Notes under the pieces: model-generated
The model's database searches: none
Told to the model about the DNA's origin: nothing
Seen by the model: only the letters and a program-made list of their open reading frames with translations
In this document: one piece after another, positions 1 through 64,000 of the stretch
How the letters are laid out: each line of letters starts with the position of its first letter
Numbering within the stretch: the stretch's first letter is position 1
Position numbers and translations under genes: made by a program
Assembly: GCA_963717465.1 (NCBI GenBank)
Contig: OY970340.1
Location: forward strand, 256,001-320,000
DNA length: 64,000 nt
Reading direction: 5' to 3'
Source: Candidatus Bathyarchaeota archaeon
Lineage (GTDB): Archaea > Thermoproteota > Bathyarchaeia > Bathyarchaeales > Bathycorpusculaceae

Positions 1-228
1 GATGTCATCATAAAAATCGAAGATAACGGCGTGGGCATACCTGAAGATGTTAAGTGCAAATTGTTTACACCAATGTTTACTACGAAGTCTAAAGGGCAGG
101 GTTTTGGTTTAGCAGTAGTTAAACGTATGACTGAGGCTTTGGGTGGCACTGTGACTTTTGAAAGCGAACTTGGCAAGGGCACAACCTTTACAGTACGATT
201 GCCAGCCAAAAAAATGAAGGCAGCTTAA
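1..228 (+). CDS. Sensor histidine kinase, C-terminal HATPase_c domain (5' part outside the window)
   Basis: Frame open from base 1: IEDNGVGIP (G1), LFTPMFTTK (F), GQGFGLA (G2), GKGTTF (G3). Confidence 0.92.
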   Translation, partial: DVIIKIEDNGVGIPEDVKCKLFTPMFTTKSKGQGFGLAVVKRMTEALGGTVTFESELGKGTTFTVRLPAKKMKAA

Positions 229-245
229 AGGTTTCTGGGGTCGTT

Positions 246-2546
246 TTAGCTTAAGTAATTAAGCAGAGTGTTGAATGCATATCCATTAACCGCATCAAAA
301 ATTGATTTTGTGGTATACCCCTTAAAACTAAGCAAACTTGCTGCTGAAGAATAAAGTAAAAGCAAATACTTTCTTGTATCAGTATTAATGCCTTTTTCAA
401 TTAATTGTTCCGCTACAACTCTGCGTTCATATCTTTTATTTTCTGAATGCGTAAAAAGGAAAGCGACATTTTTTCCCGCATGAATTTCAATGACCTTCTT
501 TTGCCAACTGTTCTGCTGCAATCACTTGGCTTACATGCTGCTTGTAACTTTTAGGATTCTTCGACAAATGTTTAGTAACAATCAAATCCCCAATCGGCAC
601 TTCACCATCAATTAGCTTTTGACGATAAGTCTTCACTACTTGTAGTGCCTCTGGAATCCTTTGAATAAACTCCTCAGAGTTATTTGCTTTAGAAAACACA
701 TTAATCATTTCCATTTGAGCATTGTAAATGAAACGAGGTGTATCTCGCCTGCGCACCTCTATGCCTCTTACTTTTAGTTTTCCGCTTTCCATAACTCCAT
801 AGTAACGGTTCAAAACGCCGATGTTCGGATGCATTTTTGAAGGCAAGAATACTATCCACTTATAACGTCCCTCAAAATTTAACGGAACACCGATATCATC
901 ACTTACTTGCTTGCATAAGCCAGTATAATCTTGAAGGCTGGCATTTTCTTTTTTAAGCCACAGTGAATCTACTATTCCATGGAGAACCTCAAACCCTCGG
1001 CTTTCAGAGATGCGAGCAGCCCTTAGAAATGCGTCTCTGCCAAAAGCGCAAACACCAATGTGACCGTCTACTGTTCCGAATTTAGCGTTTTTGTAGCCTA
1101 AATATCCAAAGCAAGTTACAAGAATCCATTTTAGGGCATTTTGCCTTCTATCATAAATTTCCTTGAGTCTAGCGTCTTTAGCTTCGGTCATTAACCGTTT
1201 GTATTTTAATCTTTTATCGACAACAAGTTTCAAGGCTTTAGGAACGATACCTTTTCTTTTCTCACAAATATTATAGTTAAGTTCTGGGATGCGTAAGCTT
1301 GAATCAGGGCAGCATTTGCAGAGAACAGTTTCAGCGGAAATATTGTTTTTAACCATTAAACTGGGGTACATTGAAGAAAAATCAACTTCGCCTATGCCGT
1401 CGTGGAGTCCAACTTTCGGTTCGTATACAAAGCCGCCTCTGTCTCCAACAAGCAATTCATAAGCTGACTTGAAAGCTTCAGGTATGTACTCTTGTTTCTT
1501 GGAAGCAAGAAATCGTCTTTTATAGCTTGGTAGAACTGCAAGGAAGACATGCTTGAACCTATCGAGGAGCGTGCAGCAGTATGCAAAGGCACTCGGCAGG
1601 TTCTTGCTATTTCAAATAAGCCTTCAAAACTGCTTTCGTTTAAAACGAAAGTATTTGTTTCATCAACATGGATTCTTCCGTGTAGCCTAATTGTTGGAGC
1701 TTTATAGAATGTGCGACCATAAGAAAAAAAAGTTTTACCCTGCGAATGATTTAGGAACAAAAGGAACATTATCTCTGCTTAAAGTAAACTTGTCCAGTAC
1801 GTTATTGAGTGTTGCCCGCTGGATTAGGTAAGAAAAAAGATAAGAGTCGCCGCCGCTGGTTACGATGATGTCTGGGTCAAGCTCTTTCACTGTTTTAGTT
1901 AACTGTACAAGCTTGTCGCCTTCTTCCCCTGAATCCATGATTACTTGTTTTTCTGCTTGAGTTATGCATAGGCTGCCTATTGCGTCGTTTAGGCTTGCTA
2001 TTTTTCCCGTCTTATTTATTTCCAAGCTGATTTGCATGATTCTGAAGGGTGGAAGAGAATAATCTGTGCTTTCAACTGAATCTAAAAGTTGATAGTTTAA
2101 GCTTGAGTTGTTAGCTTCAACCTCTAAAAAGGCAAGTGGAAACAAGTTATGACTAAAAAGGTAGCCTCTGTCTCCATGCAAATCGCAATTGTGAACCCTA
2201 TAGCGTAGATAATCGCCTAACTTTAATATCTCGTTAGTGAAGGAACGGAGATGTCTGCAATCCTTAAGCGTTACCGCTAAAACTTTTGATTTATCGGAAT
2301 CTGTGGGATGTTCATACTTGTAAACGAAACTCCATGAAGCAACAGTCCTTGTTTGCAGAAAAACCTGTTGATTAAACGCTCTAAGTCTTCTTGTTTGCCT
2401 GAGACATAGACTTCAGGTTGAAACTTGTCTGTTAATCTTATTCTTTGCCCGTTTTCGCTTATTATCCAAACTGCCATTTCTCCAAAGTTAGAAGGGTAAA
2501 CATCAAACAGCCAGCCTCTAATTCGCCTTTGATTGCTTGATTGCAT
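246..2546 (-). CDS. polB2: Family B DNA polymerase, PolB2 subfamily; split into 5 ORF pieces by frameshifts
   Basis: N-terminal GWLFDVYP; motif A DFSSMYPS; motif B KWILVTCFGYLG; motif C HGIVDS in place of YGDTDS; NRYYG and RGIEVRRRD. Pieces 2277-2546, 1735-2181, 1392-1769, 487-1455 and 246-521 are collinear. Confidence 0.9.
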
Positions 2547-2784
2547 CTAAAGCCTTCTCTAACCGCATTATCTTTCTTTGCTGTGATAGCAGAATCGAGA
2601 TTATCATAGGTTCGAAAAGGATAGGTTGCGTAGCGTTGCTTCCAGCCGAAGCATAACTTCTGCAAGCATCCATCAATGCTTCAAAGGCTTCTCTATCTTC
2701 AATTCGCAATGCTTTTGCAAAACCGTTCCAACGGTGTATTTCATCTTCTAAAGCCATACGGTAAGATTCCACTGTTTTTCCCAT
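2518..2784 (-). CDS. Small helical PolB2-associated protein (arCOG07300-like)
   Basis: MGKTVESYR...W..F.KALR.EDRE.F pattern; its end overlaps the polB2 start, as in known PolB2 operons. Confidence 0.8.
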   Translation of the reverse strand: MGKTVESYRMALEDEIHRWNGFAKALRIEDREAFEALMDACRSYASAGSNATQPILFEPMIISILLSQQRKIMRLEKALDAIKQSKAN

Positions 2785-3039
2785 GCTCTCACATCTCCCC
2801 TGATGCTGGAGATAAGCAGAAGCGTTTTTGATTTTTAAAACATCTCTCTAAAAGACACAGCGACTCCTGAGAGGGCAAGATTAAAGTGAACGATATTCAG
2901 GAGAACCACGCTAATTCTCCCATCATATTATGGAGAACATGTTTCTTAGGGCAACAGAGTTAAGTTTGACCCTTTATTTTTAAAAGGTAACCTTTATAAC
3001 TTTATTTTCTTATTCCATAAGCCGCGAAGCTGAAGTACA

Positions 3040-4054
3040 ATGGGACATCGTAAAACTCATGCTCCAAGACATGGTTCATTAGCCTATTTACCTAGACATC
3101 GCGCTAAAAAACCAGTAGCGCGAATTCGTTTCTGGCCAACAATAAAGTCAGAAAACCCGAGGCTTTTAGGTTTCACAGGGTACAAAGCAGGCATGACATA
3201 CGTCTTCACCATCGAAGACAGGAAACGTTCACCCCACTTTGGGAAAGAAGTCATGCGTGCAGCCACCATTCTTGAAACACCTCCAATCATCGTGGTTGGT
3301 TTTAGAACTTACACCAAAACACCATACGGACTTCAAAACATCACTGAAGTCTGGATGAAAAATCCACCAGCCATTCTCAACCGAGCAATGGTTCTTCCAG
3401 AAAACTTTAACACTGAACAAATGCTTGAAAAAGCAACCAAAAACCTTGAACAGACAGCCATAATCCGAGTTGTCACGGCTACACAGCCCACTTTAACCAG
3501 TCTTTCAAAAAAGAAGCCAGAAATATCAGAAATCCAACTCGGCGGAGGAACAATTCCACAGCAGTTTGAATATGCCAAGCAACTTTTAGGCAAAACAGTA
3601 ACGCCTGAAGAAGTATTCAAAGATGGACAATACATCGATATAGCTGGAATAACAGCGGGCAAAGGCTTTCAAGGTCCAGTTAAACGTTGGGGAGTAACCA
3701 TCCTTCAACATAAAGGAAGAAAAACCAAACGAGGAATCGCCACAAACGGTCCATGGAACCCTCACCACATCATGTATTCTGTTCCGCGAGCTGGACAAAT
3801 GGGTTATCACCAACGCATAGAATTTAACAAGCGCATACTTAAAATCGGAAAAGACGGAAAAGAAGTAACTGTGAAAGGTGGATTCATCAGGTACGGCGAT
3901 AGTAAAAGGACCATACATACTCATTGAAGGAAGCGTGCCAGGAACCGAAAAACGCCAAATACGCTTACGTGTACCCGCAAGACCACCACGCGAAGCCGCA
4001 GAAGCTCCACCCCAAGTAACACATATTTCATTGGATTCGCCACAAGGAAAGTAA
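3040..4054 (+). CDS. rpl3: 50S ribosomal protein L3 (one frameshift near 3901)
   Basis: PRHGSLAYLP, GYKAGMT, GKGFQGPVKRWG; the C-terminus VKGPYILIEGSVPG...SPQGK* continues in another frame from 3902 to TAA at 4052-4054. Confidence 0.97.
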
Positions 4055-4068
4055 GGGGAACATAAGCA

Positions 4069-4851
4069 ATGTCAGAACAGAAAAACGTAGATATCTTTGA
4101 CCTTCAAGGCAATGCAACAGGAAAAATCACGCTTCCAAAAGTTTTCTCTACACCTCTACGGCCAGATGTAATAAAACGTGCTGTATTGGCGATTCAATCT
4201 AACCGTATTCAACCTCAAGGCAGAGACCCCATGGCTGGAAAAAGAACATCCGCAGAATCACGCGGCACAGGCATGGCAATAGCAAGAATCCCACGAATTA
4301 AAGGTGGAAGCGGAAGAGGCGCTTTTGCACCAAGCACAGTTGGCGGAAGACAACCTCATCCACCACGAGCTGAAAAAATTATTGTTAAACGAATTCCAAA
4401 GAAAGAAGCTAAATTAGCTCTTCTTTCAGCTATTGCGGCCACAGCGCAGAAAGAAACTGTAGCTTCCCGTGGACATGCAATCGAAAATGTTCCTCAAATT
4501 CCGCTCATTGTAGATAACGCAATTGAAGCTTTAACTAAAGCAAAAGATGTTAAAGAGGCGTTAGCAAAGCTGGGTGTTTTACCCGATGTTACAAGGGTAA
4601 AGGACAGCAGAAAAATCCGCGCTGGAAAAGGCAAACACAGAGGAAGAAAAATGAAGCAAGCTGTTGGCCCGCTCATTGTGATAGCTGCTGACAAAGGTTT
4701 AGCGTCTGCCGCAAGCAACATTCCAGGTGTCCAAGTTACTACTTTGGCTAATATTAATACTGAAATGTTGGCGCCGGGAACTCATCCAGGCAGACTAACA
4801 CTTTGGACTAACGGCGTAATTGAATGTTTAGACAAGCTTTATGGAGAATGA
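4069..4851 (+). CDS. rpl4: 50S ribosomal protein L4
   Basis: GKRTSAESRGTG, GGRQPHPP, LAPGTHPGRLT; operon order. Confidence 0.97.
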   Translation: MSEQKNVDIFDLQGNATGKITLPKVFSTPLRPDVIKRAVLAIQSNRIQPQGRDPMAGKRTSAESRGTGMAIARIPRIKGGSGRGAFAPSTVGGRQPHPPRAEKIIVKRIPKKEAKLALLSAIAATAQKETVASRGHAIENVPQIPLIVDNAIEALTKAKDVKEALAKLGVLPDVTRVKDSRKIRAGKGKHRGRKMKQAVGPLIVIAADKGLASAASNIPGVQVTTLANINTEMLAPGTHPGRLTLWTNGVIECLDKLYGE

Positions 4852-4857
4852 AAGTAA

Positions 4858-5118
4858 ATGGAACTTAATGAGATTATTTCTTACCCTTTGATGACTGAGT
4901 CAGCAAGCGTCATGGTTGAAAGAGACAACAAGCTATTATTCATCGTTAATTTGAAAGCTGGAAAAGCTGACGTGAAACGTGCAGTTGAAGAACTCTACGA
5001 AGTTAAAGTTAGCAAGGTAAACCTGCTAATTACGCCACAAGGCATAAAAAAAGCCTTTGTAAGGCTTACTCCGGAATACAAGGCTTCTGACGTTGCAATT
5101 AAACTTGGAATACTATAA
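4858..5118 (+). CDS. rpl23: 50S ribosomal protein L23
   Basis: PLMTE...N.L.F.V...VN.L...G.KKAFVRL; operon order. Confidence 0.97.
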   Translation: MELNEIISYPLMTESASVMVERDNKLLFIVNLKAGKADVKRAVEELYEVKVSKVNLLITPQGIKKAFVRLTPEYKASDVAIKLGIL

Positions 5119-5151
5119 ATTAATTGAATTGATTTAATGAAGGCATGACAT

Positions 5152-5895
5152 ATGGGAAAACGTATTCGTGTACAAAGACGCGGTCGCGGTGGCAGAAACT
5201 GGCGAGCTTCAACACACAAGCGAGTTGCTCCTGCGAAGTATCCAACAATCACACCAAAAGAAGCATTCGACACTTTGCTTAAAGGGTTTGTTGACTCACT
5301 CGTTCATGATCCCGGTCGTGGTGCACCCTTAGCATTAATAAAATTTGACAATGGATTATCATGTTACATTTCAACGCCTGAAGGCATTTACTCTGGACAA
5401 CCAATCAGTTTAGGAGGAAAGGCAACAGCAGAAATTGGCAACATGATCCCCTTAGGCAAGGTGCCTGAAGGAACATTGGTTTGCAACCTTGAGCTTCGTC
5501 CAGGCGATGGAGGAAAAATGGCAAAGTCTTCAGGTGCTTACGCCACGGTTGTTGGTCACACTCCTCAAGGCACGATGATTCGGTTGCCTTCTGGCAGAAC
5601 AAGGTATGTTGATGATTACTGCCTGTCGACTGTCGGTGTAATTGCTGCTTCTGGAAGAACAGAGAAGCCGTTTTTGAAGGCAGGCGAAAAATTCCATTTA
5701 ATGAAAGCAAAAGGCCATAAGTATCCAAGAACCAGTGGACGAAAAATGGTTCCAGCCGTTCACCCCTATGGCAGCAGCAAACGAAGCGCTCGAAGAACAA
5801 CAACGACTTCACATGGTGCCCCACCAGGACAAAAAGTCGGCTTGATCGCTGCTCGTGGCCCCGGACAAAAGAAGAAACGTGCAATACACGAATAA
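5152..5895 (+). CDS. rpl2: 50S ribosomal protein L2
   Basis: MGKRIRVQRRGRG, HDPGRGAPLA, PPGQKVGLIAAR. Confidence 0.97.
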   Translation: MGKRIRVQRRGRGGRNWRASTHKRVAPAKYPTITPKEAFDTLLKGFVDSLVHDPGRGAPLALIKFDNGLSCYISTPEGIYSGQPISLGGKATAEIGNMIPLGKVPEGTLVCNLELRPGDGGKMAKSSGAYATVVGHTPQGTMIRLPSGRTRYVDDYCLSTVGVIAASGRTEKPFLKAGEKFHLMKAKGHKYPRTSGRKMVPAVHPYGSSKRSARRTTTTSHGAPPGQKVGLIAARGPGQKKKRAIHE

Positions 5896-5946
5896 TCAAG
5901 ATAAGGTTTATAGCATTTAATGGGAAAATTAAGGATGGAATAAAAA

Positions 5947-6351
5947 ATGCCGAAAGAATTTGCGTATCGCGGACATAATCTTAACAGTTTAGTAGCTATG
6001 TCAATGGATGAATTCATAAATTTGCTTCCTGCACGACAAAGAAGAAGCCTCCAGCGCGGCCTAACTCCAGAACAGCGAATTTTGCTTGAGAAGCTACGGG
6101 AAGCCAAGGAATCAAAAAAACAGGGCAAAGAAGTTAGCCTAAAGACTCATGTACGCGACTTAATTATTCTGCCCGAGATGGTTGGCACGAAGATTCAGGT
6201 GCACAATGGCAAAGAATTCGTCAGCATAGATATTAAGCCTGAAATGATTGGTCATTACCTTGGCGAGTTTGCTATAACCAACAAGCCTGTTAGGCATGGA
6301 ACCCCAGGTATCGGTGCATCACGATCATCGATGTACGTACCATTAAAATAA
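5947..6351 (+). CDS. rps19: 30S ribosomal protein S19
   Basis: [38 protein letters not shown]. Confidence 0.97.
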
Positions 6352-6379
6352 GCTTGTTTTCTAATTTCCACCATTCCCC

Positions 6380-6700
6380 TTAACAGCCTGTTCTTTTTTC
6401 AAGTTCTTCTGGATAGCGATCCCCAGCAATTGTAATATTCGAGAGCGCGGAATTTATATTGCGCAATTCTTCGGATGCAAGCTCAATGTTTACTGCTTCT
6501 AAATTTTCATCTAAGCGTGTTAACTTCCGTGTTCCTGGTATCGGAACAATCCAAGGCTTTTGAGCAAGCAACCATGCAAGTGCAATTTGAGCAGGCGTCG
6601 CATTTTTCTCTGCAGCGATCTTTTTGATTAAATCTACAAAAACCTGATTTGCATCAATATTCTTCGAGGTAAATCGAGAAACAATGCTACGGAAGTCTGA
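6380..6700 (-). pseudogene. Aldo/keto reductase, C-terminal fragment only
   Basis: Reading from 6700: SDFRSIVSRFT...ATPAQIALAWLLAQKPWIVPIPGT...LDENL; no start codon and no room for the N-terminal two-thirds, because the cupin stop is at 6706. Confidence 0.85.
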
Positions 6701-6705
6701 TATTC

Positions 6706-7083
6706 TTATATTATTTTCATTTCATTTGGCTGGCCGATTATTGATAAATGGGCAAAGGATGAGTCTTTGATGGCTCCATGCCAATGTTTCTCCCCCGGAG
6801 AAACAAAAGCTATCATTCCAGGAGTAACTATATGCTCCTGATTCTTGGTAGCTACAATCCCTTTGCCTTCGGTAACAATTAGAATTTGCTCTGTCGAGTG
6901 AGTATGAAGTTTATTACGGGCTCCAGGTGCAAACTTAACCATTACAACCTGAAATTTCTGGACTTTGTGCTCTTCTTCCAGAACAAACTGGGTACAGACC
7001 CTTCCGCCAAAGAATAATGGGTCATTCGATACTTCCCTGGCCTCAACATTATCAAGGTTTATTATTTTCATAATTAACTTCAT
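6706..7083 (-). CDS. Cupin domain protein
   Basis: FAPGARNKLHTH...EQIL...G.G and PGEKHWHGA cupin motifs. Confidence 0.9.
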   Translation of the reverse strand: MKLIMKIINLDNVEAREVSNDPLFFGGRVCTQFVLEEEHKVQKFQVVMVKFAPGARNKLHTHSTEQILIVTEGKGIVATKNQEHIVTPGMIAFVSPGEKHWHGAIKDSSFAHLSIIGQPNEMKII

Positions 7084-7093
7084 CCTGCCAATT

Positions 7094-7696
7094 TTAAATT
7101 GAGTTTTCTATGGCACGCTTTCTATTTTTTAACATAATCACAGTTCTTAATTGTTTTTTTGCGTCATTTCTTAGCTCGTTCAGCCATTTGGATATCTCAT
7201 TCTTAGCTTTTTTCACGTCTTTGCCTCTTACTGCTAGACCATGTAGAATAGTTGACTGAGCACAAAGTTCGTTAATGTTCGTAACGCTTCGCCCTAGACC
7301 GCTTCCCTCATGTGTACAAAATGGCACAATTGTTTTTCCTGAAAAATCGTACGCGGACAAAAACGTGGCAACCGGCATAGGTATCGTACCACACCAAGTT
7401 GGATAACCAACGAAAATAACATTGTACGATTCCATGTTCTCAGCTTTTGTTTTCAGTTCAGGTCTGCATTGCTCTCTGAATTCCTTCTTTGCCTGCTCCA
7501 CAACTTCGTCGTAATCTTTAGGATATGCCTTTACAGTTACAATTTCAAAGATATCGCCGCCGGCACCTTCGTGTATTTGATTAGCAATTGCGCGCGTGTT
7601 GCCAGAATGGGAAAAATAAGCCACAAGAATATTGTTTTGTTTGCTTTCTTTCTTTTTCATCCCTGCAAGTCTCCTTTTCTCTTGTTCACGAGTCAA
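7094..7696 (-). CDS. Flavodoxin-like protein
   Basis: YFSHSGNT FMN loop, GYPTWCGTIP, PFCTHEGSG. Confidence 0.9.
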   Translation of the reverse strand: MTREQEKRRLAGMKKKESKQNNILVAYFSHSGNTRAIANQIHEGAGGDIFEIVTVKAYPKDYDEVVEQAKKEFREQCRPELKTKAENMESYNVIFVGYPTWCGTIPMPVATFLSAYDFSGKTIVPFCTHEGSGLGRSVTNINELCAQSTILHGLAVRGKDVKKAKNEISKWLNELRNDAKKQLRTVIMLKNRKRAIENSI

Positions 7697-8802
7697 TTTG
7701 GTTTTTTAAGGCTTGACATGTCTATTACAAAGCGGTACTTCACATCAGCCTTAATTGTGCGCTCGAAAGCCTCGTTTACCTTCTGTATAGGGATCAACTC
7801 TATCTCTGCATGTATGCCATGTTCAGCGCAATAGTCAAGCATCTCTTGAGTCTCTTTTATACCACCAACAAGCGATCCAGCGATTGATCGTCTTTTGAAA
7901 ATGAGTTGGAAAGGAATTAAGCTCGGTATCTCTGAAGGCAAACCTACAAGCACTAGATGACCATCTCTCTTAAGCATTCCAAGTAGAGCATTAAGATCAT
8001 GCTTCGCACTCACTGTATCTAAAATAAAATCAAATGTTCCTGCGTGCTTCTTCATCTGCTCCTGATCTGTTGATAATATCACCTCATCAGCGCCCAGCTT
8101 CTTGGCATCCTGCACTTTACTTGGTGATGTCGTGAACTGGACAGTGTGTGCACCAAATGAGTGTGCAAATTTTAATGCCATATGACCTAGCCCGCCGAGC
8201 CCAACTATACCCACCTTTTGCCCTTTTCCAACCTTCCAGTGTTTTAATGGTGAATATGTGGTGATTCCAGCGCACATGAGCGGAGCAGCGGTTGCAGGGT
8301 TTAATTTGGGCGATATCTTAAGGACAAAATCCTGATCTACAACGATGTTGTTTGAAAATCCGCCTTTAGTTACATCGCCGTATTTATCTTTGGAATTAAA
8401 TGTTATTGTAGCCCCATTTTCACAATATTGCTCAAGACCTTCTTTGCATGTATCGCACTTTCTGCAAGAGTCTACAAAACAGCCAACTCCCACAGTATCG
8501 CCAACTTTAAATTTCTTTACTGCTGAACCAACTTTGAAGACTTTACCGATGATTTCATGACCAGGAACCATAGGATACACTGAATGGCCCATTTCATTTC
8601 TTGCATTATGAATATCCGAGTGGCATATTCCACAGTATTGAATATCAATCAGTACATCAAGCTTGCCAACATTTCTTCTTTGAAATGCAAATGGTACAAG
8701 TTTGTCGGTTGCACTTTTTGCAGCATAACCATAACTCGGTATCGTGTTTAATTCAGGAGACGATTTTTCAATGCCGTTGTTTCCTAATTTTCGATTTGTC
8801 AT
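7693..8802 (-). CDS. Zn-dependent NAD(P) alcohol dehydrogenase (cinnamyl-ADH-like)
   Basis: CGICHSD, GHE, C..C..C.......C structural Zn site, GLGGLG, YRFVID; start placed at ATG 8802. Confidence 0.93.
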   Translation of the reverse strand: MTNRKLGNNGIEKSSPELNTIPSYGYAAKSATDKLVPFAFQRRNVGKLDVLIDIQYCGICHSDIHNARNEMGHSVYPMVPGHEIIGKVFKVGSAVKKFKVGDTVGVGCFVDSCRKCDTCKEGLEQYCENGATITFNSKDKYGDVTKGGFSNNIVVDQDFVLKISPKLNPATAAPLMCAGITTYSPLKHWKVGKGQKVGIVGLGGLGHMALKFAHSFGAHTVQFTTSPSKVQDAKKLGADEVILSTDQEQMKKHAGTFDFILDTVSAKHDLNALLGMLKRDGHLVLVGLPSEIPSLIPFQLIFKRRSIAGSLVGGIKETQEMLDYCAEHGIHAEIELIPIQKVNEAFERTIKADVKYRFVIDMSSLKKPN

Positions 8803-9061
8803 TTTATTATTCCCCGAATGTTTTTGGATAATGTTAAGTACACAATAAGAACAAAGTGTATAGTGTATATAGGTCGTACGCTCACTGCTGTAACACAATA
8901 TCAAAATTGATACTCAAATAGTTGAAGCGAGTGTTTTCGAAATGCTTCAGAAAAAACAACTAACCTTTAAGAAAGAACGATGAGTTGAACTATGCCTTAA
9001 GTCAGCCAGTCACCCTCCGTCAACAGGCTAAACATAAATTAGCAAATGACTTGTTAGTCAT

Positions 9062-9487
9062 TTATTGGCTGTAGTCTCTTCCTTCAGGTTTTGCGCTTGG
9101 CTGTTTGCCTGGCTCAGGAATTTGGGGTAATGGCACCGGCGGCGGAATGTTCAATGTTTTGGCTATGATTATTGATTCAATAAAAACAACGTTTGATATT
9201 GATTGGATGATTATTTGTGCTGGCGGTTTTTTCTGTTCATAGTCTTTGAGGATTTTTTCAATTTCGTCTTTTTCGCCGGTTACGTAAGCATTTCCTTTGA
9301 GGCTAAGTTGAGCAATTGATGGATTATAAACAATGGATAAAATGAATGGGACATCAATTGTTTCATCCACTTTCTTCATTTCTACAACGTTAATGTTAGT
9401 GTTAATTTGAATGGGTGGAATAGGTTTTTTAATGTCCCAGAAACGTTCTGCTGAAATGCTTGTTATGGCTACATTAACTCTAATCAT
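9062..9487 (-). CDS. Conserved archaeal hypothetical protein
   Basis: 141-aa ORF co-oriented with rps27ae; LNIPPPVPLP end resembles an uncharacterised archaeal family. Confidence 0.7.
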   Translation of the reverse strand: MIRVNVAITSISAERFWDIKKPIPPIQINTNINVVEMKKVDETIDVPFILSIVYNPSIAQLSLKGNAYVTGEKDEIEKILKDYEQKKPPAQIIIQSISNVVFIESIIIAKTLNIPPPVPLPQIPEPGKQPSAKPEGRDYSQ

Positions 9488-9533
9488 TACCGGTCAAACA
9501 TCAATAGCTTACTGCAAATTTAAACGTGATTGG

Positions 9534-9848
9534 TTACTTTTGCTTATAACGCGTAAATCCGCAATGGCCGCAAGTGTACCTGTTATTATGATCAGCCATA
9601 AAGTAACCTGGTCCACATCTCTCACAAGTCGGACGCAACCTGGTAACCTTGCTGCCTTCTACCTTGAAAACTGCATGAATTCCCTTTTCCTTTTTCTTCT
9701 TCTTTTCAGCTTTAGGTTTTTCAGCCGCTTTAGGTGCTGCTTTAGGTGCCGCGGCTGCTTCGGGTTTTGCTTCTTCTTTCTTTGCCGTTGCAGGAGCTTC
9801 TTTCTTTACGGGTGCTTCTTCTTTTTTAGGTGCTGCTTTCTTTGACAT
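9534..9848 (-). CDS. rps27ae: 30S ribosomal protein S27ae with a Lys/Ala/Glu/Pro-rich N-terminal extension
   Basis: CERCGPGYFMADH..RYTCGHCGFT zinc finger. Confidence 0.95.
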   Translation of the reverse strand: MSKKAAPKKEEAPVKKEAPATAKKEEAKPEAAAAPKAAPKAAEKPKAEKKKKKEKGIHAVFKVEGSKVTRLRPTCERCGPGYFMADHNNRYTCGHCGFTRYKQK

Positions 9849-10159
9849 TATTTAGCTGCCTCTTCTTTGGGTTTTTCAGGTGGACTGTTGCGTTTCCTAA
9901 TGTACTCAGGCTCGACAAGATTAGCTTGCTCAACATTTTGGTAAACGTTAGCGATACCCTGAGTAAGGTTTGTTCCAGTTTTTGTGCGCATTCTTTTAAT
10001 GAAAACTACACCGTCGGCCACTTTCATTTCAATGGCGACAGCTTTCTTAACTTCTAGTCTTTGCGGCGTTTTCTCTTTTGGACCTTGAATTATTGTGAAA
10101 CCTACTTCTTTTCGCTTAAGAAGCGGGTTATCCTTGGTAGTTACTATTTTGATTTCCAT
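9848..10159 (-). CDS. rps24e: 30S ribosomal protein S24e
   Basis: NPLLKRKEV, G.ANVY, EPEYIRKRN. Confidence 0.95.
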   Translation of the reverse strand: MEIKIVTTKDNPLLKRKEVGFTIIQGPKEKTPQRLEVKKAVAIEMKVADGVVFIKRMRTKTGTNLTQGIANVYQNVEQANLVEPEYIRKRNSPPEKPKEEAAK

Positions 10160-10208
10160 CGAAATTCACTTGCTTAGAGTGTTCAAGTTCATACAGTCTT
10201 CTTCTTAT

Positions 10209-10741
10209 TTAGCTTTTCGAAGCAGTTTCCATAGCTTTAAGCAAATTCGAGGCTTCAAACTTTTTTTTCGACGTAACTTTGACTATCACTATGCCTTCGC
10301 AGGGCTGCCCATAAACAACAATAGCTTTTTCAGGCGCATATAAAACAGCTATTAGAGTCAACAAGTCTTCTTCCCCATCCACGATTATCTGGGCGGGATC
10401 CTTGCTTTCTAATGCTTCTTTTACTGTTGCTATCGCTTGCTTGGTGATTGTTCCTTGGGGATTTTCAACATAAAACTTCTTTTCTACAGGTATCTTAAAG
10501 GGCTGAATCTTTTTCCTCATGCACTTAAAATCAATGATTGAAAGTTGAGGGATAATTTTGTGTTCAAAAAGATTCTGGGAAACTGTATCTCCAACCGCTA
10601 TTATTACGTGGCGGTTTCTCTTTATCGGCGAACGCTTTCATTTTACTCATGGTTTCATCAGGTGTGCCATGAATTAAGTCTCCGAAAGGCTCCTTGAATT
10701 TCATCGCGAAGCTCCGGCGTAACACGGTAAGCGATAGCCAT
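10209..10741 (-). CDS. GTP-dependent dephospho-CoA kinase (DUF359 family), frameshifted
   Basis: ATG 10741 MAIAYRVTPEL..KEPFG; IAVGDTVS; NPQGTI; VDGEEDLL; YGQP.EG; usual position between spt4 and rps24e. Confidence 0.88.
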
Positions 10742-10805
10742 TAACATCAACATTCTAACTACGAATAGAAAAACGATATTTTCGTTAAGAACTTGCCGAT
10801 GGGGC

Positions 10806-10991
10806 TTATCTAACCTTTAACGCGTAACGCCCTTTATCCTTAATGTTCATAGCCTTCGCAATAGCAGAATCTTCAGGCTCAAACATAATGACTAATCCGC
10901 TATAATCTTCGCTTGAACTAGCCGACTTGCATTTGGGGCAAACGTTTTCTTTAGTTATAAAATGGCAATTTGCACATGCTCTTTCACTCAT
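10806..10991 (-). CDS. spt4: Transcription elongation factor Spt4 (RpoE2)
   Basis: ACANCH...CPKC...S.D.SGLV...S.IAK...G.YALKVR. Confidence 0.95.
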   Translation of the reverse strand: MSERACANCHFITKENVCPKCKSASSSEDYSGLVIMFEPEDSAIAKAMNIKDKGRYALKVR

Positions 10992-10996
10992 TCAAA

Positions 10997-11602
10997 TCAC
11001 TTCGCTTTTTCTTCAGCACTTTCTTTCTTGCTTTCTGCTGGTTTCTTTTCCGATGAGTCCTTTGCTCTATCCTGGCTAAGCCATTCTAACTTGCCAAGGA
11101 ACGGCTGCCTTGCAGTGACACCGATCTTTCCTGTGCTTCCAGCTCTACCAAGAGAAACCGCTGTTATCCTTACACGAACATGATCGCCCGTTGTTAGTTT
11201 TCTTTTGGTTTCTTTGCCTAACAAAACACCCTGTTTTTCATCATACGAGATGTAATCATCCATAAGTTGTGAAACATGCAGCAAAGCATCTACTGGTCCA
11301 ATGCGTAGAAAAGCGCCGAAATCAGCAATTTCAACAACGTCTCCTTCAACTATTTCCTGAATTAAAGGATAGAACGTTAACAATGAAAAGTTCACTTTGT
11401 GAAAAGTTGCTCCGTCACCGGGAATAATTTTCCCAATAGGGCTAACTTGAATGCTCGTTACTGCTATGACGTAGCCTAGCTCTTCATCTACTACGCCTTC
11501 ATATTTTGCTTTAACCTGTTCACGCCCGACCTTTTCAAGAGGATTTCCAAAAGTTTCAGGCGGAATGCGGATAGTATCCTGAAGTGTTATGAGTTTAAAC
11601 AT
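10997..11602 (-). CDS. rpoE1: RNA polymerase subunit Rpo7 (RpoE1)
   Basis: IRIPP, GKIIPGDG, S1 domain FGAFLRIGPVDALLHVSQ, RQPFLGK. Confidence 0.96.
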   Translation of the reverse strand: MFKLITLQDTIRIPPETFGNPLEKVGREQVKAKYEGVVDEELGYVIAVTSIQVSPIGKIIPGDGATFHKVNFSLLTFYPLIQEIVEGDVVEIADFGAFLRIGPVDALLHVSQLMDDYISYDEKQGVLLGKETKRKLTTGDHVRVRITAVSLGRAGSTGKIGVTARQPFLGKLEWLSQDRAKDSSEKKPAESKKESAEEKAK

Positions 11603-11606
11603 TGAG

Positions 11607-12024
11607 TTATATCAACCCGTCAATCTCTAGACGCGATTTTTGCCTGACATAAATCACTGGCACACTTATATCTCTTAGCCTCTTCCTTAAATTTATATCA
11701 TTTGTAAAAACAGGCATAATTCCAGTCCTTAGCAACTTTCAAAATCACATCATCAGTTGGCAAATGTTCAGTATTGCTTACTTCAACAAACATGCATTTT
11801 TCGGCAAGTTTTAGAGCATAAAGGGCGTTTTTACGCGTTTTAGGAGAACCTTTTTTTGCAAGCAGCTCAAGTTCACGCTTGACAGGTGAAAGCAAAATGA
11901 ACTCGACATTCCTATTCAACAAGCGTGAAACTTCCTCGAAAACGTCGATTTTGAATTGAAATGGCACAAAGAGAGCATTTGAATCTAATATTACTTTTAG
12001 CGATTCTTTTTTACTAGTAGTCAT
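11607..12024 (-). CDS. PIN domain ribonuclease (Fcf1/VapC9-like), frameshift near the 3' end
   Basis: ILDSNAL, V.REL, TDD; continues FTNDINLRKRL...PVIYVRQK in another frame to the stop at 11607. Confidence 0.88.
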
Positions 12025-12197
12025 TTATCGTTCTTCCATAGACTTGCAATATTTTCTAAGTGTGTTCGTAAAGTTCGCATTTAAACCATTTGGTTTTGAT
12101 TTGAGTATAAGCTTTTTCAATGGTGAATTACGTGTTGAGTCCAATTAATTTACTTATAATTTATATATGCTATAATAACAATTGGATTAAAGCATAA

Positions 12198-12638
12198 GTG
12201 ATAAATGTGCTTTACGAAAAATCCTGTGGAGCAGTAGTGTACGCCAGAAATGAAAACAACATTAGTTTCTTACTTCTCCATTATGAGGCAGGCCACTGGG
12301 AATTCGTAAAAGGCAATGTTGAACCTAACGAGAACGAAAAAGAAACTGTTGTCCGTGAACTTAGAGAAGAAACAGGAATAACTGAAGCTCAATTTATTGA
12401 TGGTTTCAAAGAAAGAATCGAATACTTCTACAGGCGACAAGGTGACACGGTTCGTAAAGAAGTAGTTTTCTTTTTAATTGAATCAAGCACGCAAAAAGTC
12501 ACTTTATCATTTGAACATATTGGTTACATTTGGCTGGATTACCAGCATGCATTAGAAAAACTGACGTTTAAAAACGCCAGAGACGTGCTGCAGAAAGTTC
12601 ATGTTTTCCTAAAGACGCAGGGAATAATAAATCCCTAA
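12198..12638 (+). CDS. Nudix hydrolase (Ap4A hydrolase-like)
   Basis: GHWEFVKG.....E.......RELREETGI Nudix box; LSFEH. Confidence 0.92.
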   Translation: MINVLYEKSCGAVVYARNENNISFLLLHYEAGHWEFVKGNVEPNENEKETVVRELREETGITEAQFIDGFKERIEYFYRRQGDTVRKEVVFFLIESSTQKVTLSFEHIGYIWLDYQHALEKLTFKNARDVLQKVHVFLKTQGIINP

Positions 12639-12649
12639 AAAACGGCGTT

Positions 12650-13914
12650 TTATTTTACTATTCCAAATCCGATAAGTCTCCATCGAGAAACAATTTTCCT
12701 GCTTATAGCAACTCTGGATCCTGGCAAAGCGCAGATAGGCCTAGTTAACTTTACTTTAATATGGTTTTGTTTATTGAAGTGACTTTTCCAACATTCACTG
12801 CGGCTCCGACATGAAGTAGCAATTGTTCGTCAGGGTTAATTTTTTCAACTTTTAAGAGTTCTTTGGTGCCAACTGCCCGTTCTAAAACATGTGTTTCCAA
12901 AGTAAGCTCCGTTACGGTTGGAGGAAGCATTCCTGTTTTACCTGCAATGCTGCCTGTTAAGCCGTCTGCTTTTGAGTAAGATGGGTCTAGCAAGGTTCCC
13001 ACTCCGATTAAGCCGCCGCATGTTGCTTCTTTTACGGTTTTTTCGCCAGAGTGCAAGCTGACTATTTCGCTGACTAAGCGGATGGTATAGCTGTTTTTCC
13101 TTCTTTTTCAATTGCTATTCCAGGGCTGATTTCTATTTCTTCACCTACTGCGAATTTGCCTTGAGCAATTGTTCCGCCGATTATGCCTCCTTCTAAATCT
13201 TCAATAGAAGTGCCAGGTTTGTTAACGTCGAAAGAACGAATGATGTACATGAGCGGTGGTTTAGTTATATCTCTTTTAGGCGTTGGAATAATGTCCTCAA
13301 TAGCATTCAGCAACACGTCAATGTTTATTCCGCGTTGAGCTGAAAGAGGAATAATAGGAGCATTCTCCGCTACGGTTCCTTTAACAAAGCTCTTGATTTC
13401 CTCATAGCTTTTTAGGGCTCTTTTTTCATCAACTATGTCAATTTTGTTCTGAACGATAATTAAGTTCTTTATACCGCTAACTTCAGCTGCTGCCAAGTGT
13501 TCTCGTGTTTGCGGTTGAGGACACGGTTCATCTGCAGCTATAACGAGAATTGCCCCATCCATTATGGCTGCTCCAGAAAGCATCGTAGCCATTAAAGCTT
13601 CATGTCCTGGTGCGTCAACAAAACTTATCGCGCGTTCAAAAACCGTTCGTGAATTGCAGCTTTCGCAGAACTGGTTTAATCGTATAGTTTTTAGGCGGCG
13701 GACAATTTGGGCACTTGTAAATCGGCATATCGGCATAACCGAGTTTTATTGTGATGCCTCTTTTCAATTCTTCACTATGCCTAGAAGCCCACGTGCCCGT
13801 TAAGGCTTTTACAAGCGTTGTTTTACCATGATCAACATGACCAATAGTTCCAACATTAACTTCAGGCTGCTTCGGCAAACCTTTGCCAGCGCCACTTGGA
13901 TTATTCTTTTCCAT
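12650..13914 (-). CDS. eif2g: Translation initiation factor 2 gamma subunit, frameshifted
   Basis: [38 protein letters not shown], terminal RWRLIGFG. Confidence 0.96.
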
Positions 13915-13981
13915 AACTAAATCTCTCACGAATTAACAAAAAGAGTTAATTATGGAAGTTAATAAGTTTTAACATGAAACT

Positions 13982-14374
13982 CTAAGCTTTTGGGGCTGCT
14001 TCAACTTTAGCCTCGGAAGCTTTTGCGGGTCTCTCGATAATTTTCAGATTGAGTTGAACAATTTCATCAGTGATTACGTTCCCACGAACTGCTTTGCGCT
14101 TTCTTTCACCCTTCTTTTTAGGATTAAATCCTGATCCACCGCTTAACACGACATTTCGACGGACTCCACCGTGAACATTGCTTCTCATCGGGACACCATC
14201 CTTATCTGATCCACCTAAAATCTGCACTTTGTGCGCGGGTAAATCTACAATTGATCCATCTAAGGATTCGCCCATTTTGCGACCGATAAATGGAGCAGCG
14301 CGTGCTTCTTCAACTTCAACCACTTTGGATGTCCCATTTTCTGGATCTGACACGATTATCTTGAATTTTGCCAC
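13982..14374 (-). CDS. rps6e: 30S ribosomal protein S6e
   Basis: FKIIVSDP, GGSDKDG.PMR, GERKRK.VRGN. Confidence 0.96.
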   Translation of the reverse strand: MAKFKIIVSDPENGTSKVVEVEEARAAPFIGRKMGESLDGSIVDLPAHKVQILGGSDKDGVPMRSNVHGGVRRNVVLSGGSGFNPKKKGERKRKAVRGNVITDEIVQLNLKIIERPAKASEAKVEAAPKA

Positions 14375-14722
14375 TGATAATTAACTCTCCAGCGGAGTAT
14401 GAAGTTAACTCACTCTCTATTAAGCATTTATCTCCATTGCTTTATCTTCACTGAAGAGATGCTTTTTGCCACTAAATCAGTATGGTTTGCGGTGAATTGC
14501 ATTCGATCGCCCTTAAAAGTCGTTTCATTATGCTTTATCCAGCCAGCTTTGCCTGGTTTATTTTGAGAGCGTAGTTGTTGGTTTTTTGGGTAACCATCGG
14601 ACTGTTTTAATGGCGATTAGATTTGAAGCTAATTGTTGGTTGAGTTTAATGCAGTTGCATTAGTCGTTTTTCAAAAAAACCTAAATTAACTGTAAAAAAA
14701 CTATGCTAAGATGAATGTGGTT

Positions 14723-14758
14723 AATATTTATTTCAAATATTTATTCATAATATTTATT
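14723..14758. repeat. Three direct copies of AATATTTATT at 13-bp spacing
   Basis: Copies start at 14723, 14736 and 14749, upstream of the 14841-pilin gene pair. Confidence 0.8.
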
Positions 14759-14840
14759 ATATAGTAAGTATTAATACTCAATACTTTACGTGTGAAGAAA
14801 GAAATGATGAACGCGTGAAGAATTGAACGAGGGATAGAGA

Positions 14841-15101
14841 TTGAAAAAAGAACCATCAAAAGCGATTGAGAGGAGTTTTAATACAAATTCAACCGAACCA
14901 TACTTTTATATGGCATTCGTGCTTAAAGGCTCGGAAAAACAATATCTAAACCTTTTAAAGTATGTAAACAATCGCAATGGAGCACAAATAATCTACCAAT
15001 GCAAGTCGCTAACATATTTGAGGGTAAGCAGAGAGGACCACTCTCAGATACGTTCAATCGCCCCTGAAACTGTTAGGCTAGAAGCAGAGGAGGCGAAGTA
15101 A
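14841..15101 (+). CDS. Hypothetical protein coupled to the pilin gene
   Basis: 86-aa ORF with a purine-rich upstream segment; its stop abuts the next ATG. Confidence 0.6.
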   Translation: MKKEPSKAIERSFNTNSTEPYFYMAFVLKGSEKQYLNLLKYVNNRNGAQIIYQCKSLTYLRVSREDHSQIRSIAPETVRLEAEEAK

Positions 15102-15717
15102 ATGAGAAACTTTAGTTTTCAAAGGCTTTTACGAAACAGGCATGGGCTGAGTACAGTGGTTAGCACCTTGATTATCTTGGTGGTGGCGGTTTTGCTTTCA
15201 GCGGTCGTGGCAGCCTACGCTACAAACATAGCTGCCTAGCCAAGTTCAAAAGGAAAACTTGTTCGTTGCATCATGTCACGTATGGTATTGGAATAGCACA
15301 ACAACCGTAGCGGGGATGGCGATTTCAAATATAGGACCTGTAGACAGTGTAATAAACAAAATTAGTGTCAACGGATACCAATGTACCTGGAATAGCTCGA
15401 CCTGCTATGTGACTTACTGCATGATCAAGGGCTCTTTACCAGGCGAATTAACGTGCAGTTCAACCTATGATTTTAGCCCCTGGACCAGTACAACAATTCC
15501 TCTTGGTGATAACTTATATGATTTTAACACTGCAAATGAAAGCATACACGTCCAAACTGGTTACACTTTGGCATTTTACGTCGTCATCAACACATCTGAC
15601 ACAAATTCCACCAATGCGATAATGGCTCAAGATGTTTCCATGCCAGTAAATGTCATTCTTACCACAACGCAAGCCGTATACTGCACCGAACCAATAGTAG
15701 AAGAAGTGAGCCAATAA
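15102..15717 (+). CDS. Type IV pilin/archaellin-like protein with class III signal peptide (frameshift near 15237)
   Basis: ATG 15102 gives MRNFSFQRLLRNRHG/LSTVVSTLIILVVAVLLSAVVAAYA; removing one base joins it to ORF 15259-15717 (Ser/Thr-rich, ISN.G motif). Confidence 0.8.
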
Positions 15718-15896
15718 ACAGCCCCTTCTATCTTTTATTTTATTTACGATCTTTTTAAAAAAATTAAGATAGTCGTCTGCGGAAATGTGAATAATGAAGG
15801 TTCATCCGGGAAAAAGTGCTGCTTCACTTAGTGTTTTTAGATGCGTCCTTATTTTTGGGTGATTATTTTATATTCACGTGCCGACAAGTAGATTCT

Positions 15897-16850
15897 ATGA
15901 TCAAGTTTGGTTTACAGCATCCATGTTACTCATACGATGGAAAGGATACAGAGATTTTTCAGACTTTGAAGAAAACAATCTTGTACGCTGAGGAAAAGGG
16001 TTTTGATAGTTTTTGGGTGATGGATCATTTTTTTCAAATACCTATGGTGGGTAAGCTTGAAGAACCGATGCTTGAAGGATGGTCCACCATTTCGGCTATG
16101 GCGGCTGTGACGAGAAAGATACGAGTGGGTACAATGGTCACGGGTAACATTTACCGTAACCCAGCTGTTCTTGCTAAGATGGGCGCTACTGTTGACGTAC
16201 TTAGCAATGGAAGATTATTCATGGGCGTAGGCGCCGGTTGGTTCGAGACTGAAGCCGCGGCTTACGGTATTCCATTCTACACGATTCCAGAGAGATTGAA
16301 GAGGTTGGAGGAGGCTGTTCAAATCATAAAGGGTATGTGGACTGTTGACCATTTCTCTTTTCAAGGCAAGTATTACAGAGTAAGCAACGCCTTGTGTTTT
16401 CCAAAGCCTATACAGAAGCCGTGTCCACCTGTACTTATCGGCGGAGGCGGCGAAAAAGTCACGCTGAAGCTAGTTGCAAAGTACGGTGACGCGTGTAATC
16501 TTTTCGGCGGACCAAAAACAGTGAAAGCCAAACTTGTAAAGCTAAAAGAACACTGCAAGGCTGCCGGCAGAGACTATGACGACATTCTAAAAACTAAATT
16601 GGGGCACCTAATGATCGGCGAGGACAACAAAGAGGTTTCCCAAATGGTTAAGCACAATCGCCAACCTGACTTAACCGACGAGCAGTACAATGAAAGGGTA
16701 ATCTTTGGAACACCAAAGCAGGTAGTCCACAAAATTCAAGAGTTAATCGATGCCGGCGTGCAGTACTTAATCTTCAACGTTGCCTACGGACACGAAGAAA
16801 AAGTATTGAAGCTATTCGTTGAAGAAGTAATGCCTAACATTAACTCTTGA
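15897..16850 (+). CDS. LLM-class (luciferase-like, probably F420-dependent) oxidoreductase
   Basis: GFDSFWVMDHF, YRNPAVLAKM.ATVD..S.GR, GAGW, P.P.QKP.PP..IGGGGEK. Confidence 0.92.
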   Translation: MIKFGLQHPCYSYDGKDTEIFQTLKKTILYAEEKGFDSFWVMDHFFQIPMVGKLEEPMLEGWSTISAMAAVTRKIRVGTMVTGNIYRNPAVLAKMGATVDVLSNGRLFMGVGAGWFETEAAAYGIPFYTIPERLKRLEEAVQIIKGMWTVDHFSFQGKYYRVSNALCFPKPIQKPCPPVLIGGGGEKVTLKLVAKYGDACNLFGGPKTVKAKLVKLKEHCKAAGRDYDDILKTKLGHLMIGEDNKEVSQMVKHNRQPDLTDEQYNERVIFGTPKQVVHKIQELIDAGVQYLIFNVAYGHEEKVLKLFVEEVMPNINS

Positions 16851-17069
16851 TTCATTATGAAACCCGAACTCAATCCCTGATTAACTGCACCTGACAAATC
16901 GTCTTTTGCACGAAAACGCGCCTGTTTCATAAATATTTTTAACGTTAACTAATCTTGCCTTTAGTCTTTTTGCCCGAATTCCCTCGCTCATTGGTTTTTT
17001 GGAGGGTTAATGACCAGTTCGTGAAGCAGTCCCAGAGCAGGCTTGACTTTTCATCGTTTTGATTCTTGC

Positions 17070-17876
17070 TCATTTTGTCGCCTTGAGGTACCTGTTGAAG
17101 AAGGCTAAAGTCATTGCCCATGCGTCTTCAGCTGCCTCCTTGTTGTATGAGTGCCTAGTCTCATTAAAGAAGGCATGCTGCGTACCCTGATAGATCTTCA
17201 TTTGAAAAGTCTTCTTATTCGCAATCATGCTTTCAACCAATCCTGGAACTCCGCCGGTTATTCTCAAGTCCTCGCCAGCATAGATTCCAAATACGGCGCC
17301 GGTGATTTTCGCTACCGCCTCAAGCGGTTTAGGGTTGGCGCCGTAAAATGGAACAACAGCTTTGAACGGGTATTCAGTTGCAAGCTGATAAGCTAAGCCG
17401 CCGCCGAGACAGAAACCTGTAATCCCAAGTCTTTTAGCGTCCACATTTTCTAAAGTTTTAGCGTAGTTCACGCAACTTAGAAGATCTTGTGTCATGGTTT
17501 TTTCAGCGGCCTCTCGCCCACTGTGAAAGAAATTAACTATTTTCCGGTCATCCTCTGATAAGCTCGCCATAAGCGCTTGTATAGTGGCTGGGTCGTTGCG
17601 TTTTTCAGGCGGAATTTGCCACATGTGCATCATTGCTTTCTCGATTGCTTTTTCGGTTAAGTCTTTATTACGGCTGAACAGGTGTGGAGCCACAGCTACA
17701 AAGCCTTGCTGAGCGTATCTATCTGCGACACTTTTGATCTGATCGTTAAGACCCCAAGCTTCATGGACTACAATTATTGCAGGATGCCTGCCTTCAATTT
17801 TAGGTGACGCCACACACGCTGTCATTTCTACGCCATCAGAACACTTGTAAGTTACAGTTACGCTTGAAATATTCAT
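17070..17876 (-). CDS. Dienelactone hydrolase family protein
   Basis: HEAWGLN, GFCLGG nucleophile elbow, HAFFN. Confidence 0.93.
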   Translation of the reverse strand: MNISSVTVTYKCSDGVEMTACVASPKIEGRHPAIIVVHEAWGLNDQIKSVADRYAQQGFVAVAPHLFSRNKDLTEKAIEKAMMHMWQIPPEKRNDPATIQALMASLSEDDRKIVNFFHSGREAAEKTMTQDLLSCVNYAKTLENVDAKRLGITGFCLGGGLAYQLATEYPFKAVVPFYGANPKPLEAVAKITGAVFGIYAGEDLRITGGVPGLVESMIANKKTFQMKIYQGTQHAFFNETRHSYNKEAAEDAWAMTLAFFNRYLKATK

Positions 17877-18073
17877 AAGAAGGTCACGTTAAACTTTACC
17901 AAAACGATATTTAAATGTTAAGTCCGCGACTAATCTATTTTCGCTGGACACTAATCAAGATAAAGAATGATTGTTGCGCTCTAATAAGTAAGCAGTAAAG
18001 TCCCATGTAGTAGGAAAAAAATAACTACTAGTTGCCACTATATCGTTCTTTCAATTTATGGTGGGCTTGGAAG

Positions 18074-18508
18074 ATGGATAAGGAAGAAAATGCTACTGAA
18101 AAGAAGCCGTATGATGTTTACGGACGCGGAAAGGAATGTATTCCTTTTAAGGTTGTGGTTAAACCGCGGTCGGTGATGGGAGATTACATTGCGCTTCACG
18201 GGCTGTGTCCACAAAACGAATTGCCAGAGAACATGCGGGGCAAGATTCCAGAGGATGAAATCTGGATGCGCAAGGACGTTTTTGATAATCCGAAAAGAAG
18301 GGAACGCATTCTTCAAGGACACGAAAAATATGAGCTCTCTTTGATGGAGACTGAAGGCCTAACGTACAAGCAGGCGCATCACAAAGCTGAATTGCATGAA
18401 AAGTTTTACCTTTTTGAAAAAGAGATTGACATGCTAGAGAAGAATTTGAAGATTAAACATCACCTTGATGCAGTAAAAATTGTAGAGCCAAGAAGAAAGA
18501 AACAATAA
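18074..18508 (+). CDS. Hypothetical protein with an HExxE...YxxAHxxA metal-site-like motif
   Basis: ILQGHEKYELSLME.EGLTYKQAHHKA. Confidence 0.6.
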   Translation: MDKEENATEKKPYDVYGRGKECIPFKVVVKPRSVMGDYIALHGLCPQNELPENMRGKIPEDEIWMRKDVFDNPKRRERILQGHEKYELSLMETEGLTYKQAHHKAELHEKFYLFEKEIDMLEKNLKIKHHLDAVKIVEPRRKKQ

Positions 18509-18624
18509 CTAAAAACGAAACTTAGAAGACATACATATCGGCCATCCTAAATTTCAACATTTTTAAGTCCTATATGATCACTCACATGGAACATTTTTAA
18601 TACAGTATTCAGGACCAACAGTAT

Positions 18625-19740
18625 TCAGGACCCTTTGGCAGGCAAGTTTGCGTCAGGTATATTTGCACTTGATTTTTTTCTAGAGCGCAAGAAAAGTAGG
18701 CTAGAAGATGTTTTTGCTATTTGAGGCAAACCAGCTAGATCTTCGAAGATCAATAAGCCGCGTGAAAGAAGAGCGAATGCTGTAGCTGGAGCGGACGCTA
18801 CACCTAACAGCAAAGTGAAGATTCCAATGATACCGAATTCCTGGACTCCGATTCCTGCGGGTGTAATAGGCACAAATGCTAAAGCAGTAGCTAGTGGTTG
18901 GATTAAGAAGAAGCCTATCCAAGGTATCTGAGTTATTCCTAAAGCTTGACCCAAGAAAAACCATTCAAAGCCCTTCAGAGTCCAACAAGTAGCTGTTATG
19001 AGTATTATTACGGGGATTGCATGTCTAGTTTTTTTACCGCTCTCTTTGTATTCATCAAGTTTGCCCATTATGCCTCCTGCAAACGGTTTTAGGAAGCGCG
19101 AGTTGGCGATGCGGTCAAAAAGAGAAATGGCTCGTTTGGACCATGTGAAAGCAGCCATTAAAATTACTCCTACAAGCATCAGGATTATGCCGAGAGCAGC
19201 TATCAGCAAACCAATATTTACTCCTGCAAAGGTTCCAAATTGAGTCCAATTCTTTGCTGGGACAGTACTAATTAGATACATAACGCAACTGACGCTTCCG
19301 ATTACTTTGATGAGAAACTCTATTGTTTGTATGCCTAAAATACCATTTAGACTTTTTGATGATGGCACATTTTGGTCTCTCAGATAAATCGGAGTTAGAA
19401 TATATCCTGAACGCCCTGGAGTAACATCGCTACTTAACATGCCTGCATACTGGGCGAGGAGAGTTCTGCCGAATGTTGTTTTTATTCCATCTCTACCAAG
19501 AATATATCTTAATCGTACAGTGAACAATATGTTTATTGTAAAATATACCAGAAAAGATAAGGCAAGGTATTCTAACTTTATATTAAGTAAATCGTTGTAT
19601 AGTGGGATAAATCCAACGTAATGTTCAACGTACCATAGTAAAGCTGCTAGGATAGCTATCATAAGGATTAGCTGGACTGCATATCTCATGATTTTTCTCG
19701 ATTTTGAATTCTTTTGTTCGACCGATTCGATGGAAGGCAT
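18625..19740 (-). CDS. Flippase-like / lysylphosphatidylglycerol synthase TM-domain protein (UPF0104)
   Basis: Multiple TM segments; TPGRSG and PITPAGIGVQE. Confidence 0.85.
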   Translation of the reverse strand: MPSIESVEQKNSKSRKIMRYAVQLILMIAILAALLWYVEHYVGFIPLYNDLLNIKLEYLALSFLVYFTINILFTVRLRYILGRDGIKTTFGRTLLAQYAGMLSSDVTPGRSGYILTPIYLRDQNVPSSKSLNGILGIQTIEFLIKVIGSVSCVMYLISTVPAKNWTQFGTFAGVNIGLLIAALGIILMLVGVILMAAFTWSKRAISLFDRIANSRFLKPFAGGIMGKLDEYKESGKKTRHAIPVIILITATCWTLKGFEWFFLGQALGITQIPWIGFFLIQPLATALAFVPITPAGIGVQEFGIIGIFTLLLGVASAPATAFALLSRGLLIFEDLAGLPQIAKTSSSLLFLRSRKKSSANIPDANLPAKGS

Positions 19741-19822
19741 ATTCAGTCACTCTTCACGCTAACGATTAAAAAGGTTTAGGTTAACTTCTAGTCATATAGA
19801 CACAACGTTCTGATGACTACTT

Positions 19823-20617
19823 TTATTTACTTGTTGACTTTCGCTTGATATCTTGTCTTCTTTTAATAAGAAAAACTACTACTAACGCTGCTATTATTAT
19901 CACAACTACCGCAATCAGGTAGTTTGAGAATCCTGCTGCTTGCTGCCAATTGGCGCCTAAAATCATTCCTGCATAAACGAGAACAACATCCCAAACTAGG
20001 CATCCGGCTGTTGTATACAGTACGAACCTTGAAATGGACATTTTAGCTGCTCCCGCAGGGAAAGATATCAGCGTTCTGCAACCTGGGGCCAATCTGCTAA
20101 AAAAAACTGCAAAGGCGCCGTACTTGTTAAACCAGCCCTCTACTCTTTGAATATTTGAATCGTTTACTATGATTTTTTTTAATTTTTTGTTTTTAACTAG
20201 GATGTCCAGTCCTTCCATTCCTATGCAGTAGTCGACAAGACTGCCTAATACTCCAGCAATCGTTGAAATAGCTATTGTTAACCAAAAATCTAGTTGACCA
20301 AGATACACAAGGTATCCTGCAAACGGAAGAATTACTTCGCTTGGAATAGGCAGACTGATGGATTCAAGAAGCATTAGCCCAAAAACTCCTGCATAACCCA
20401 ATGATGCAACTGTAGCTGTAAAGTTCTGCGTAAACAAGATTGTAGTATGCAGGATAGCATAGAAGAGTGTGCCACTGAAAGGCTGACCATCGATTAAGAC
20501 ATCTTCAAGCGCATCCCCTATTACAATCAAAAAGCCAAAGGCTAATATGGCGACTGCTATTAACTGAGGTGCTTTTTTCTTAAGTTCATTAAAATTTTTG
20601 GGAAATATAGGTAACAA
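19823..20617 (-). CDS. DedA family membrane protein
   Basis: LESISLPIPSEVILPFAG, WF.KYG, RL.PG.RT.IS.PAG. Confidence 0.92.
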   Translation of the reverse strand: MLPIFPKNFNELKKKAPQLIAVAILAFGFLIVIGDALEDVLIDGQPFSGTLFYAILHTTILFTQNFTATVASLGYAGVFGLMLLESISLPIPSEVILPFAGYLVYLGQLDFWLTIAISTIAGVLGSLVDYCIGMEGLDILVKNKKLKKIIVNDSNIQRVEGWFNKYGAFAVFFSRLAPGCRTLISFPAGAAKMSISRFVLYTTAGCLVWDVVLVYAGMILGANWQQAAGFSNYLIAVVVIIIAALVVVFLIKRRQDIKRKSTSK

Positions 20618-20684
20618 CAGTTCATGCTCTGCTTAGCTAATATTTAGACTTTTGTGCAAATCCAATAATTATAGACTTTCGTGA

Positions 20685-21812
20685 TTATTCGTTAATTCTA
20701 AATTTATTCGCAGGAATTTTTATAGTGAACCGTAGACCCTTGTTAGGTTTCCCGTTTTCCTCGATGGACCAGCCAAAAGAATCAATTATGCACATAGCTA
20801 AATACAGATTATTCTCATTTGCTTTTGCAATGTCTTTTTCAAAGAAATGATTTCTGCTTTGAGTTGTAATTTCTTTTACGTTATCTTCATAAATTAATGA
20901 TAAATCATTTCCGTCAGTTTTATAATAAAATCTTACTTGCGCTTTTCCTCCAGCGTATTTCAAGGTGCAATTAATTAAGTTGTAAATAACTTGACGGAAA
21001 AGTGGATTCGCCAAAACTTCTAATCCTTTAACTTTACAATCTATTTTAACGTTATTTATGCCACTTATTAATTTTGTTGCTTCAACAAATAAGCCATCCA
21101 CATCTACGAAGGATAATGCATCTTTATCTATCTGATGATAGACTGTTTCAAAATTAATAACCGACATGAGATCTCTTGAAGACTCATGCATCATATCTAA
21201 TATCTTTAAAGCTTCTTGATTATCGCTAATTTTTTTCCTTAATAAATAGATATAGCCGTTGTAAACTGCAAGCGTATTTCTGACGTTATATCTAGTCAAG
21301 CTACTAAGTACACGAATTTGGTCAACCAACTTTTCGATTCGTTCTTTTGAAGTTGAAATTGCTTCCACGTAACCAGCAAGTTCAGCCTCTAAATACTTTT
21401 GTTCGGTCAAATCGGTGAAAACAGTGACAGCTCCATTGAATTTACCATCTTTTTTAATTAAAGGATGGATCGTGGCAATGACAGGCACTTCTTGACCATC
21501 AAAGCTATTAACTTTCATTTCAAAAGATAAGCTCCCACCATTACTTATCTCATTGAGAATGTCGCTTGCTTGCTTTTCGGAAATTCCAGGCGATAAGAAT
21601 TCTTCAACACGATGCCCCATGATTTGTGATGCTGATAATCCGAATAATTTCTCTGCACCTTTATTCCAATAGTTTATTATGCCGTCTTTATCAGTTGCAA
21701 CTAATGCTTGCCCTATCGCCTCAAGTAACCGCATTCTATATGGTGAAAGAGTTCTAGCTCGTTTTTGCACTTGATCCTGTATCGCAGGCAAATCAGCTTC
21801 AGCTTCTTGCAT
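20685..21812 (-). CDS. PAS-domain histidine-kinase-like protein with degenerate catalytic motifs
   Basis: PAS domain (D.DG.I.YWNKGAE.LFG); H-box LTRYNVRN; G1 EDNVKEI; G2 ANENNLYL. Confidence 0.85.
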   Translation of the reverse strand: MQEAEADLPAIQDQVQKRARTLSPYRMRLLEAIGQALVATDKDGIINYWNKGAEKLFGLSASQIMGHRVEEFLSPGISEKQASDILNEISNGGSLSFEMKVNSFDGQEVPVIATIHPLIKKDGKFNGAVTVFTDLTEQKYLEAELAGYVEAISTSKERIEKLVDQIRVLSSLTRYNVRNTLAVYNGYIYLLRKKISDNQEALKILDMMHESSRDLMSVINFETVYHQIDKDALSFVDVDGLFVEATKLISGINNVKIDCKVKGLEVLANPLFRQVIYNLINCTLKYAGGKAQVRFYYKTDGNDLSLIYEDNVKEITTQSRNHFFEKDIAKANENNLYLAMCIIDSFGWSIEENGKPNKGLRFTIKIPANKFRINE

Positions 21813-22403
21813 AATAGTGCGTCCAATTGGAAATACTATTTAATTCCAATAAATAGATATTATGAACAGTGGATATTAATTCATAATCAACGGTTTTAAG
21901 AATAATTGATTACGTTTTTATCAAAGTTCTATATAGTAAACATAACATGTTTTACTATTAAGTTAAAAAAATTTCGGGATTAAATTAGCAATTAAGTAAA
22001 TGCTAATCATTTGCTTCAATTTGTTTTAGACTGCTACCTATAATTGATTCAATTTCTTGAAAGCTTTCTGGCAAGATGAATCACTGAAGAACCAGTTATA
22101 ACCCATTTATGATAGCCCTTGTTTCAGAGACAACAAAAACTAAGCTACAGAATAAACAACAATAGCTCTACGCGAGGTTGAAAGTTCACACTCCACCATA
22201 TATCTATATTTACGCTCTTCCAAAGACCAGTAACCAAAAAAATGCGTCTTCAGTCATTCAGTCCAAGAACTGGCAGTTCTAATTACTTTAAAACGTTTGA
22301 TTTCCTTTTTAGATTTTGTTTTGCCGTTATTTGAAGGAAGCGTAAACTATTTTAGTTTACTGGGTATCAAGCATTTCAAATTAAGACTAATAGTGGCGTT
22401 TTT

Positions 22404-23255
22404 ATGACCCGACTGGAAGAAAATGAAAGACAAATTGATGATTACAGAAAGCAAGTTTTGGAACAAGATCAGCAGCTTAAAGTAAGAATGAGCAAAATCA
22501 AGCATAAGATTGCTATCATAAGTGGAAAAGGCGGTGTTGGAAAAAGCACTGTCACAGTCAATCTTGCTGTTACTTTTGCTCTTACCCATAAAGTCGGGAT
22601 TTTAGATGCAGATATTCATGGTCCAAGCATTCCCAAACTTCTCGGTTTAGAGGGTCAACTGGTTAAAGTTGGTCCTCCAGGGGCTTTTCCTGTGAAGGGT
22701 CCATCAGGCATAAAAGTCATGTCCATCGACTTTTTTTTAGCTGAACAAATGCCCGCCATCTGGCGTGGTCCTCTTAAGATGAGAGCTATTAAGCAGTTTT
22801 TGTCAGAAATTGTATGGGGCGAACTTGATTTTCTTTTTATTGATCTTCCGCCAGGAACAGGTGATGAACCGCTAAGCATCGCTCAGTTTTTGCCTGAAAT
22901 GGACGGAGTGATCATTGTCACAATGCCTTCCGAGCTTTCAAGTTCAATCGTTATAAAAGCCATCAAATTCGCTCAAAAATTAAACTTATCAATCATAGGC
23001 GTTGTAGAAAATATGAGCGGCTTCATTTGTCCCTTTTGCGGTGAAAAAACAGATATTTTCCGATCTGGCGGCGGAAAAGCAATGGCTGAGCAAGCAGGAG
23101 TACCATTCCTGGGAAGTATACCGATTGATCCCAAAGTAACTCTTGACTCAGATAAGGGTAAACCATTCGTCATTGAACATGAGGATTCCCCTGCAGCAAA
23201 AGCCATGGTGGAAATAGCCAAAAAAGTTGAAACAATTCTAAACAAAGCAAAATAA
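22404..23255 (+). CDS. mrp: Mrp/NBP35 Fe-S cluster carrier ATPase
   Basis: SGKGGVGKST, DADIHGPS, WRGP, DLPPGTGD, ENMS.F.CP.C. Confidence 0.95.
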   Translation: MTRLEENERQIDDYRKQVLEQDQQLKVRMSKIKHKIAIISGKGGVGKSTVTVNLAVTFALTHKVGILDADIHGPSIPKLLGLEGQLVKVGPPGAFPVKGPSGIKVMSIDFFLAEQMPAIWRGPLKMRAIKQFLSEIVWGELDFLFIDLPPGTGDEPLSIAQFLPEMDGVIIVTMPSELSSSIVIKAIKFAQKLNLSIIGVVENMSGFICPFCGEKTDIFRSGGGKAMAEQAGVPFLGSIPIDPKVTLDSDKGKPFVIEHEDSPAAKAMVEIAKKVETILNKAK

Positions 23256-23309
23256 GGTTTAGACTATCTGAAAGAAAGAAAAAAGATTCTTTGCCACATT
23301 TGTCAAACT

Positions 23310-23594
23310 TTATTTCATTAAAGTTATCTCTATCGTTGAAACCATTCTTGACCGGTTTTCGCCTTCTCGCGGGGGCATCTCCACCGTTCCAATATCGACC
23401 TTGCCAACTTTTAGCTCTTTGATAAATCGGTTCCTAGTTATTTCAGCAACGTCAACTGCCGTCGTAATTGCTTGACCTCTAGCCTTAAGCACAACCTCTT
23501 TTGTCACACCTGACGAGAAAGCAGTTATTATTGCTAGCACATAGCTCATAGGTGGTTTATTCCCAACGAAAATTACATCAGATTTTTCAGCCAT
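23310..23594 (-). CDS. albA: DNA/RNA-binding protein Alba
   Basis: VGNKPPMSYVLA, KARGQAI..AVDVAE, VSTIEI. Confidence 0.96.
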   Translation of the reverse strand: MAEKSDVIFVGNKPPMSYVLAIITAFSSGVTKEVVLKARGQAITTAVDVAEITRNRFIKELKVGKVDIGTVEMPPREGENRSRMVSTIEITLMK

Positions 23595-23832
23595 TTTATT
23601 TCCTCCTTTAACACTATCCCCATTTGTTCGTAATGTTGATCATCGCCTCATTGAGAGGAATGATATGGCTGATATATTAGGTAAGCTTCCTTATAAATAA
23701 AATGAAAAAGCAAAAAATCTGCGATTTAACAGCGTTTCTTAAACGCTTTTATCATCGTTTTGAATTTTTTAAAAAAACGTTAAACCTTTATACTTCGCTC
23801 GAAAAGAATGAGTGAAAACAGGAAGCGCATAA

Positions 23833-24603
23833 ATGTCTGTTTCACCAAGCATCCGAGAAGTTTTAGCAAGAAGAATCGCTGGAGAGATAATTCTTTCAGG
23901 GAAACCAGGCGCCACGATGCGTAAATGGCGTGAACTTTTTGCTGTTTCACAAATTAATCTTTCAGAAAAAATGGCGCTTTCCTCATCTGTAATTAGTGAC
24001 TACGAAAGCAGCAGAAGAAAAAGCCCGGGAGCAAAATTCATTCGGCGATTTGTGTTAGCTCTTTTGCAAATCGACGAGGAGAAAGGAAGCCGCTTCACAA
24101 GGGAATTTGCGAAACTGACAAGTTCGCCGAGTATGGCCGTTTTGGATTTAAGAGAATTTCCCATTCCTGTGCGGGTTGAATACTTGTGCAAAGCTATCAA
24201 CGGTGAAGTAGTTGCTTGCAAGGAAAAGTCCGTTCGGGAAGTTAACGGGTACACGGTGATTGATAGTAGAAAAGCAGTTGAAGCTCTATCAGGATTAGAA
24301 TATGCGCAACTTTTCGGGGCTACAACCGAACGAGCATTGGTCTTCACTAATGTAGAAACTGGGTGTTTGCCGATGATGATCGTACGGGTAAGCAGCCTAA
24401 AACCTCGCGTCGTAGTTTTTCACCGCACCAAGCCTGATGAAGAAGCATTAAGATTGGCTGAATACGAGCAGATACCTTTGATTTATTCAACATCACCAAG
24501 CGTTGAGCAACTGGTAAAATCGCTCCGAAAACTTTACCGAATTGCTTTGCGTATCAAGCTTGGGAAAAAACGTGTTCGACCACCGCCGAAAATAAGCGCC
24601 TAA
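23833..24603 (+). CDS. Archaeal XRE-type HTH transcriptional regulator (COG1709-like)
   Basis: IAGEIILS..PG..MRKWRE.F..SQ...S.ISDYE..RRKSPG; GYTVIDS; RAL.FTNV. Confidence 0.85.
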   Translation: MSVSPSIREVLARRIAGEIILSGKPGATMRKWRELFAVSQINLSEKMALSSSVISDYESSRRKSPGAKFIRRFVLALLQIDEEKGSRFTREFAKLTSSPSMAVLDLREFPIPVRVEYLCKAINGEVVACKEKSVREVNGYTVIDSRKAVEALSGLEYAQLFGATTERALVFTNVETGCLPMMIVRVSSLKPRVVVFHRTKPDEEALRLAEYEQIPLIYSTSPSVEQLVKSLRKLYRIALRIKLGKKRVRPPPKISA

Positions 24604-24665
24604 GAAATAACCAGATAGCAAATGATAAAAGGTTGCTGTGTTAACCTCAAAGTGGTAGACAGGTT

Positions 24666-25190
24666 ATGACTAATCGTGGCCTTTATGTTGGCAGGTTTCA
24701 ACCGTTTCATATGGGACATTTAGAAGCTATAAAAGAGGCGTTAGAAGAAATTGACGAATTAGTAATTGTCATAGGAAGCGCTCAGTACAGCCACAACTTG
24801 AATAACCCGTTTACTGCCGGCGAAAGGTTAGTCATGATTCGTCGTTCTTTAGAGGAAGCAGGTGTTGATTACACAAAAGTTTGGATTGTTCCGGTCCCAG
24901 ATGTTCATTTGCACATGCTTTGGGTGAGTGCACTTGAAGGTTACACGCCACACTTTGACAAAGTTTACTCTAACGAACCTTTAACCCGCAGGCTTTTCAT
25001 GGAAGCAGGTTATGAAGTTAAGAGCTTAAAATTATTTGAAAGAAAAGTGTACATGTCGACTGTCATCCGAGAAAAAATGCTAAAGGATGACAGCTGGGCA
25101 AAACTGGTTCCTAAAAGTGTTGCAGACTTCGTTAGGAAGATTGATGGAATCAATCGGATAAGAGATTTGGTGCGCACGGATAAGGGTTAA
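24666..25190 (+). CDS. nadM: Nicotinamide-nucleotide adenylyltransferase
   Basis: GRFQPFHMGH, GSAQ.SH...NPFTAGER. Confidence 0.95.
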   Translation: MTNRGLYVGRFQPFHMGHLEAIKEALEEIDELVIVIGSAQYSHNLNNPFTAGERLVMIRRSLEEAGVDYTKVWIVPVPDVHLHMLWVSALEGYTPHFDKVYSNEPLTRRLFMEAGYEVKSLKLFERKVYMSTVIREKMLKDDSWAKLVPKSVADFVRKIDGINRIRDLVRTDKG

Positions 25191-25212
25191 AGCTAAAAAT
25201 TTTTGTTTAGAG

Positions 25213-25776
25213 TTATATTACAACTTTTTCGTCTGAAGCTTTATGATAGAAGTGCCAAGCAAGCAGAAAAGTAGTTATGACAATGATTACTTGCACAAAT
25301 AATCCGAAGAGCAAGAAGCTAGAAAAAGCTACTAAGTTAATTAGCATATGAAGCATTACGGCAAGCAAATAGTAGGGTAGAGCTCTCTTTTTGGAAATTC
25401 CGTATGCAGTTATGCTTGCACTGGAAGCATGAAAGATTACTCCGGGTATCCTGTCGATTATAGGTACGCCTAACACTACAACATATAATACTAGTTCGGT
25501 GATTCCGAAGCCAAGTCCCACCAGGATTCCTAAGGTTACGATTGATCTTTCTGTTTCGCCATGTCTGTAGAATAGCGGGTATACTTTAGCTAATTCTTCT
25601 ATGAAAGGAGCAAATAATACAGCTGACCAAATTACGGGCAGATAAGCGTAGAACTGGGAGAAAAATAAGGCGAATGGAACACTAACTAATAAGCCGGATA
25701 GTAAGAAGAAAGCCTTTTCTTTTATGTCAGGTTTATGAATTGGAATAACGCATGTGCGTTCTTGGTTAGCTGTCAA
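25213..25776 (-). CDS. PrsW-family intramembrane metalloprotease
   Basis: APFIEELAK, GLGFG.TE, FH, H..IN motifs. Confidence 0.85.
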   Translation of the reverse strand: MTANQERTCVIPIHKPDIKEKAFFLLSGLLVSVPFALFFSQFYAYLPVIWSAVLFAPFIEELAKVYPLFYRHGETERSIVTLGILVGLGFGITELVLYVVVLGVPIIDRIPGVIFHASSASITAYGISKKRALPYYLLAVMLHMLINLVAFSSFLLFGLFVQVIIVITTFLLAWHFYHKASDEKVVI

Positions 25777-25838
25777 AAGGTCATCTTCAACAAGTAATTA
25801 ACCATCAACTTGTTAATCAATTTTACCGCTTAACGGAA

Positions 25839-27214
25839 TCAAAAACCAGCGTTAATAGGGTTAATAGGCTTCATTAATTCCCTTAAAAATACTGTGGCGT
25901 ATGACCCACGGTGCAGCATGAAACTTAGAACAAGCTCATCGCAATTATCAGCAGTCTCTGAACCAGTCCGCAACTCGAAATTCTTAACTGGAGCAAATTA
26001 TTGCCCGCACTCCACCCCGTAGACTAGCCATTGAGAAACCGTTAACTCGAAAATCAGCCACGCCAACGCATTCTTCTTCAAGAACGTCTTGCTCTATTTT
26101 CCCCATAACACCCTTAGACAGTTTCTGTTTAATGCCATACTATTGGAAGGGCGATTCTCATTCTACCAGTCTTTATAGATTCGTTTGTCTTTGCCAAATC
26201 AAGTGAAGAGACAATTCTTGGAGTTTTAACGATTGGCAGTCCTGAACGCTCAACATCAACTACGTAATCTCCAATTTCAGCCTTGCTTAATGACAAGCCA
26301 TGTTTAATTCGTTCGCTTAGGAAACGGTTAAACAAGTATGATTGATATGCCTGAACAAAAAGCTCTTGAAGCTTAACAGGCAATCTTTTAAATGCACCTA
26401 AATAATCATTCGGATGCTCAACTAAGTAATTAATCATCAACCTTTCAAAACGCAGTTGCTTTGGAAAATCCTTTTGAGCCTTCAGAAAATTCATTGTTAA
26501 ACTTAAGTTCCAAACGTGCTTGCCTGGATGCAGGATGCTCATGAACACTTGGCTTAGCAAGAAAAATCATTACGGCTTCTTCAAATAACCCTTTAGAGAT
26601 GGCTTTTCCAACTAAATGTGTTATAGGACGGGTTGTTCCGAAACGTTGATGCCCAAAAAAATTTGGGATACCCCCACATGCTTCCAACTCCAGCATCGCC
26701 TGCTCAACTCTGTCTTTAATTGTTTGATGCGGATAGTTTTATTGATTTTATTTTAATCGTAAAGTGGTTTCCCAGCAGGTAGTATGATGAAAGTGAATTG
26801 CGAACGTATCCAATAGGATGAATTTCTATGTCTTTGACGTTTATTTTTGATACATCTTCAGGTGAAGCTTCTTCAATAGTAACATGCTGAGCGGTTATGG
26901 CTTTAGCATCTTTTATGCCTGCAATTTGAATTCGTTTTCTGATCAATGTTTAACTGTTTAGAAATGTTTTTAATTGCAATAAACGTGTCCCAGTTACGCT
27001 TGACAAGCACGCAAATTAAATATTGTTGCTTTTGAAGGGTGGAGCCTAAAATGCTTTTTGAAACTTCACCTTGAACATTTGCTTTTGAACCATCAACAAG
27101 AACTTCTTCAACAACGAAATCTTCAACAGATTCACGAATAACTCCACCTAAACCCAATGTTTTAGTGCAGTATACTTCTATTCCGAGTTCCTTGTCAATT
27201 TCTGGTACAGGCAA
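25839..27214 (-). CDS. truD: tRNA pseudouridine(13) synthase TruD, several frameshifts
   Basis: EDFVVEE, AGIKDAKAITAQ, GNHFTI, PNFFGHQRFG, AYQSYLFN, GSYATVFLRELMK. Confidence 0.93.
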
Positions 27215-27228
27215 GAATATCTACGCGC

Positions 27229-27591
27229 CTACAATAACGGAAGTTTACCAGTTAGACGATTAATCTTGTCTTCCGGTGCAGGACCAATTCCAAGACACGT
27301 TACTGTACCCGCTGGGATCTCCGTTAACCCCCTATCGACAATCAAAGCGTGAGGCAAACCTAAATCTTTAGCTGCCGCTTCTAACTCACTTAATTCTTTT
27401 TCATCTTTAACCTTAACTGCAATTTTACGTTGACCCTCAAAAAGCCATGCTTCCCACCATTTCTTATGCCGCGCGTAAGCGTCTTGAGCTGCTGAAACAG
27501 CTGCGTGCCCAGCTTGAGCTGCAATTTTGCCTTTGCTCATTTTTAAATCAGCACGAAACACCAGAACTTGCTTATACTCAAATTCACTCAT
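27229..27591 (-). CDS. pth2: Peptidyl-tRNA hydrolase Pth2
   Basis: DLKMSKGKIAAQAGHA, W...GQ.KI, D.GLTEI..GT.T.LGIGP. Confidence 0.96.
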   Translation of the reverse strand: MSEFEYKQVLVFRADLKMSKGKIAAQAGHAAVSAAQDAYARHKKWWEAWLFEGQRKIAVKVKDEKELSELEAAAKDLGLPHALIVDRGLTEIPAGTVTCLGIGPAPEDKINRLTGKLPLL

Positions 27592-27850
27592 AGCCTTACC
27601 GTTATCTCCTAAACATGACATGTCTTATTTTAAAGTTAACGATAGAGCGATTCAGTTAAAGAATTGCTTTCACGTAATTCAGATTAATGAAAGTATGTTG
27701 CATCGATTTTTCAGGATATTTTTTTAACTTAAGTGCGAGCCTTAACGTCATTTGCCAAGAACAAGGCAGTTTGCATCAAAAAACCGATTGATTGATTTGT
27801 TAAAAATATAAAAGGAAGTTTTTATCTACTTTAATTAAAGGGATTTTGAG

Positions 27851-30271
27851 ATGATTAAACAAATTATCAGCTGAAAAACTAAGAAATGAATGCGACGTTA
27901 ATTTTTTGCATTGTGAATCAACCAAGGATCTCAAACCGCTAAGCGAAATCATTGGTCAAGAAAGAGCAGTGCGCTCTTTAAAGTTTGGTTTAGGAATAAA
28001 AAATCACGGTTTTAACATTTACGTTGCTGGTTACCCTGGCACAGGCAGGAAAACTGCAATTAAGAGTTTTGTTGAACAACTTGCTCAAAAACAGCCAGTA
28101 CCGCCAGACTGGTGTTACGTTAACAATTTTGCTAATCAATATGAGCCAAAAGCTATAAAATTGCCAGCTGGAAAAGGGAAAGAGTTTCAAGAAGATATTA
28201 AAAACTTAATTGAAAACATTCGAAATGCATTGCCTAAAGCTTTTGAAAGCGAAGATTACGCAGCTAGAAGAGAAGCAACTCTTAGAGGGTTAGAGAGCCA
28301 AAGGAAAGAATTAATTGATCAATTAAACGCGAAGGCACAACAAGAGGGTTTTGTTATTCAGGCAACGCAAATTGGAGTGCTTCTCATTCCAGTGCTGGAC
28401 GGTAAACCGTTAAGTGAAGAGGAAATAATGGCGTTGCCGCAGAAGATTAAGGATAAACTTCAAGAAAAACACGATAAACTTGAAGTAGAACTCAGGAATA
28501 CAATGAGACAAATTTTAGATATGGAAAGAAAGATTGTTGATGCAGTTAAGAAGCTTAACAGGGAAATTGCGCTTTTTTCTATTGGGAATCAGATTGAAAA
28601 CATTAGAGAGAAGTATAAGGAAATTCCTGAAATTATCGCTTATCTTAAGGATTTAGAAAACGATATTTTAGATAACTTGCAAAAATTTATCAGAATCGGG
28701 GAACCACAGCAACAGCAATCTCACGCTTTCTATGCCTTGGGCAAGGGAAGACCCCTTCAAGAAATATGCTGTTAACGTGATCATTGATAACTCGAACCTT
28801 AAGGGTGCACCTGTAATAATGGAGTTTAACCCAACTTACCCAAACCTTTTTGGCAGGACAGAAAAGGAAGCCCAGTTTGGAGCCCTTACCACTGATTTCA
28901 CTATGATTCGCGCAGGAGCTTTACACAAAGCTAACGGTGGATATTTGATTATTCCGGTTGAACAGTTGCTCCGTAATCCATACTCTTATGACGCTTTAAA
29001 ACGGGATATTAGAGATAGAAATATTTCTTTAGAAGAACCAGAAGAAAGATACGGCTTCCTCAGCGTGAAAACCCTTAAACCTCAACCAATCCCGTTGAAC
29101 GCGAAAATAATTTTGATTGGGAATCCGCAGATTTATCAGGCATTATTCAGTTTGGACATGGATTTCAGAGAACTCTTTAAGGTTAAAGCTGAATTTGACA
29201 CAACAATGGAGAGAAATGACGAGAACGTAAAGTTGTATGGCGCTTTTGTTTGCACGCTTTGCGAAAAAGAGAACCTTAAACATCTTGACGGTTCAGGCTT
29301 TAGCTAAACTCATCGAATTCAGCTCTAGAATAGCTGAAGACCAATACAAGTTGTCAACGCAATTTTCATTAGTTGCTGATGTTATGCGTGAATCAAACTT
29401 TTATGCTGAACAAGAAAACTCACAATTCATAACTGGTAGTCACATTAAAAAAGCGATAGAAGAGAGACTTTACCGTTCAAAGTTGATTCAAGAAAAAATT
29501 CAAGAAATGATTAAAAGAGGATTCTTCCTAATCGACACTGTTTCTGAAAAAGTCGGGCAAGTTAACGGATTATCAGTTATGGGACTTGGCGATTTCGCTT
29601 TTGGAAACCCATCACGTGTCACCGTAAGCATAGGATTAGGACGAGAAGGAGTTATTGACATTGAACGCGAAGCTAAAATGGGCGGCCCAATTCACACTAA
29701 AGGAGTCTTGATTCTCAGCGGTTACCTAAATGACAAATATGCTAAAGATAAACCGTTAAGCCTTTCTGCACGACTTGTGTTTGAACAAAATTATGAAGGA
29801 ATTGAAGGCGATAGCGCTTCAAGCACAGAATTATACTCGATACTGTCAGCGCTTTCTGGGTTACCCATAAAACAAAACATTGCAGTAACAGGCTCAGTTA
29901 ACCAGAAAGGAGAAGTTCAAGCGATAGGCGGCGTAAACGAGAAAATCGAAGGTTTCTTTGAAGTCTGCAAAGTGAAAGGATTCAATGGCAATGAAGGCGT
30001 AATGATACCGGACAGCAACGTCCAAAATCTGATGCTGAAAGAAGAAATAGTTGACGCGGTGAAAGCAGGAAAATTCAACATTTACTCGGTTAAGACTATT
30101 GATGAGGGTATTGAAGTTCTTACTGGAGTAAAAGCAGGAGACCGACGTGCCGACGGAACCTTTGAGGCTGGAACAGTGAATTACAGAGTAAATAAAGAGC
30201 TTGAGAACATGGCTAATAAACTCAGAGAATACCCATTAATTCCAGCGCAAGAGAAAAAAGATGAAAGCTAA
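27851..30271 (+). CDS. Lon-like protease, LonC type, frameshifted
   Basis: IGQERA, DWCYVNNF, GALHKANGGYL, GQVNGL, GDSAS (Ser), EKIEGFF (Lys); P-loop GTGRKT. Confidence 0.9.
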
Positions 30272-30326
30272 ATTTCATTTTTAATTGGCACAATTTTCTA
30301 TTTTTTTTAATATGTATTTCAAATAC

Positions 30327-30539
30327 TTATTCTAAGCAAACAAAGCTTATTTCGTCAAAATCTTTGAAGTGTATTCGGTGCAAACATTTGGCGAAAAATA
30401 AGGGCAAACCGAGACGACGAAAAATGCTTTTCTTACTTTTCCCACTTCTTGCTATAATCTTCTTGATCGGATGGACATTGTACATGCTCGGTGAAGAACA
30501 ATGCAAAACAATCGAATAAGAAGAGAACGATTGCTCCAC
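30327..30539 (-). CDS. Small basic hypothetical protein
   Basis: 70-aa ORF with Cys/His residues and no recognised motif. Confidence 0.35.
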   Translation of the reverse strand: MEQSFSSYSIVLHCSSPSMYNVHPIKKIIARSGKSKKSIFRRLGLPLFFAKCLHRIHFKDFDEISFVCLE

Positions 30540-30688
30540 CTAAAAAAGATAACGTTCACTTTATGCCCAATATATCCAGCGATGAAAAGGAAGTAATAGC
30601 AGAATAAAAAATTTTTCTTTTTTCGTTATTTGCTTTGTTGTTGCCTTTGCACAACCACAACTCCATTTATAGCCGAAAAAGATTTTGT

Positions 30689-30860
30689 TAATGTTGCGAG
30701 AGAAATAGCCATCCAAGAGATACACCCAACAGCTTGGCGGGTCAGCAGTTCCCAAGATGAGGATTCAGGGATCGCTTTCGGGGCTGTTTTTTCGATCCTC
30801 ATCTATGGGAACAGTTGCGATCCGCTAAGCCTTACTTTTGGAAAAGAATTGTTAACATTA
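30689..30860 (+). ncRNA. Putative rod-shaped structured RNA of unknown family
   Basis: Nested pairings 30689-96/30853-60, 30712-19/30835-42, 30732-43/30819-30, 30748-54/30806-12 and 30755-64/30795-804; apical UUCG; non-Watson-Crick pairs are G-U on the + strand; T-run at 30884-89. Confidence 0.7.
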
Positions 30861-30900
30861 TTAGGGATTAAATAGTAATTCTGTTTTTTGTGAGTTAGCG

Positions 30901-31251
30901 TTGGGTTACAAAAATCGCATGCATCCTAAAGTCAGCAATGCCGAAATTGAATTATTCAAAGCGTTAAGTGCTGCAGACTTAACTGGAGGCATGGTTACAC
31001 AAAAAACAATTATCCTTAAGTCAACTATTCCAGACTTCTGTTGGCTTAACAAGAAAAAAGCCGTTTACTTAGATGGACTGCAAGTTCATTCAAAAGAAAA
31101 AACGGAAAAAAGAGATAAAGAAATTGACGGCTTACTGAAAGCGAATGGTTGGGAAGTACTCAGAATCCCATACGATCCGCCTTTGACTGCCGATTCTTTG
31201 AAAGAGATTGTTGAGTCAATAAAACGATTTGTCGGATTCGACGAGGAATGA
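30901..31251 (+). CDS. Small Vsr/DUF559-like endonuclease (PD-(D/E)xK fold)
   Basis: S.AE, IPDF, AVYLDG..VH, RD..ID.LL...GWEVLRI. Confidence 0.85.
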   Translation: MGYKNRMHPKVSNAEIELFKALSAADLTGGMVTQKTIILKSTIPDFCWLNKKKAVYLDGLQVHSKEKTEKRDKEIDGLLKANGWEVLRIPYDPPLTADSLKEIVESIKRFVGFDEE

Positions 31252-31313
31252 GAATAGAATCCAAGATATCACTAAAAGCAAGTTGCTTAAGATTTGAATA
31301 ATATTTGAATTAT

Positions 31314-31973
31314 TTACTTTCGTTTATTTTGAAGGCGCTTTATTGTTCTTTCAAAGTTTAGTTTGAATGGCACTGGTTTGCCGTAAGCTGTGCATTTTTT
31401 GTTGAGGATTGCTTTAGTTATGGCTTCAAGGTTTGGCTCGGCTTCGATGACAGTGTACCCGCAGCCGATGGCTGGTCCGTAATGAGCGTCAGTGCCGCCG
31501 ACTGTTGGAAGACCAAGTTTTTCTGCGACTTCAGTTGCTTTCCTCTTGCTGTAGTTAAATGGGAAGGCTGAAGCGTTTATGGTTTCGATTGCATCAAATT
31601 TGCTTGTTACATGTTTGTTAAGGCTTCCTTTGAACAGAGCGTAAGGGTGACAGGCAACGGCTAATCCGCCTGCTTCATGTATTCTGTCCACTGTTTCTTG
31701 CGCAGTTAAGCCTCGTGGAATTAATGTTTCAAGGTTAAGAGCAACTATATGTCCGTCTGCGCTTGAAACCTCCATGCCTGGAATAACGAGAAAATCTGTT
31801 TCCTTAGCAATCTTAAGCGCGCCCTCAATTGTATTGTGGTCTGTTACTGCTACTGCGTTTAACCCGTTCTTTTTCGCGTAAAAAATTAGTTCTTTCGGCG
31901 TGATTAGTGAATCTGAAGAATAATTCGTGTGCACATGGAGGTCGGCGACGACGGGCAATGTTTTTAGCCTCAT
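31314..31973 (-). CDS. PHP-domain phosphoesterase
   Basis: DLHVHT.YS.D, VTDHN, G.EVS, CHPY, GTDAH. Confidence 0.93.
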   Translation of the reverse strand: MRLKTLPVVADLHVHTNYSSDSLITPKELIFYAKKNGLNAVAVTDHNTIEGALKIAKETDFLVIPGMEVSSADGHIVALNLETLIPRGLTAQETVDRIHEAGGLAVACHPYALFKGSLNKHVTSKFDAIETINASAFPFNYSKRKATEVAEKLGLPTVGGTDAHYGPAIGCGYTVIEAEPNLEAITKAILNKKCTAYGKPVPFKLNFERTIKRLQNKRK

Positions 31974-31977
31974 TTGT

Positions 31978-33684
31978 TTATGTTTTTGATGTTTGACCTC
32001 TTATCGTCATTAGCATTTCATCCAGTTTATTTTCGTCAGCTTCAATTTTGTGGAATAAAGGTTTTGCAACACCTATTTTGTGGCCTGTTGGAAGAGGCTC
32101 TAATGCGTCGTTGAATCTGGCTTTGTGGACGCTTCCTGGAAGATTAAGTATTTGCCATAGTTGTTCTGCAGTGTTAGGAATGAAAGGTGCGCATACAACC
32201 GTGCAGGCTTTCACTACTTGAGCTGCCACGTAGAATATTGATTCGGCTTTTTCCTTATCGGTCTTCAAAAGCTTCCAGGGTTCTTTCTCGTTTAGATACT
32301 GATTTCCAAGACGACTGATTGCGATTAACGTGTTGGTTGCTGATTGGAAGTTCGAATCCTCAAGGTCTTTGGCTACGCTTGAGACTTTTTCTTTTAATTC
32401 TTCGAATATTTTTTTGTCATTGTCGTCCAGTTTGCTTGCTGTTGGAATTGTGCTGTTAAATTTTGAGTTAATGAATGAAAGAGTTCGGTGTATAAAGTTT
32501 CCAAAAGTGTCATTTAGGTCAGCGTTGATTTTATCTGTAAATGCTTCCCATGAGAAATTTGTGTCTTTGCTTTCTGGTCGAGTAGCGATGAGAAAGAAGC
32601 GCCAGTAATCTACAGGGAACATTTCTAAGGCTTCGTCTATCCATATACCGATTCTTTGGCTTTTTGATGCTTTTTGACCCTTAAACTGCAAGAATTCAGT
32701 TGCGGAAACTGTCCAAGGCAGATTGTAGCCTTCACCTGAAGCCAAGAGCAAAGCAGGAAGAATAATTGTGTGAAAAGGAATGTTATCTTTACCAACAAAG
32801 TACAAAGTTTTAGCGTCCTTGTTAAACCAGAATTCCCGCCATTTCTCAGGTTGACCAAGACGTTGACACTGCTCGATAGTGGCTGAAACGTAACCTAAAA
32901 CAGCATCTACCCAAACGTAAATGGTTTTGCCCTGGGCTCCTTCAAAAGGCGCTGGAATTCCCCATTCTACATCGCGAGTTACTGCTCGGGGTTTTAAGCC
33001 TTCTTTTATCCAGTTTAAACTAAAATTTTTAACGTTTGAAGGAAGATGCTGGTTATCTCTTAAGTACTGGTTTAACGGCTCGGAGAGTTTAGAGAGGTCA
33101 ATGTACCAGTGTCGGGTAGTTTTTTGCACCGGCGAACTCTTGCAGATAACACAATAAGGCTCAACAAGCAAAGTTGGCTCTAAAAGTTTGCCGCAGCGGT
33201 CGCATTGGTCTCCGCGGGCTTTTTCATAACCGCAGTATGGGCATTTGCCTTCAACGAATCGGTCAGGCAGAAAACGATGATCTTTTTCGCAGTAAAGCAT
33301 CTTTGTATCCTGCGGGAATATGTAGCCGTTCTTTTGAATTTCAAGCAGGATTTTCCGTACAAACTCTTTGTGAACTGGACTTTCAGTGGTGGTGTAATTG
33401 TCAAAGGAGGCACCCCATTCTTTGAATAATTTAGTGACCCGTGCATGGTTTCTGTCAGTTAATTCTTTAGGCGTAATATGCTGTCTTAACGCTTCAACCT
33501 CAATGGGCGTGCCATGGGTATCTGAACCGCTAACCATAAGAACATCATCACCTCGCATTCTGTAATATCGGGCTGCAACATCAGCGGACAAAACTGACCC
33601 AACTAAGTTGCCAAGGTGCGGTGTCACGTTAATGTAGGGCCAAGCGGACGTGACCAAAACTTTTTCAGGCAAACTATACCACAA
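31978..33684 (-). CDS. metG: Methionyl-tRNA synthetase (short form without the C-terminal tRNA-binding domain)
   Basis: PYIN..PHLGN, GSDTHGTP, Zn knuckles, YVW.DA, GKDNIPFH, KASKS. Confidence 0.96.
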   Translation of the reverse strand: MWYSLPEKVLVTSAWPYINVTPHLGNLVGSVLSADVAARYYRMRGDDVLMVSGSDTHGTPIEVEALRQHITPKELTDRNHARVTKLFKEWGASFDNYTTTESPVHKEFVRKILLEIQKNGYIFPQDTKMLYCEKDHRFLPDRFVEGKCPYCGYEKARGDQCDRCGKLLEPTLLVEPYCVICKSSPVQKTTRHWYIDLSKLSEPLNQYLRDNQHLPSNVKNFSLNWIKEGLKPRAVTRDVEWGIPAPFEGAQGKTIYVWVDAVLGYVSATIEQCQRLGQPEKWREFWFNKDAKTLYFVGKDNIPFHTIILPALLLASGEGYNLPWTVSATEFLQFKGQKASKSQRIGIWIDEALEMFPVDYWRFFLIATRPESKDTNFSWEAFTDKINADLNDTFGNFIHRTLSFINSKFNSTIPTASKLDDNDKKIFEELKEKVSSVAKDLEDSNFQSATNTLIAISRLGNQYLNEKEPWKLLKTDKEKAESIFYVAAQVVKACTVVCAPFIPNTAEQLWQILNLPGSVHKARFNDALEPLPTGHKIGVAKPLFHKIEADENKLDEMLMTIRGQTSKT

Positions 33685-33974
33685 ACAATTCGTTTAGTAG
33701 CAACCTTATTAAAATTGCTATTATTGGGTTCTAAAAACTCATTTGACGTTACTATTCTTGGCTAATCAATCATAATCACCGAGACTTTGCACATTAATTA
33801 GCGTGTTAAAATTGGGAATGACGCTGCTTTGGAAGAAGAATTTGTCAGGGATTATTTTGTTGCCAACTTCTGCTTTTTACCAATTGCTGAGTATAGCAGT
33901 AAGCTCTTTTACGGGTCTCTTTGGTAACGCTTAAATAATAAAGTCAGCAATACCCCGTAACTTGAGGTTTAACG

Positions 33975-35018
33975 ATGCCTTATTGCAGAAATTGCGGCGC
34001 CAAGTTGCGAGATGACGCAAAATACTGTTATCATTGTGGGACAAAAGTAATTCCCTTAACAGGAACGTATGAAGTTCCCAGAGTTGCGAGAAGAAATTAT
34101 CTATTGCCTGTTTTAATCCTAATAGGAGTAGTAATTTGCGCATTGGTTTTTAGCGCAATAGCGTTTGTTCCTTTTTCGCCAGTGAATTTTAACCAAACAA
34201 ATGAACTGTCTCAGCCAAACGTTAATCAGCTAAATCTGAATTTTCAAGCCGACACTGCTGATGTAAATGTTATCCTGACGAACTCAACGGGCGAGACATT
34301 GCTTATGAACGTTTCAGCCACTGGATCAACAAACACCTTAGGGACAGCTAATGCTATCACTGTTTCTTTTGCTAATAGCACTGTGAATAATGTGCTAACG
34401 GTCAACGCGTCGATTTCTGATAGCTTGCCTTTCTTTGACGATGTTCAAGTAACATGCAATATTTACATTGACCCTAATGTAACAATGGATCTTAAAGTTG
34501 GCTCAGACGTCGGGCAAATTTCAATTGATGCTGAAACTCCAACGGCTATTAAAAATCTGGATCTATCGACAACAACAGGCAGCACTCAAGCAACCTTAGG
34601 AAAAAATGTAACCGTCGCTGGTGACGTCTCAATAACGACGACCACTGGAAGTGTATCTTTACTAATGAACCAGCCAAGTATTTCAGGAAACATCACAATT
34701 AGTCTTCAGTCAACAACGGGTTCAGTGAATTTGAACACAACTGAACTCAAGGAACTTTCAGGCAATATTCAAGTTAACGCTGCCACTACAACAGGTTCAA
34801 TTAACCTTAACATGGTAATTAACGGCGATGTCGGAGCAAAAATCACTTATAGCACAAACATTGGAAGCACAAGCTTACAAGACACTCAAGGCTTTTCTGG
34901 AAGTAAATCACCAATCCAATCAAGCAATTATCCTGCTGACAGCAACATTCTCGTAAACCTAAACACAAATGTTGGTGGAATCACAATAGAAGCAGTTTAC
35001 GAAGCCATAAAGATCTAA
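33975..35018 (+). CDS. Zinc-ribbon + TM + beta-strand repeat (DUF4097-like) surface protein
   Basis: YCRNCG......KYCYHCG, hydrophobic helix, repeated TTTGSV units. Confidence 0.8.
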   Translation: MPYCRNCGAKLRDDAKYCYHCGTKVIPLTGTYEVPRVARRNYLLPVLILIGVVICALVFSAIAFVPFSPVNFNQTNELSQPNVNQLNLNFQADTADVNVILTNSTGETLLMNVSATGSTNTLGTANAITVSFANSTVNNVLTVNASISDSLPFFDDVQVTCNIYIDPNVTMDLKVGSDVGQISIDAETPTAIKNLDLSTTTGSTQATLGKNVTVAGDVSITTTTGSVSLLMNQPSISGNITISLQSTTGSVNLNTTELKELSGNIQVNAATTTGSINLNMVINGDVGAKITYSTNIGSTSLQDTQGFSGSKSPIQSSNYPADSNILVNLNTNVGGITIEAVYEAIKI

Positions 35019-35145
35019 TTTTGTCTACTTCGAATACGTTTTGTAATTGATTTTTGATTCAAAATTTTTAAAGCCAAATCCGAAGCTACGCGCCAGAAAA
35101 ATATTTTACACATTTATTGCAGAACCAAGCTACATGCAAGTAAGC

Positions 35146-35184
35146 ATACTTAACAGATACTTAACAGATAACAAGATACTTGTT
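35146..35184. promoter_or_regulatory. Tandem 11-mer and palindrome upstream of metK (putative operator)
   Basis: ATACTTAACAG twice (35146-35167), then AACAAG-ATA-CTTGTT (35170-35184). Confidence 0.5.
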
Positions 35185-35280
35185 TCGTGTGGTATTCAAA
35201 TAGCTTGTTAGCGCAGAAAACCTTTTAAGAAAAGCTTCAAGTTACATTTTTCGTAGTGAAATAAAAACCGAAGGATACTC

Positions 35281-36459
35281 ATGAAGAGAAATGGAAAATA
35301 CTTGTTTACTTCTGAATCAGTCGGAGAAGGACATCCTGATAAAGTTGCAGATCAAATATCTGACAGCATCCTAGACGCTATATTTTCAAGCGATCCAAAA
35401 GCACGCGTTGACTGCGAAACTCTGGTGATGCAGGGAACAGTAATGATTACAGGCCAAATAACCACTTCAACATATGTCAATATTCCAAAAATTGTTAGAG
35501 AAACTTTGAAAGGAATCGGGCTTGACAACTCTAAGGATGGTTTAGACTGGGAAACTTGTGGAATACTGGTTTCCTTAACTGAGCAGTCGCCGGACATTGC
35601 ACAGGGTGTTAATGAATCAGCTGGACATGAGCAGGGAGCAGGAGATCAAGGAATGGTTTTTGGCTACGCTACTAATGAGACTAAAGAGTTGATGCCTCTG
35701 CCAATTATGCTTTCTCATAAACTGGTTAAGCGTTTGGCAGATTGTAGAAAGCAGGGTATTTTGCCTTATTTACGTGCTGATTGCAAGAGTCAGGTTACAG
35801 TAGAGTATGATGAGGGTAAACCTAAATGCGTAAGAACCGTGGTTATTGCTGCTCAAAATAACGGAAACATCGAGGACGAAAAGTTAAGAAAAGACATAAT
35901 TGAGCAGGTAATAAAGAAAGTTATTCCTGCTGAAATGCTAAGCTCAGACATAAAATACGTTATTAACGGCACAGGAAGATTTGTAATCGGTGGAACACTA
36001 GCAGATTCAGGGTTAACAGGAAGAAAAATTATCGTTGACACTTACGGCGGCGTTGGAAGCCACGGCGGCGGATGCTTCAGCGGCAAAGACCCATCCAAAG
36101 TCGACCGTTCAGGCTGCTACATGGCAAGATACATTGCAAAAAACATTGTCGCCGCTGGATTAGCTGAGCAATGCGAAATTCAAATCTCTTACGCTATCGG
36201 CGTTGCACAGCCAATTTCAGTCTTAGTCAACACTTATGAAACTGGGAAACTGCCTGATGAGCAACTACTTGAATTGGTTAAGATAAACTTTGACATGCGA
36301 CCTAAGGCTATTATTGATCAGCTGAATCTGTTGAGACCGATATACAAGAAAACAGCAGTTTTTGGTCATTTCGGAAGAGAAGATTCTGATTTCCCATGGG
36401 AAAAAACTGACAAAGTTGAAATATTGCAGAAAGCTGCCAAAGCAGCCATCAAAGCATAA
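35281..36459 (+). CDS. metK: S-adenosylmethionine synthetase, bacterial/eukaryotic type
   Basis: [40 protein letters not shown]. Confidence 0.97.
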
Positions 36460-36603
36460 TTCTTTCTTTTTTACACATCGTTTCTTTTGCTTTAAGTTTC
36501 TTTAGCTTAGCTGTCTGAAATCGATTAACTTTTTAAATTACGATTCATTTTGAGGCACACTACAAATGTAATGTAATACACTACAAACTAACTTGATAGA
36601 ACA

Positions 36604-37779
36604 TCATTTTACCTTCTTTAAGTAGAAATTGATTAATCCCTTAAGGAGACTATCTTGGCATTTAAGAAAGTAATAGGTTTTTTCAGATTTGCATCCACGC
36701 TCTATTTTCGCCTTCTCTGAACCTATTCTAAAATGAATTCTTTTTAATCTTCTTTGAATTGCTAATTTTATTGGCTCATAATAGACTAAATTAAAGTACA
36801 CAAAATCCGTCTTTCCTAAACTTGCATAATCAAAGCCGCAAAAATAAACATCAAGAGTTTCTTTATGCTGTAAAGATAGCGAGAAGCCAACTAATGTATC
36901 GGCTTTTTGTGCTATGAATACTTTTGTTTTATCTTTTGCATGTTCACTTAGCATTTGAAAAAAAAGTGGATCATAAGGGCTCTTAGCGTCGCTAGTATAT
37001 TTTGAAAAAAGATTAGAATATAAAGTGGAAAGCTTTTCTGAGAGTGCCTCGAAATCTTTTTCTTCTGAAACTGTCACGCCGCTGTCTTGACAGTTTTTGA
37101 TTTCCCTTTTGATAATATTTCTTGTCTTGTGATTAAATCCTCCTAAATATTCATCGAATTCACTCCATTGAATGTCAAGATACCAAGTTTTTAAGAAATG
37201 GTGGTTAAGATATCCGAAGTCTTGAAGATTTGATATCAAGGCTTTGTCGAACTCAGAGACATATGGAAAGCAACTAAATGGGATTCTTTGTATTTTGCAA
37301 AGATCATCGATCTTTTTTAGAAAAATATCTAGATAATTTTTGGTAGATGCTTTTTCTTTAAGCAAGATCTGGCTATGGAAGGAATTTGGCGAATGACAAT
37401 TCAGTTGTCGATTTGACAGAAAGCCCAAAGTGTCGCTAATCTTAATTATTCTGCCTAAACGTGAAGTTTGTTTGTTGTTGAAGGGCTCGATTAGGTAAGG
37501 TGCTATTGCTTCTACTTTGTCCTTATTGCATATAACTAAATAAAACGGCTTAAAGGGGGATGATTTTGTGGTTTCAAGAGTTTTGAAATATTCATAAGTG
37601 AAAAAGCCATCGTCAGCAATGGAATTGAGTGCCGTTCTGCCAATCAGGTCGATATTTTTTAGAGTTTTAAATTGATATTGAGTCGTCAATAGGCTTGTCA
37701 TCTCGCTCTGTTTTATCTTTTTTGTGCTTTCTAATTCGCTGCGAGTGCTTTTTGATGTCCGAACATTCCTATCCACCAT
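36604..37779 (-). CDS. GNAT/FemAB-like acyltransferase
   Basis: W.EFDEYL......R..I.RE; VYFNLVYYEPI..AI; K..RGC. Confidence 0.8.
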   Translation of the reverse strand: MVDRNVRTSKSTRSELESTKKIKQSEMTSLLTTQYQFKTLKNIDLIGRTALNSIADDGFFTYEYFKTLETTKSSPFKPFYLVICNKDKVEAIAPYLIEPFNNKQTSRLGRIIKISDTLGFLSNRQLNCHSPNSFHSQILLKEKASTKNYLDIFLKKIDDLCKIQRIPFSCFPYVSEFDKALISNLQDFGYLNHHFLKTWYLDIQWSEFDEYLGGFNHKTRNIIKREIKNCQDSGVTVSEEKDFEALSEKLSTLYSNLFSKYTSDAKSPYDPLFFQMLSEHAKDKTKVFIAQKADTLVGFSLSLQHKETLDVYFCGFDYASLGKTDFVYFNLVYYEPIKLAIQRRLKRIHFRIGSEKAKIERGCKSEKTYYFLKCQDSLLKGLINFYLKKVK

Positions 37780-38993
37780 CGCTCTTTAATGATTTTTTTG
37801 ACCTGTGAATTTGACATGGCGAAAAAGGGGAAAAGGTCATCGATTGCAAACCAAGCTGCTTCTTGAACTCCGTTAAGAGATTTAAGCCATTGACTTGCTG
37901 TGAGTGCGCCTCGAAGATAACCACTTGCGCTTGAAAAGAAGTCGAAGTTTTCTAAAAACCATTTTCTGCCGTCTGATACATAACTTTGTTCAACAGTTTG
38001 GCCTGTTAAGTCTAAGTATTCAGCACGAACAACATCTAGACCATTGGTTCCTGTAAAAAGTCTGAATGTTGCGCCAATACGAGGATTCATATCGAGAATT
38101 TTATACGTGTGATCTGTGCGGTCAAACACGAAATCAATGTCAACTATTCCTTTGTATTTTAGATTTTTCATGAGTTGCTTTGACAAGGAGGCAAGTTCTT
38201 CATTATTCAAACAAGCGCCTAGAGATGTCGCACCACCGTCAAAAGGTGATTGACGCACTTTAAATCCAGTAGAGCCGAACAAACATTGAGATTCATTATT
38301 GAAATACCCATCAAACATCCAAAAGGTACTGTGAGGACTAGCAAAGTATTCTTGAACTATGTAATTTCCATTTAAGGCAGCTTCATGCCGATTGTAAAAG
38401 TCTAACAGGTCGGCTCTTGTTTTAGTCAAAAAGAACTTTTTGCCATTTATTTCATTTTTAGATTCATTTGGTTTAAGAACAACTGGAAAATTCAATTCCC
38501 TTATGTGTTCCTCAAGTATTTTTCTCGAGCTAAGAAAGAAAGTTAGTGGAGATGAAATACCATATTCTTTGGCAAGATTATACATTTGTTTCTTACTGAT
38601 GATGGATTGGATAAAATCATAGGGAAGCCTATGAAAGTAGAAGTATTTTTCTAATTCTTCACTATATTTCGCAATTAAACTAACATTTTGATCTGTTGTG
38701 CATAATAAAAGAGCCTTTTTTCCGATTTCCTCTCCGATTTTTGTAAGATACGTTAACAATTCGTTTTTTTCGTAACGGTTTTTCGGCAGAAAAAACATTT
38801 TTTTGTAGTATTTTGAGTTAATGCATGGGTTTTTTGGTTCTCGATTTAGTCCATAAATAGTTATGCCGAGACGACCTAGACTACGTGCTATGCCGAGGCT
38901 TAAACGGTCATCTGAATCAAAGACAAGCACGGGTGTGGAAGTATCCCAACATGTTTCTTTGCACACGCGCTGTTTATGGTGTCTATTAACCAT
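37731..38993 (-). CDS. ATP-grasp carboxylate-amine ligase (D-aspartate-ligase-like)
   Basis: LGIARSLGR.GI, FPVVLKP, IVQEY, K.RQ.P, D.NPRIG. Confidence 0.85.
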   Translation of the reverse strand: MVNRHHKQRVCKETCWDTSTPVLVFDSDDRLSLGIARSLGRLGITIYGLNREPKNPCINSKYYKKMFFLPKNRYEKNELLTYLTKIGEEIGKKALLLCTTDQNVSLIAKYSEELEKYFYFHRLPYDFIQSIISKKQMYNLAKEYGISSPLTFFLSSRKILEEHIRELNFPVVLKPNESKNEINGKKFFLTKTRADLLDFYNRHEAALNGNYIVQEYFASPHSTFWMFDGYFNNESQCLFGSTGFKVRQSPFDGGATSLGACLNNEELASLSKQLMKNLKYKGIVDIDFVFDRTDHTYKILDMNPRIGATFRLFTGTNGLDVVRAEYLDLTGQTVEQSYVSDGRKWFLENFDFFSSASGYLRGALTASQWLKSLNGVQEAAWFAIDDLFPFFAMSNSQVKKIIKERWWIGMFGHQKALAAN

Positions 38994-39324
38994 GCGCTAC
39001 CCTGCAAACTGAATTATTAATCTGCTCTTTTATAAGTCATATTTCTTGAAGCAGAATAGTTTCGTTAATGGACGCAAGTTCGCTCCAACTTCGCCGGTTA
39101 GCCGTTTAACCGAAAAACAACTGGATAAGTATTGTACCATCAAGCCATCGTCGTGTTGTGATGTAGTTGTTGTTGTGGACGTGTGTTGAGACAGTGGGAG
39201 AAGGAGAAGGGTTATGTGCAGGTTTGTTTGGGGATTAAAATTTAATCCGACCAACCTTTGGGAAGATTTAAAAAAATCATGAAGAAATTATAAGGTTAGC
39301 GCGCAAGCATCTTTAGGGAAAAGA

Positions 39325-39430
39325 TGGTGCGGTTACCGGGATTTGAACCCGGGTCGTCAGCTTGGGAAGCTTGCATGGTAACGTTAATGAAGCGTTACTT
39401 TGATGTCCTACCAAACTAGACTACAACCGC
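39325..39430 (-). tRNA. tRNA-Gly(CCC) with a 30-nt intron at position 29/30 (intron 39371-39400), CCA encoded
   Basis: GCGGTTG/TAACCGC acceptor stem; CCGGG-TTCAAAT-CCCGG T arm; removing the intron restores TCAGC-TTCCCAA-GCTGA; relaxed BHB motif. Confidence 0.95.
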
Positions 39431-39899
39431 ACAATACTACCTTCAATTCTGATACACGACATTTATTTAATGTTAGTGTTGACTGAAAGAATTTTCCAGT
39501 TGGTTAACTGCCAAGTATGCTCCACTTACGATAAAATGCTTTTATGCTATTCAAAGAGATATTTTGATAACGGAAATGCATTAAGCAAGAAGCGTAAACG
39601 ATGTAAACTTAAATTGCGTCGATGAATTGCGTGATTATTTACGGTACAAAGTGTTTAGAAAAGGGTATTCTGGAAGCTGAGGTTAATCTTTGTCAAGGAT
39701 GAATTAATCCTAGCGTTTTCGTTAAGTATTATTGGAGCCAGAGATTGAGTGAGTTAGGAGATAAGTGTTTGAAGCGATAAAACAGAATGGTATAATGACA
39801 AAAAACCTATCACCTTTCTATTTATAGAGTTCTTAAAGTGTCAGATTGCTTGGTCAAATAAACAAACAATCAGCGCACTCCTTAATTTTTTTTGAGGAA

Positions 39900-39998
39900 T
39901 TAAGCTTTCGGGTGGTCTAAACTATGCTTCGTTTGTATGTGACTTGCCATGTCTTCCTCGCTAAAAGTATTGTTGCAATATGTGCATCTTTTGTCCAT
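39900..39998 (-). CDS. 32-aa C2H2 zinc-finger protein
   Basis: MDKRCTYCNNTFSEEDMASHIQTKHSLDHPKA; strong GGAGGTGA RBS upstream. Confidence 0.75.
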   Translation of the reverse strand: MDKRCTYCNNTFSEEDMASHIQTKHSLDHPKA

Positions 39999-40300
39999 AT
40001 TATTTCACCTCCTAAAAACAATTCCAGTAAGTAGAAGTGCGATATTATAATAGGAATCAACTATATAGGCATGTTAATGGTTCTTTTATAAGTTATTTAT
40101 TATTTATGTTGATAGTTTTGAACTGGCTAGATTGTCTAGCCTATTTCTTTGTTTGTTGTTGTATGTTTGCACCAATATGTCTTTTGATTATTTAATAACA
40201 CACTAATGGGCTCTTTTGAAATTGTGGCTTGTTGCGTATTTTTGGTTGGGGATAAGGAGACTGCAACTTAGAAATTTTTGTTTTTGCAGGCAGGCATATA

Positions 40301-40328
40301 TAGTACTACTAAATACTATGCAATAGTA
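40301..40328. promoter_or_regulatory. TAGTA/TACTA palindromes upstream of the RHH gene (putative autoregulatory operator)
   Basis: TAGTACTA (40301-08) and TACTAT-GCA-ATAGTA (40314-28). Confidence 0.5.
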
Positions 40329-40339
40329 CAGGGTTAGAA

Positions 40340-40483
40340 GTGAGCGAAACAAGAAGACTTAACAAGACGTTGAAAATAAGTCCAGAAGTCCATAAAAGAC
40401 TTTTAGATTTTGGCAAGAAGTCAGAAACTATAGACCAAATAATTTCTAGACTTTTAGATATAGCTGAAAAGAAAGGAAAGTAA
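40340..40483 (+). CDS. 47-aa ribbon-helix-helix (CopG/antitoxin-like) protein
   Basis: KTLKISPEVHKRLLDFGKKSETIDQIISRLLD beta-alpha-alpha pattern. Confidence 0.75.
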   Translation: MSETRRLNKTLKISPEVHKRLLDFGKKSETIDQIISRLLDIAEKKGK

Positions 40484-40488
40484 AATTA

Positions 40489-40644
40489 GTGGATTCAAAT
40501 AATGAAACTGGGTACAGTGCTATAAAATGTCCCAAATGCAAGGAAAATGAATTCAGATTCACTCATAATGTAGGATGGTTCTGCTCGTATTGTGGTTATC
40601 GAATAAACATTGCTGATTATTTTAAAAAGGGATTGAACGCATGA
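40489..40644 (+). CDS. 51-aa zinc-ribbon protein
   Basis: KCPKCKE...WFCSYCGY. Confidence 0.7.
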   Translation: MDSNNETGYSAIKCPKCKENEFRFTHNVGWFCSYCGYRINIADYFKKGLNA

Positions 40645-40743
40645 AAGTTGAAGGCCCAGTTTGTTGACCGAAATCTACCTATGATAAAACCAAAGATGGA
40701 ACGATTGAAAAGAAGAAGGATTTGAAAAAGAGGCATAAAAAAC

Positions 40744-40995
40744 ATGAATAAAGGCAGATTATATGACGAATTAATTCCAATTGAACAATTATCTTATAAA
40801 GGTTGCAATACTCCTGAACTTGTGAATGCTAAAATAAAACAAATTTTAGATGAAGTAAAAAATGAAATGCCACCATTTATCGAGAAATGGGTTGATAAAG
40901 TAGACGGAAACCCTGATTGGAAAGCAACGTGCGACGCCATGGATGAAAGAAACAAACTAAGAGAACAGTGGTTCATTAAATGGTTTGGTGAATAA
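40744..40995 (+). CDS. Hypothetical protein in a virus-like small-ORF cluster
   Basis: 83-aa ORF packed among tiny co-oriented ORFs. Confidence 0.6.
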   Translation: MNKGRLYDELIPIEQLSYKGCNTPELVNAKIKQILDEVKNEMPPFIEKWVDKVDGNPDWKATCDAMDERNKLREQWFIKWFGE

Positions 40996-41122
40996 AAGGA
41001 AAATAAAATGCCCAGTTTGTAAAGACGAAGGAAACGATTACCGAAACGATTACCCAGACTCAATCGACTGCAAGCTTATAAAAGTTGTTTTTTATGATTG
41101 TTTTCCGTTTTTTGCTGGTTAG
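40988..41122 (+). CDS. Small CxxC ORF, probably truncated
   Basis: GTG overlaps the upstream stop; KIKCPVCKD; internal duplication of GAAACGATTACC at 41031-41054. Confidence 0.4.
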   Translation: MNKRKIKCPVCKDEGNDYRNDYPDSIDCKLIKVVFYDCFPFFAG

Positions 41123-41240
41123 GTTTGCGATCGTCTACGCGCGCTATCGTCAATAGTAGCTCTTTAATGTTTTGAAACTGGAAGCTATCTGCTGTATTTA
41201 AAAAAATGGAACTTGCCATGCCATGATACGGCTTTGCGTT

Positions 41241-42443
41241 TTAACTGCTTGCAAGGGGTCGTTCACCTAATGTTACTTGTACCACACTTTGGGTGCTGCT
41301 TTTGTTATCGGTTACAAATGTTATGTTGATGACGTCGTTAGGCTTTGTGTATTCTTCAAGGTACGATGACAGATCGTCCATGCTTCTGATTCTAGTCCCA
41401 TTAATCGCTGTAATGATGTCGCCACCTGTATAAACAGTTGAGCCGTCTATTGTTGACTCTGTTGTGCCTGCTTCAAGTTTATTTGCTGCTGGTCCTGTAC
41501 TGTTTACCCCTTCAATTAGGACGCCATAGGTCACGCTTGCGTCAGTTTGTTGGGCTATGTCATAGGTCATGTCAGTGCCTTCAATCCCGAGGTATGGATG
41601 ATAATATGGTTCGCCGTTTGCCAAATCCGACACTTCTCTGAGTATTGTATCTGAGGGGATTGCGAAGCCTAATCCTTGGGAGTCCGAAACTATAGCCGTT
41701 GTTATGCCGATAACTTGACCAGCACTGTTTAGCAGAGGTCCACCTGAATTGCCTGGGTTTATAGGAGTGCTGGTTTGGATGATGTCAGCTATTTCGTAAT
41801 CGCCCGCAGTGTCCTCAATGATTGTTCGATTCAATGCGCTAACTATGCCTGTGGTCATGGAGCCTGATAATCCGTATGGGCTGCCGATTGCTATCACATC
41901 ATCGCCTACTTGCAGTGTTGAAGAGGTGGTGATTTGAATAGGAACAAGCTCACTTTGATTTATGTTGGCAGTTGAAAGGACAGCTAGGTCTGAGTAAGGA
42001 TCTGAGCCGAGGACTGTGCTGGTGTAGGTGTTGCCATCTTGGAAGGTTACTTCAATGTTTTGGGCGGCGCTGTACTCGTCTATTACGTGATTGTTTGTGA
42101 TTACGATCATTGTTCCTGTAAGGTTGTAGATGAATCCGGAGCCTTGAACCTGCACTTGTTCTTGAGTTGTGTATCCAAACCCCTCATCTTCTGTTTCAGT
42201 TTGGATGTCTTGGATTACTACTATTGATGGTGATGCTTGTTGATAAATTTGTGAAAGCGTGGTGTTAGTCTGTGCTTCATCAGGTGAGGCAGTCGCGTTT
42301 CCGAATGTGGCTTTTTGGTTGTTTTGAGTTATGATTAGGTATACTTCTGCTGATAAGGCGGTTGCTAGTGCAGCTATTAGGATTATGCATATGAGGAATA
42401 TGGCAAGTTTGTGGTTTGTTTGTTCTTTTGGTGGGGGAAGCAT
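41241..42443 (-). CDS. htrA: HtrA/DegP-like membrane-anchored serine protease with PDZ domain
   Basis: N-terminal TM, GSGF, TNNHVI, DLAVL, INPGNSGGPL, PYLGI, GDIITAING. Confidence 0.93.
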   Translation of the reverse strand: MLPPPKEQTNHKLAIFLICIILIAALATALSAEVYLIITQNNQKATFGNATASPDEAQTNTTLSQIYQQASPSIVVIQDIQTETEDEGFGYTTQEQVQVQGSGFIYNLTGTMIVITNNHVIDEYSAAQNIEVTFQDGNTYTSTVLGSDPYSDLAVLSTANINQSELVPIQITTSSTLQVGDDVIAIGSPYGLSGSMTTGIVSALNRTIIEDTAGDYEIADIIQTSTPINPGNSGGPLLNSAGQVIGITTAIVSDSQGLGFAIPSDTILREVSDLANGEPYYHPYLGIEGTDMTYDIAQQTDASVTYGVLIEGVNSTGPAANKLEAGTTESTIDGSTVYTGGDIITAINGTRIRSMDDLSSYLEEYTKPNDVINITFVTDNKSSTQSVVQVTLGERPLASS

Positions 42444-42806
42444 TTGTTTTACTTTCCTAAAGTCAGCTACTACTTGTGATAGTAACAAATTAACATATAA
42501 ACCTTATCCCAACTAGCGCCCAACTTCTCCAGCGCCAACCCTTCCAAATTGTCAGGTCAGGCGCACGCAAATGATAAATTGCATTTTGCACTTAAGTTCA
42601 CAAAGTCGGCTATTTGTCAGGCTAATATTGTGCTCTCTAAGTGTCGGCTTTTCATTTTAGTTAGTGTAGCTGCTATTTTTGCTGTATCTTCAGGCCTCGC
42701 TTAATAGTCATCATGTAATATGTATGCTTGTTGTTGGTATTGCTGTAGTAAAGTTTTATTAGCCATCAAACATATCTCCTTGAAGAAATTTGTAGTATAT
42801 ACCAGT

Positions 42807-42884
42807 GCTCCGGTAGTATAGTCCGGTCAAGTATTCCGGCCTTTCGAGCCGAAGACCCGGGTCCGAATCCCGGCCGGAGCACCA
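42807..42884 (+). tRNA. tRNA-Glu(TTC), CCA encoded
   Basis: GCTCCGG/CCGGAGC acceptor stem; anticodon TTC at 42843-45; CCGGG/CCCGG T stem. Confidence 0.93.
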
Positions 42885-42979
42885 ATTAACTTCTGAATTG
42901 GGTTAGAGACCTGTTTCTATACTAGTGGGAAAAAGAACAACGAACTTAGTCCTTCTTCGTGACAAGCAGTATTTTGGTA

Positions 42980-43827
42980 TCAATGGTTGTTGATCCAATC
43001 GCCTACTGCATCAGTCACCTGTCTTCTCTTTTCTGGGTCGTCAGGAAAATGGGATTTTGGGAAAAAGACATGATAAAACCTATAATCCGCATCTTGAAGG
43101 TCTTTAGAGTTTTGTCCTTTGACGCCAAGCTGTCAAGGAGTTTTTTTGCGCCTTCTGGCAGTACATGGATATCTGTCTCGCCTTGAATAATCAGAGTCGG
43201 TGTTTGTGTTCTTGACGCATTTTTCAAGGCGTTTTTTGTAAAGGTCCTACGCAGCGAATAATGTAACGTGCGCTCTGTCCATGGGCGTTTAATGGGTTTT
43301 CATTGAGAAGTTTGAATTCGTCACTGTTTTTGAAAGCTTGTGGCATTTCCTGGTCGCCACGCAACACCTTTTTGGGAGCGAACAGTAGTAAAAACAGACC
43401 TTTGATTACCAACCCTACGGGCGTTTTTGTGGCATATTGTATAGGTGGCGCGGCTAATACTACGCCATCAAGAGAAGCTTGGTTGTTTGCGGTATACCAG
43501 AGTGCATAGCAACAGCCCAAGCTGTGACCAAGCAGGAACACTTTCTTATTTTGGTGCTTTTCGTGAATGAAAGTTACTGCTTCACTTAAATCTTGCATAT
43601 GTCTCTTGAAATTGCTTGTATCTCCCCCTTTCCAACCCTTTTTCCACCGAATTTCCGAAACCTCGAAGATCCTGGGCATAAACTTCGATTTTATCCTTTG
43701 CCAGAGCCTTTCCCAAGTTCTCAAAGAATTCCGAATTTACTCCTAAACCATGCACACATACAACGACTCTCTGAGCTTCGTCAGTGACTTTCCATTGCCA
43801 ATAAAATAGGGCAAATCCATCCGACAT
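42980..43827 (-). CDS. Alpha/beta hydrolase (lysophospholipase-like), frameshifted
   Basis: VHGLG, QDLRGFG.S, LGHSLG, PTLIIQGETD. Confidence 0.85.
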
Positions 43828-44225
43828 CGTAATATAGTTCTGAACTTGAGCAGATATGTACTAGAGCCCCCGTTTTATTTTGCAGTTTCTTGAGTTAATA
43901 CCGTTTTTGCCGCCAGAGTTTGGGCAATTTATTTTATCTTTTGATTTGTGAAGAATTCAGCTGATCAATGCCGTTAAAATTTTATAATTATTAATTTTAT
44001 ATGACCACCACAAATGGCTTTTCACAAGCATCACAAGGATAACTTTAGAACCAAGAAAGGGGAAAACTTCGTCGTGTATAAAACAAGCACCGATTAACAG
44101 ATAAATGAAAATTGTGTTTTTGAGTTAAAACCCGAATATAGACCTAGACCGAAGCACTTTTTGGTAAATTTGATATGAAGAAGGATTATTTCTACAATTT
44201 ATTACCCTAAAAAGTTAAGTTTTAA

Positions 44226-44459
44226 TTGTTTCAAATAAAATACGATGATTGGTGTAACTGGATGACTTGGAGAATTAGAGTTGTTTTCAGGGATTCTAAT
44301 GGAAAGTTGCTTCATGCAGCGGGATGTTTGGGCGACAAGGATGGAAATGTTTACGAGTTTGCTACTAGAAATGAGTGTTACAGAGCTATCAAGTCATTGG
44401 AGAAAAAAGACTTTTGTCAGTATAAGGGATTGTTAGAACCTATGGAGACCTTGCTCTGA
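44226..44459 (+). CDS. Small hypothetical protein
   Basis: 77-aa ORF with no recognised motif. Confidence 0.4.
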   Translation: MFQIKYDDWCNWMTWRIRVVFRDSNGKLLHAAGCLGDKDGNVYEFATRNECYRAIKSLEKKDFCQYKGLLEPMETLL

Positions 44460-44463
44460 ACCT

Positions 44464-44811
44464 CTAGCAGGTTACGTGAAGGATTGCAACCATTGTTCTC
44501 TTTTCACGCTCAATCTTATCCACGATAAGAGGCGTCGCCATCGTAGACGTCTTGAATTTACTCAACATTTTCTTCGCTTTTTCCGTTATCGGCAATCCAT
44601 TTTCGTAACCAGTTCCAACATAAACAACTTCAGGCTTTTCATCCTTAAGAAACCCTAGCTCTTTTTCCGACAGAGGAGTATGACCATAAACCTTCTTAAA
44701 ACCCTTAGATTTCTTCTTTTTCCGATTTGTTATGCGACCGTCAACATGTAATACTATGTCTTCTTCATACTCATGCCCGAAAATCTCGACTGAACCAAAA
44801 GACGCATTCAC
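44464..44811 (-). CDS. MTH938/NDUFAF3-like protein
   Basis: FGS..I.G..Y..D, PEVVYVGTG, terminal LHVTC. Confidence 0.85.
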   Translation of the reverse strand: MNASFGSVEIFGHEYEEDIVLHVDGRITNRKKKKSKGFKKVYGHTPLSEKELGFLKDEKPEVVYVGTGYENGLPITEKAKKMLSKFKTSTMATPLIVDKIEREKRTMVAILHVTC

Positions 44812-44948
44812 ATCGATTACTCTTCTACAAATAAGTAATATTTAGCGTTAATATAAACGCAAAGTGCACACGATTCCAAATTCTGGGAAAAAACAGTCTT
44901 TCCAAACTCAAATTCCTCTGCAGCTTAAAGCTTGTAATGAATTATTGA

Positions 44949-45696
44949 TTATTTTCCTCCTTTAATTAGGCCCATGGCTCCTAATATGGAAGGCAGCTGT
45001 AACGCTGTCGAAATAAACGGTTCATCCCTTGTTAATTTGAACTCCACTTTTGTTATACCCCAACTTTGAATAGTTTTCACCAGTTCTTCTGAACTGCCAT
45101 AAAGCCGCTTTAGCAAAAAAAGATCCTGAAAAGCGAAACTGCCACCCTTCTTAACAACGCGAAATGCTTCTTTGATTAAGGCCATTTTGTCTTTTTGATC
45201 TTTAACTTCGTGAAAAACGAGGTTACTTACAGCAGCATCGAAAACCTCATCGTCAAATGGCAAGTTGGAAGCGCTCGCCTGCTGAAAAGTGATTTGAGCA
45301 TTGACGTTTTCCAAAATAGCATTGTTTTCACAAACATTTTTTGAAAAACCCAATTCTTCCCCCAGTAATCAACTCCCACTAAACTTGCTTGAGGATACTT
45401 TTAAGCCAGTTTAATGGTTAAAGCGCCATTTCCACATCCTACGTCTAAAGCTTTACGTTGGCCAGCCCAATCTAAGTTAGCAACAACCAAATCCCAAATT
45501 CTACTCTGCACATCCTTACCATAAGAAGAAAGCAAAAAGTAAACATAGATAACGTATACAAGAAACAGAAAAGCGCCGCTGAAAACAAAATAAAAACCCA
45601 AGAAAAAATAGCAAGCGCTGAAAATACGAGTACAAGTATTATTGGAAGAGAAATTATTCTCTTTGAAAACCAGCTACCATAATGCGGCTTATCCAA
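44949..45696 (-). CDS. Class I SAM-dependent methyltransferase with N-terminal TM, frameshifted (start approximate)
   Basis: LDVGCGNG, GVDYWG, ASASNLPF.D..FDA.VSN..FHEV, RV.KKGG.F.FQD. Confidence 0.85.
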
Positions 45697-46121
45697 GCTA
45701 ATGCCAACCGTAAGTACGTTATCTTGTTTTTTTAACAGTAAAATGCTATTTAGGTTTTCTATCAAAATCTTTCCATTTTCAGCTTGAACTTATCGCCGAA
45801 TAATTAGAGTTAAGTACTCGCGTATTTGGTCTTACTCTATGTTTTAGAAACCCTGAAAACAGCCATTTTCAATAGGCAAAAAGCGAAGGATATGCAGGCA
45901 AAAAAGTTTTGTTCCGCAAGAAAAGTGTGAAGAGTCTTTTAAATGACAGCAAAATCATAGATGAAAACGCAGAAAATAAACAAATTTAACCGTCGAACAA
46001 GTTAAGTCTCAAAAAATAAATGATTTATAGTGTCATTTAGAGTCTGTACAAAACTTTTTACCAGCTTAAAGTGTCAACCTCTCACTATATATTAAACCGC
46101 AAAAAACCGAAGGAATTAGAC

Positions 46122-46784
46122 ATGAGCGAAGAAAAACTAGATGCATTAAGTCAGAACAAAGAAGAAGCGCTTCTCTCGTTTTATTCTAGAATGGAAAATC
46201 TTCGCCTTGAATTCGCACAGGAAACAGTTGATTTCGCCAAAGAATGGTATGAAAAAACTGCTAGACTTTACGTCACTAAATTTATTGAAGTAACCTCGAA
46301 AATGAGTGAAAAGAGACTTTACTTCATGAAAGTTAGAGTTAACGAGCTTATAAAAGGCGCTAATGACATCGTCGAATTTGAGTTGTCTAATCCTGAATTG
46401 TGGTGGCACAAAAGACCCAAAGCGATATGCTCAGTCTCTTTATACACTCAGGCTGGCAACAAGTACCCTGAAATTCTTGACCGGGCAGTCAGACATATTT
46501 TAGGAAGTTTAGGAGCAGTTCTGGAAGCATTCGGCTACAACGTTACAACCCAAGGAAACTCGATGGTGTTTCCGGAATTTTGGTTTGATTCCACAAACGG
46601 CCAAAGAATAGTCCCCTACTATCCACACACCCTTGAATGGTCAAAAAACATGCAGATCACAATAGCAAAATACAATGAGCAGTATACGCAGGCACTTGAA
46701 CTCTTCAAAGAGGTACAGGAGCTAAAAAATCAAAACAAACAAATGCAAGTCGGCGTACTATGGGACTCGATTGAGGCAGTCTAA
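46122..46784 (+). CDS. Hypothetical helical protein
   Basis: 220-aa ORF with no recognised motif. Confidence 0.6.
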   Translation: MSEEKLDALSQNKEEALLSFYSRMENLRLEFAQETVDFAKEWYEKTARLYVTKFIEVTSKMSEKRLYFMKVRVNELIKGANDIVEFELSNPELWWHKRPKAICSVSLYTQAGNKYPEILDRAVRHILGSLGAVLEAFGYNVTTQGNSMVFPEFWFDSTNGQRIVPYYPHTLEWSKNMQITIAKYNEQYTQALELFKEVQELKNQNKQMQVGVLWDSIEAV

Positions 46785-46963
46785 ACCCGCCGTTTCAGTT
46801 AAGCTCAGCTTTCTCGATACACTTCATTTTTCAAAAATGCGTTCATGAGCCAAACTTTTGCCTTCAAGAAAAAATTACAGACTTACGTTAAAATGAGAAG
46901 GGTTTGCGAACTTCCAAGAAAGCTATAAATTAACGCTATGCTTTGTGGATATTGTGGTTTGTT

Positions 46964-47413
46964 TTGTCACTTGAAGTTGTATCGCATGTTGAGCTTGAAA
47001 AATATTTAGGCAAATGGTATGAAATAGCACATCTCCCAGCCAAATTCCAAGAAGGCTGCAATGAAACCATTGCTACGTACACATTAATGAAAAATGGCAG
47101 TGTATCCGTGCTTAATCAATGCATAAAAAATGGCAAGTCAAAGCATTCAAAGGGGAAAGCAAAAGTAGTTGATAAGTCGAATGCAAAACTTAAAGTAACG
47201 TTTTTTTGGCCGTTCTACGGTGACTATTGGATTATAAATCTAGGTAAAGATTATGATTATGCTGTGGTGGGCACACCCAACCGCAGGTACCTTTGGATAC
47301 TCAGCAGGACCCCTCAAATGGATGACAAGCTTTACGCACAATTAGTGGAACAGGCAAAACTAAAAGGCTTTGATGTAAGCAGACTTATCAAAACTCTTCA
47401 GAAAGTGCAATGA
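46964..47413 (+). CDS. Lipocalin (Blc-like)
   Basis: YLGKWYEIA, KLKVTFFWPFYGDYW, YLWILSRTP. Confidence 0.92.
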   Translation: MSLEVVSHVELEKYLGKWYEIAHLPAKFQEGCNETIATYTLMKNGSVSVLNQCIKNGKSKHSKGKAKVVDKSNAKLKVTFFWPFYGDYWIINLGKDYDYAVVGTPNRRYLWILSRTPQMDDKLYAQLVEQAKLKGFDVSRLIKTLQKVQ

Positions 47414-47649
47414 AAACTAATTACGGTTCAATAGGGTGGATTTGCAAAAGTACCAAAACACGAAGAGTAATCAAATACTCACCCTCAATTCAACCGGCTT
47501 TTTTTAAAAAAAAGCCCTACCAATAGCAACCACGTATAGTTGAATCCTTAATTTGCATGCATAAGCAAGTCTTAAATAGCAAGCAGTAAATATGTAGCGA
47601 AAAACTTGAAAAATTCGTCGCTGCTTCAAAAAGAATAAGGTGATGTTGA

Positions 47650-49086
47650 ATGGTAGAGCAAGCCAACAAATCAACGATTACTCTAACTCATAGTAACACA
47701 GTTTTAGGCATCGTAATGTTAGGCACCATGATGGGGGCACTCGACAGCACCATCGTGCTCCTTGCATTTCCAACGATAAGCAGTAGCCTAAACTCTGACC
47801 TTGCAACTTCGATATGGATAATTCTCGCTTATCTTCTGGTCATCGCTGTAGCGACTACGCAAATGGGCAGGGTTGGAGATATCTATGGGAGGAGCCGAAT
47901 ATTCAATTTAGGCTTCGTGATTTTCACTATTGGCTCAGCGCTTTGCGGGTTCTCATCTAACATTTACTTATTAATATCTTTTAGAGCATTCCAAGCATTA
48001 GGAGGAGCCGTTATGCAAGCCACCAGTGGAGCAATAATAGCAGACTATTTCCCAAGAGAAAAACGCGGTCGAGCATACGGCTTTAACTCCCTTGGCTTCA
48101 CTAGCGGAGCGATGCTTGGCATAATTCTTGGCGGGGTAATCACTACTTACGCCAGCTGGCAGTACATTTTCTTCATAAACATCCCGATTGGAATAATCGC
48201 CGTCATAGCTGGATCAAAGTACCTCAAAGATGCTGGCAGAACACCCGCTAAGCTTAACCTAGTAGGCATGGGGCTACTTGCTTCAGGCTTGACATTGATA
48301 TCTTTCGGATTGATAGATTTCGCTGCTGAAGGACTAAGCGCAACGAATATTTTCTTGACAGTCATTGGAGCAGTGTTATTGCCCATCTTCTTCTGGTACG
48401 ATCGAAGAATTAAAAACTCCCTGATTGATTACGAGGCTTTCAAGAGCAGGGTCCTACGTAATGCAATATTGTCTGCCTTCTTCACAAGCGTAGGTTATTT
48501 TTCTGTAGTGTTCTTGGTTATCATGTACTTACAAGGCATAAGAGCCCTTTCGCCGCTTAATGCCTCGCTACTGCTGGTACCTGGATACGTAGCCGGCAGC
48601 TTCTTGGGCCCAATAATGGGCAGAGCTTCAGACAAGTACGGCTCAAGAGGAATAGCTACAACGGGCATATTCTTCCTGGCGTTGGCCATATTGATTTATC
48701 TTACGTTGGGTACTGAATCACCGCTTTACATCGTGCTTATTGCCTCAGCTGTCTCGGGTTTAGGAACCTCTATGTTCTTCCCAGCTAACAACAGCGCTGT
48801 CATGGCAAATGCAAGAACTGGTTCATTTGGCAGCATCTCAGGTTTACTTCGGACCGTACAAAACATTGGATTAGTCGGAAGCTATGTCTTGACCATCTCG
48901 GTCGCGGCAGCCTCAATACCCAGGCAAGTAGCTTTTGAAGTGTTCGTTGGAACAACCAAGCTTACTGGTGGAGTGAGCCAAGCCTTCATTTACGGGATAG
49001 ATCACGCATTCTACGCATCCATAATCATTCTTATAATCGCAGGCGTGCTATCCTTTATCAGAGGAAGAGATGTAAGAAAACCCTAG
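47650..49086 (+). CDS. MFS transporter (DHA2/EmrB-like)
   Basis: D.TIV..A.P.I, GR.GD.YGR, R..Q.LGG, W..IFFINIPIG. Confidence 0.93.
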   Translation: MVEQANKSTITLTHSNTVLGIVMLGTMMGALDSTIVLLAFPTISSSLNSDLATSIWIILAYLLVIAVATTQMGRVGDIYGRSRIFNLGFVIFTIGSALCGFSSNIYLLISFRAFQALGGAVMQATSGAIIADYFPREKRGRAYGFNSLGFTSGAMLGIILGGVITTYASWQYIFFINIPIGIIAVIAGSKYLKDAGRTPAKLNLVGMGLLASGLTLISFGLIDFAAEGLSATNIFLTVIGAVLLPIFFWYDRRIKNSLIDYEAFKSRVLRNAILSAFFTSVGYFSVVFLVIMYLQGIRALSPLNASLLLVPGYVAGSFLGPIMGRASDKYGSRGIATTGIFFLALAILIYLTLGTESPLYIVLIASAVSGLGTSMFFPANNSAVMANARTGSFGSISGLLRTVQNIGLVGSYVLTISVAAASIPRQVAFEVFVGTTKLTGGVSQAFIYGIDHAFYASIIILIIAGVLSFIRGRDVRKP

Positions 49087-49206
49087 AATCATGCACGAAC
49101 CCAAAAAACCAGGCGACTATTAAAATCTAGAAATAGCTTGCTTTGATGACTTAATAAAAACTTTGCAAGGCGAAAATTTGGCAATGTGAAAGTGAGGAAA
49201 GTTTCT

Positions 49207-49419
49207 CTAAGAGGACCGTTTAGCTTCTTTAATTTGCTTTGTTATCTCAGAGGCCAAAACTGATAGGAACATGATGCTAAAAGCCGCCACTGCAATGCCC
49301 AACTTAAAAATCAAATCTATGTTCAAGAAGAAAAATGTAAAAAGAACGATAACTATCGTACATATAACTACCACTTCTTCGATGGCGTCAAAATTCTTTA
49401 ATGGATTTCCAAAACTCAT
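49207..49419 (-). CDS. Small two-TM membrane protein
   Basis: Two hydrophobic segments in 70 aa. Confidence 0.55.
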   Translation of the reverse strand: MSFGNPLKNFDAIEEVVVICTIVIVLFTFFFLNIDLIFKLGIAVAAFSIMFLSVLASEITKQIKEAKRSS

Positions 49420-49651
49420 TTTGCGTCACTTTCTTGACCCTGACTTCTTATCAGCGAAAAATATTAACATTCTGTTGCTACAAGCCTTATTTCTTCATTC
49501 AGCAAACGCGAAGATGCAGATAAACGATATTTATGTCTTGTGGTTGCATCTCGGAAGCTCTGTTTCTTCCTTAAAGCTCAATAAACTTATTGAATTACTG
49601 ATATAGAAACAACAAACAGATAAAACGGTAATTATTGTTTGCTATTGTTTT

Positions 49652-49750
49652 TTATGTCTTGGTTCTAAGCTCCAATCGAATACCATACAACACGACTGCG
49701 AATGAAACAACGATTACAACTACAGAAGCTGCATCAATTAGTCCAAACAT
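49652..49750 (-). CDS. 32-aa single-TM peptide
   Basis: MFGLIDAASVVVIVVSFAVVLYGIRLELRTKT; AGGT RBS, TATA-like box and shared operator upstream. Confidence 0.6.
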   Translation of the reverse strand: MFGLIDAASVVVIVVSFAVVLYGIRLELRTKT

Positions 49751-49805
49751 ATTTCTACCTTCTTTATGCTTAGACTAGTTGTATGCTCGGGTAAATTTAA
49801 AGATG

Positions 49806-49824
49806 ATTATGATTTGTTCATAAT
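49806..49824. promoter_or_regulatory. Shared operator, copy 1
   Basis: ATTATGA-TTTGT-TCATAAT palindrome next to the TATA-like box at 49793-49801. Confidence 0.7.
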
Positions 49825-49921
49825 TCTTCTTAATAGTTAAACATATGTCTAAAAAAAGTTTATATGTTGATTTTTCCTCAACGAGTCTAAAGTAACAAAA
49901 CAAAAAGGAAAGTGAATAAGA

Positions 49922-50158
49922 ATGAAAGCTTACATACTCTTAAGCACCAAGCCTGGAACATCCTTGGAAGTTGTTGAGAGAATAAAAACTAAAGTAAAAG
50001 AAAACATTACTGCAGACGCAATTTTCGGTCGATATGACGCAATCGTCGTTCTCGAAGCTCAAGAACTTGAAAAGATCAACCAAATAGTTTACAAAATAAT
50101 CGAAAAAGACCCAAACGTAATCAAAACAGAAACGTCCATTGTGCTATCACCCATGTAA
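49922..50158 (+). CDS. Stand-alone Lrp/AsnC ligand-binding (RAM) domain protein
   Basis: AYILL...PG....V, IFGRYDAIV..EA, V.KTETSI; no HTH. Confidence 0.88.
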   Translation: MKAYILLSTKPGTSLEVVERIKTKVKENITADAIFGRYDAIVVLEAQELEKINQIVYKIIEKDPNVIKTETSIVLSPM

Positions 50159-50276
50159 TTGCAGCCAAAAACCTTTTCAGCCTTTTTTAGCTTCGATTGT
50201 GTCAAGAATTGTGTCGAAAGCAAAGAAAGGTGGAAAAATTTTTAGTTTTGCAAGGAGATCCTTTTAATGATTTTCA

Positions 50277-50573
50277 TTAAAGACACTTTGGCCCTTTATG
50301 AGCTTTAAGAACAATTGAGCTTACGGTACTTTTTACTCCTTTTATTTTCATTATCTTATTTTTCAGAATGTCTCTAAATTCTTCAATATCTGATGCAGAA
50401 ACCATAGTTACAATATCAAATTCTCCAGTTACCTCATAGAGTTCTTCCAGATTTTTCAATTTGGAAAGCGACTCTAATACAATGTCCATTTCTGGAGATT
50501 CAACGAATATATCTACGAAAGCCAACAATTTTGGCATAATGTTCATCTTTCCATACTGGACGGAGTTCGACAT
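50277..50573 (-). CDS. Stand-alone Lrp/AsnC RAM domain protein
   Basis: YEVTGEFDIV, I.GVKST.SSIVL. Confidence 0.9.
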   Translation of the reverse strand: MSNSVQYGKMNIMPKLLAFVDIFVESPEMDIVLESLSKLKNLEELYEVTGEFDIVTMVSASDIEEFRDILKNKIMKIKGVKSTVSSIVLKAHKGPKCL

Positions 50574-50733
50574 ATTTATATCTTGTTGTCTCTGGTGTCG
50601 ATAAATTTGTATTTTTCATTAACAATTGGTTAAAAACATGACAATAGAGTGAAAATTCGTCAATTATATCTCAATATGCTATTCTAGAATGTTTGAAATT
50701 GGTGTAAAAATTTTTTTGAACGCGAATTAACCA

Positions 50734-51201
50734 TTAACCGTCGAATGCCTTGTAAATGTCTGGATACTGTTTTATTAATACTAGATTAATTCTCACTACA
50801 TTGACGTACGGGTTCCCGAAAATCCAAAATGTCCCTTCCTGATTCTCATTCACTATGTTATTTAATTCGTCGGTTGAGATTCCTGTGGCGTTGCTTATTC
50901 TGGGAACTTGTGAATATGCGTCCTGCAGTGTGATGTCTGGGTCTACACCTGATGCTGACGGCGATGCTGTTTCGTTTCTCGGCTGAAAGAAAAGAGGAGA
51001 TGTGAAATTTTGTACTATTAGATTTGATCCAACCGATTGCCCGTTGAGTTGAACTATTTCACCGTTAGCTTGGTAAGGGAAAAAAGCTTGACCTATACCT
51101 GTGATGAAAATTGGGTAAAAAATGCCGCAAATCAAGAATGAAGCCACTGTTATTCCTATAATAGGTTTGAAGTTCCATTTTTCTTTTTGCTGTTTCGTCA
51201 T
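50734..51201 (-). CDS. kdpC: K+-transporting ATPase subunit C
   Basis: YP..ITGIGQ.FFP.QANG, GS.LI.Q.F, SASG.DPDI, VNV...NL.L. Confidence 0.95.
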   Translation of the reverse strand: MTKQQKEKWNFKPIIGITVASFLICGIFYPIFITGIGQAFFPYQANGEIVQLNGQSVGSNLIVQNFTSPLFFQPRNETASPSASGVDPDITLQDAYSQVPRISNATGISTDELNNIVNENQEGTFWIFGNPYVNVVRINLVLIKQYPDIYKAFDG

Positions 51202-51213
51202 GTTTGCATTCCT

Positions 51214-53391
51214 CTAAATGTGAAATACTCCGACTAAGAGCATGTCAATTAGTTTAATGCCTATAAATGGCACAATTATCCCGCCTACACCGTAAATTAA
51301 AGTGTTCTTAAGGAAAAGCGTCATTGTACTGGTTGGTTTAAAGGCGACACCTCGCATAGCAAGCGGAATTAACAGTGGAATTATTATCGCGTTGAATATG
51401 AGTGCAGACAACACAGCACTTTTAACACCTAACTGCAGTATGTTTAAGGCACCCAGTTCTGGCAAAGTAGCGGCGAAAATAACAGGCATTATTGCAAAGT
51501 ACTTTGATACATCATTGGCGATGCTGAAAGCGGTGACTGCGCCCCGGGTCATTAACAGTTGTTTTCCAAGCATAACAACTTCGATTATTTTGGCTGGGTT
51601 AGATTCCAAGTCAACCATGTTAGCTGCCTCCTTAGCCGCCTCAGTACCAGAATTCATCGCCAAACCAACATCAGCAACACTAAGCGCAGGAGCATCATTA
51701 GTCCCATCCCCAATCATAGCAACAATCCTATTCTCAGCCTGCTCCCGCTTAGCTATTTTGTACTTGTCTTCAGGCTTAGCTTGAGCAACATACTCGTCGA
51801 TTCCAACCTCAGTGGCAATACTTCTTGCCGTAAATGGTTGATCGCCTGTAATCATTACAGGGCGGATTCCCATAACTTTAAGGGCTTGTATCTTTTCCCT
51901 GATGCCTTCCTTGAGAACATCTTTTAACCTGATTATTCCTATAGGTACGCCGTTTCTTGCGACGGCTATTGGAGTTTCTCCAGCCGCGGAAACACCGTCT
52001 ACAACTAAATCGTAATTTTTTGGAATGCTTGTCGATAGGCTTTTAATCGATTCTGGAGCGCCTTTCATTATTTCCAGTTCTGATTCTTGAGGTGTAGCTC
52101 GCTCTTCCCAGGTTAATAACGCGGTTTTTCGTCGAATTCGTGTTCTTTCGCCCATCGCTTTGCCGCCTTTAGGCAGTACGAGCCCCATTTGTGTTATTTT
52201 CACTCCGCTTGTTCGGGTGACAGCAGAGAACGGATATTTTTCGCAAGCTGCAAGAGAGTTTAGCTCTTTTGGCACGAACCCTTTCTCGTAAGCGAGCTTG
52301 AGGATGCTTCTTCCTTCAGGAGTGTCATCATGCCATGACGACAGGAAAGCAGCCTCACCCACATCCTCTTCCGTAAAGCGATCAAACGCGATAAATTCTA
52401 TGGCTTGTCTATTGCCGACTGTAATTGTTCCTGTCTTATCAAGCAGCACTACGTCTGCATCTCCTGAAGTCTCTATAGCTCTACCTGATTTTGCGATTAT
52501 TTTGCTCTTATAGAGGCGGGACATGCCCGAGAGGCCGATGGCTGGCAAAAGCGCGCCTATTGTTGTTGGAAGAAGGCAAACGTAGAGGGCTATAAGCACT
52601 GACAGGTCCGCTCCAAGACCAAGAGTCATTGACGTGCCAAGAAGTGCAAGTATGATTATGGTAAATATAGCGGTTAAACCAATCAGAACTATTGTTATCG
52701 CAACTTCGTTAGGAGTCTTTGGCCGCTTTGAAGACTCCACCATCTTTATCATTTGATCGATGAAGGTTTCACCAGGATTAGTAGTAACTTTAGCTGTCAG
52801 GGTGTCGCTGACAACTTTTGAGCCTCCAATAAGAGAATCCCCAGGCGCCTTCCTAACAGGAGCTGACTCACCAGTAACAAGCGACTCATCAACCATCGCA
52901 ATCCCCTCAATAACATCAGCATCCAAAGGAACCACATCACCAGCCTCAATCTGAACCAGGTCGCCCCTTTTCAGCTCAGTTGATTTAACAGTCACAATCT
53001 TTCTCATCCATTCATCGGTAACTATTTTTTTACTTGACACCTCCATCTCCAGCTTCCTCAGACTCCCAGCAGTACTCTTCGCCTGCTGCTCAGCCAACGC
53101 ATCAGACAAAGTACTGAACCAAACCGTAATCAGCAAGATGACAGCAACTTCCACATAGAAAACTTGCATGCTTGGGCTAGCTACAGGCACGAACGCTTGG
53201 GGAACTATGGCCATGGCGGCAACTATGAAGAAGGTGACTTCAACAATGAACATCACTGGATTTTTAAGCAACGATTTAGGGTTCAGGCGAACGACTGAGT
53301 CAACGAGTACTTTCCCAGATAAAGCAGACCTTAACCCGCCGGGCGTTGATTCTTTGGTTTTCTTTGAGTCTGCAGGTTTTACATTAGCCAA
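51214..53391 (-). CDS. kdpB: K+-transporting ATPase subunit B (P-type ATPase)
   Basis: NPVMFIVE, TGESAPV, PTTIGALL, DKTGTIT, GDGTNDAPAL, TRGA.T.FSIAND. Confidence 0.97.
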   Translation of the reverse strand: MANVKPADSKKTKESTPGGLRSALSGKVLVDSVVRLNPKSLLKNPVMFIVEVTFFIVAAMAIVPQAFVPVASPSMQVFYVEVAVILLITVWFSTLSDALAEQQAKSTAGSLRKLEMEVSSKKIVTDEWMRKIVTVKSTELKRGDLVQIEAGDVVPLDADVIEGIAMVDESLVTGESAPVRKAPGDSLIGGSKVVSDTLTAKVTTNPGETFIDQMIKMVESSKRPKTPNEVAITIVLIGLTAIFTIIILALLGTSMTLGLGADLSVLIALYVCLLPTTIGALLPAIGLSGMSRLYKSKIIAKSGRAIETSGDADVVLLDKTGTITVGNRQAIEFIAFDRFTEEDVGEAAFLSSWHDDTPEGRSILKLAYEKGFVPKELNSLAACEKYPFSAVTRTSGVKITQMGLVLPKGGKAMGERTRIRRKTALLTWEERATPQESELEIMKGAPESIKSLSTSIPKNYDLVVDGVSAAGETPIAVARNGVPIGIIRLKDVLKEGIREKIQALKVMGIRPVMITGDQPFTARSIATEVGIDEYVAQAKPEDKYKIAKREQAENRIVAMIGDGTNDAPALSVADVGLAMNSGTEAAKEAANMVDLESNPAKIIEVVMLGKQLLMTRGAVTAFSIANDVSKYFAIMPVIFAATLPELGALNILQLGVKSAVLSALIFNAIIIPLLIPLAMRGVAFKPTSTMTLFLKNTLIYGVGGIIVPFIGIKLIDMLLVGVFHI

Positions 53392-55045
53392 AGCTGTTCA
53401 CCAACCCTTTGAAAAATGATGCTATTGGTCCGATTGCTAGGAACGGGAAGAACGTTAACACGACCAATATGAGAATGCTGGCAATTAGGACCAAGGTGAA
53501 TACAAATGTGTCGGTCTTGAGACCTGATGTTGTTCCTCCGCGTTTTCTGCCAATCATTGACCCTGAAAGCGCCATCAGTATGGCTATAGGTGCGTATCGT
53601 CCGACGAGCATTACTATGGCAGTGGCTATGTTAAAGAATGGAGTGTTCGCTTGGGCGCCAAGAAAGTCTGAACCATTGTTGGCGGCGGCGCTTGTGAATT
53701 CATAGAGGATTTCTGTATAGCCTATTGAATTTCCACTCACTCCAATTGCGCTTGCAGCACCACTAGCGTAAGCAACGACAGTGGGCACGAGTATGATGAT
53801 GGGGTGAATGAGAAAAGCAATCATCACAAGCTTCACATCTCGCCCTGTGATTTTCATGTTCAAGTATTCAGGAGTTCTTCCAGACATTAATCCAACTATA
53901 AAGACTGTTATAATGATGAACATAACCATATACATAAGCCCAACGCCTTTGCCCCCTGGAATTGACTGGATGAACATGCCAAAAAAGGCAGAGAGAATTG
54001 TTAAGGGATGATTACCCAAGAGACTTGAGTTCAGTGACCCTGTTGTAGCTACAGTCGTTGTAACAGTATAGAAACTGGACATAAAGCCGCCGAATCGGAC
54101 TTCTATGCCTGGAGCCACTAAGGGGAGCGATGGAATAAACGCTATAACGAGATTAATGGCGTAGAGAATGTATGCGCCCCACAGGAGTGGTCTGGATTCA
54201 GATTTTTTGCCCATCATTTGACCGAAGACAAAAATTAGTGCTGTGGGAAGTAGAAGCATTAATGAAATCAAGACGAGGTCTGAAATCGGCGACGGATTCG
54301 CGAAGGGGTATGCAGCGTTTGCACCATAATATCCGCCTCCGTTAGTTCCTAACTGCATAATCGAGTCAAGTGAAGCAACTGGCCCGACAAAAAGAGTTTG
54401 CGACGCTCCTTCTATAGTGTTAACTACAGTGTAACCGCTAAGCGTTTGGGGTACGCCGAGGGAAAGAAGGATAATCGAGGCTACTGTTGTAAGCGGGAGG
54501 AAAATTCTTGTGATGGATCTGGTGAAGTCAACGTAGAAGTTGCCCATGTCTTTTGCATCAGCCACCAGTCCCCGAATAAATGCTATACCCATGCATAAGC
54601 CGGTTATTGCTGATGTAAACATTAACCACTGTAAAACACCCATTTGACTAAGGTACGAAAATGTTGTTTCGCCACTGTAATGCTGCAGATCAGTGTTTGT
54701 TACAAAAGATACCGCTTGCATAAAGGCTAAGTCTGGACTTAAACCAGGAAAATGCATGGGATTAAGCGGCAAATAACCCTGGAAAACCATTATCAGAAAG
54801 CTGATAACAAGCATTACAATGTTTACTAGTAAACCTGAGAGGAAGTACTGTTTCCAACCCATCGTCTGCTCGGCGTTTACGCCAGTGATTTTGTAAAGAA
54901 AGTTTTCGATGGGATTAAAAATTTTGTCTAGGCGGCTTGGTTTCCGCTTAAAGACCCCTGTGATATAGGGCGCAATCAGCCAAGCTAAAAGCACGGTTAC
55001 GCCAATAGTAAGAATGACTGTTAGAGCCTGACCCGCATCTATCAA
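53384..55045 (-). CDS. kdpA: K+-transporting ATPase subunit A
   Basis: Filter loops TNTDLQHY, GTNGGG, TTGS and ANNGS; GRTPEYL. Confidence 0.96.
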   Translation of the reverse strand: MIDAGQALTVILTIGVTVLLAWLIAPYITGVFKRKPSRLDKIFNPIENFLYKITGVNAEQTMGWKQYFLSGLLVNIVMLVISFLIMVFQGYLPLNPMHFPGLSPDLAFMQAVSFVTNTDLQHYSGETTFSYLSQMGVLQWLMFTSAITGLCMGIAFIRGLVADAKDMGNFYVDFTRSITRIFLPLTTVASIILLSLGVPQTLSGYTVVNTIEGASQTLFVGPVASLDSIMQLGTNGGGYYGANAAYPFANPSPISDLVLISLMLLLPTALIFVFGQMMGKKSESRPLLWGAYILYAINLVIAFIPSLPLVAPGIEVRFGGFMSSFYTVTTTVATTGSLNSSLLGNHPLTILSAFFGMFIQSIPGGKGVGLMYMVMFIIITVFIVGLMSGRTPEYLNMKITGRDVKLVMIAFLIHPIIILVPTVVAYASGAASAIGVSGNSIGYTEILYEFTSAAANNGSDFLGAQANTPFFNIATAIVMLVGRYAPIAILMALSGSMIGRKRGGTTSGLKTDTFVFTLVLIASILILVVLTFFPFLAIGPIASFFKGLVNSFG

Positions 55046-55251
55046 TTATTTCAAAACTCCAAGGCGCATTTACGTTCACTATGGCTCCTACCTTAAATGA
55101 GTACCTGATTATCAGTTGTTCTTCCAAAACACCTATGTCTCTTATAAGGATTCAGGAAAGTCTTGTTTACAGTTAAATTGCACCGATTAATTTTATCGAA
55201 ACGTCTAAGAACAGCTGTTTTCACCATGCTTTCATTCCCAGCGGAGATGCT

Positions 55252-55539
55252 TTAGCAAATTGCTTTATCTTTGCACCTGCGTCCTTTATGTGGTTGCAAC
55301 ACAATCGTGCTTATAGTACTTTTTACTCCGTCTATTTTCATAATATGCTTTTGCAAAATATCCCTAAATTCTTCCAGCGTAGAAGTGCTAACCAACGTTA
55401 CAATATCATATTCGCCTGCAACTTCGTAGACTTCCTCGATACTCTCAAGTTTGGACAAGGCTGCAACTACACTATCTATTTGTGTGGATTCAGCAAAAAT
55501 ATTAACCGATGCTAAAAGGCGTTGCATACAAAGTCCCAT
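55252..55539 (-). CDS. Stand-alone Lrp/AsnC RAM domain protein
   Basis: YEVAGEYDIV, I.GVKSTISTIVL; paralogue of 50277-50573. Confidence 0.9.
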   Translation of the reverse strand: MGLCMQRLLASVNIFAESTQIDSVVAALSKLESIEEVYEVAGEYDIVTLVSTSTLEEFRDILQKHIMKIDGVKSTISTIVLQPHKGRRCKDKAIC

Positions 55540-55682
55540 CTTATTATTTTGATATTAGGCCATCGAAATGGCAAAATATAGGTAAAGAACATTGATTCAT
55601 CGTGGAATCTTTTTTAGTAAAGTGCATCCCGAAACCTTCTCATGATTCTCATAGGAACATAAACTCGTTTATATAAGGTTGG

Positions 55683-55709
55683 TTATGATTTGTTCATAAT
55701 TATTATGAA
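55683..55709. promoter_or_regulatory. Shared operator, copy 2
   Basis: TTATGA-TTTGT-TCATAA-TTA-TTATGAA next to the TATA box at 55668-55676. Confidence 0.75.
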
Positions 55710-55826
55710 AAGTTAGAAAAACATCCTTAATTTTCGAAATAGGTTCAACATTTGCTCAACATATAGCTAAAATTAAAAAACAAATATAAAATAAAACCTT
55801 AATAAACAAGAATGAAACATCAATAT

Positions 55827-56183
55827 TCAAAGAGCTTGTTTACACGCATCTTCTTTTACAACGTTTAAAGTAGCAAGGGTTAGAGTTGTTTTAATGAAAC
55901 GAACTGATAAAAGTTCTTTAAAAAAAATGTTAAGGCTGTAGTCATCCTTGAACCTAGTAAACACTGCAATGTCGAAATCCCCGGTTATCTCATATACGCA
56001 GAAAACATTCTGGTAACTAGCGATCTTTTTTTCAACCTCAGCAAGATGCTTTCCCTCAACTTGAATTAGTAACATTAGGGTTAAATCGTCACCAGGTTTA
56101 ACTGAACCAATTACCCCAACGTAATCTGTTGAAACATCGCGCTTGTTTGTTGCAGCAAAGGCTAACCTATTTTTTTGTGCCAT
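55827..56183 (-). CDS. Lrp/AsnC RAM domain protein lacking a recognisable HTH
   Basis: VYEITGDFDIAV..RFKD...LN.F.K.L...LNVVKED. Confidence 0.85.
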   Translation of the reverse strand: MAQKNRLAFAATNKRDVSTDYVGVIGSVKPGDDLTLMLLIQVEGKHLAEVEKKIASYQNVFCVYEITGDFDIAVFTRFKDDYSLNIFFKELLSVRFIKTTLTLATLNVVKEDACKQAL

Positions 56184-56211
56184 CCAAACCTCACTTTTGG
56201 GACAGCCCGGT

Positions 56212-57678
56212 TTAGTAATCGAGGTATTTCATGATCTCCCATGGTGAAACGTAGAGACAGTACTGATTCCAATCGTTAGTCTTAAGGTCCACAAAGGCAT
56301 CAAATATGTGGCTTCCAAGTGCACGTTGAAGTACTTCGTCGCTTTTCAGTTCTTCAAGAGCAGCCTTTAACGTTGTAGGAAGTTCTTTGATTCCAAGGGA
56401 CTTGCGCTTTTGAGAAGAGAGCTTGTAGACGTCTTCGTCGACTGGATTTCCAGGGTCAATCTTTTTCTTCACGCCGTCAAGCCCTGCCATTAGCAGACAT
56501 GAGAACGCCAAGTAGGGATTGCAGGAAGGGTCAACTCCTCGGTACTCCACTCTTTTTTGGGCAGCAAACTCTTTACCCTTATAGTACAATGGTATGCGAG
56601 CTAGTGCAGATCTGTTTCGTCTTGACCACATGACATAAATTGGTGCTTCAAAACCGGGTACAAGCCGTTTGTATGAGCTTATCGTTGGGCAGCAAATTGC
56701 AGTTAAAGCCCTTGCGTGTTCCAATAGGCCGCCTAAGTAGTATCGTCCAGCTTGGCTTAATTCAGCGTAATTGTCGCTTTCATCGTACATGGCGTTTTTC
56801 CCTTTAGACCAAATTGACTGGTGAACATGCATTCCACTTGCATTGTCCAAGTAAACAGGCTTTGGCATGAAAGTTGCAATTAAACCGTATTTGTGAGCAA
56901 TGTTCTTTGCAACAAATTTATAGTATAACGCTCTGTCTGCGGTTTCTATTAGCGGACCGTATTTGTAGTCGATTTCCACTTGACCGACAGTAGCAACTTC
57001 ATGGTGATGCTTTTCAATGGTTAATCCAAAATTATCCTCCAGCACTTGCGATGTTTCGTTACGGAAAGCAACTGTCGTATCTTCTGGTGGCGTTCTGTAA
57101 TAGGCTTCCTTTGGCCTCATGACGTAACTACCAGGGGTTGTTTCTGGTGACTGAGGCACTACTCTTGGAGCGCCCCATGAATCACCTTCTCCGCCTCTTG
57201 GACTTACCCAAAGATCCCATACGAGCTTAGTTGGGTCAATAGATGAAAAGACAAAGAACTCCAATTCTGGAGCGAAGTATCCAGTATAGCCCATTGCTGA
57301 AGCTTCTGCTACTGCTCTTTTGGCTACGTAACTCCGAGGGTCGACAACTGATGGTTCTTTTCCTCCGTAAGCTTCATAGACATCTCCCAGCACTATGGCG
57401 CTTTTCTGTTTTTCATCATTAATCCAGGGCATTATCGATAAGGTTTGAGCGTCAGGCATGAAAATCATGTCTGATTCTTCGATCGATTTGAAACCTCTGA
57501 CAGAAGAACCGTCAAAGCCTATTCCGGCAGTGAATGCTTCGCCACTAAGATAGTCTCTCGCGGGAAGCACCATGTCCTGCAATATTCCGCGTATGTCAAC
57601 GAAAGCTGAATGTACCCACCTTACGTTGTTGGCTTTCAGGCTCCCTATTGCTTTTTGTATGGAGTCGTTTTTTTCCAT
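56212..57678 (-). CDS. glnA: Glutamine synthetase type I
   Basis: FDGSSV.GF, HHHEVA, ATFMPKP, SGMHVHQS, SYKRLVPGFEAP, NRSA, R.EYR..D...NPYLA. Confidence 0.97.
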   Translation of the reverse strand: MEKNDSIQKAIGSLKANNVRWVHSAFVDIRGILQDMVLPARDYLSGEAFTAGIGFDGSSVRGFKSIEESDMIFMPDAQTLSIMPWINDEKQKSAIVLGDVYEAYGGKEPSVVDPRSYVAKRAVAEASAMGYTGYFAPELEFFVFSSIDPTKLVWDLWVSPRGGEGDSWGAPRVVPQSPETTPGSYVMRPKEAYYRTPPEDTTVAFRNETSQVLEDNFGLTIEKHHHEVATVGQVEIDYKYGPLIETADRALYYKFVAKNIAHKYGLIATFMPKPVYLDNASGMHVHQSIWSKGKNAMYDESDNYAELSQAGRYYLGGLLEHARALTAICCPTISSYKRLVPGFEAPIYVMWSRRNRSALARIPLYYKGKEFAAQKRVEYRGVDPSCNPYLAFSCLLMAGLDGVKKKIDPGNPVDEDVYKLSSQKRKSLGIKELPTTLKAALEELKSDEVLQRALGSHIFDAFVDLKTNDWNQYCLYVSPWEIMKYLDY

Positions 57679-57738
57679 TATATTTTCACCATTTAAAGAT
57701 CTTATCTATCAATTCGAACAATTCTAATTTAAATGTAG

Positions 57739-57765
57739 TTAAGATTTGTTCATACATTTTATGAA
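57739..57765. promoter_or_regulatory. Shared operator, copy 3 (glnA promoter)
   Basis: TTAAGA-TTTGT-TCATAC-ATT-TTATGAA next to TTTAAAT at 57728-57734. Confidence 0.7.
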
Positions 57766-58017
57766 ATAATAGAAATATTTTTAAATAAATTTTATAATCA
57801 TGAACAAATGAAGTCTATAACAAAGTTATAATGCTCAAATCAATAACCAGCTGGAATGGAGGATATTTAGCACTTAATAGTTTTAGATGAACCATAACTG
57901 TCTAACTAGTCAAAATTCAAGCAAATCGACTTTAATCTGAAAAAGATTGAATTTTCTTAAAAAAAGAAAAGATTAATCTTAGCGGGTTAGGTAGTAGCTG
58001 CCAGTTTTTCTGAGCTG

Positions 58018-59520
58018 TCAGGATTCTTTGCCGCCTGGGTAGGGGAAGATGCGTGATTCTTTGGTTCTTGAGTTCAGGAGGAAGTATCCAAGTCCTATAG
58101 TCATCCACAGGGCAACTACTCCTACTGCAATTAAACACGCTAGCTGCGTGGATCCTCCACCCATTACAGCTAGCCATATCACCGCAATTAGCATGATTAC
58201 GTTAGCTGCTAAGCCTGCAATTGGGACTACGTATTTTGTAAGAATTGAACGTCTTTCTCTTGACAGCGCGTATACTGCGATGAGGCATGTTACACCGTAA
58301 AGCAGGAACGTTCCAAAGTTGCATAAGTATGTGATAGCACTCAAGTTCGTTAGCGATAGTACACCAAATGTGCCTATGCCGGCTGTAACAAGAGTTAGCA
58401 CCCATACGCCAATAGCAGGAGTCCCAAATCTTAAGTTAAGTTTTCCGAGCGGTTCAGGTACCTCGGAGTCTCGACTGATTGCGTAAGTCACTCTTACTCC
58501 AGTGTTCATGCATGACAGCGTTGTACCAAGTATTGCTGCAGCAACTACCGCAGCTACGACGATCATAACAACGAAGCCTCCGCCGCCAAATAAGCCATTA
58601 ACCGATTGCATTATCATATCACCTAGAGGCGAGTTAGAAGCGGCTGCTGCTGCAAATGTGTATTTTGAGTTGATCCAGTATTGCATGCCGAAGTATTCGA
58701 GTAGATAGCAGAACGCCCCTTGTATGATGAGCGAGAGAATGATCGCTTTTGGGACATCTTTGGGGTTTTTTGCTTCTGAGCCCAATGCAGTAACTGATTC
58801 GAAGCCGACTAGAACGAGTATAGCTATTGTCGCCTGAAACAGCATGTGGCTTGCACTGCTTGGAATCAGCACGCTAACAGCATTTGGGAAATAGAACGAT
58901 ACTTTGTCAGGGTTTAAGAAGCGATAAGCAAGAGCAATACCAGTAACGCCAATAAGCATGACGATTTGTGCAATATTTATCATCAGGTTTGTTCTTGTTG
59001 AGCCGTTAATCCCTCTGTAAGCGATAAATCCTACTACGACGCTAAACGCAACGGCTATTGCAACTTCAGTTATCGGACTAATCGCGATGCCTACTGTTGA
59101 GAGGATGTATGTTATGAAAAAACCCATCATTGCAACCATGACACCGGGATAGACCCAGTAGTATAAGTGTGAAAGCCAACCGATGATGAACTTTGCGTTT
59201 CTGGCTGTTTTGTTGCTGCTACCCTTGTCAAGCAAAGCTCGCTGAGCAAAGTAGTAAGAGCTGCCTGCACCAGCATCTGGATACCGACGGGACAGCCATG
59301 AATATGAAGCGGCGGTTAAGAAAGCTAATATCAGCGCTAAAAACAAACCTGACCATATGTCAGGAGCAGTGGAGACGCCTGAAGGGTCAACTTGAGCAGC
59401 CTGTATTTCGTAAGTTAGCCATAGGAAAGCTCCCGGCGCTATCAGCGCCATCGCGTTAATAGTTAACCCCGTGAGGCTTAATGACTTCTTCATCTGGGGT
59501 GAGCTTTGATCACTTGCCAT
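58018..59520 (-). CDS. APC-family amino acid permease
   Basis: About 12 TM segments; AGSSYYFA, GFES....G.EAKNP, R..YA.SRD, GTP. Confidence 0.92.
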   Translation of the reverse strand: MASDQSSPQMKKSLSLTGLTINAMALIAPGAFLWLTYEIQAAQVDPSGVSTAPDIWSGLFLALILAFLTAASYSWLSRRYPDAGAGSSYYFAQRALLDKGSSNKTARNAKFIIGWLSHLYYWVYPGVMVAMMGFFITYILSTVGIAISPITEVAIAVAFSVVVGFIAYRGINGSTRTNLMINIAQIVMLIGVTGIALAYRFLNPDKVSFYFPNAVSVLIPSSASHMLFQATIAILVLVGFESVTALGSEAKNPKDVPKAIILSLIIQGAFCYLLEYFGMQYWINSKYTFAAAAASNSPLGDMIMQSVNGLFGGGGFVVMIVVAAVVAAAILGTTLSCMNTGVRVTYAISRDSEVPEPLGKLNLRFGTPAIGVWVLTLVTAGIGTFGVLSLTNLSAITYLCNFGTFLLYGVTCLIAVYALSRERRSILTKYVVPIAGLAANVIMLIAVIWLAVMGGGSTQLACLIAVGVVALWMTIGLGYFLLNSRTKESRIFPYPGGKES

Positions 59521-59644
59521 TTATCTTCTCCTCTGGAAAACTTTTCTTAAGCAAGTTATTGTTCTTGTTTAGTTTTTGAAATTGTATAGAATTGTTTATT
59601 TCGAATGTGAATACGCTTGTTGCTGATTTAGTTGATGCTTTCAT
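59510..59644 (-). CDS. 44-aa Asn/Lys-rich upstream ORF overlapping the permease start
   Basis: GGTGA RBS and ATG at 59644; MKASTKSATSVFTFEINNSIQFQKLNKNNNLLKKSFPEEKINGK. Confidence 0.5.
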   Translation of the reverse strand: MKASTKSATSVFTFEINNSIQFQKLNKNNNLLKKSFPEEKINGK

Positions 59645-59697
59645 TTCTGTCACCAATTAATTTAGCTATGTGTATGTTCAGTTAAATATAAATATAG

Positions 59698-59724
59698 TTA
59701 ATAATTGTTCATAAGTATTATGAA
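59698..59724. promoter_or_regulatory. Shared operator, copy 4 (permease promoter)
   Basis: TTAATA-ATTGT-TCATAA-GTA-TTATGAA next to the TATA box at 59684-59693. Confidence 0.7.
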
Positions 59725-59754
59725 AAAATGAAAAAATGTAGTATTATATGTCTT

Positions 59755-60321
59755 CTATATAGATACTTGTCTCTTTATCGGATTGGGCTTTACTGTAACA
59801 CGCAATTTAGTCAAGTTCTCTTTAATCTCTGCATTAATGCCCATGGCCGCGAAGTACGTTTCCAGAAAAATCTTGATAAAATCTTTGGTAACTTCCGACA
59901 TCAAAATCAACGTAAAATCGTTGTTTGCGTTTCTTGTTAAGCGGTAGAAGTTACATGCCTCAAGCCTGAGCAAAAATTCCTCAACCCCATTTACTTTTGA
60001 CCTCAACTGTTCCCAGTGAGATTTAGCAAGTTCTTTGTGTTCTTTCCAAAATTTCTCTCTGTTTGGAGAAGAAGATATGAGGTCAAGAAGCATAATCCAA
60101 TGATCAATATCTAAGATTACATGCTCTCCATTAAGCAACATGTCCATGTAGGACTGAACTTTTTTCTTTACAGCAGGATCTTCGAGGGCTTTATTCTCAT
60201 TGTAAAATTTTAAAGCGCGACGTACTATTTCGCTTTGAGAAACTTCAGCTTCTGAACTTATTTTTTCCAATAAATCAGCTGTCGATTTATCAAAAGCTAC
60301 AGTTACTCTAATCGGATTCAA
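59755..60321 (-). CDS. Ribbon-helix-helix (CopG-family) regulator with a C-terminal domain
   Basis: RVTVAFD......L.......VSQSEIVRRAL, plus a ~140-aa domain containing GEHVILDIDHW. Confidence 0.85.
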   Translation of the reverse strand: MNPIRVTVAFDKSTADLLEKISSEAEVSQSEIVRRALKFYNENKALEDPAVKKKVQSYMDMLLNGEHVILDIDHWIMLLDLISSSPNREKFWKEHKELAKSHWEQLRSKVNGVEEFLLRLEACNFYRLTRNANNDFTLILMSEVTKDFIKIFLETYFAAMGINAEIKENLTKLRVTVKPNPIKRQVSI

Positions 60322-60790
60322 TTTATTTACGCCTCATAACTTTCATTAAAACATATGTTCAATATATAATAAATCTTATAAACATTATGCTAGCAAATTT
60401 ATCCTAAACCTATACAATATAATAATTTCTATTAAAAAATTAAAACAAACGTCTTTTTTATATTACCCGAAGGCGATGTTTTTAAACAAAAAAAACAAAA
60501 ATCAAACCTGCAGAAAACAAATGAACAGCAGAACGATGGCAAGGCTTTAAAGCTTAAGGGGGATAAAGGTTCAATAAATTCACAGATACAAAGATCTTTA
60601 AGCCAACTGCCGCCTTCAACTGTCCTGGTGCAAATCGCTTTAGGAAATCACGGTCAATTCAACTGGTGTAGATCAACCGCAGACAAACAAGCGCAAACAT
60701 CTAAAGAAATACAGCAAGATAAAAACATTAAACGAAACACAGGCCAATTGCTACAACAATCCACGACAATAAAAATAGTAAAAAGAGACT

Positions 60791-61489
60791 TCAGTCCTTT
60801 CGATGAAACTGGTTTTTTGCTGCTCCGCATATTGGGCAAACCCAGTTTTCTGGCAGTTTCTCGAATGGCGTGCCTGGCTGGATACCGGAGTTTGGATCGC
60901 CCTGTGCTGGGTCATATACGTAACCGCAAACTTCACAAGCATATTTCGCGGCGTCCTTGATATCTTCCTTTTTTTCAGTTTGGGCAAATGTGGGAGCTGT
61001 CTTTGGCGTTGTTCCCCTCTTTACCTCATGATAGAAATCGTAAGTCATTTGTGGATCGTTGCTTAGGACTTTTGAATCAACTACTTCCCCCAAAAAGATT
61101 GTGTGGGTTTCTGCATCTATTTCATTTGTAACTTTCACTTCAAAGTATGCAACTGTATGGTTCAAAACTATTCGGGCACCAGTCTGGCCTACTTGATAGT
61201 CAACGCCTAAAAACTTGTTAGTGTCCCTTCCACATTTGAATCCGAAGTTTCCTATGAAAGAAAGCGGCGTGTCTTTTGAGAGAACCGAAACAGCGTAGAA
61301 ACCATTTTGTTTGATGAGTTCATGGGTGAAGTTTTGCTTATTTATTGAGACAGCAACCAAGGGTGGTTGAGACGCAACTTGAACAACGGTGTTTGCAATC
61401 TGTCCGTTGCACCTACCTTCTTTCCCAGAAGTCACTACATAGACGCCATAACTTATCTTGTACAAACCTTTAGGATCCAAACAAATCAA
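60791..61489 (-). CDS. Flavin reductase-rubredoxin fusion (high-molecular-weight rubredoxin-like)
   Basis: [25 protein letters not shown]-terminal [10 protein letters not shown]...WVCPICG. Confidence 0.92.
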
Positions 61490-61592
61490 ACCCTCATTCG
61501 ATTGGTGCCTAACTTTGCATATTTGTTTTTCGATCGAACCGTGTAGAAGAAATTATTAAAGAAAAAGCAGGCGTTAAATATTCATTGGTGGT

Positions 61593-61769
61593 TCAGTGTG
61601 CGTGTCGGTTTAGTTTCTTTATTCTTTCATCTAATTCTTTTTCCGAAAACAAAATGGCTGCTACGGCTACGCAGACAACGAGCACGGTCAACCCAATAAA
61701 ATTTCTTTCTGCCAGGAAAAAGAGTAGTAATCCAGCAACCGCTATGATTCCCGCTATCCAGTTTCTCAT
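61593..61769 (-). CDS. 58-aa two-TM membrane protein
   Basis: MRNWIAGIIAVAGLLLFFLAERNFIGLTVLVVCVAVAAILFSEKELDERIKKLNRHAH. Confidence 0.6.
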   Translation of the reverse strand: MRNWIAGIIAVAGLLLFFLAERNFIGLTVLVVCVAVAAILFSEKELDERIKKLNRHAH

Positions 61770-62180
61770 GTTTACGTCTTATTTGTTTAGGGCAATTAGG
61801 CTTTTCGGGAAGACAGCAAAAGAATAATTAACCCATAGTAAATAGCAAGACTACTCTAAATTCCCATTATCCTTAGGGATGCCTAGCGGAACGCCTATAA
61901 GCGATAAAGAATCTTTCTTGAGAGATTCATCTGGAGAGGCGGATTCAAATCGAACGAAGGGGTATGAGCAACTTGCAAGATTCTTTGCTTTGCTTAGTTT
62001 TAACTTGATAAGTAAGCTTTTCAGCCCTTTACTGAAAACGCGTTCTGCCTTTAAGAAGAATAGGAGCTTGAGGCGTCATGAACTTACTTGCACGCCTTTA
62101 CTACATTTGGCGAAGATTCTCCAAGATGATCTCAATTTTCATAGTTGTCGTTGACGTAATGAATTTGGGGCATCTTTTCT

Positions 62181-62513
62181 TTGAATAACAAACTGCATGC
62201 ATTAGTCGCCATATTTGTTGAGTCTCACAGAATAGATGATGTACTTCAAGCTATCTCCAACGCCACAAACGTGGAAAAAATTTATGAAGTAACCGGGGAA
62301 TTTGACATTGTTACTCAGGTTTCCGCCGAGGACATAGAAAACTTCAGAGACATCATAAAGAGTATAATGAAGATAACAGGAGTAAAAAGCACTGTTAGCT
62401 CCTTTATTTTAGCATCTCACAAACATTCTTACGAAAACAAACGTAATTCAAGGCAGAAAAGCAGGAATCGAAAGGCAGCCTCAGCATCACCAGTAAAAAA
62501 CCATAAAGACTGA
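62181..62513 (+). CDS. Stand-alone Lrp/AsnC RAM domain protein
   Basis: YEVTGEFDIV, I.GVKSTVSS; paralogue of 50277 and 55252. Confidence 0.88.
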   Translation: MNNKLHALVAIFVESHRIDDVLQAISNATNVEKIYEVTGEFDIVTQVSAEDIENFRDIIKSIMKITGVKSTVSSFILASHKHSYENKRNSRQKSRNRKAASASPVKNHKD

Positions 62514-62623
62514 CGAGCCATAACGAAAAAACTGTTTTTTCAAAGATTAAAAAAAATCCACTTAAGTCAATGACCTCACAAAGGAGCACTATCTCGTCTA
62601 TTTTCACTTATTGATATTGCTCG

Positions 62624-63241
62624 TTATGGCTGCTTCATGAACTCTATAAATTCTTCAAGGGTTCTTGGCTTCAGGGTGTAGTTAGTTTTTTTCTCTTCGC
62701 CGATAGTCGAATAAGGTCTTTGGCCATAATCGTGCCCTGGATAAACTTCTACAGCATCATCAAGTTTAGATAACTTGTTAAGCAGGCTATCGTACATGCT
62801 TTTTGAGTTGCCACTTGAAAGATCGGTTCGTCCGCATTCGCCTACAAAAAGGGTATCACCCGTTAACAATTTCTTGCCGTCTACAAGCAAGCAAATGCTA
62901 TCAGGAGTATGTCCAGGCGTATAAATGACTTTAATCAGTACGCTACCCACTTGTAAAACGTCACCATCATCAGCGGCTACGTCAAAACTTGCTTGCGAAA
63001 GTTTGTAGGCAACTATTTTTGCACCAAAAAGTGAACGCAACTCCGCGTTGCCGCCGGTGTGATCAAAATGGCCATGCGTGTTAAAGATGTATTTTAACTT
63101 GAATTTTTCAGCTTTTAAAACGCGAGTTAATTCTTTTCCATTGTAGCTTGAATCCACTACTGCAGCTTCAAAGGAAGACTCATCAGCTACGATGTAAGAA
63201 AAGTTATCGCCGCTCGTTTGTCTGATTTGCCTTAAAAACAT
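62624..63241 (-). CDS. Metallo-beta-lactamase-fold hydrolase (glyoxalase II-like)
   Basis: THGHFDHTGG, TPGHT, TGDTLF, GRTDL, YPGHDY. Confidence 0.93.
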   Translation of the reverse strand: MFLRQIRQTSGDNFSYIVADESSFEAAVVDSSYNGKELTRVLKAEKFKLKYIFNTHGHFDHTGGNAELRSLFGAKIVAYKLSQASFDVAADDGDVLQVGSVLIKVIYTPGHTPDSICLLVDGKKLLTGDTLFVGECGRTDLSSGNSKSMYDSLLNKLSKLDDAVEVYPGHDYGQRPYSTIGEEKKTNYTLKPRTLEEFIEFMKQP

Positions 63242-63640
63242 TTTTCAACCACCTACACATCCATTTTATGATTTCTCTATTTTGAAGGTTCTTGTTTGAA
63301 ACTTTTTTCTCATGAAATCCTCAAAGAGAAATTTTGATTTAATAAATGGTTCCTGTTAACTAATAGCCCGTCCCGTAAAAAGCTTTGTTAACTAAACTGT
63401 CAATAACTGCACGATGTACTTCTCCACCAACATTTCATTGGAAATAAAAGACTATAGTGCTCAAAATTAATTAAGGATTTAAGGGGACTGAGCACTAATT
63501 ACTTGATTCACAGGCTTCCATTAAGTTCTTTTACAACATTGCATCCATTGAAAGTATCTTTTACAAAAAAAGTGCAATATTTTTTTAGCAAATATTAAAT
63601 ATAACTTAGGTAGAATTGGATGCCTAGAGGTGACCAATGT

Positions 63641-63949
63641 ATGCCTCAAAGTGAACCAAAAAAGGAACCTAAGTCAACCTTTTCTTTAAAAGAGGAACTA
63701 AATAAAGACGACATTCTCCTGTTAGATATGCTGAGAAGCCCGATTGAAACATTAAAGAATCGTGATATACTTTGCGATCAGGTAATGGTAAACCATCTCA
63801 ACGTTGCTCGCGATGATATTATGAAAAGAGCTAGAGCAGTATTCATAGAAGTGGGTTTGAAACATGACGCAATTCGCGAAGATGGAACCCAAGGATGCCA
63901 AGGTTGCAATGGATGCCAAGGATGCGGGTCAAAACACGTAATGATGTAG
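63641..63949 (+). CDS. Hypothetical protein with Cys-rich tail (RiPP-precursor-like)
   Basis: GAGGTGA RBS; C-terminal QGCQGCNGCQGCG. Confidence 0.7.
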   Translation: MPQSEPKKEPKSTFSLKEELNKDDILLLDMLRSPIETLKNRDILCDQVMVNHLNVARDDIMKRARAVFIEVGLKHDAIREDGTQGCQGCNGCQGCGSKHVMM

Positions 63950-64000
63950 ACAAAAGAGGAATACGCAAACGAAAGATACAACACCAATTCTTGCACAATG

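Follow-up and report, generated by a model that had tools for sequence, protein, structure and literature searches.

A predicted rod-shaped small RNA of Bathyarchaeia and its DUF559/Vsr-like neighbour

The locus

We analysed a 64,000-nt stretch of DNA (the window) from a Candidatus Bathyarchaeota archaeon. Between a Lon gene on the left and a PHP gene on the right, an intergenic element that folds into a rod lies on the + strand and is followed by a co-oriented gene for a DUF559/Vsr-like protein (Table 1). The TTTATA motif upstream of the element, picked out in the first-pass annotation, is present and conserved in the alignment of relatives. The promoter-proximal box before it has the family consensus CA[G/A][T/C]CACA[A/T] and also precedes divergent members and paralogs. 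Judging from the archaeal spacing between TATA box and start site, the transcript is predicted to begin near G30696.

Table 1. Features of the RNA element and the neighbouring gene, 5' to 3'
Feature	Position	Strand	Remarks
Promoter-proximal box CACAACCACAA	30650..30660	+	5 nt upstream of TATA box; 29-locus alignment
TATA box TTTATA	30666..30671	+	TTTATA in 27 of 29 aligned loci, AATATA or TTAATA in the rest
5' tail GCGAGAGAAAUAGCCAUCCAAGAGAUACACCCAACA	30696..30731	+	unpaired in centroid fold; core AAUAGCCAUCCAAGAG-UACACCC invariant or nearly so
P1, 5' strand GCUUGGCGGGUC (DNA GCTTGGCGGGTC)	30732..30743	+	pairs with 30819-30830
P2, 5' strand: GUUCCCA, AGAUGAGGAU (DNA AGATGAGGAT) and continuation	30748..30766	+	
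Apical element, P3 hairpin region	30767..30786	+	UUCG-like loop in the window version
Internal U-run UUUUUU	30787..30792	+	single-stranded, just 5' of P2 3' strand
P2, 3' strand: AUCCUCAUCU (DNA ATCCTCATCT), UGGGAAC	30795..30812	+	fold, covariation
P1, 3' strand GAUCCGCUAAGC (DNA GATCCGCTAAGC)	30819..30830	+	covariation
3' box (C)UUACUUUU, family CUACUUUU; predicted terminator U-tract	30832..30839	+	models R1 and R2 end here
TATA-like box TTATTAGG of DUF559 gene (relatives TTATTAAGG)	30858..30865	+	about 43 nt before TTG
GTGAG, likely ribosome-binding site of DUF559 gene	30890..30894	+	
DUF559/Vsr-like protein, 116 aa, TTG start	30901..31251	+	Pfam PF04480

Fold and covariation of the RNA element

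The first-pass annotation described a fold-back selected on the + strand, and folding of both strands over 30675-30895 agrees with this. The + strand reaches -71.3 kcal/mol, compared with -51.8 ± 4.3 kcal/mol for shuffled sequences (z = -4.58; 0 of 200 as good), whereas the - strand reaches -50.7 kcal/mol (z = -2.29; 3 of 200 shuffles as good). With a GC content of 0.48, the element stands out as a local GC island from the adjoining intergenic DNA (0.25-0.37).

We followed the rod through 89 distinct sequences (alignment A1). In the covariation analysis of the inner helices, 91.3% of paired-column cells form pairs, while slid controls give only 19-53%; both sides have changed in 25 of the 33 rod pairs, and the covariation score of 0.320 (0.219 for shuffles) was reached by 0 of 500 shuffles. 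Pairing per helix ranges from 82 to 98%. P1 comprises 12 pairs with 98.3% of cells paired and both-side changes in 7 pairs; helices 2-4, which make up P2, are 82-95% paired, with both-side changes in 17 of 18 pairs. The inner helices proposed at the outset, namely P1 (30732-43/30819-30), GTTCCCA/TGGGAAC (30748-54/30806-12) and AGATGAGGAT/ATCCTCATCT (30755-64/30795-804), are therefore present and conserved with covariation. Among 2937 paired-column cells we counted 375 G-U and 67 A-C combinations. This excess fits a + strand RNA and extends to the relatives what had been read from the G-U deviations in the window.

The largest conserved internal loop of the consensus structure measures about 5 x 8 nt. 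An apical hairpin of at least 4 bp is found in 81 of the 89 sequences. Its loop varies (AGAAGGA in 24 of 89, CAAU in 7 of 89), and the apical UUCG, originally listed as a feature of the element, is specific to the window. The internal U-run has at least four residues in 79 of 89 sequences and lies in a motif, CUAYUUUU, that is seen again at the 3' end. There, among the 89 pattern-matched sequences (94 distinct sequences in all), the box reads TTTT 85 times and TTCT four times. The 5' tail is about 35 nt long, and 26 nt of it are almost invariant (invariant columns A15-C37 of alignment A1). The conservation of this single-stranded stretch exceeds that of the surrounding proteins.

The outer parts of the originally proposed structure fared less well. 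The outermost helix, TAATGTTG/TAACATTA, is peculiar to the window, and its 5' arm TAATGTTG precedes the transcription start that the TATA box predicts. For the 5' and 3' flanks of 88 loci, the native duplex energy of -3.75 is at the level of permuted partners (-3.62 ± 0.17). Helix TCCAAGAG/CTTTTGGA would join two stretches so nearly invariant that they offer no changes for covariation. The T-run at 30884-30889, which had been noted in the first-pass annotation, is not conserved and sits behind the TATA-like box of the nuclease gene. As the outer helix is found in the window only and the conserved end falls at 30832-30839, the conserved unit is about 145 nt long (about 30696-30839) and not 170-190 nt.

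Element lengths range from 141 to 163 nt across the 89 sequences, with all three classes modulo 3 represented. We detected no coding potential, and the open frame of the window is interrupted by a stop codon in 84 of 89 sequences. The 81-aa ORF at 30630-30875 is not conserved and was rejected as a coding gene.

Copies, paralogs and distribution of the RNA family

At Rfam 15 gathering thresholds, only two tRNAs pass in the whole window, neither at this locus. The - strand gave the only matches in 30500-31000 at E up to 10, four weak ones of 11.6-17.4 bits with cut-offs of 41-95. The element, in which no SRP, RNase P, C/D or H/ACA signature had been recognised by eye, is thus without an Rfam match at gathering and E-value thresholds alike. 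The genes for SRP RNA and RNase P RNA sit elsewhere in the same genome.

That genome (3.05 Mb) contains one blastn match to the element and one strong match to model R1. Tandem Repeats Finder gave 0 rows for 30600-30950 at a minimum score of 30. With a single copy and no tandem repeats, the element is not a MITE, an alternative that the first-pass annotation had left standing. A viral origin was rejected, since there were 0 matches in viral contigs.

Model R2 identifies paralogs in the same genome at C1:779546-779694 (53.4 bits) and C1:332167-332301 (44.1 bits). They keep the promoter box, the rod, the U-run near the apex and the CUACUUUU terminus, but their tails differ. A shortened variant, L084, retains the tail and P1, with the upper rod replaced. 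The wider family of rod RNAs was found in only three genera of one Bathyarchaeia family. Taken as a prediction from sequence, the assignment of the element to a new, lineage-specific archaeal small-RNA family is well supported. A second putative hairpin sRNA family in the same genome was considered as a user of the same promoter; this was rejected, as both its stem (GGUGGCUAUAGG...) and its box differ.

The DUF559/Vsr-like neighbour

The 116-aa co-oriented ORF noted in the first-pass annotation is a member of PF04480 (DUF559), scoring 33.5 bits (cut-off 20.6; E = 4e-8). The Vsr model TIGR00632 gives it 15.5 bits (cut-off 97.85). The neighbour, a putative endonuclease, resembles the Vsr/DUF559-fold proteins (PF04480; Vsr, 1cw0; NGO0050, 3hrl; catalytic domain of I-Bth0305I, 3r3p) in its Pfam match and predicted fold, but it is not an ortholog of Vsr and is only 116 aa long. 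The model has a pLDDT of 67.3, and its closest structures are 3r3p_B (TM 0.67) and 1cw0_A (TM 0.68). Since the model is of moderate quality and Foldseek returned no match for it at E 0.001, statements about the fold are tentative.

The protein family is limited to a few genera of Bathyarchaeia. Its alignment contains 36 invariant columns in 31 sequences, all of them common to RNA-bearing and RNA-less genera, and the conserved acidic and histidine residues include Asp45, Asp58 and His63. A TATA-like box lies about 50 nt before the start of the gene in RNA-less genera and likewise in RNA-bearing loci.

Linkage of the RNA and the DUF559 gene

The RNA is followed by a co-oriented DUF559 gene at every one of the 83 distinct genome loci that extend at least 1000 nt downstream, and in 65 of 68 loci on metagenome contigs. 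Of the three exceptions, two are stretches of GC-rich coding DNA that match over a 20-mer by chance; the third has an insertion, after which the flank ends. Other neighbours are less constant: Lon is kept in 65 of 83 loci, the PHP gene in 1 of 80, and the genes next beyond DUF559 sort into many clusters, of which the biggest accounts for 21 loci. The adjacency of RNA and DUF559 is tighter than ordinary gene order. DUF559 also stands behind a diverged ortholog of the RNA in genus g154, where the flanks are unrelated. This recurrence, together with the strict adjacency, makes some functional tie possible. In relatives, the element is conserved, covaries and is linked to the nuclease gene, the points on which the first-pass annotation had made its reading depend. 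Among 41 genomes from 40 genera, four contain both the RNA family and DUF559, one contains DUF559 alone and 36 contain neither.

The protein is also found without the RNA. DUF559 orthologs from such loci are 61-74% identical and retain all invariant residues. Model R1, run with filters off, found no RNA at 19 DUF559 loci (six from g26, four from g23, three from g28, one from g66, four from g1 and one from f7), and both positive controls scored. Whole-genome searches with R1 in five genomes of g23, g28 and g66 gave no match at E ≤0.01. In g1, the genus of the window, four genomes contain DUF559 with no upstream RNA. Conversely, the RNA relatives of g26 adjoin other genes, following an NTPase or a polyprenyl synthase gene, and L084 has no DUF559 within 979 nt of its tail-bearing RNA. 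Neither the paralogs nor the g26 relatives have a co-oriented conserved gene behind them. The spacer between RNA and DUF559 varies in sequence and length; the ORF starts 194-638 nt after the tail motif, and 4 of 83 loci contain insertions of 250-420 nt. The DUF559 gene is thus a steady neighbour of the RNA, but probably not its obligate partner. An obligate RNA-nuclease pair finds no support in the DUF559 genes without the RNA in g23, g28, g66 and the four g1 genomes, in the g26 relatives or in the TATA-like box of the gene itself.

Comparison with known RNA classes

The element is most readily compared with archaeal trans-acting sRNAs, which reportedly include sRNA154, sRNA162 and sRNA41 of Methanosarcina mazei and the Lsm-bound sRNAs of Haloferax. 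It resembles them in being intergenic and non-coding and in having an archaeal promoter to itself, a stable hairpin, U-rich single strands and sibling copies, but it differs in its longer rod (about 33 pairs) and in a conserved 26-nt 5' tail in place of a loop. In Rfam searches, the element showed no sequence or model match to known archaeal sRNAs, and no target was found for it.

6S RNA (RF00013 and relatives) is likewise a rod of 150-190 nt with internal loops, but the element has no open-promoter-like central bubble, no Rfam match and a long 5' tail, and archaea have no sigma factor. Type III toxin-antitoxin systems (ToxI/ToxN) are similar in that an RNA lies directly upstream of a small co-oriented nuclease gene, with a U-tract in between. 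In those systems the antitoxin RNA consists of tandem direct repeats and the toxin is not known to occur without its RNA; here, the protein is found without the RNA and with its own promoter box, and it has the predicted fold of a Vsr-like DNA endonuclease and not of an endoribonuclease.

In archaeal H/ACA RNAs, an ACA (ANA) box immediately follows the lower stem, some 14-15 nt away from the pocket. The element differs here: P1 is followed by CUACUUUU with no ACA box, and the P1 3' strand plus loop spans about 19 nt. H/ACA RNAs also have a K-turn or K-loop in the upper stem and a pocket complementary to rRNA; by inspection, alignment A1 contains no conserved tandem G-A/A-G pairs. C/D box sRNAs are defined by a C box (RUGAUGA) and a D box (CUGA). 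They were rejected, as GAUGAGGAU of the window is not conserved in the 89-sequence alignment.

Interpretation of the locus

Although abundant in soils, peat and sediments, the Bathyarchaeia have hardly been cultured, and to our knowledge next to nothing is known of their RNA biology. A literature search found no paper on non-coding RNAs of Bathyarchaeia, and among the abstracts listed on DUF559 in archaea, none concerns an RNA partner. The locus provides a clean candidate RNA gene with predicted promoter, structure and ends, and with a constant scaffold that carries variable tails. If the adjacency to DUF559 is functional, it would represent an unusual and very small RNA-nuclease system; if not, the element would still found a new family of archaeal small RNAs that could enter Rfam.

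We favour, at a little short of even chances, the reading that 30696-30839 (+) is an independently transcribed sRNA, about 145 nt long, that represents a single ortholog group within a lineage-specific rod family, acts in trans, is bound by protein and has the tail as its working part. Transcription would proceed from its own promoter, starting near 30696 and ending at the U-tract. A look-up of sequencing runs for 30560-31300 listed none of RNA type and four of DNA type, of which the best had 0.12 of words in common. The rod with its two CUAYUUUU motifs would serve as a protein-binding scaffold, an Sm-like protein being a candidate, and the 5' tail would pair with, or be read by, a conserved partner. 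The position next to DUF559 would then reflect conserved gene order and perhaps shared regulation, not mechanistic dependence.

Alternatively, the RNA and the DUF559/Vsr-like protein might form a functional two-gene module, in which the RNA regulates the nuclease, inhibits it in the manner of an antitoxin, guides it or is cut by it, or the nuclease might be a free-standing homing-type endonuclease kept beside an RNA gene. The adjacency in 83 of 83 genome and 65 of 68 metagenome loci, with flanking genes less well kept, points in this direction, as do the recurrence in g154 with unrelated flanks, the homing endonuclease I-Bth0305I (3r3p) among the best fold matches and the presence of DUF559 in all four RNA-bearing genomes among the 41. 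The co-occurrence may nevertheless reflect shared ancestry, because related genomes are not independent. The 19 loci and five whole genomes with DUF559 and without the RNA, the g26 relatives at NTPase or polyprenyl synthase genes, L084 without DUF559, the separate TATA-like box and the insertions tolerated in 4 of 83 loci all speak against a module; tandem repeats of the type III antitoxin kind are absent, and 116 aa is too small for a known RNA-guide-binding domain. We therefore regard a module as unlikely. Its boldest form is a minimal cassette in which the tail would be the guide, decoy or inhibitor of a tiny DNA endonuclease, the pair would have stayed together or travelled jointly in two genera with unrelated flanks, and paralogs with other tails would retarget or titrate the same protein; this we consider improbable.

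The constant order of promoter, structured RNA, U4 tract and co-oriented gene would also suit a riboswitch- or attenuator-like cis leader of the DUF559 mRNA in which the U-tract would terminate conditionally, and U4 is short for an archaeal terminator, which makes read-through plausible. However, a conserved TATA-like box, presumably the promoter of the gene in RNA-less loci as well, lies between RNA and ORF, the spacer is variable (194-638 nt), and the paralogs and g26 relatives lack a co-oriented conserved gene behind them, so that a leader has in our judgement only a slim chance. The first-pass annotation also envisaged a promoter-mimic, 6S-like RNA, which would tie up RNA polymerase or a transcription factor by resembling an open promoter. 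Such an RNA would account for the rod shape and the length of 145-160 nt. It is highly improbable given that the large central bubble is missing, no Rfam 6S match was found, conservation peaks in the 5' single strand and not in mid-rod, and each genome has several paralogs with different tails. Finally, the paired arms could in principle be a DNA-level inverted repeat (a MITE, a recombination site or another palindrome). With a single blastn copy in the genome, 0 matches in viral contigs, G-U far above A-C as is sensible for one transcribed strand only, promoter and U-tract conserved in one orientation and covarying pairs, we give this reading hardly any credence.

The 5' tail and candidate partners

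We searched for partners of the tail. With 16S, 23S, SRP and RNase P RNA it forms duplexes that do not surpass those of shuffled tails (30 for each RNA), and a role of the tail as rRNA guide was rejected. Short blastn searches of the tail against its own genome gave chance-level 10-14-mers only; exact and near-exact complements are at chance level there and in 41 genomes of the genus. By inspection, no consistent partner emerged for tail-loop pseudoknots. The pattern CCTCTTGGATGGCTAT, with up to two mismatches, has about 2 extra matches per genome in the 41 genomes of the genus, compared with about 0.6 for the reversed control. One recurrent match, CGTCTTGGATGGCTTT, lies inside a coding gene (...SRSKAIQDAV...) and was rejected as a target because the mRNA of that gene carries the tail's own sense. 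A resemblance between the tail and the start of DUF559 (GCAUCCUAGAG versus CCAUCCAAGAG) was dropped, as we estimate it to be at chance level. A base-pairing seed would require far fewer nucleotides than the 26 that are nearly invariant, which counts against the trans-acting reading.

For the rod, binding of an Sm-like protein is a guess suggested by the U-runs. Archaeal Lsm proteins are described as binding sRNAs (PMC10779274). A candidate Sm/Lsm site should be single-stranded and U-rich, and the element offers such stretches both internally (at least four U in 79 of 89 sequences) and at the 3' end (U4 in 85 of 89). The genome that carries the locus contains two LSM genes.

Conservation and fold of the predicted rod RNA

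Sequence comparison shows that the element between the LonB-type protease gene and the gene of the 116-aa DUF559 protein is a conserved, structured, non-coding unit preceded by a putative promoter. The + strand of 30675–30895 folds with a minimum free energy of −71.3 kcal/mol, compared with −51.8 ± 4.3 kcal/mol for dinucleotide shuffles (z −4.58; 0 of 200 as good), whereas the reverse strand reaches −50.7 kcal/mol (z −2.29). In the written-out structure of this rod RNA (89 distinct sequences), standard pairs occupy 91.3% of 2923 cells, and 25 of 33 pairs show changes on both sides. Each of five covariation and pairing measures was reached by none of 500 column shuffles. When the partners were slid by one to three columns, pairing fell to 19–53%, a control over which the tested structure has an advantage, since it was built from the same sequences. 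G-U cells in paired columns (375) far exceed A-C cells (67), and this settles the RNA strand as +, as the first-pass annotation had argued; the inner helices described there are also all present at the locus. The element is a GC island (0.48 versus 0.25–0.37 in the surrounding intergenic DNA). A coding role was rejected: in 84 of 89 relatives the frame that is open in the window is interrupted by a stop codon, and the elements range from 141 to 163 nt in length.

Three features at first assigned to the element do not belong to the family. The outermost helix (30689–96/30853–60) is not conserved, with native flank duplexes averaging −3.75 kcal/mol and permuted ones −3.62 ± 0.17 kcal/mol (88 loci), and its 5′ arm precedes the predicted RNA start. 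The apical UUCG is peculiar to the window, and the T-run at 30884–89 is not conserved and sits past the TATA-like box of the DUF559 gene. The conserved unit is therefore confined to ~30696–30839. Helix TCCAAGAG/CTTTTGGA links two invariant stretches and thus lies beyond the reach of covariation. At two loci (L020 and L055), the 3′ box CTTTTAGTTACC is tandemly repeated two or three times right after the RNA, the repeats being separated by short spacers. Of 94 distinct loci, 54 have (A/G)GTTAC behind the U-tract; the window's copy does not.

Features of the rod RNA, in the order read from its alignments (89 distinct sequences for the 5′ stretch), and of its surroundings; C1 is the contig of the window's own genome
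Feature	Position	Strand	Remarks
LonB-type protease gene	27906–30271		three overlapping ORFs in three frames (27906–28775, 28732–29307, 29237–30271)
51-aa ORF	30364–30519	+	between Lon and rod RNA; basic N-terminus, one hydrophobic stretch; tblastn against relatives' loci, no match
Promoter box CA(G/A)(T/C)CACAA, then TTTATA	5′ of rod RNA	+	conserved in alignments
5′ stretch (tail) GCGAG(A)AAAUAGCCAUCCAAGAG(G/A)UACACCCA	~25 nt after TTTATA	+	unpaired; invariant or nearly so
Helix P1	after 5′ stretch, before small internal loop	+	12 bp
Helix P2	after small internal loop	+	long; opens with palindromic GUUAAC
Apical hairpin P3		+	at least 4 bp in 81 of 89; loops differ
Single-stranded U-run	between P3 and returning strands	+	at least 4 U in 79 of 89
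3′ box CUACUUUU	after returning strands	+	TTTT in 85, TTCT in 4 of 89 matched
DUF559 ORF	30901–31251	+	116 aa
tRNA match	39328–39430	−	103 nt
Rod RNA paralog (L193)	C1:779546–779694	−	53.4 bits
Rod RNA paralog	C1:332167–332301		44.1 bits
Multi-copy branch (L176–L180)	C1:332159–332344, 335306–335480, 1650771–1650863, 2637762–2637832	−	79–83% identity between copies
Hairpin with tail core	C1:~2699572–2699800	+	

Distribution and paralogs

The Rfam comparison proposed in the first-pass annotation returned no known family: Rfam 15 gives no match at the locus at gathering thresholds and, at E values up to 10, just four weak matches, all on the − strand. The suggestion of a 6S-like RNA is not supported. 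The SRP RNA and RNase P RNA of the same genome are located elsewhere. By blastn the element is single-copy in the 3.05-Mb single-contig genome; among relatives, 28 of the 36 genomes examined from its genus carry it, and none of 24 genomes sampled across 11 other families of the order does. An exact 20-mer of its 5′ part is found in 91 stretches of a species-representative genome collection, and nearly all of the 80 records listed are Bathyarchaeota/Bathyarchaeia, including Bathy-6 and Bathycorpusculum names; the few differently labelled records are probably mis-binned contigs. In metagenomes this 20-mer was matched in 110 stretches, and viral contigs gave no match.

Run without filters over 22 kb, the search model of the rod RNA (R1) ranks two more rod RNAs of the same genome at the top (19.5 bits, E 5e-4; 14.2 bits, E 0.012), both aligning across the whole scaffold. 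A model broadened with divergent members (R2) finds three members in this genome, the rod RNA of the window (113.8 bits) and the two paralogs tabulated. The promoter box and the CUACUUUU end are common to the whole family; the paralogs differ in their 5′ tails, and their long apical loops are C/U-rich and precede a U-run. The paralog at L193 is divergent from a ParB_N-like gene, and its counterpart in another genome (L142) has the same neighbour; the other paralog has three more blastn copies and a fold z of −6.7. With R2, the family is detected in 4 of the 15 genomes searched from the same taxonomic family, and none of 135 genomes representing 30 further families of the class has it; when each genus is represented by a single genome, matches are confined to the window's genus (g1) and to genera g26 and g154. 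A real, previously uncatalogued family of predicted small RNAs is well supported by these comparisons.

The multi-copy branch, a second branch of the family, has the same promoter box, C/U-rich apex, U-run and CUACUUUU end; its two full copies are surrounded by histidine-kinase genes. At C1:~2699572 a promoter-type box of the same kind is followed ~200 nt later by another hairpin with AAGCCAUCCAAGAG, the core sequence of the window RNA's tail, at its apex.

Linkage to the DUF559 gene

The pairing of RNA and DUF559 is a conserved neighbourhood and not an obligate system. A co-oriented DUF559 gene lies downstream in 83 of the 83 genome loci with at least 1000 nt of downstream sequence (of 94 distinct RNA loci), starting 194–638 nt, mostly 214–245 nt, past the tail motif; to this extent the linkage expected in the first-pass annotation holds in relatives. 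Other neighbours are less constant: Lon precedes the RNA in 65 of 83 loci, the PHP gene of the window lies on the downstream side in 1 of 80, and the genes past DUF559 form many clusters, the largest with 21 loci. On metagenome contigs, DUF559 follows the RNA in 65 of 68; of the three exceptions, L249 and L260 reflect chance occurrences of the 20-mer inside GC-rich coding DNA, and L226 is a true RNA copy that carries an inserted element and has a flank too short to show DUF559. In g154, a diverged ortholog (tail AGCCAUCAGGAGAUACACC; 54 bits with R2) is followed ~100 nt downstream by DUF559, with unrelated genes on either side. Such unusually strict adjacency keeps alive a functional tie between the two, which we consider unlikely but not far-fetched. 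Among 41 genomes from 40 genera of the family, 4 carry the RNA family and 5 carry DUF559, and all four RNA-positive genomes are DUF559-positive; however, related genomes are not independent, and this co-occurrence may therefore reflect one shared origin.

Against an obligate pair stand DUF559 genes with no detectable RNA beside them, in other genera and in some g1 genomes. With filters off, R1 finds the RNA in 0 of 19 other DUF559 loci (six from g26, four from g23, three from g28, one from g66, four from g1 and one from f7) but detects both positive-control loci, and whole-genome R1 searches of five genomes of g23, g28 and g66 give a sole match of 32 nt (E 0.079). These RNA-less loci retain a TTATTAAGG box ~50 nt 5′ of the ORF, preceded by other genes; because the box persists there, it is likely DUF559's own promoter. 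Conversely, the RNA relatives of g26 (27–47 bits, one or two per genome, some in tandem) come after an NTPase or polyprenyl synthase gene, not DUF559. Locus L084 (uncultured archaeon isolate LFW-28) carries a miniature rod RNA that retains the tail and P1; in place of the upper rod it has a short hairpin whose loop is C/U-rich, and the 979 nt downstream contain no DUF559 gene. The DUF559 proteins themselves are identical at invariant residues in genera with and without the RNA.

A conserved element, CACTTTCACT...CCCTC(C/T)CCTG, followed by a TATA-like box, is inserted between RNA and DUF559 at L007, L013, L014, L033, L109 and L226. It also lies upstream of DUF559 at L161, L164 and L168, and some RNA-less g1 loci have it by itself ahead of DUF559.

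Proposed function

We infer that the rod RNA acts in trans as a regulatory RNA bound by protein. Its rod, which carries two CUAYUUUU motifs, would serve as the scaffold, for which Sm-like proteins are the obvious candidate binders; the genome has two LSM genes, and archaeal Lsm proteins are reported to bind sRNAs (PMC10779274). Specificity would reside in the invariant tail. This division fits the paralogs, where the scaffold is kept and the tail changed, and L084, where the tail is kept and the rod shrunk. Against this reading, no target for the tail was found in the genome itself, in 41 genomes of the genus, or in 16S, 23S, SRP and RNase P RNA.

The DUF559 protein and other neighbours

The 116-aa protein belongs to DUF559 (PF04480, 33.5 bits; cut-off 20.6). 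Orthology to Vsr was rejected (TIGR00632, 15.5 bits; cut-off 97.85). Its predicted structure is of moderate confidence (pLDDT 67.3) and comes closest to 3r3p_B, the I-Bth0305I catalytic domain (E 6.9e-3, TM 0.67), with Vsr 1cw0_A (E 7.4e-3, TM 0.68) and 3hrl also near; no structure match reaches E 0.001. At E ≤ 0.001, 872 proteins match, the best 120 of them at 67% identity or more, and 36 columns are invariant among 31 sequences. Orthologs occur in g1 (14 of 14), g23 (4 of 4), g26 (6 of 6), g28 (3 of 3) and g66 (1 of 1), and are almost absent elsewhere among 301 genomes of the class.

Unlike the split LonB-type gene of the window, the C-terminal part of Lon in relatives aligns in one piece; the split could represent two frameshifts, arising from assembly error or gene decay. 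The completeness estimate of the genome is 88%, below that of most relatives. The Rfam tRNA match exceeds plain tRNA length and is probably an intron-containing tRNA gene.
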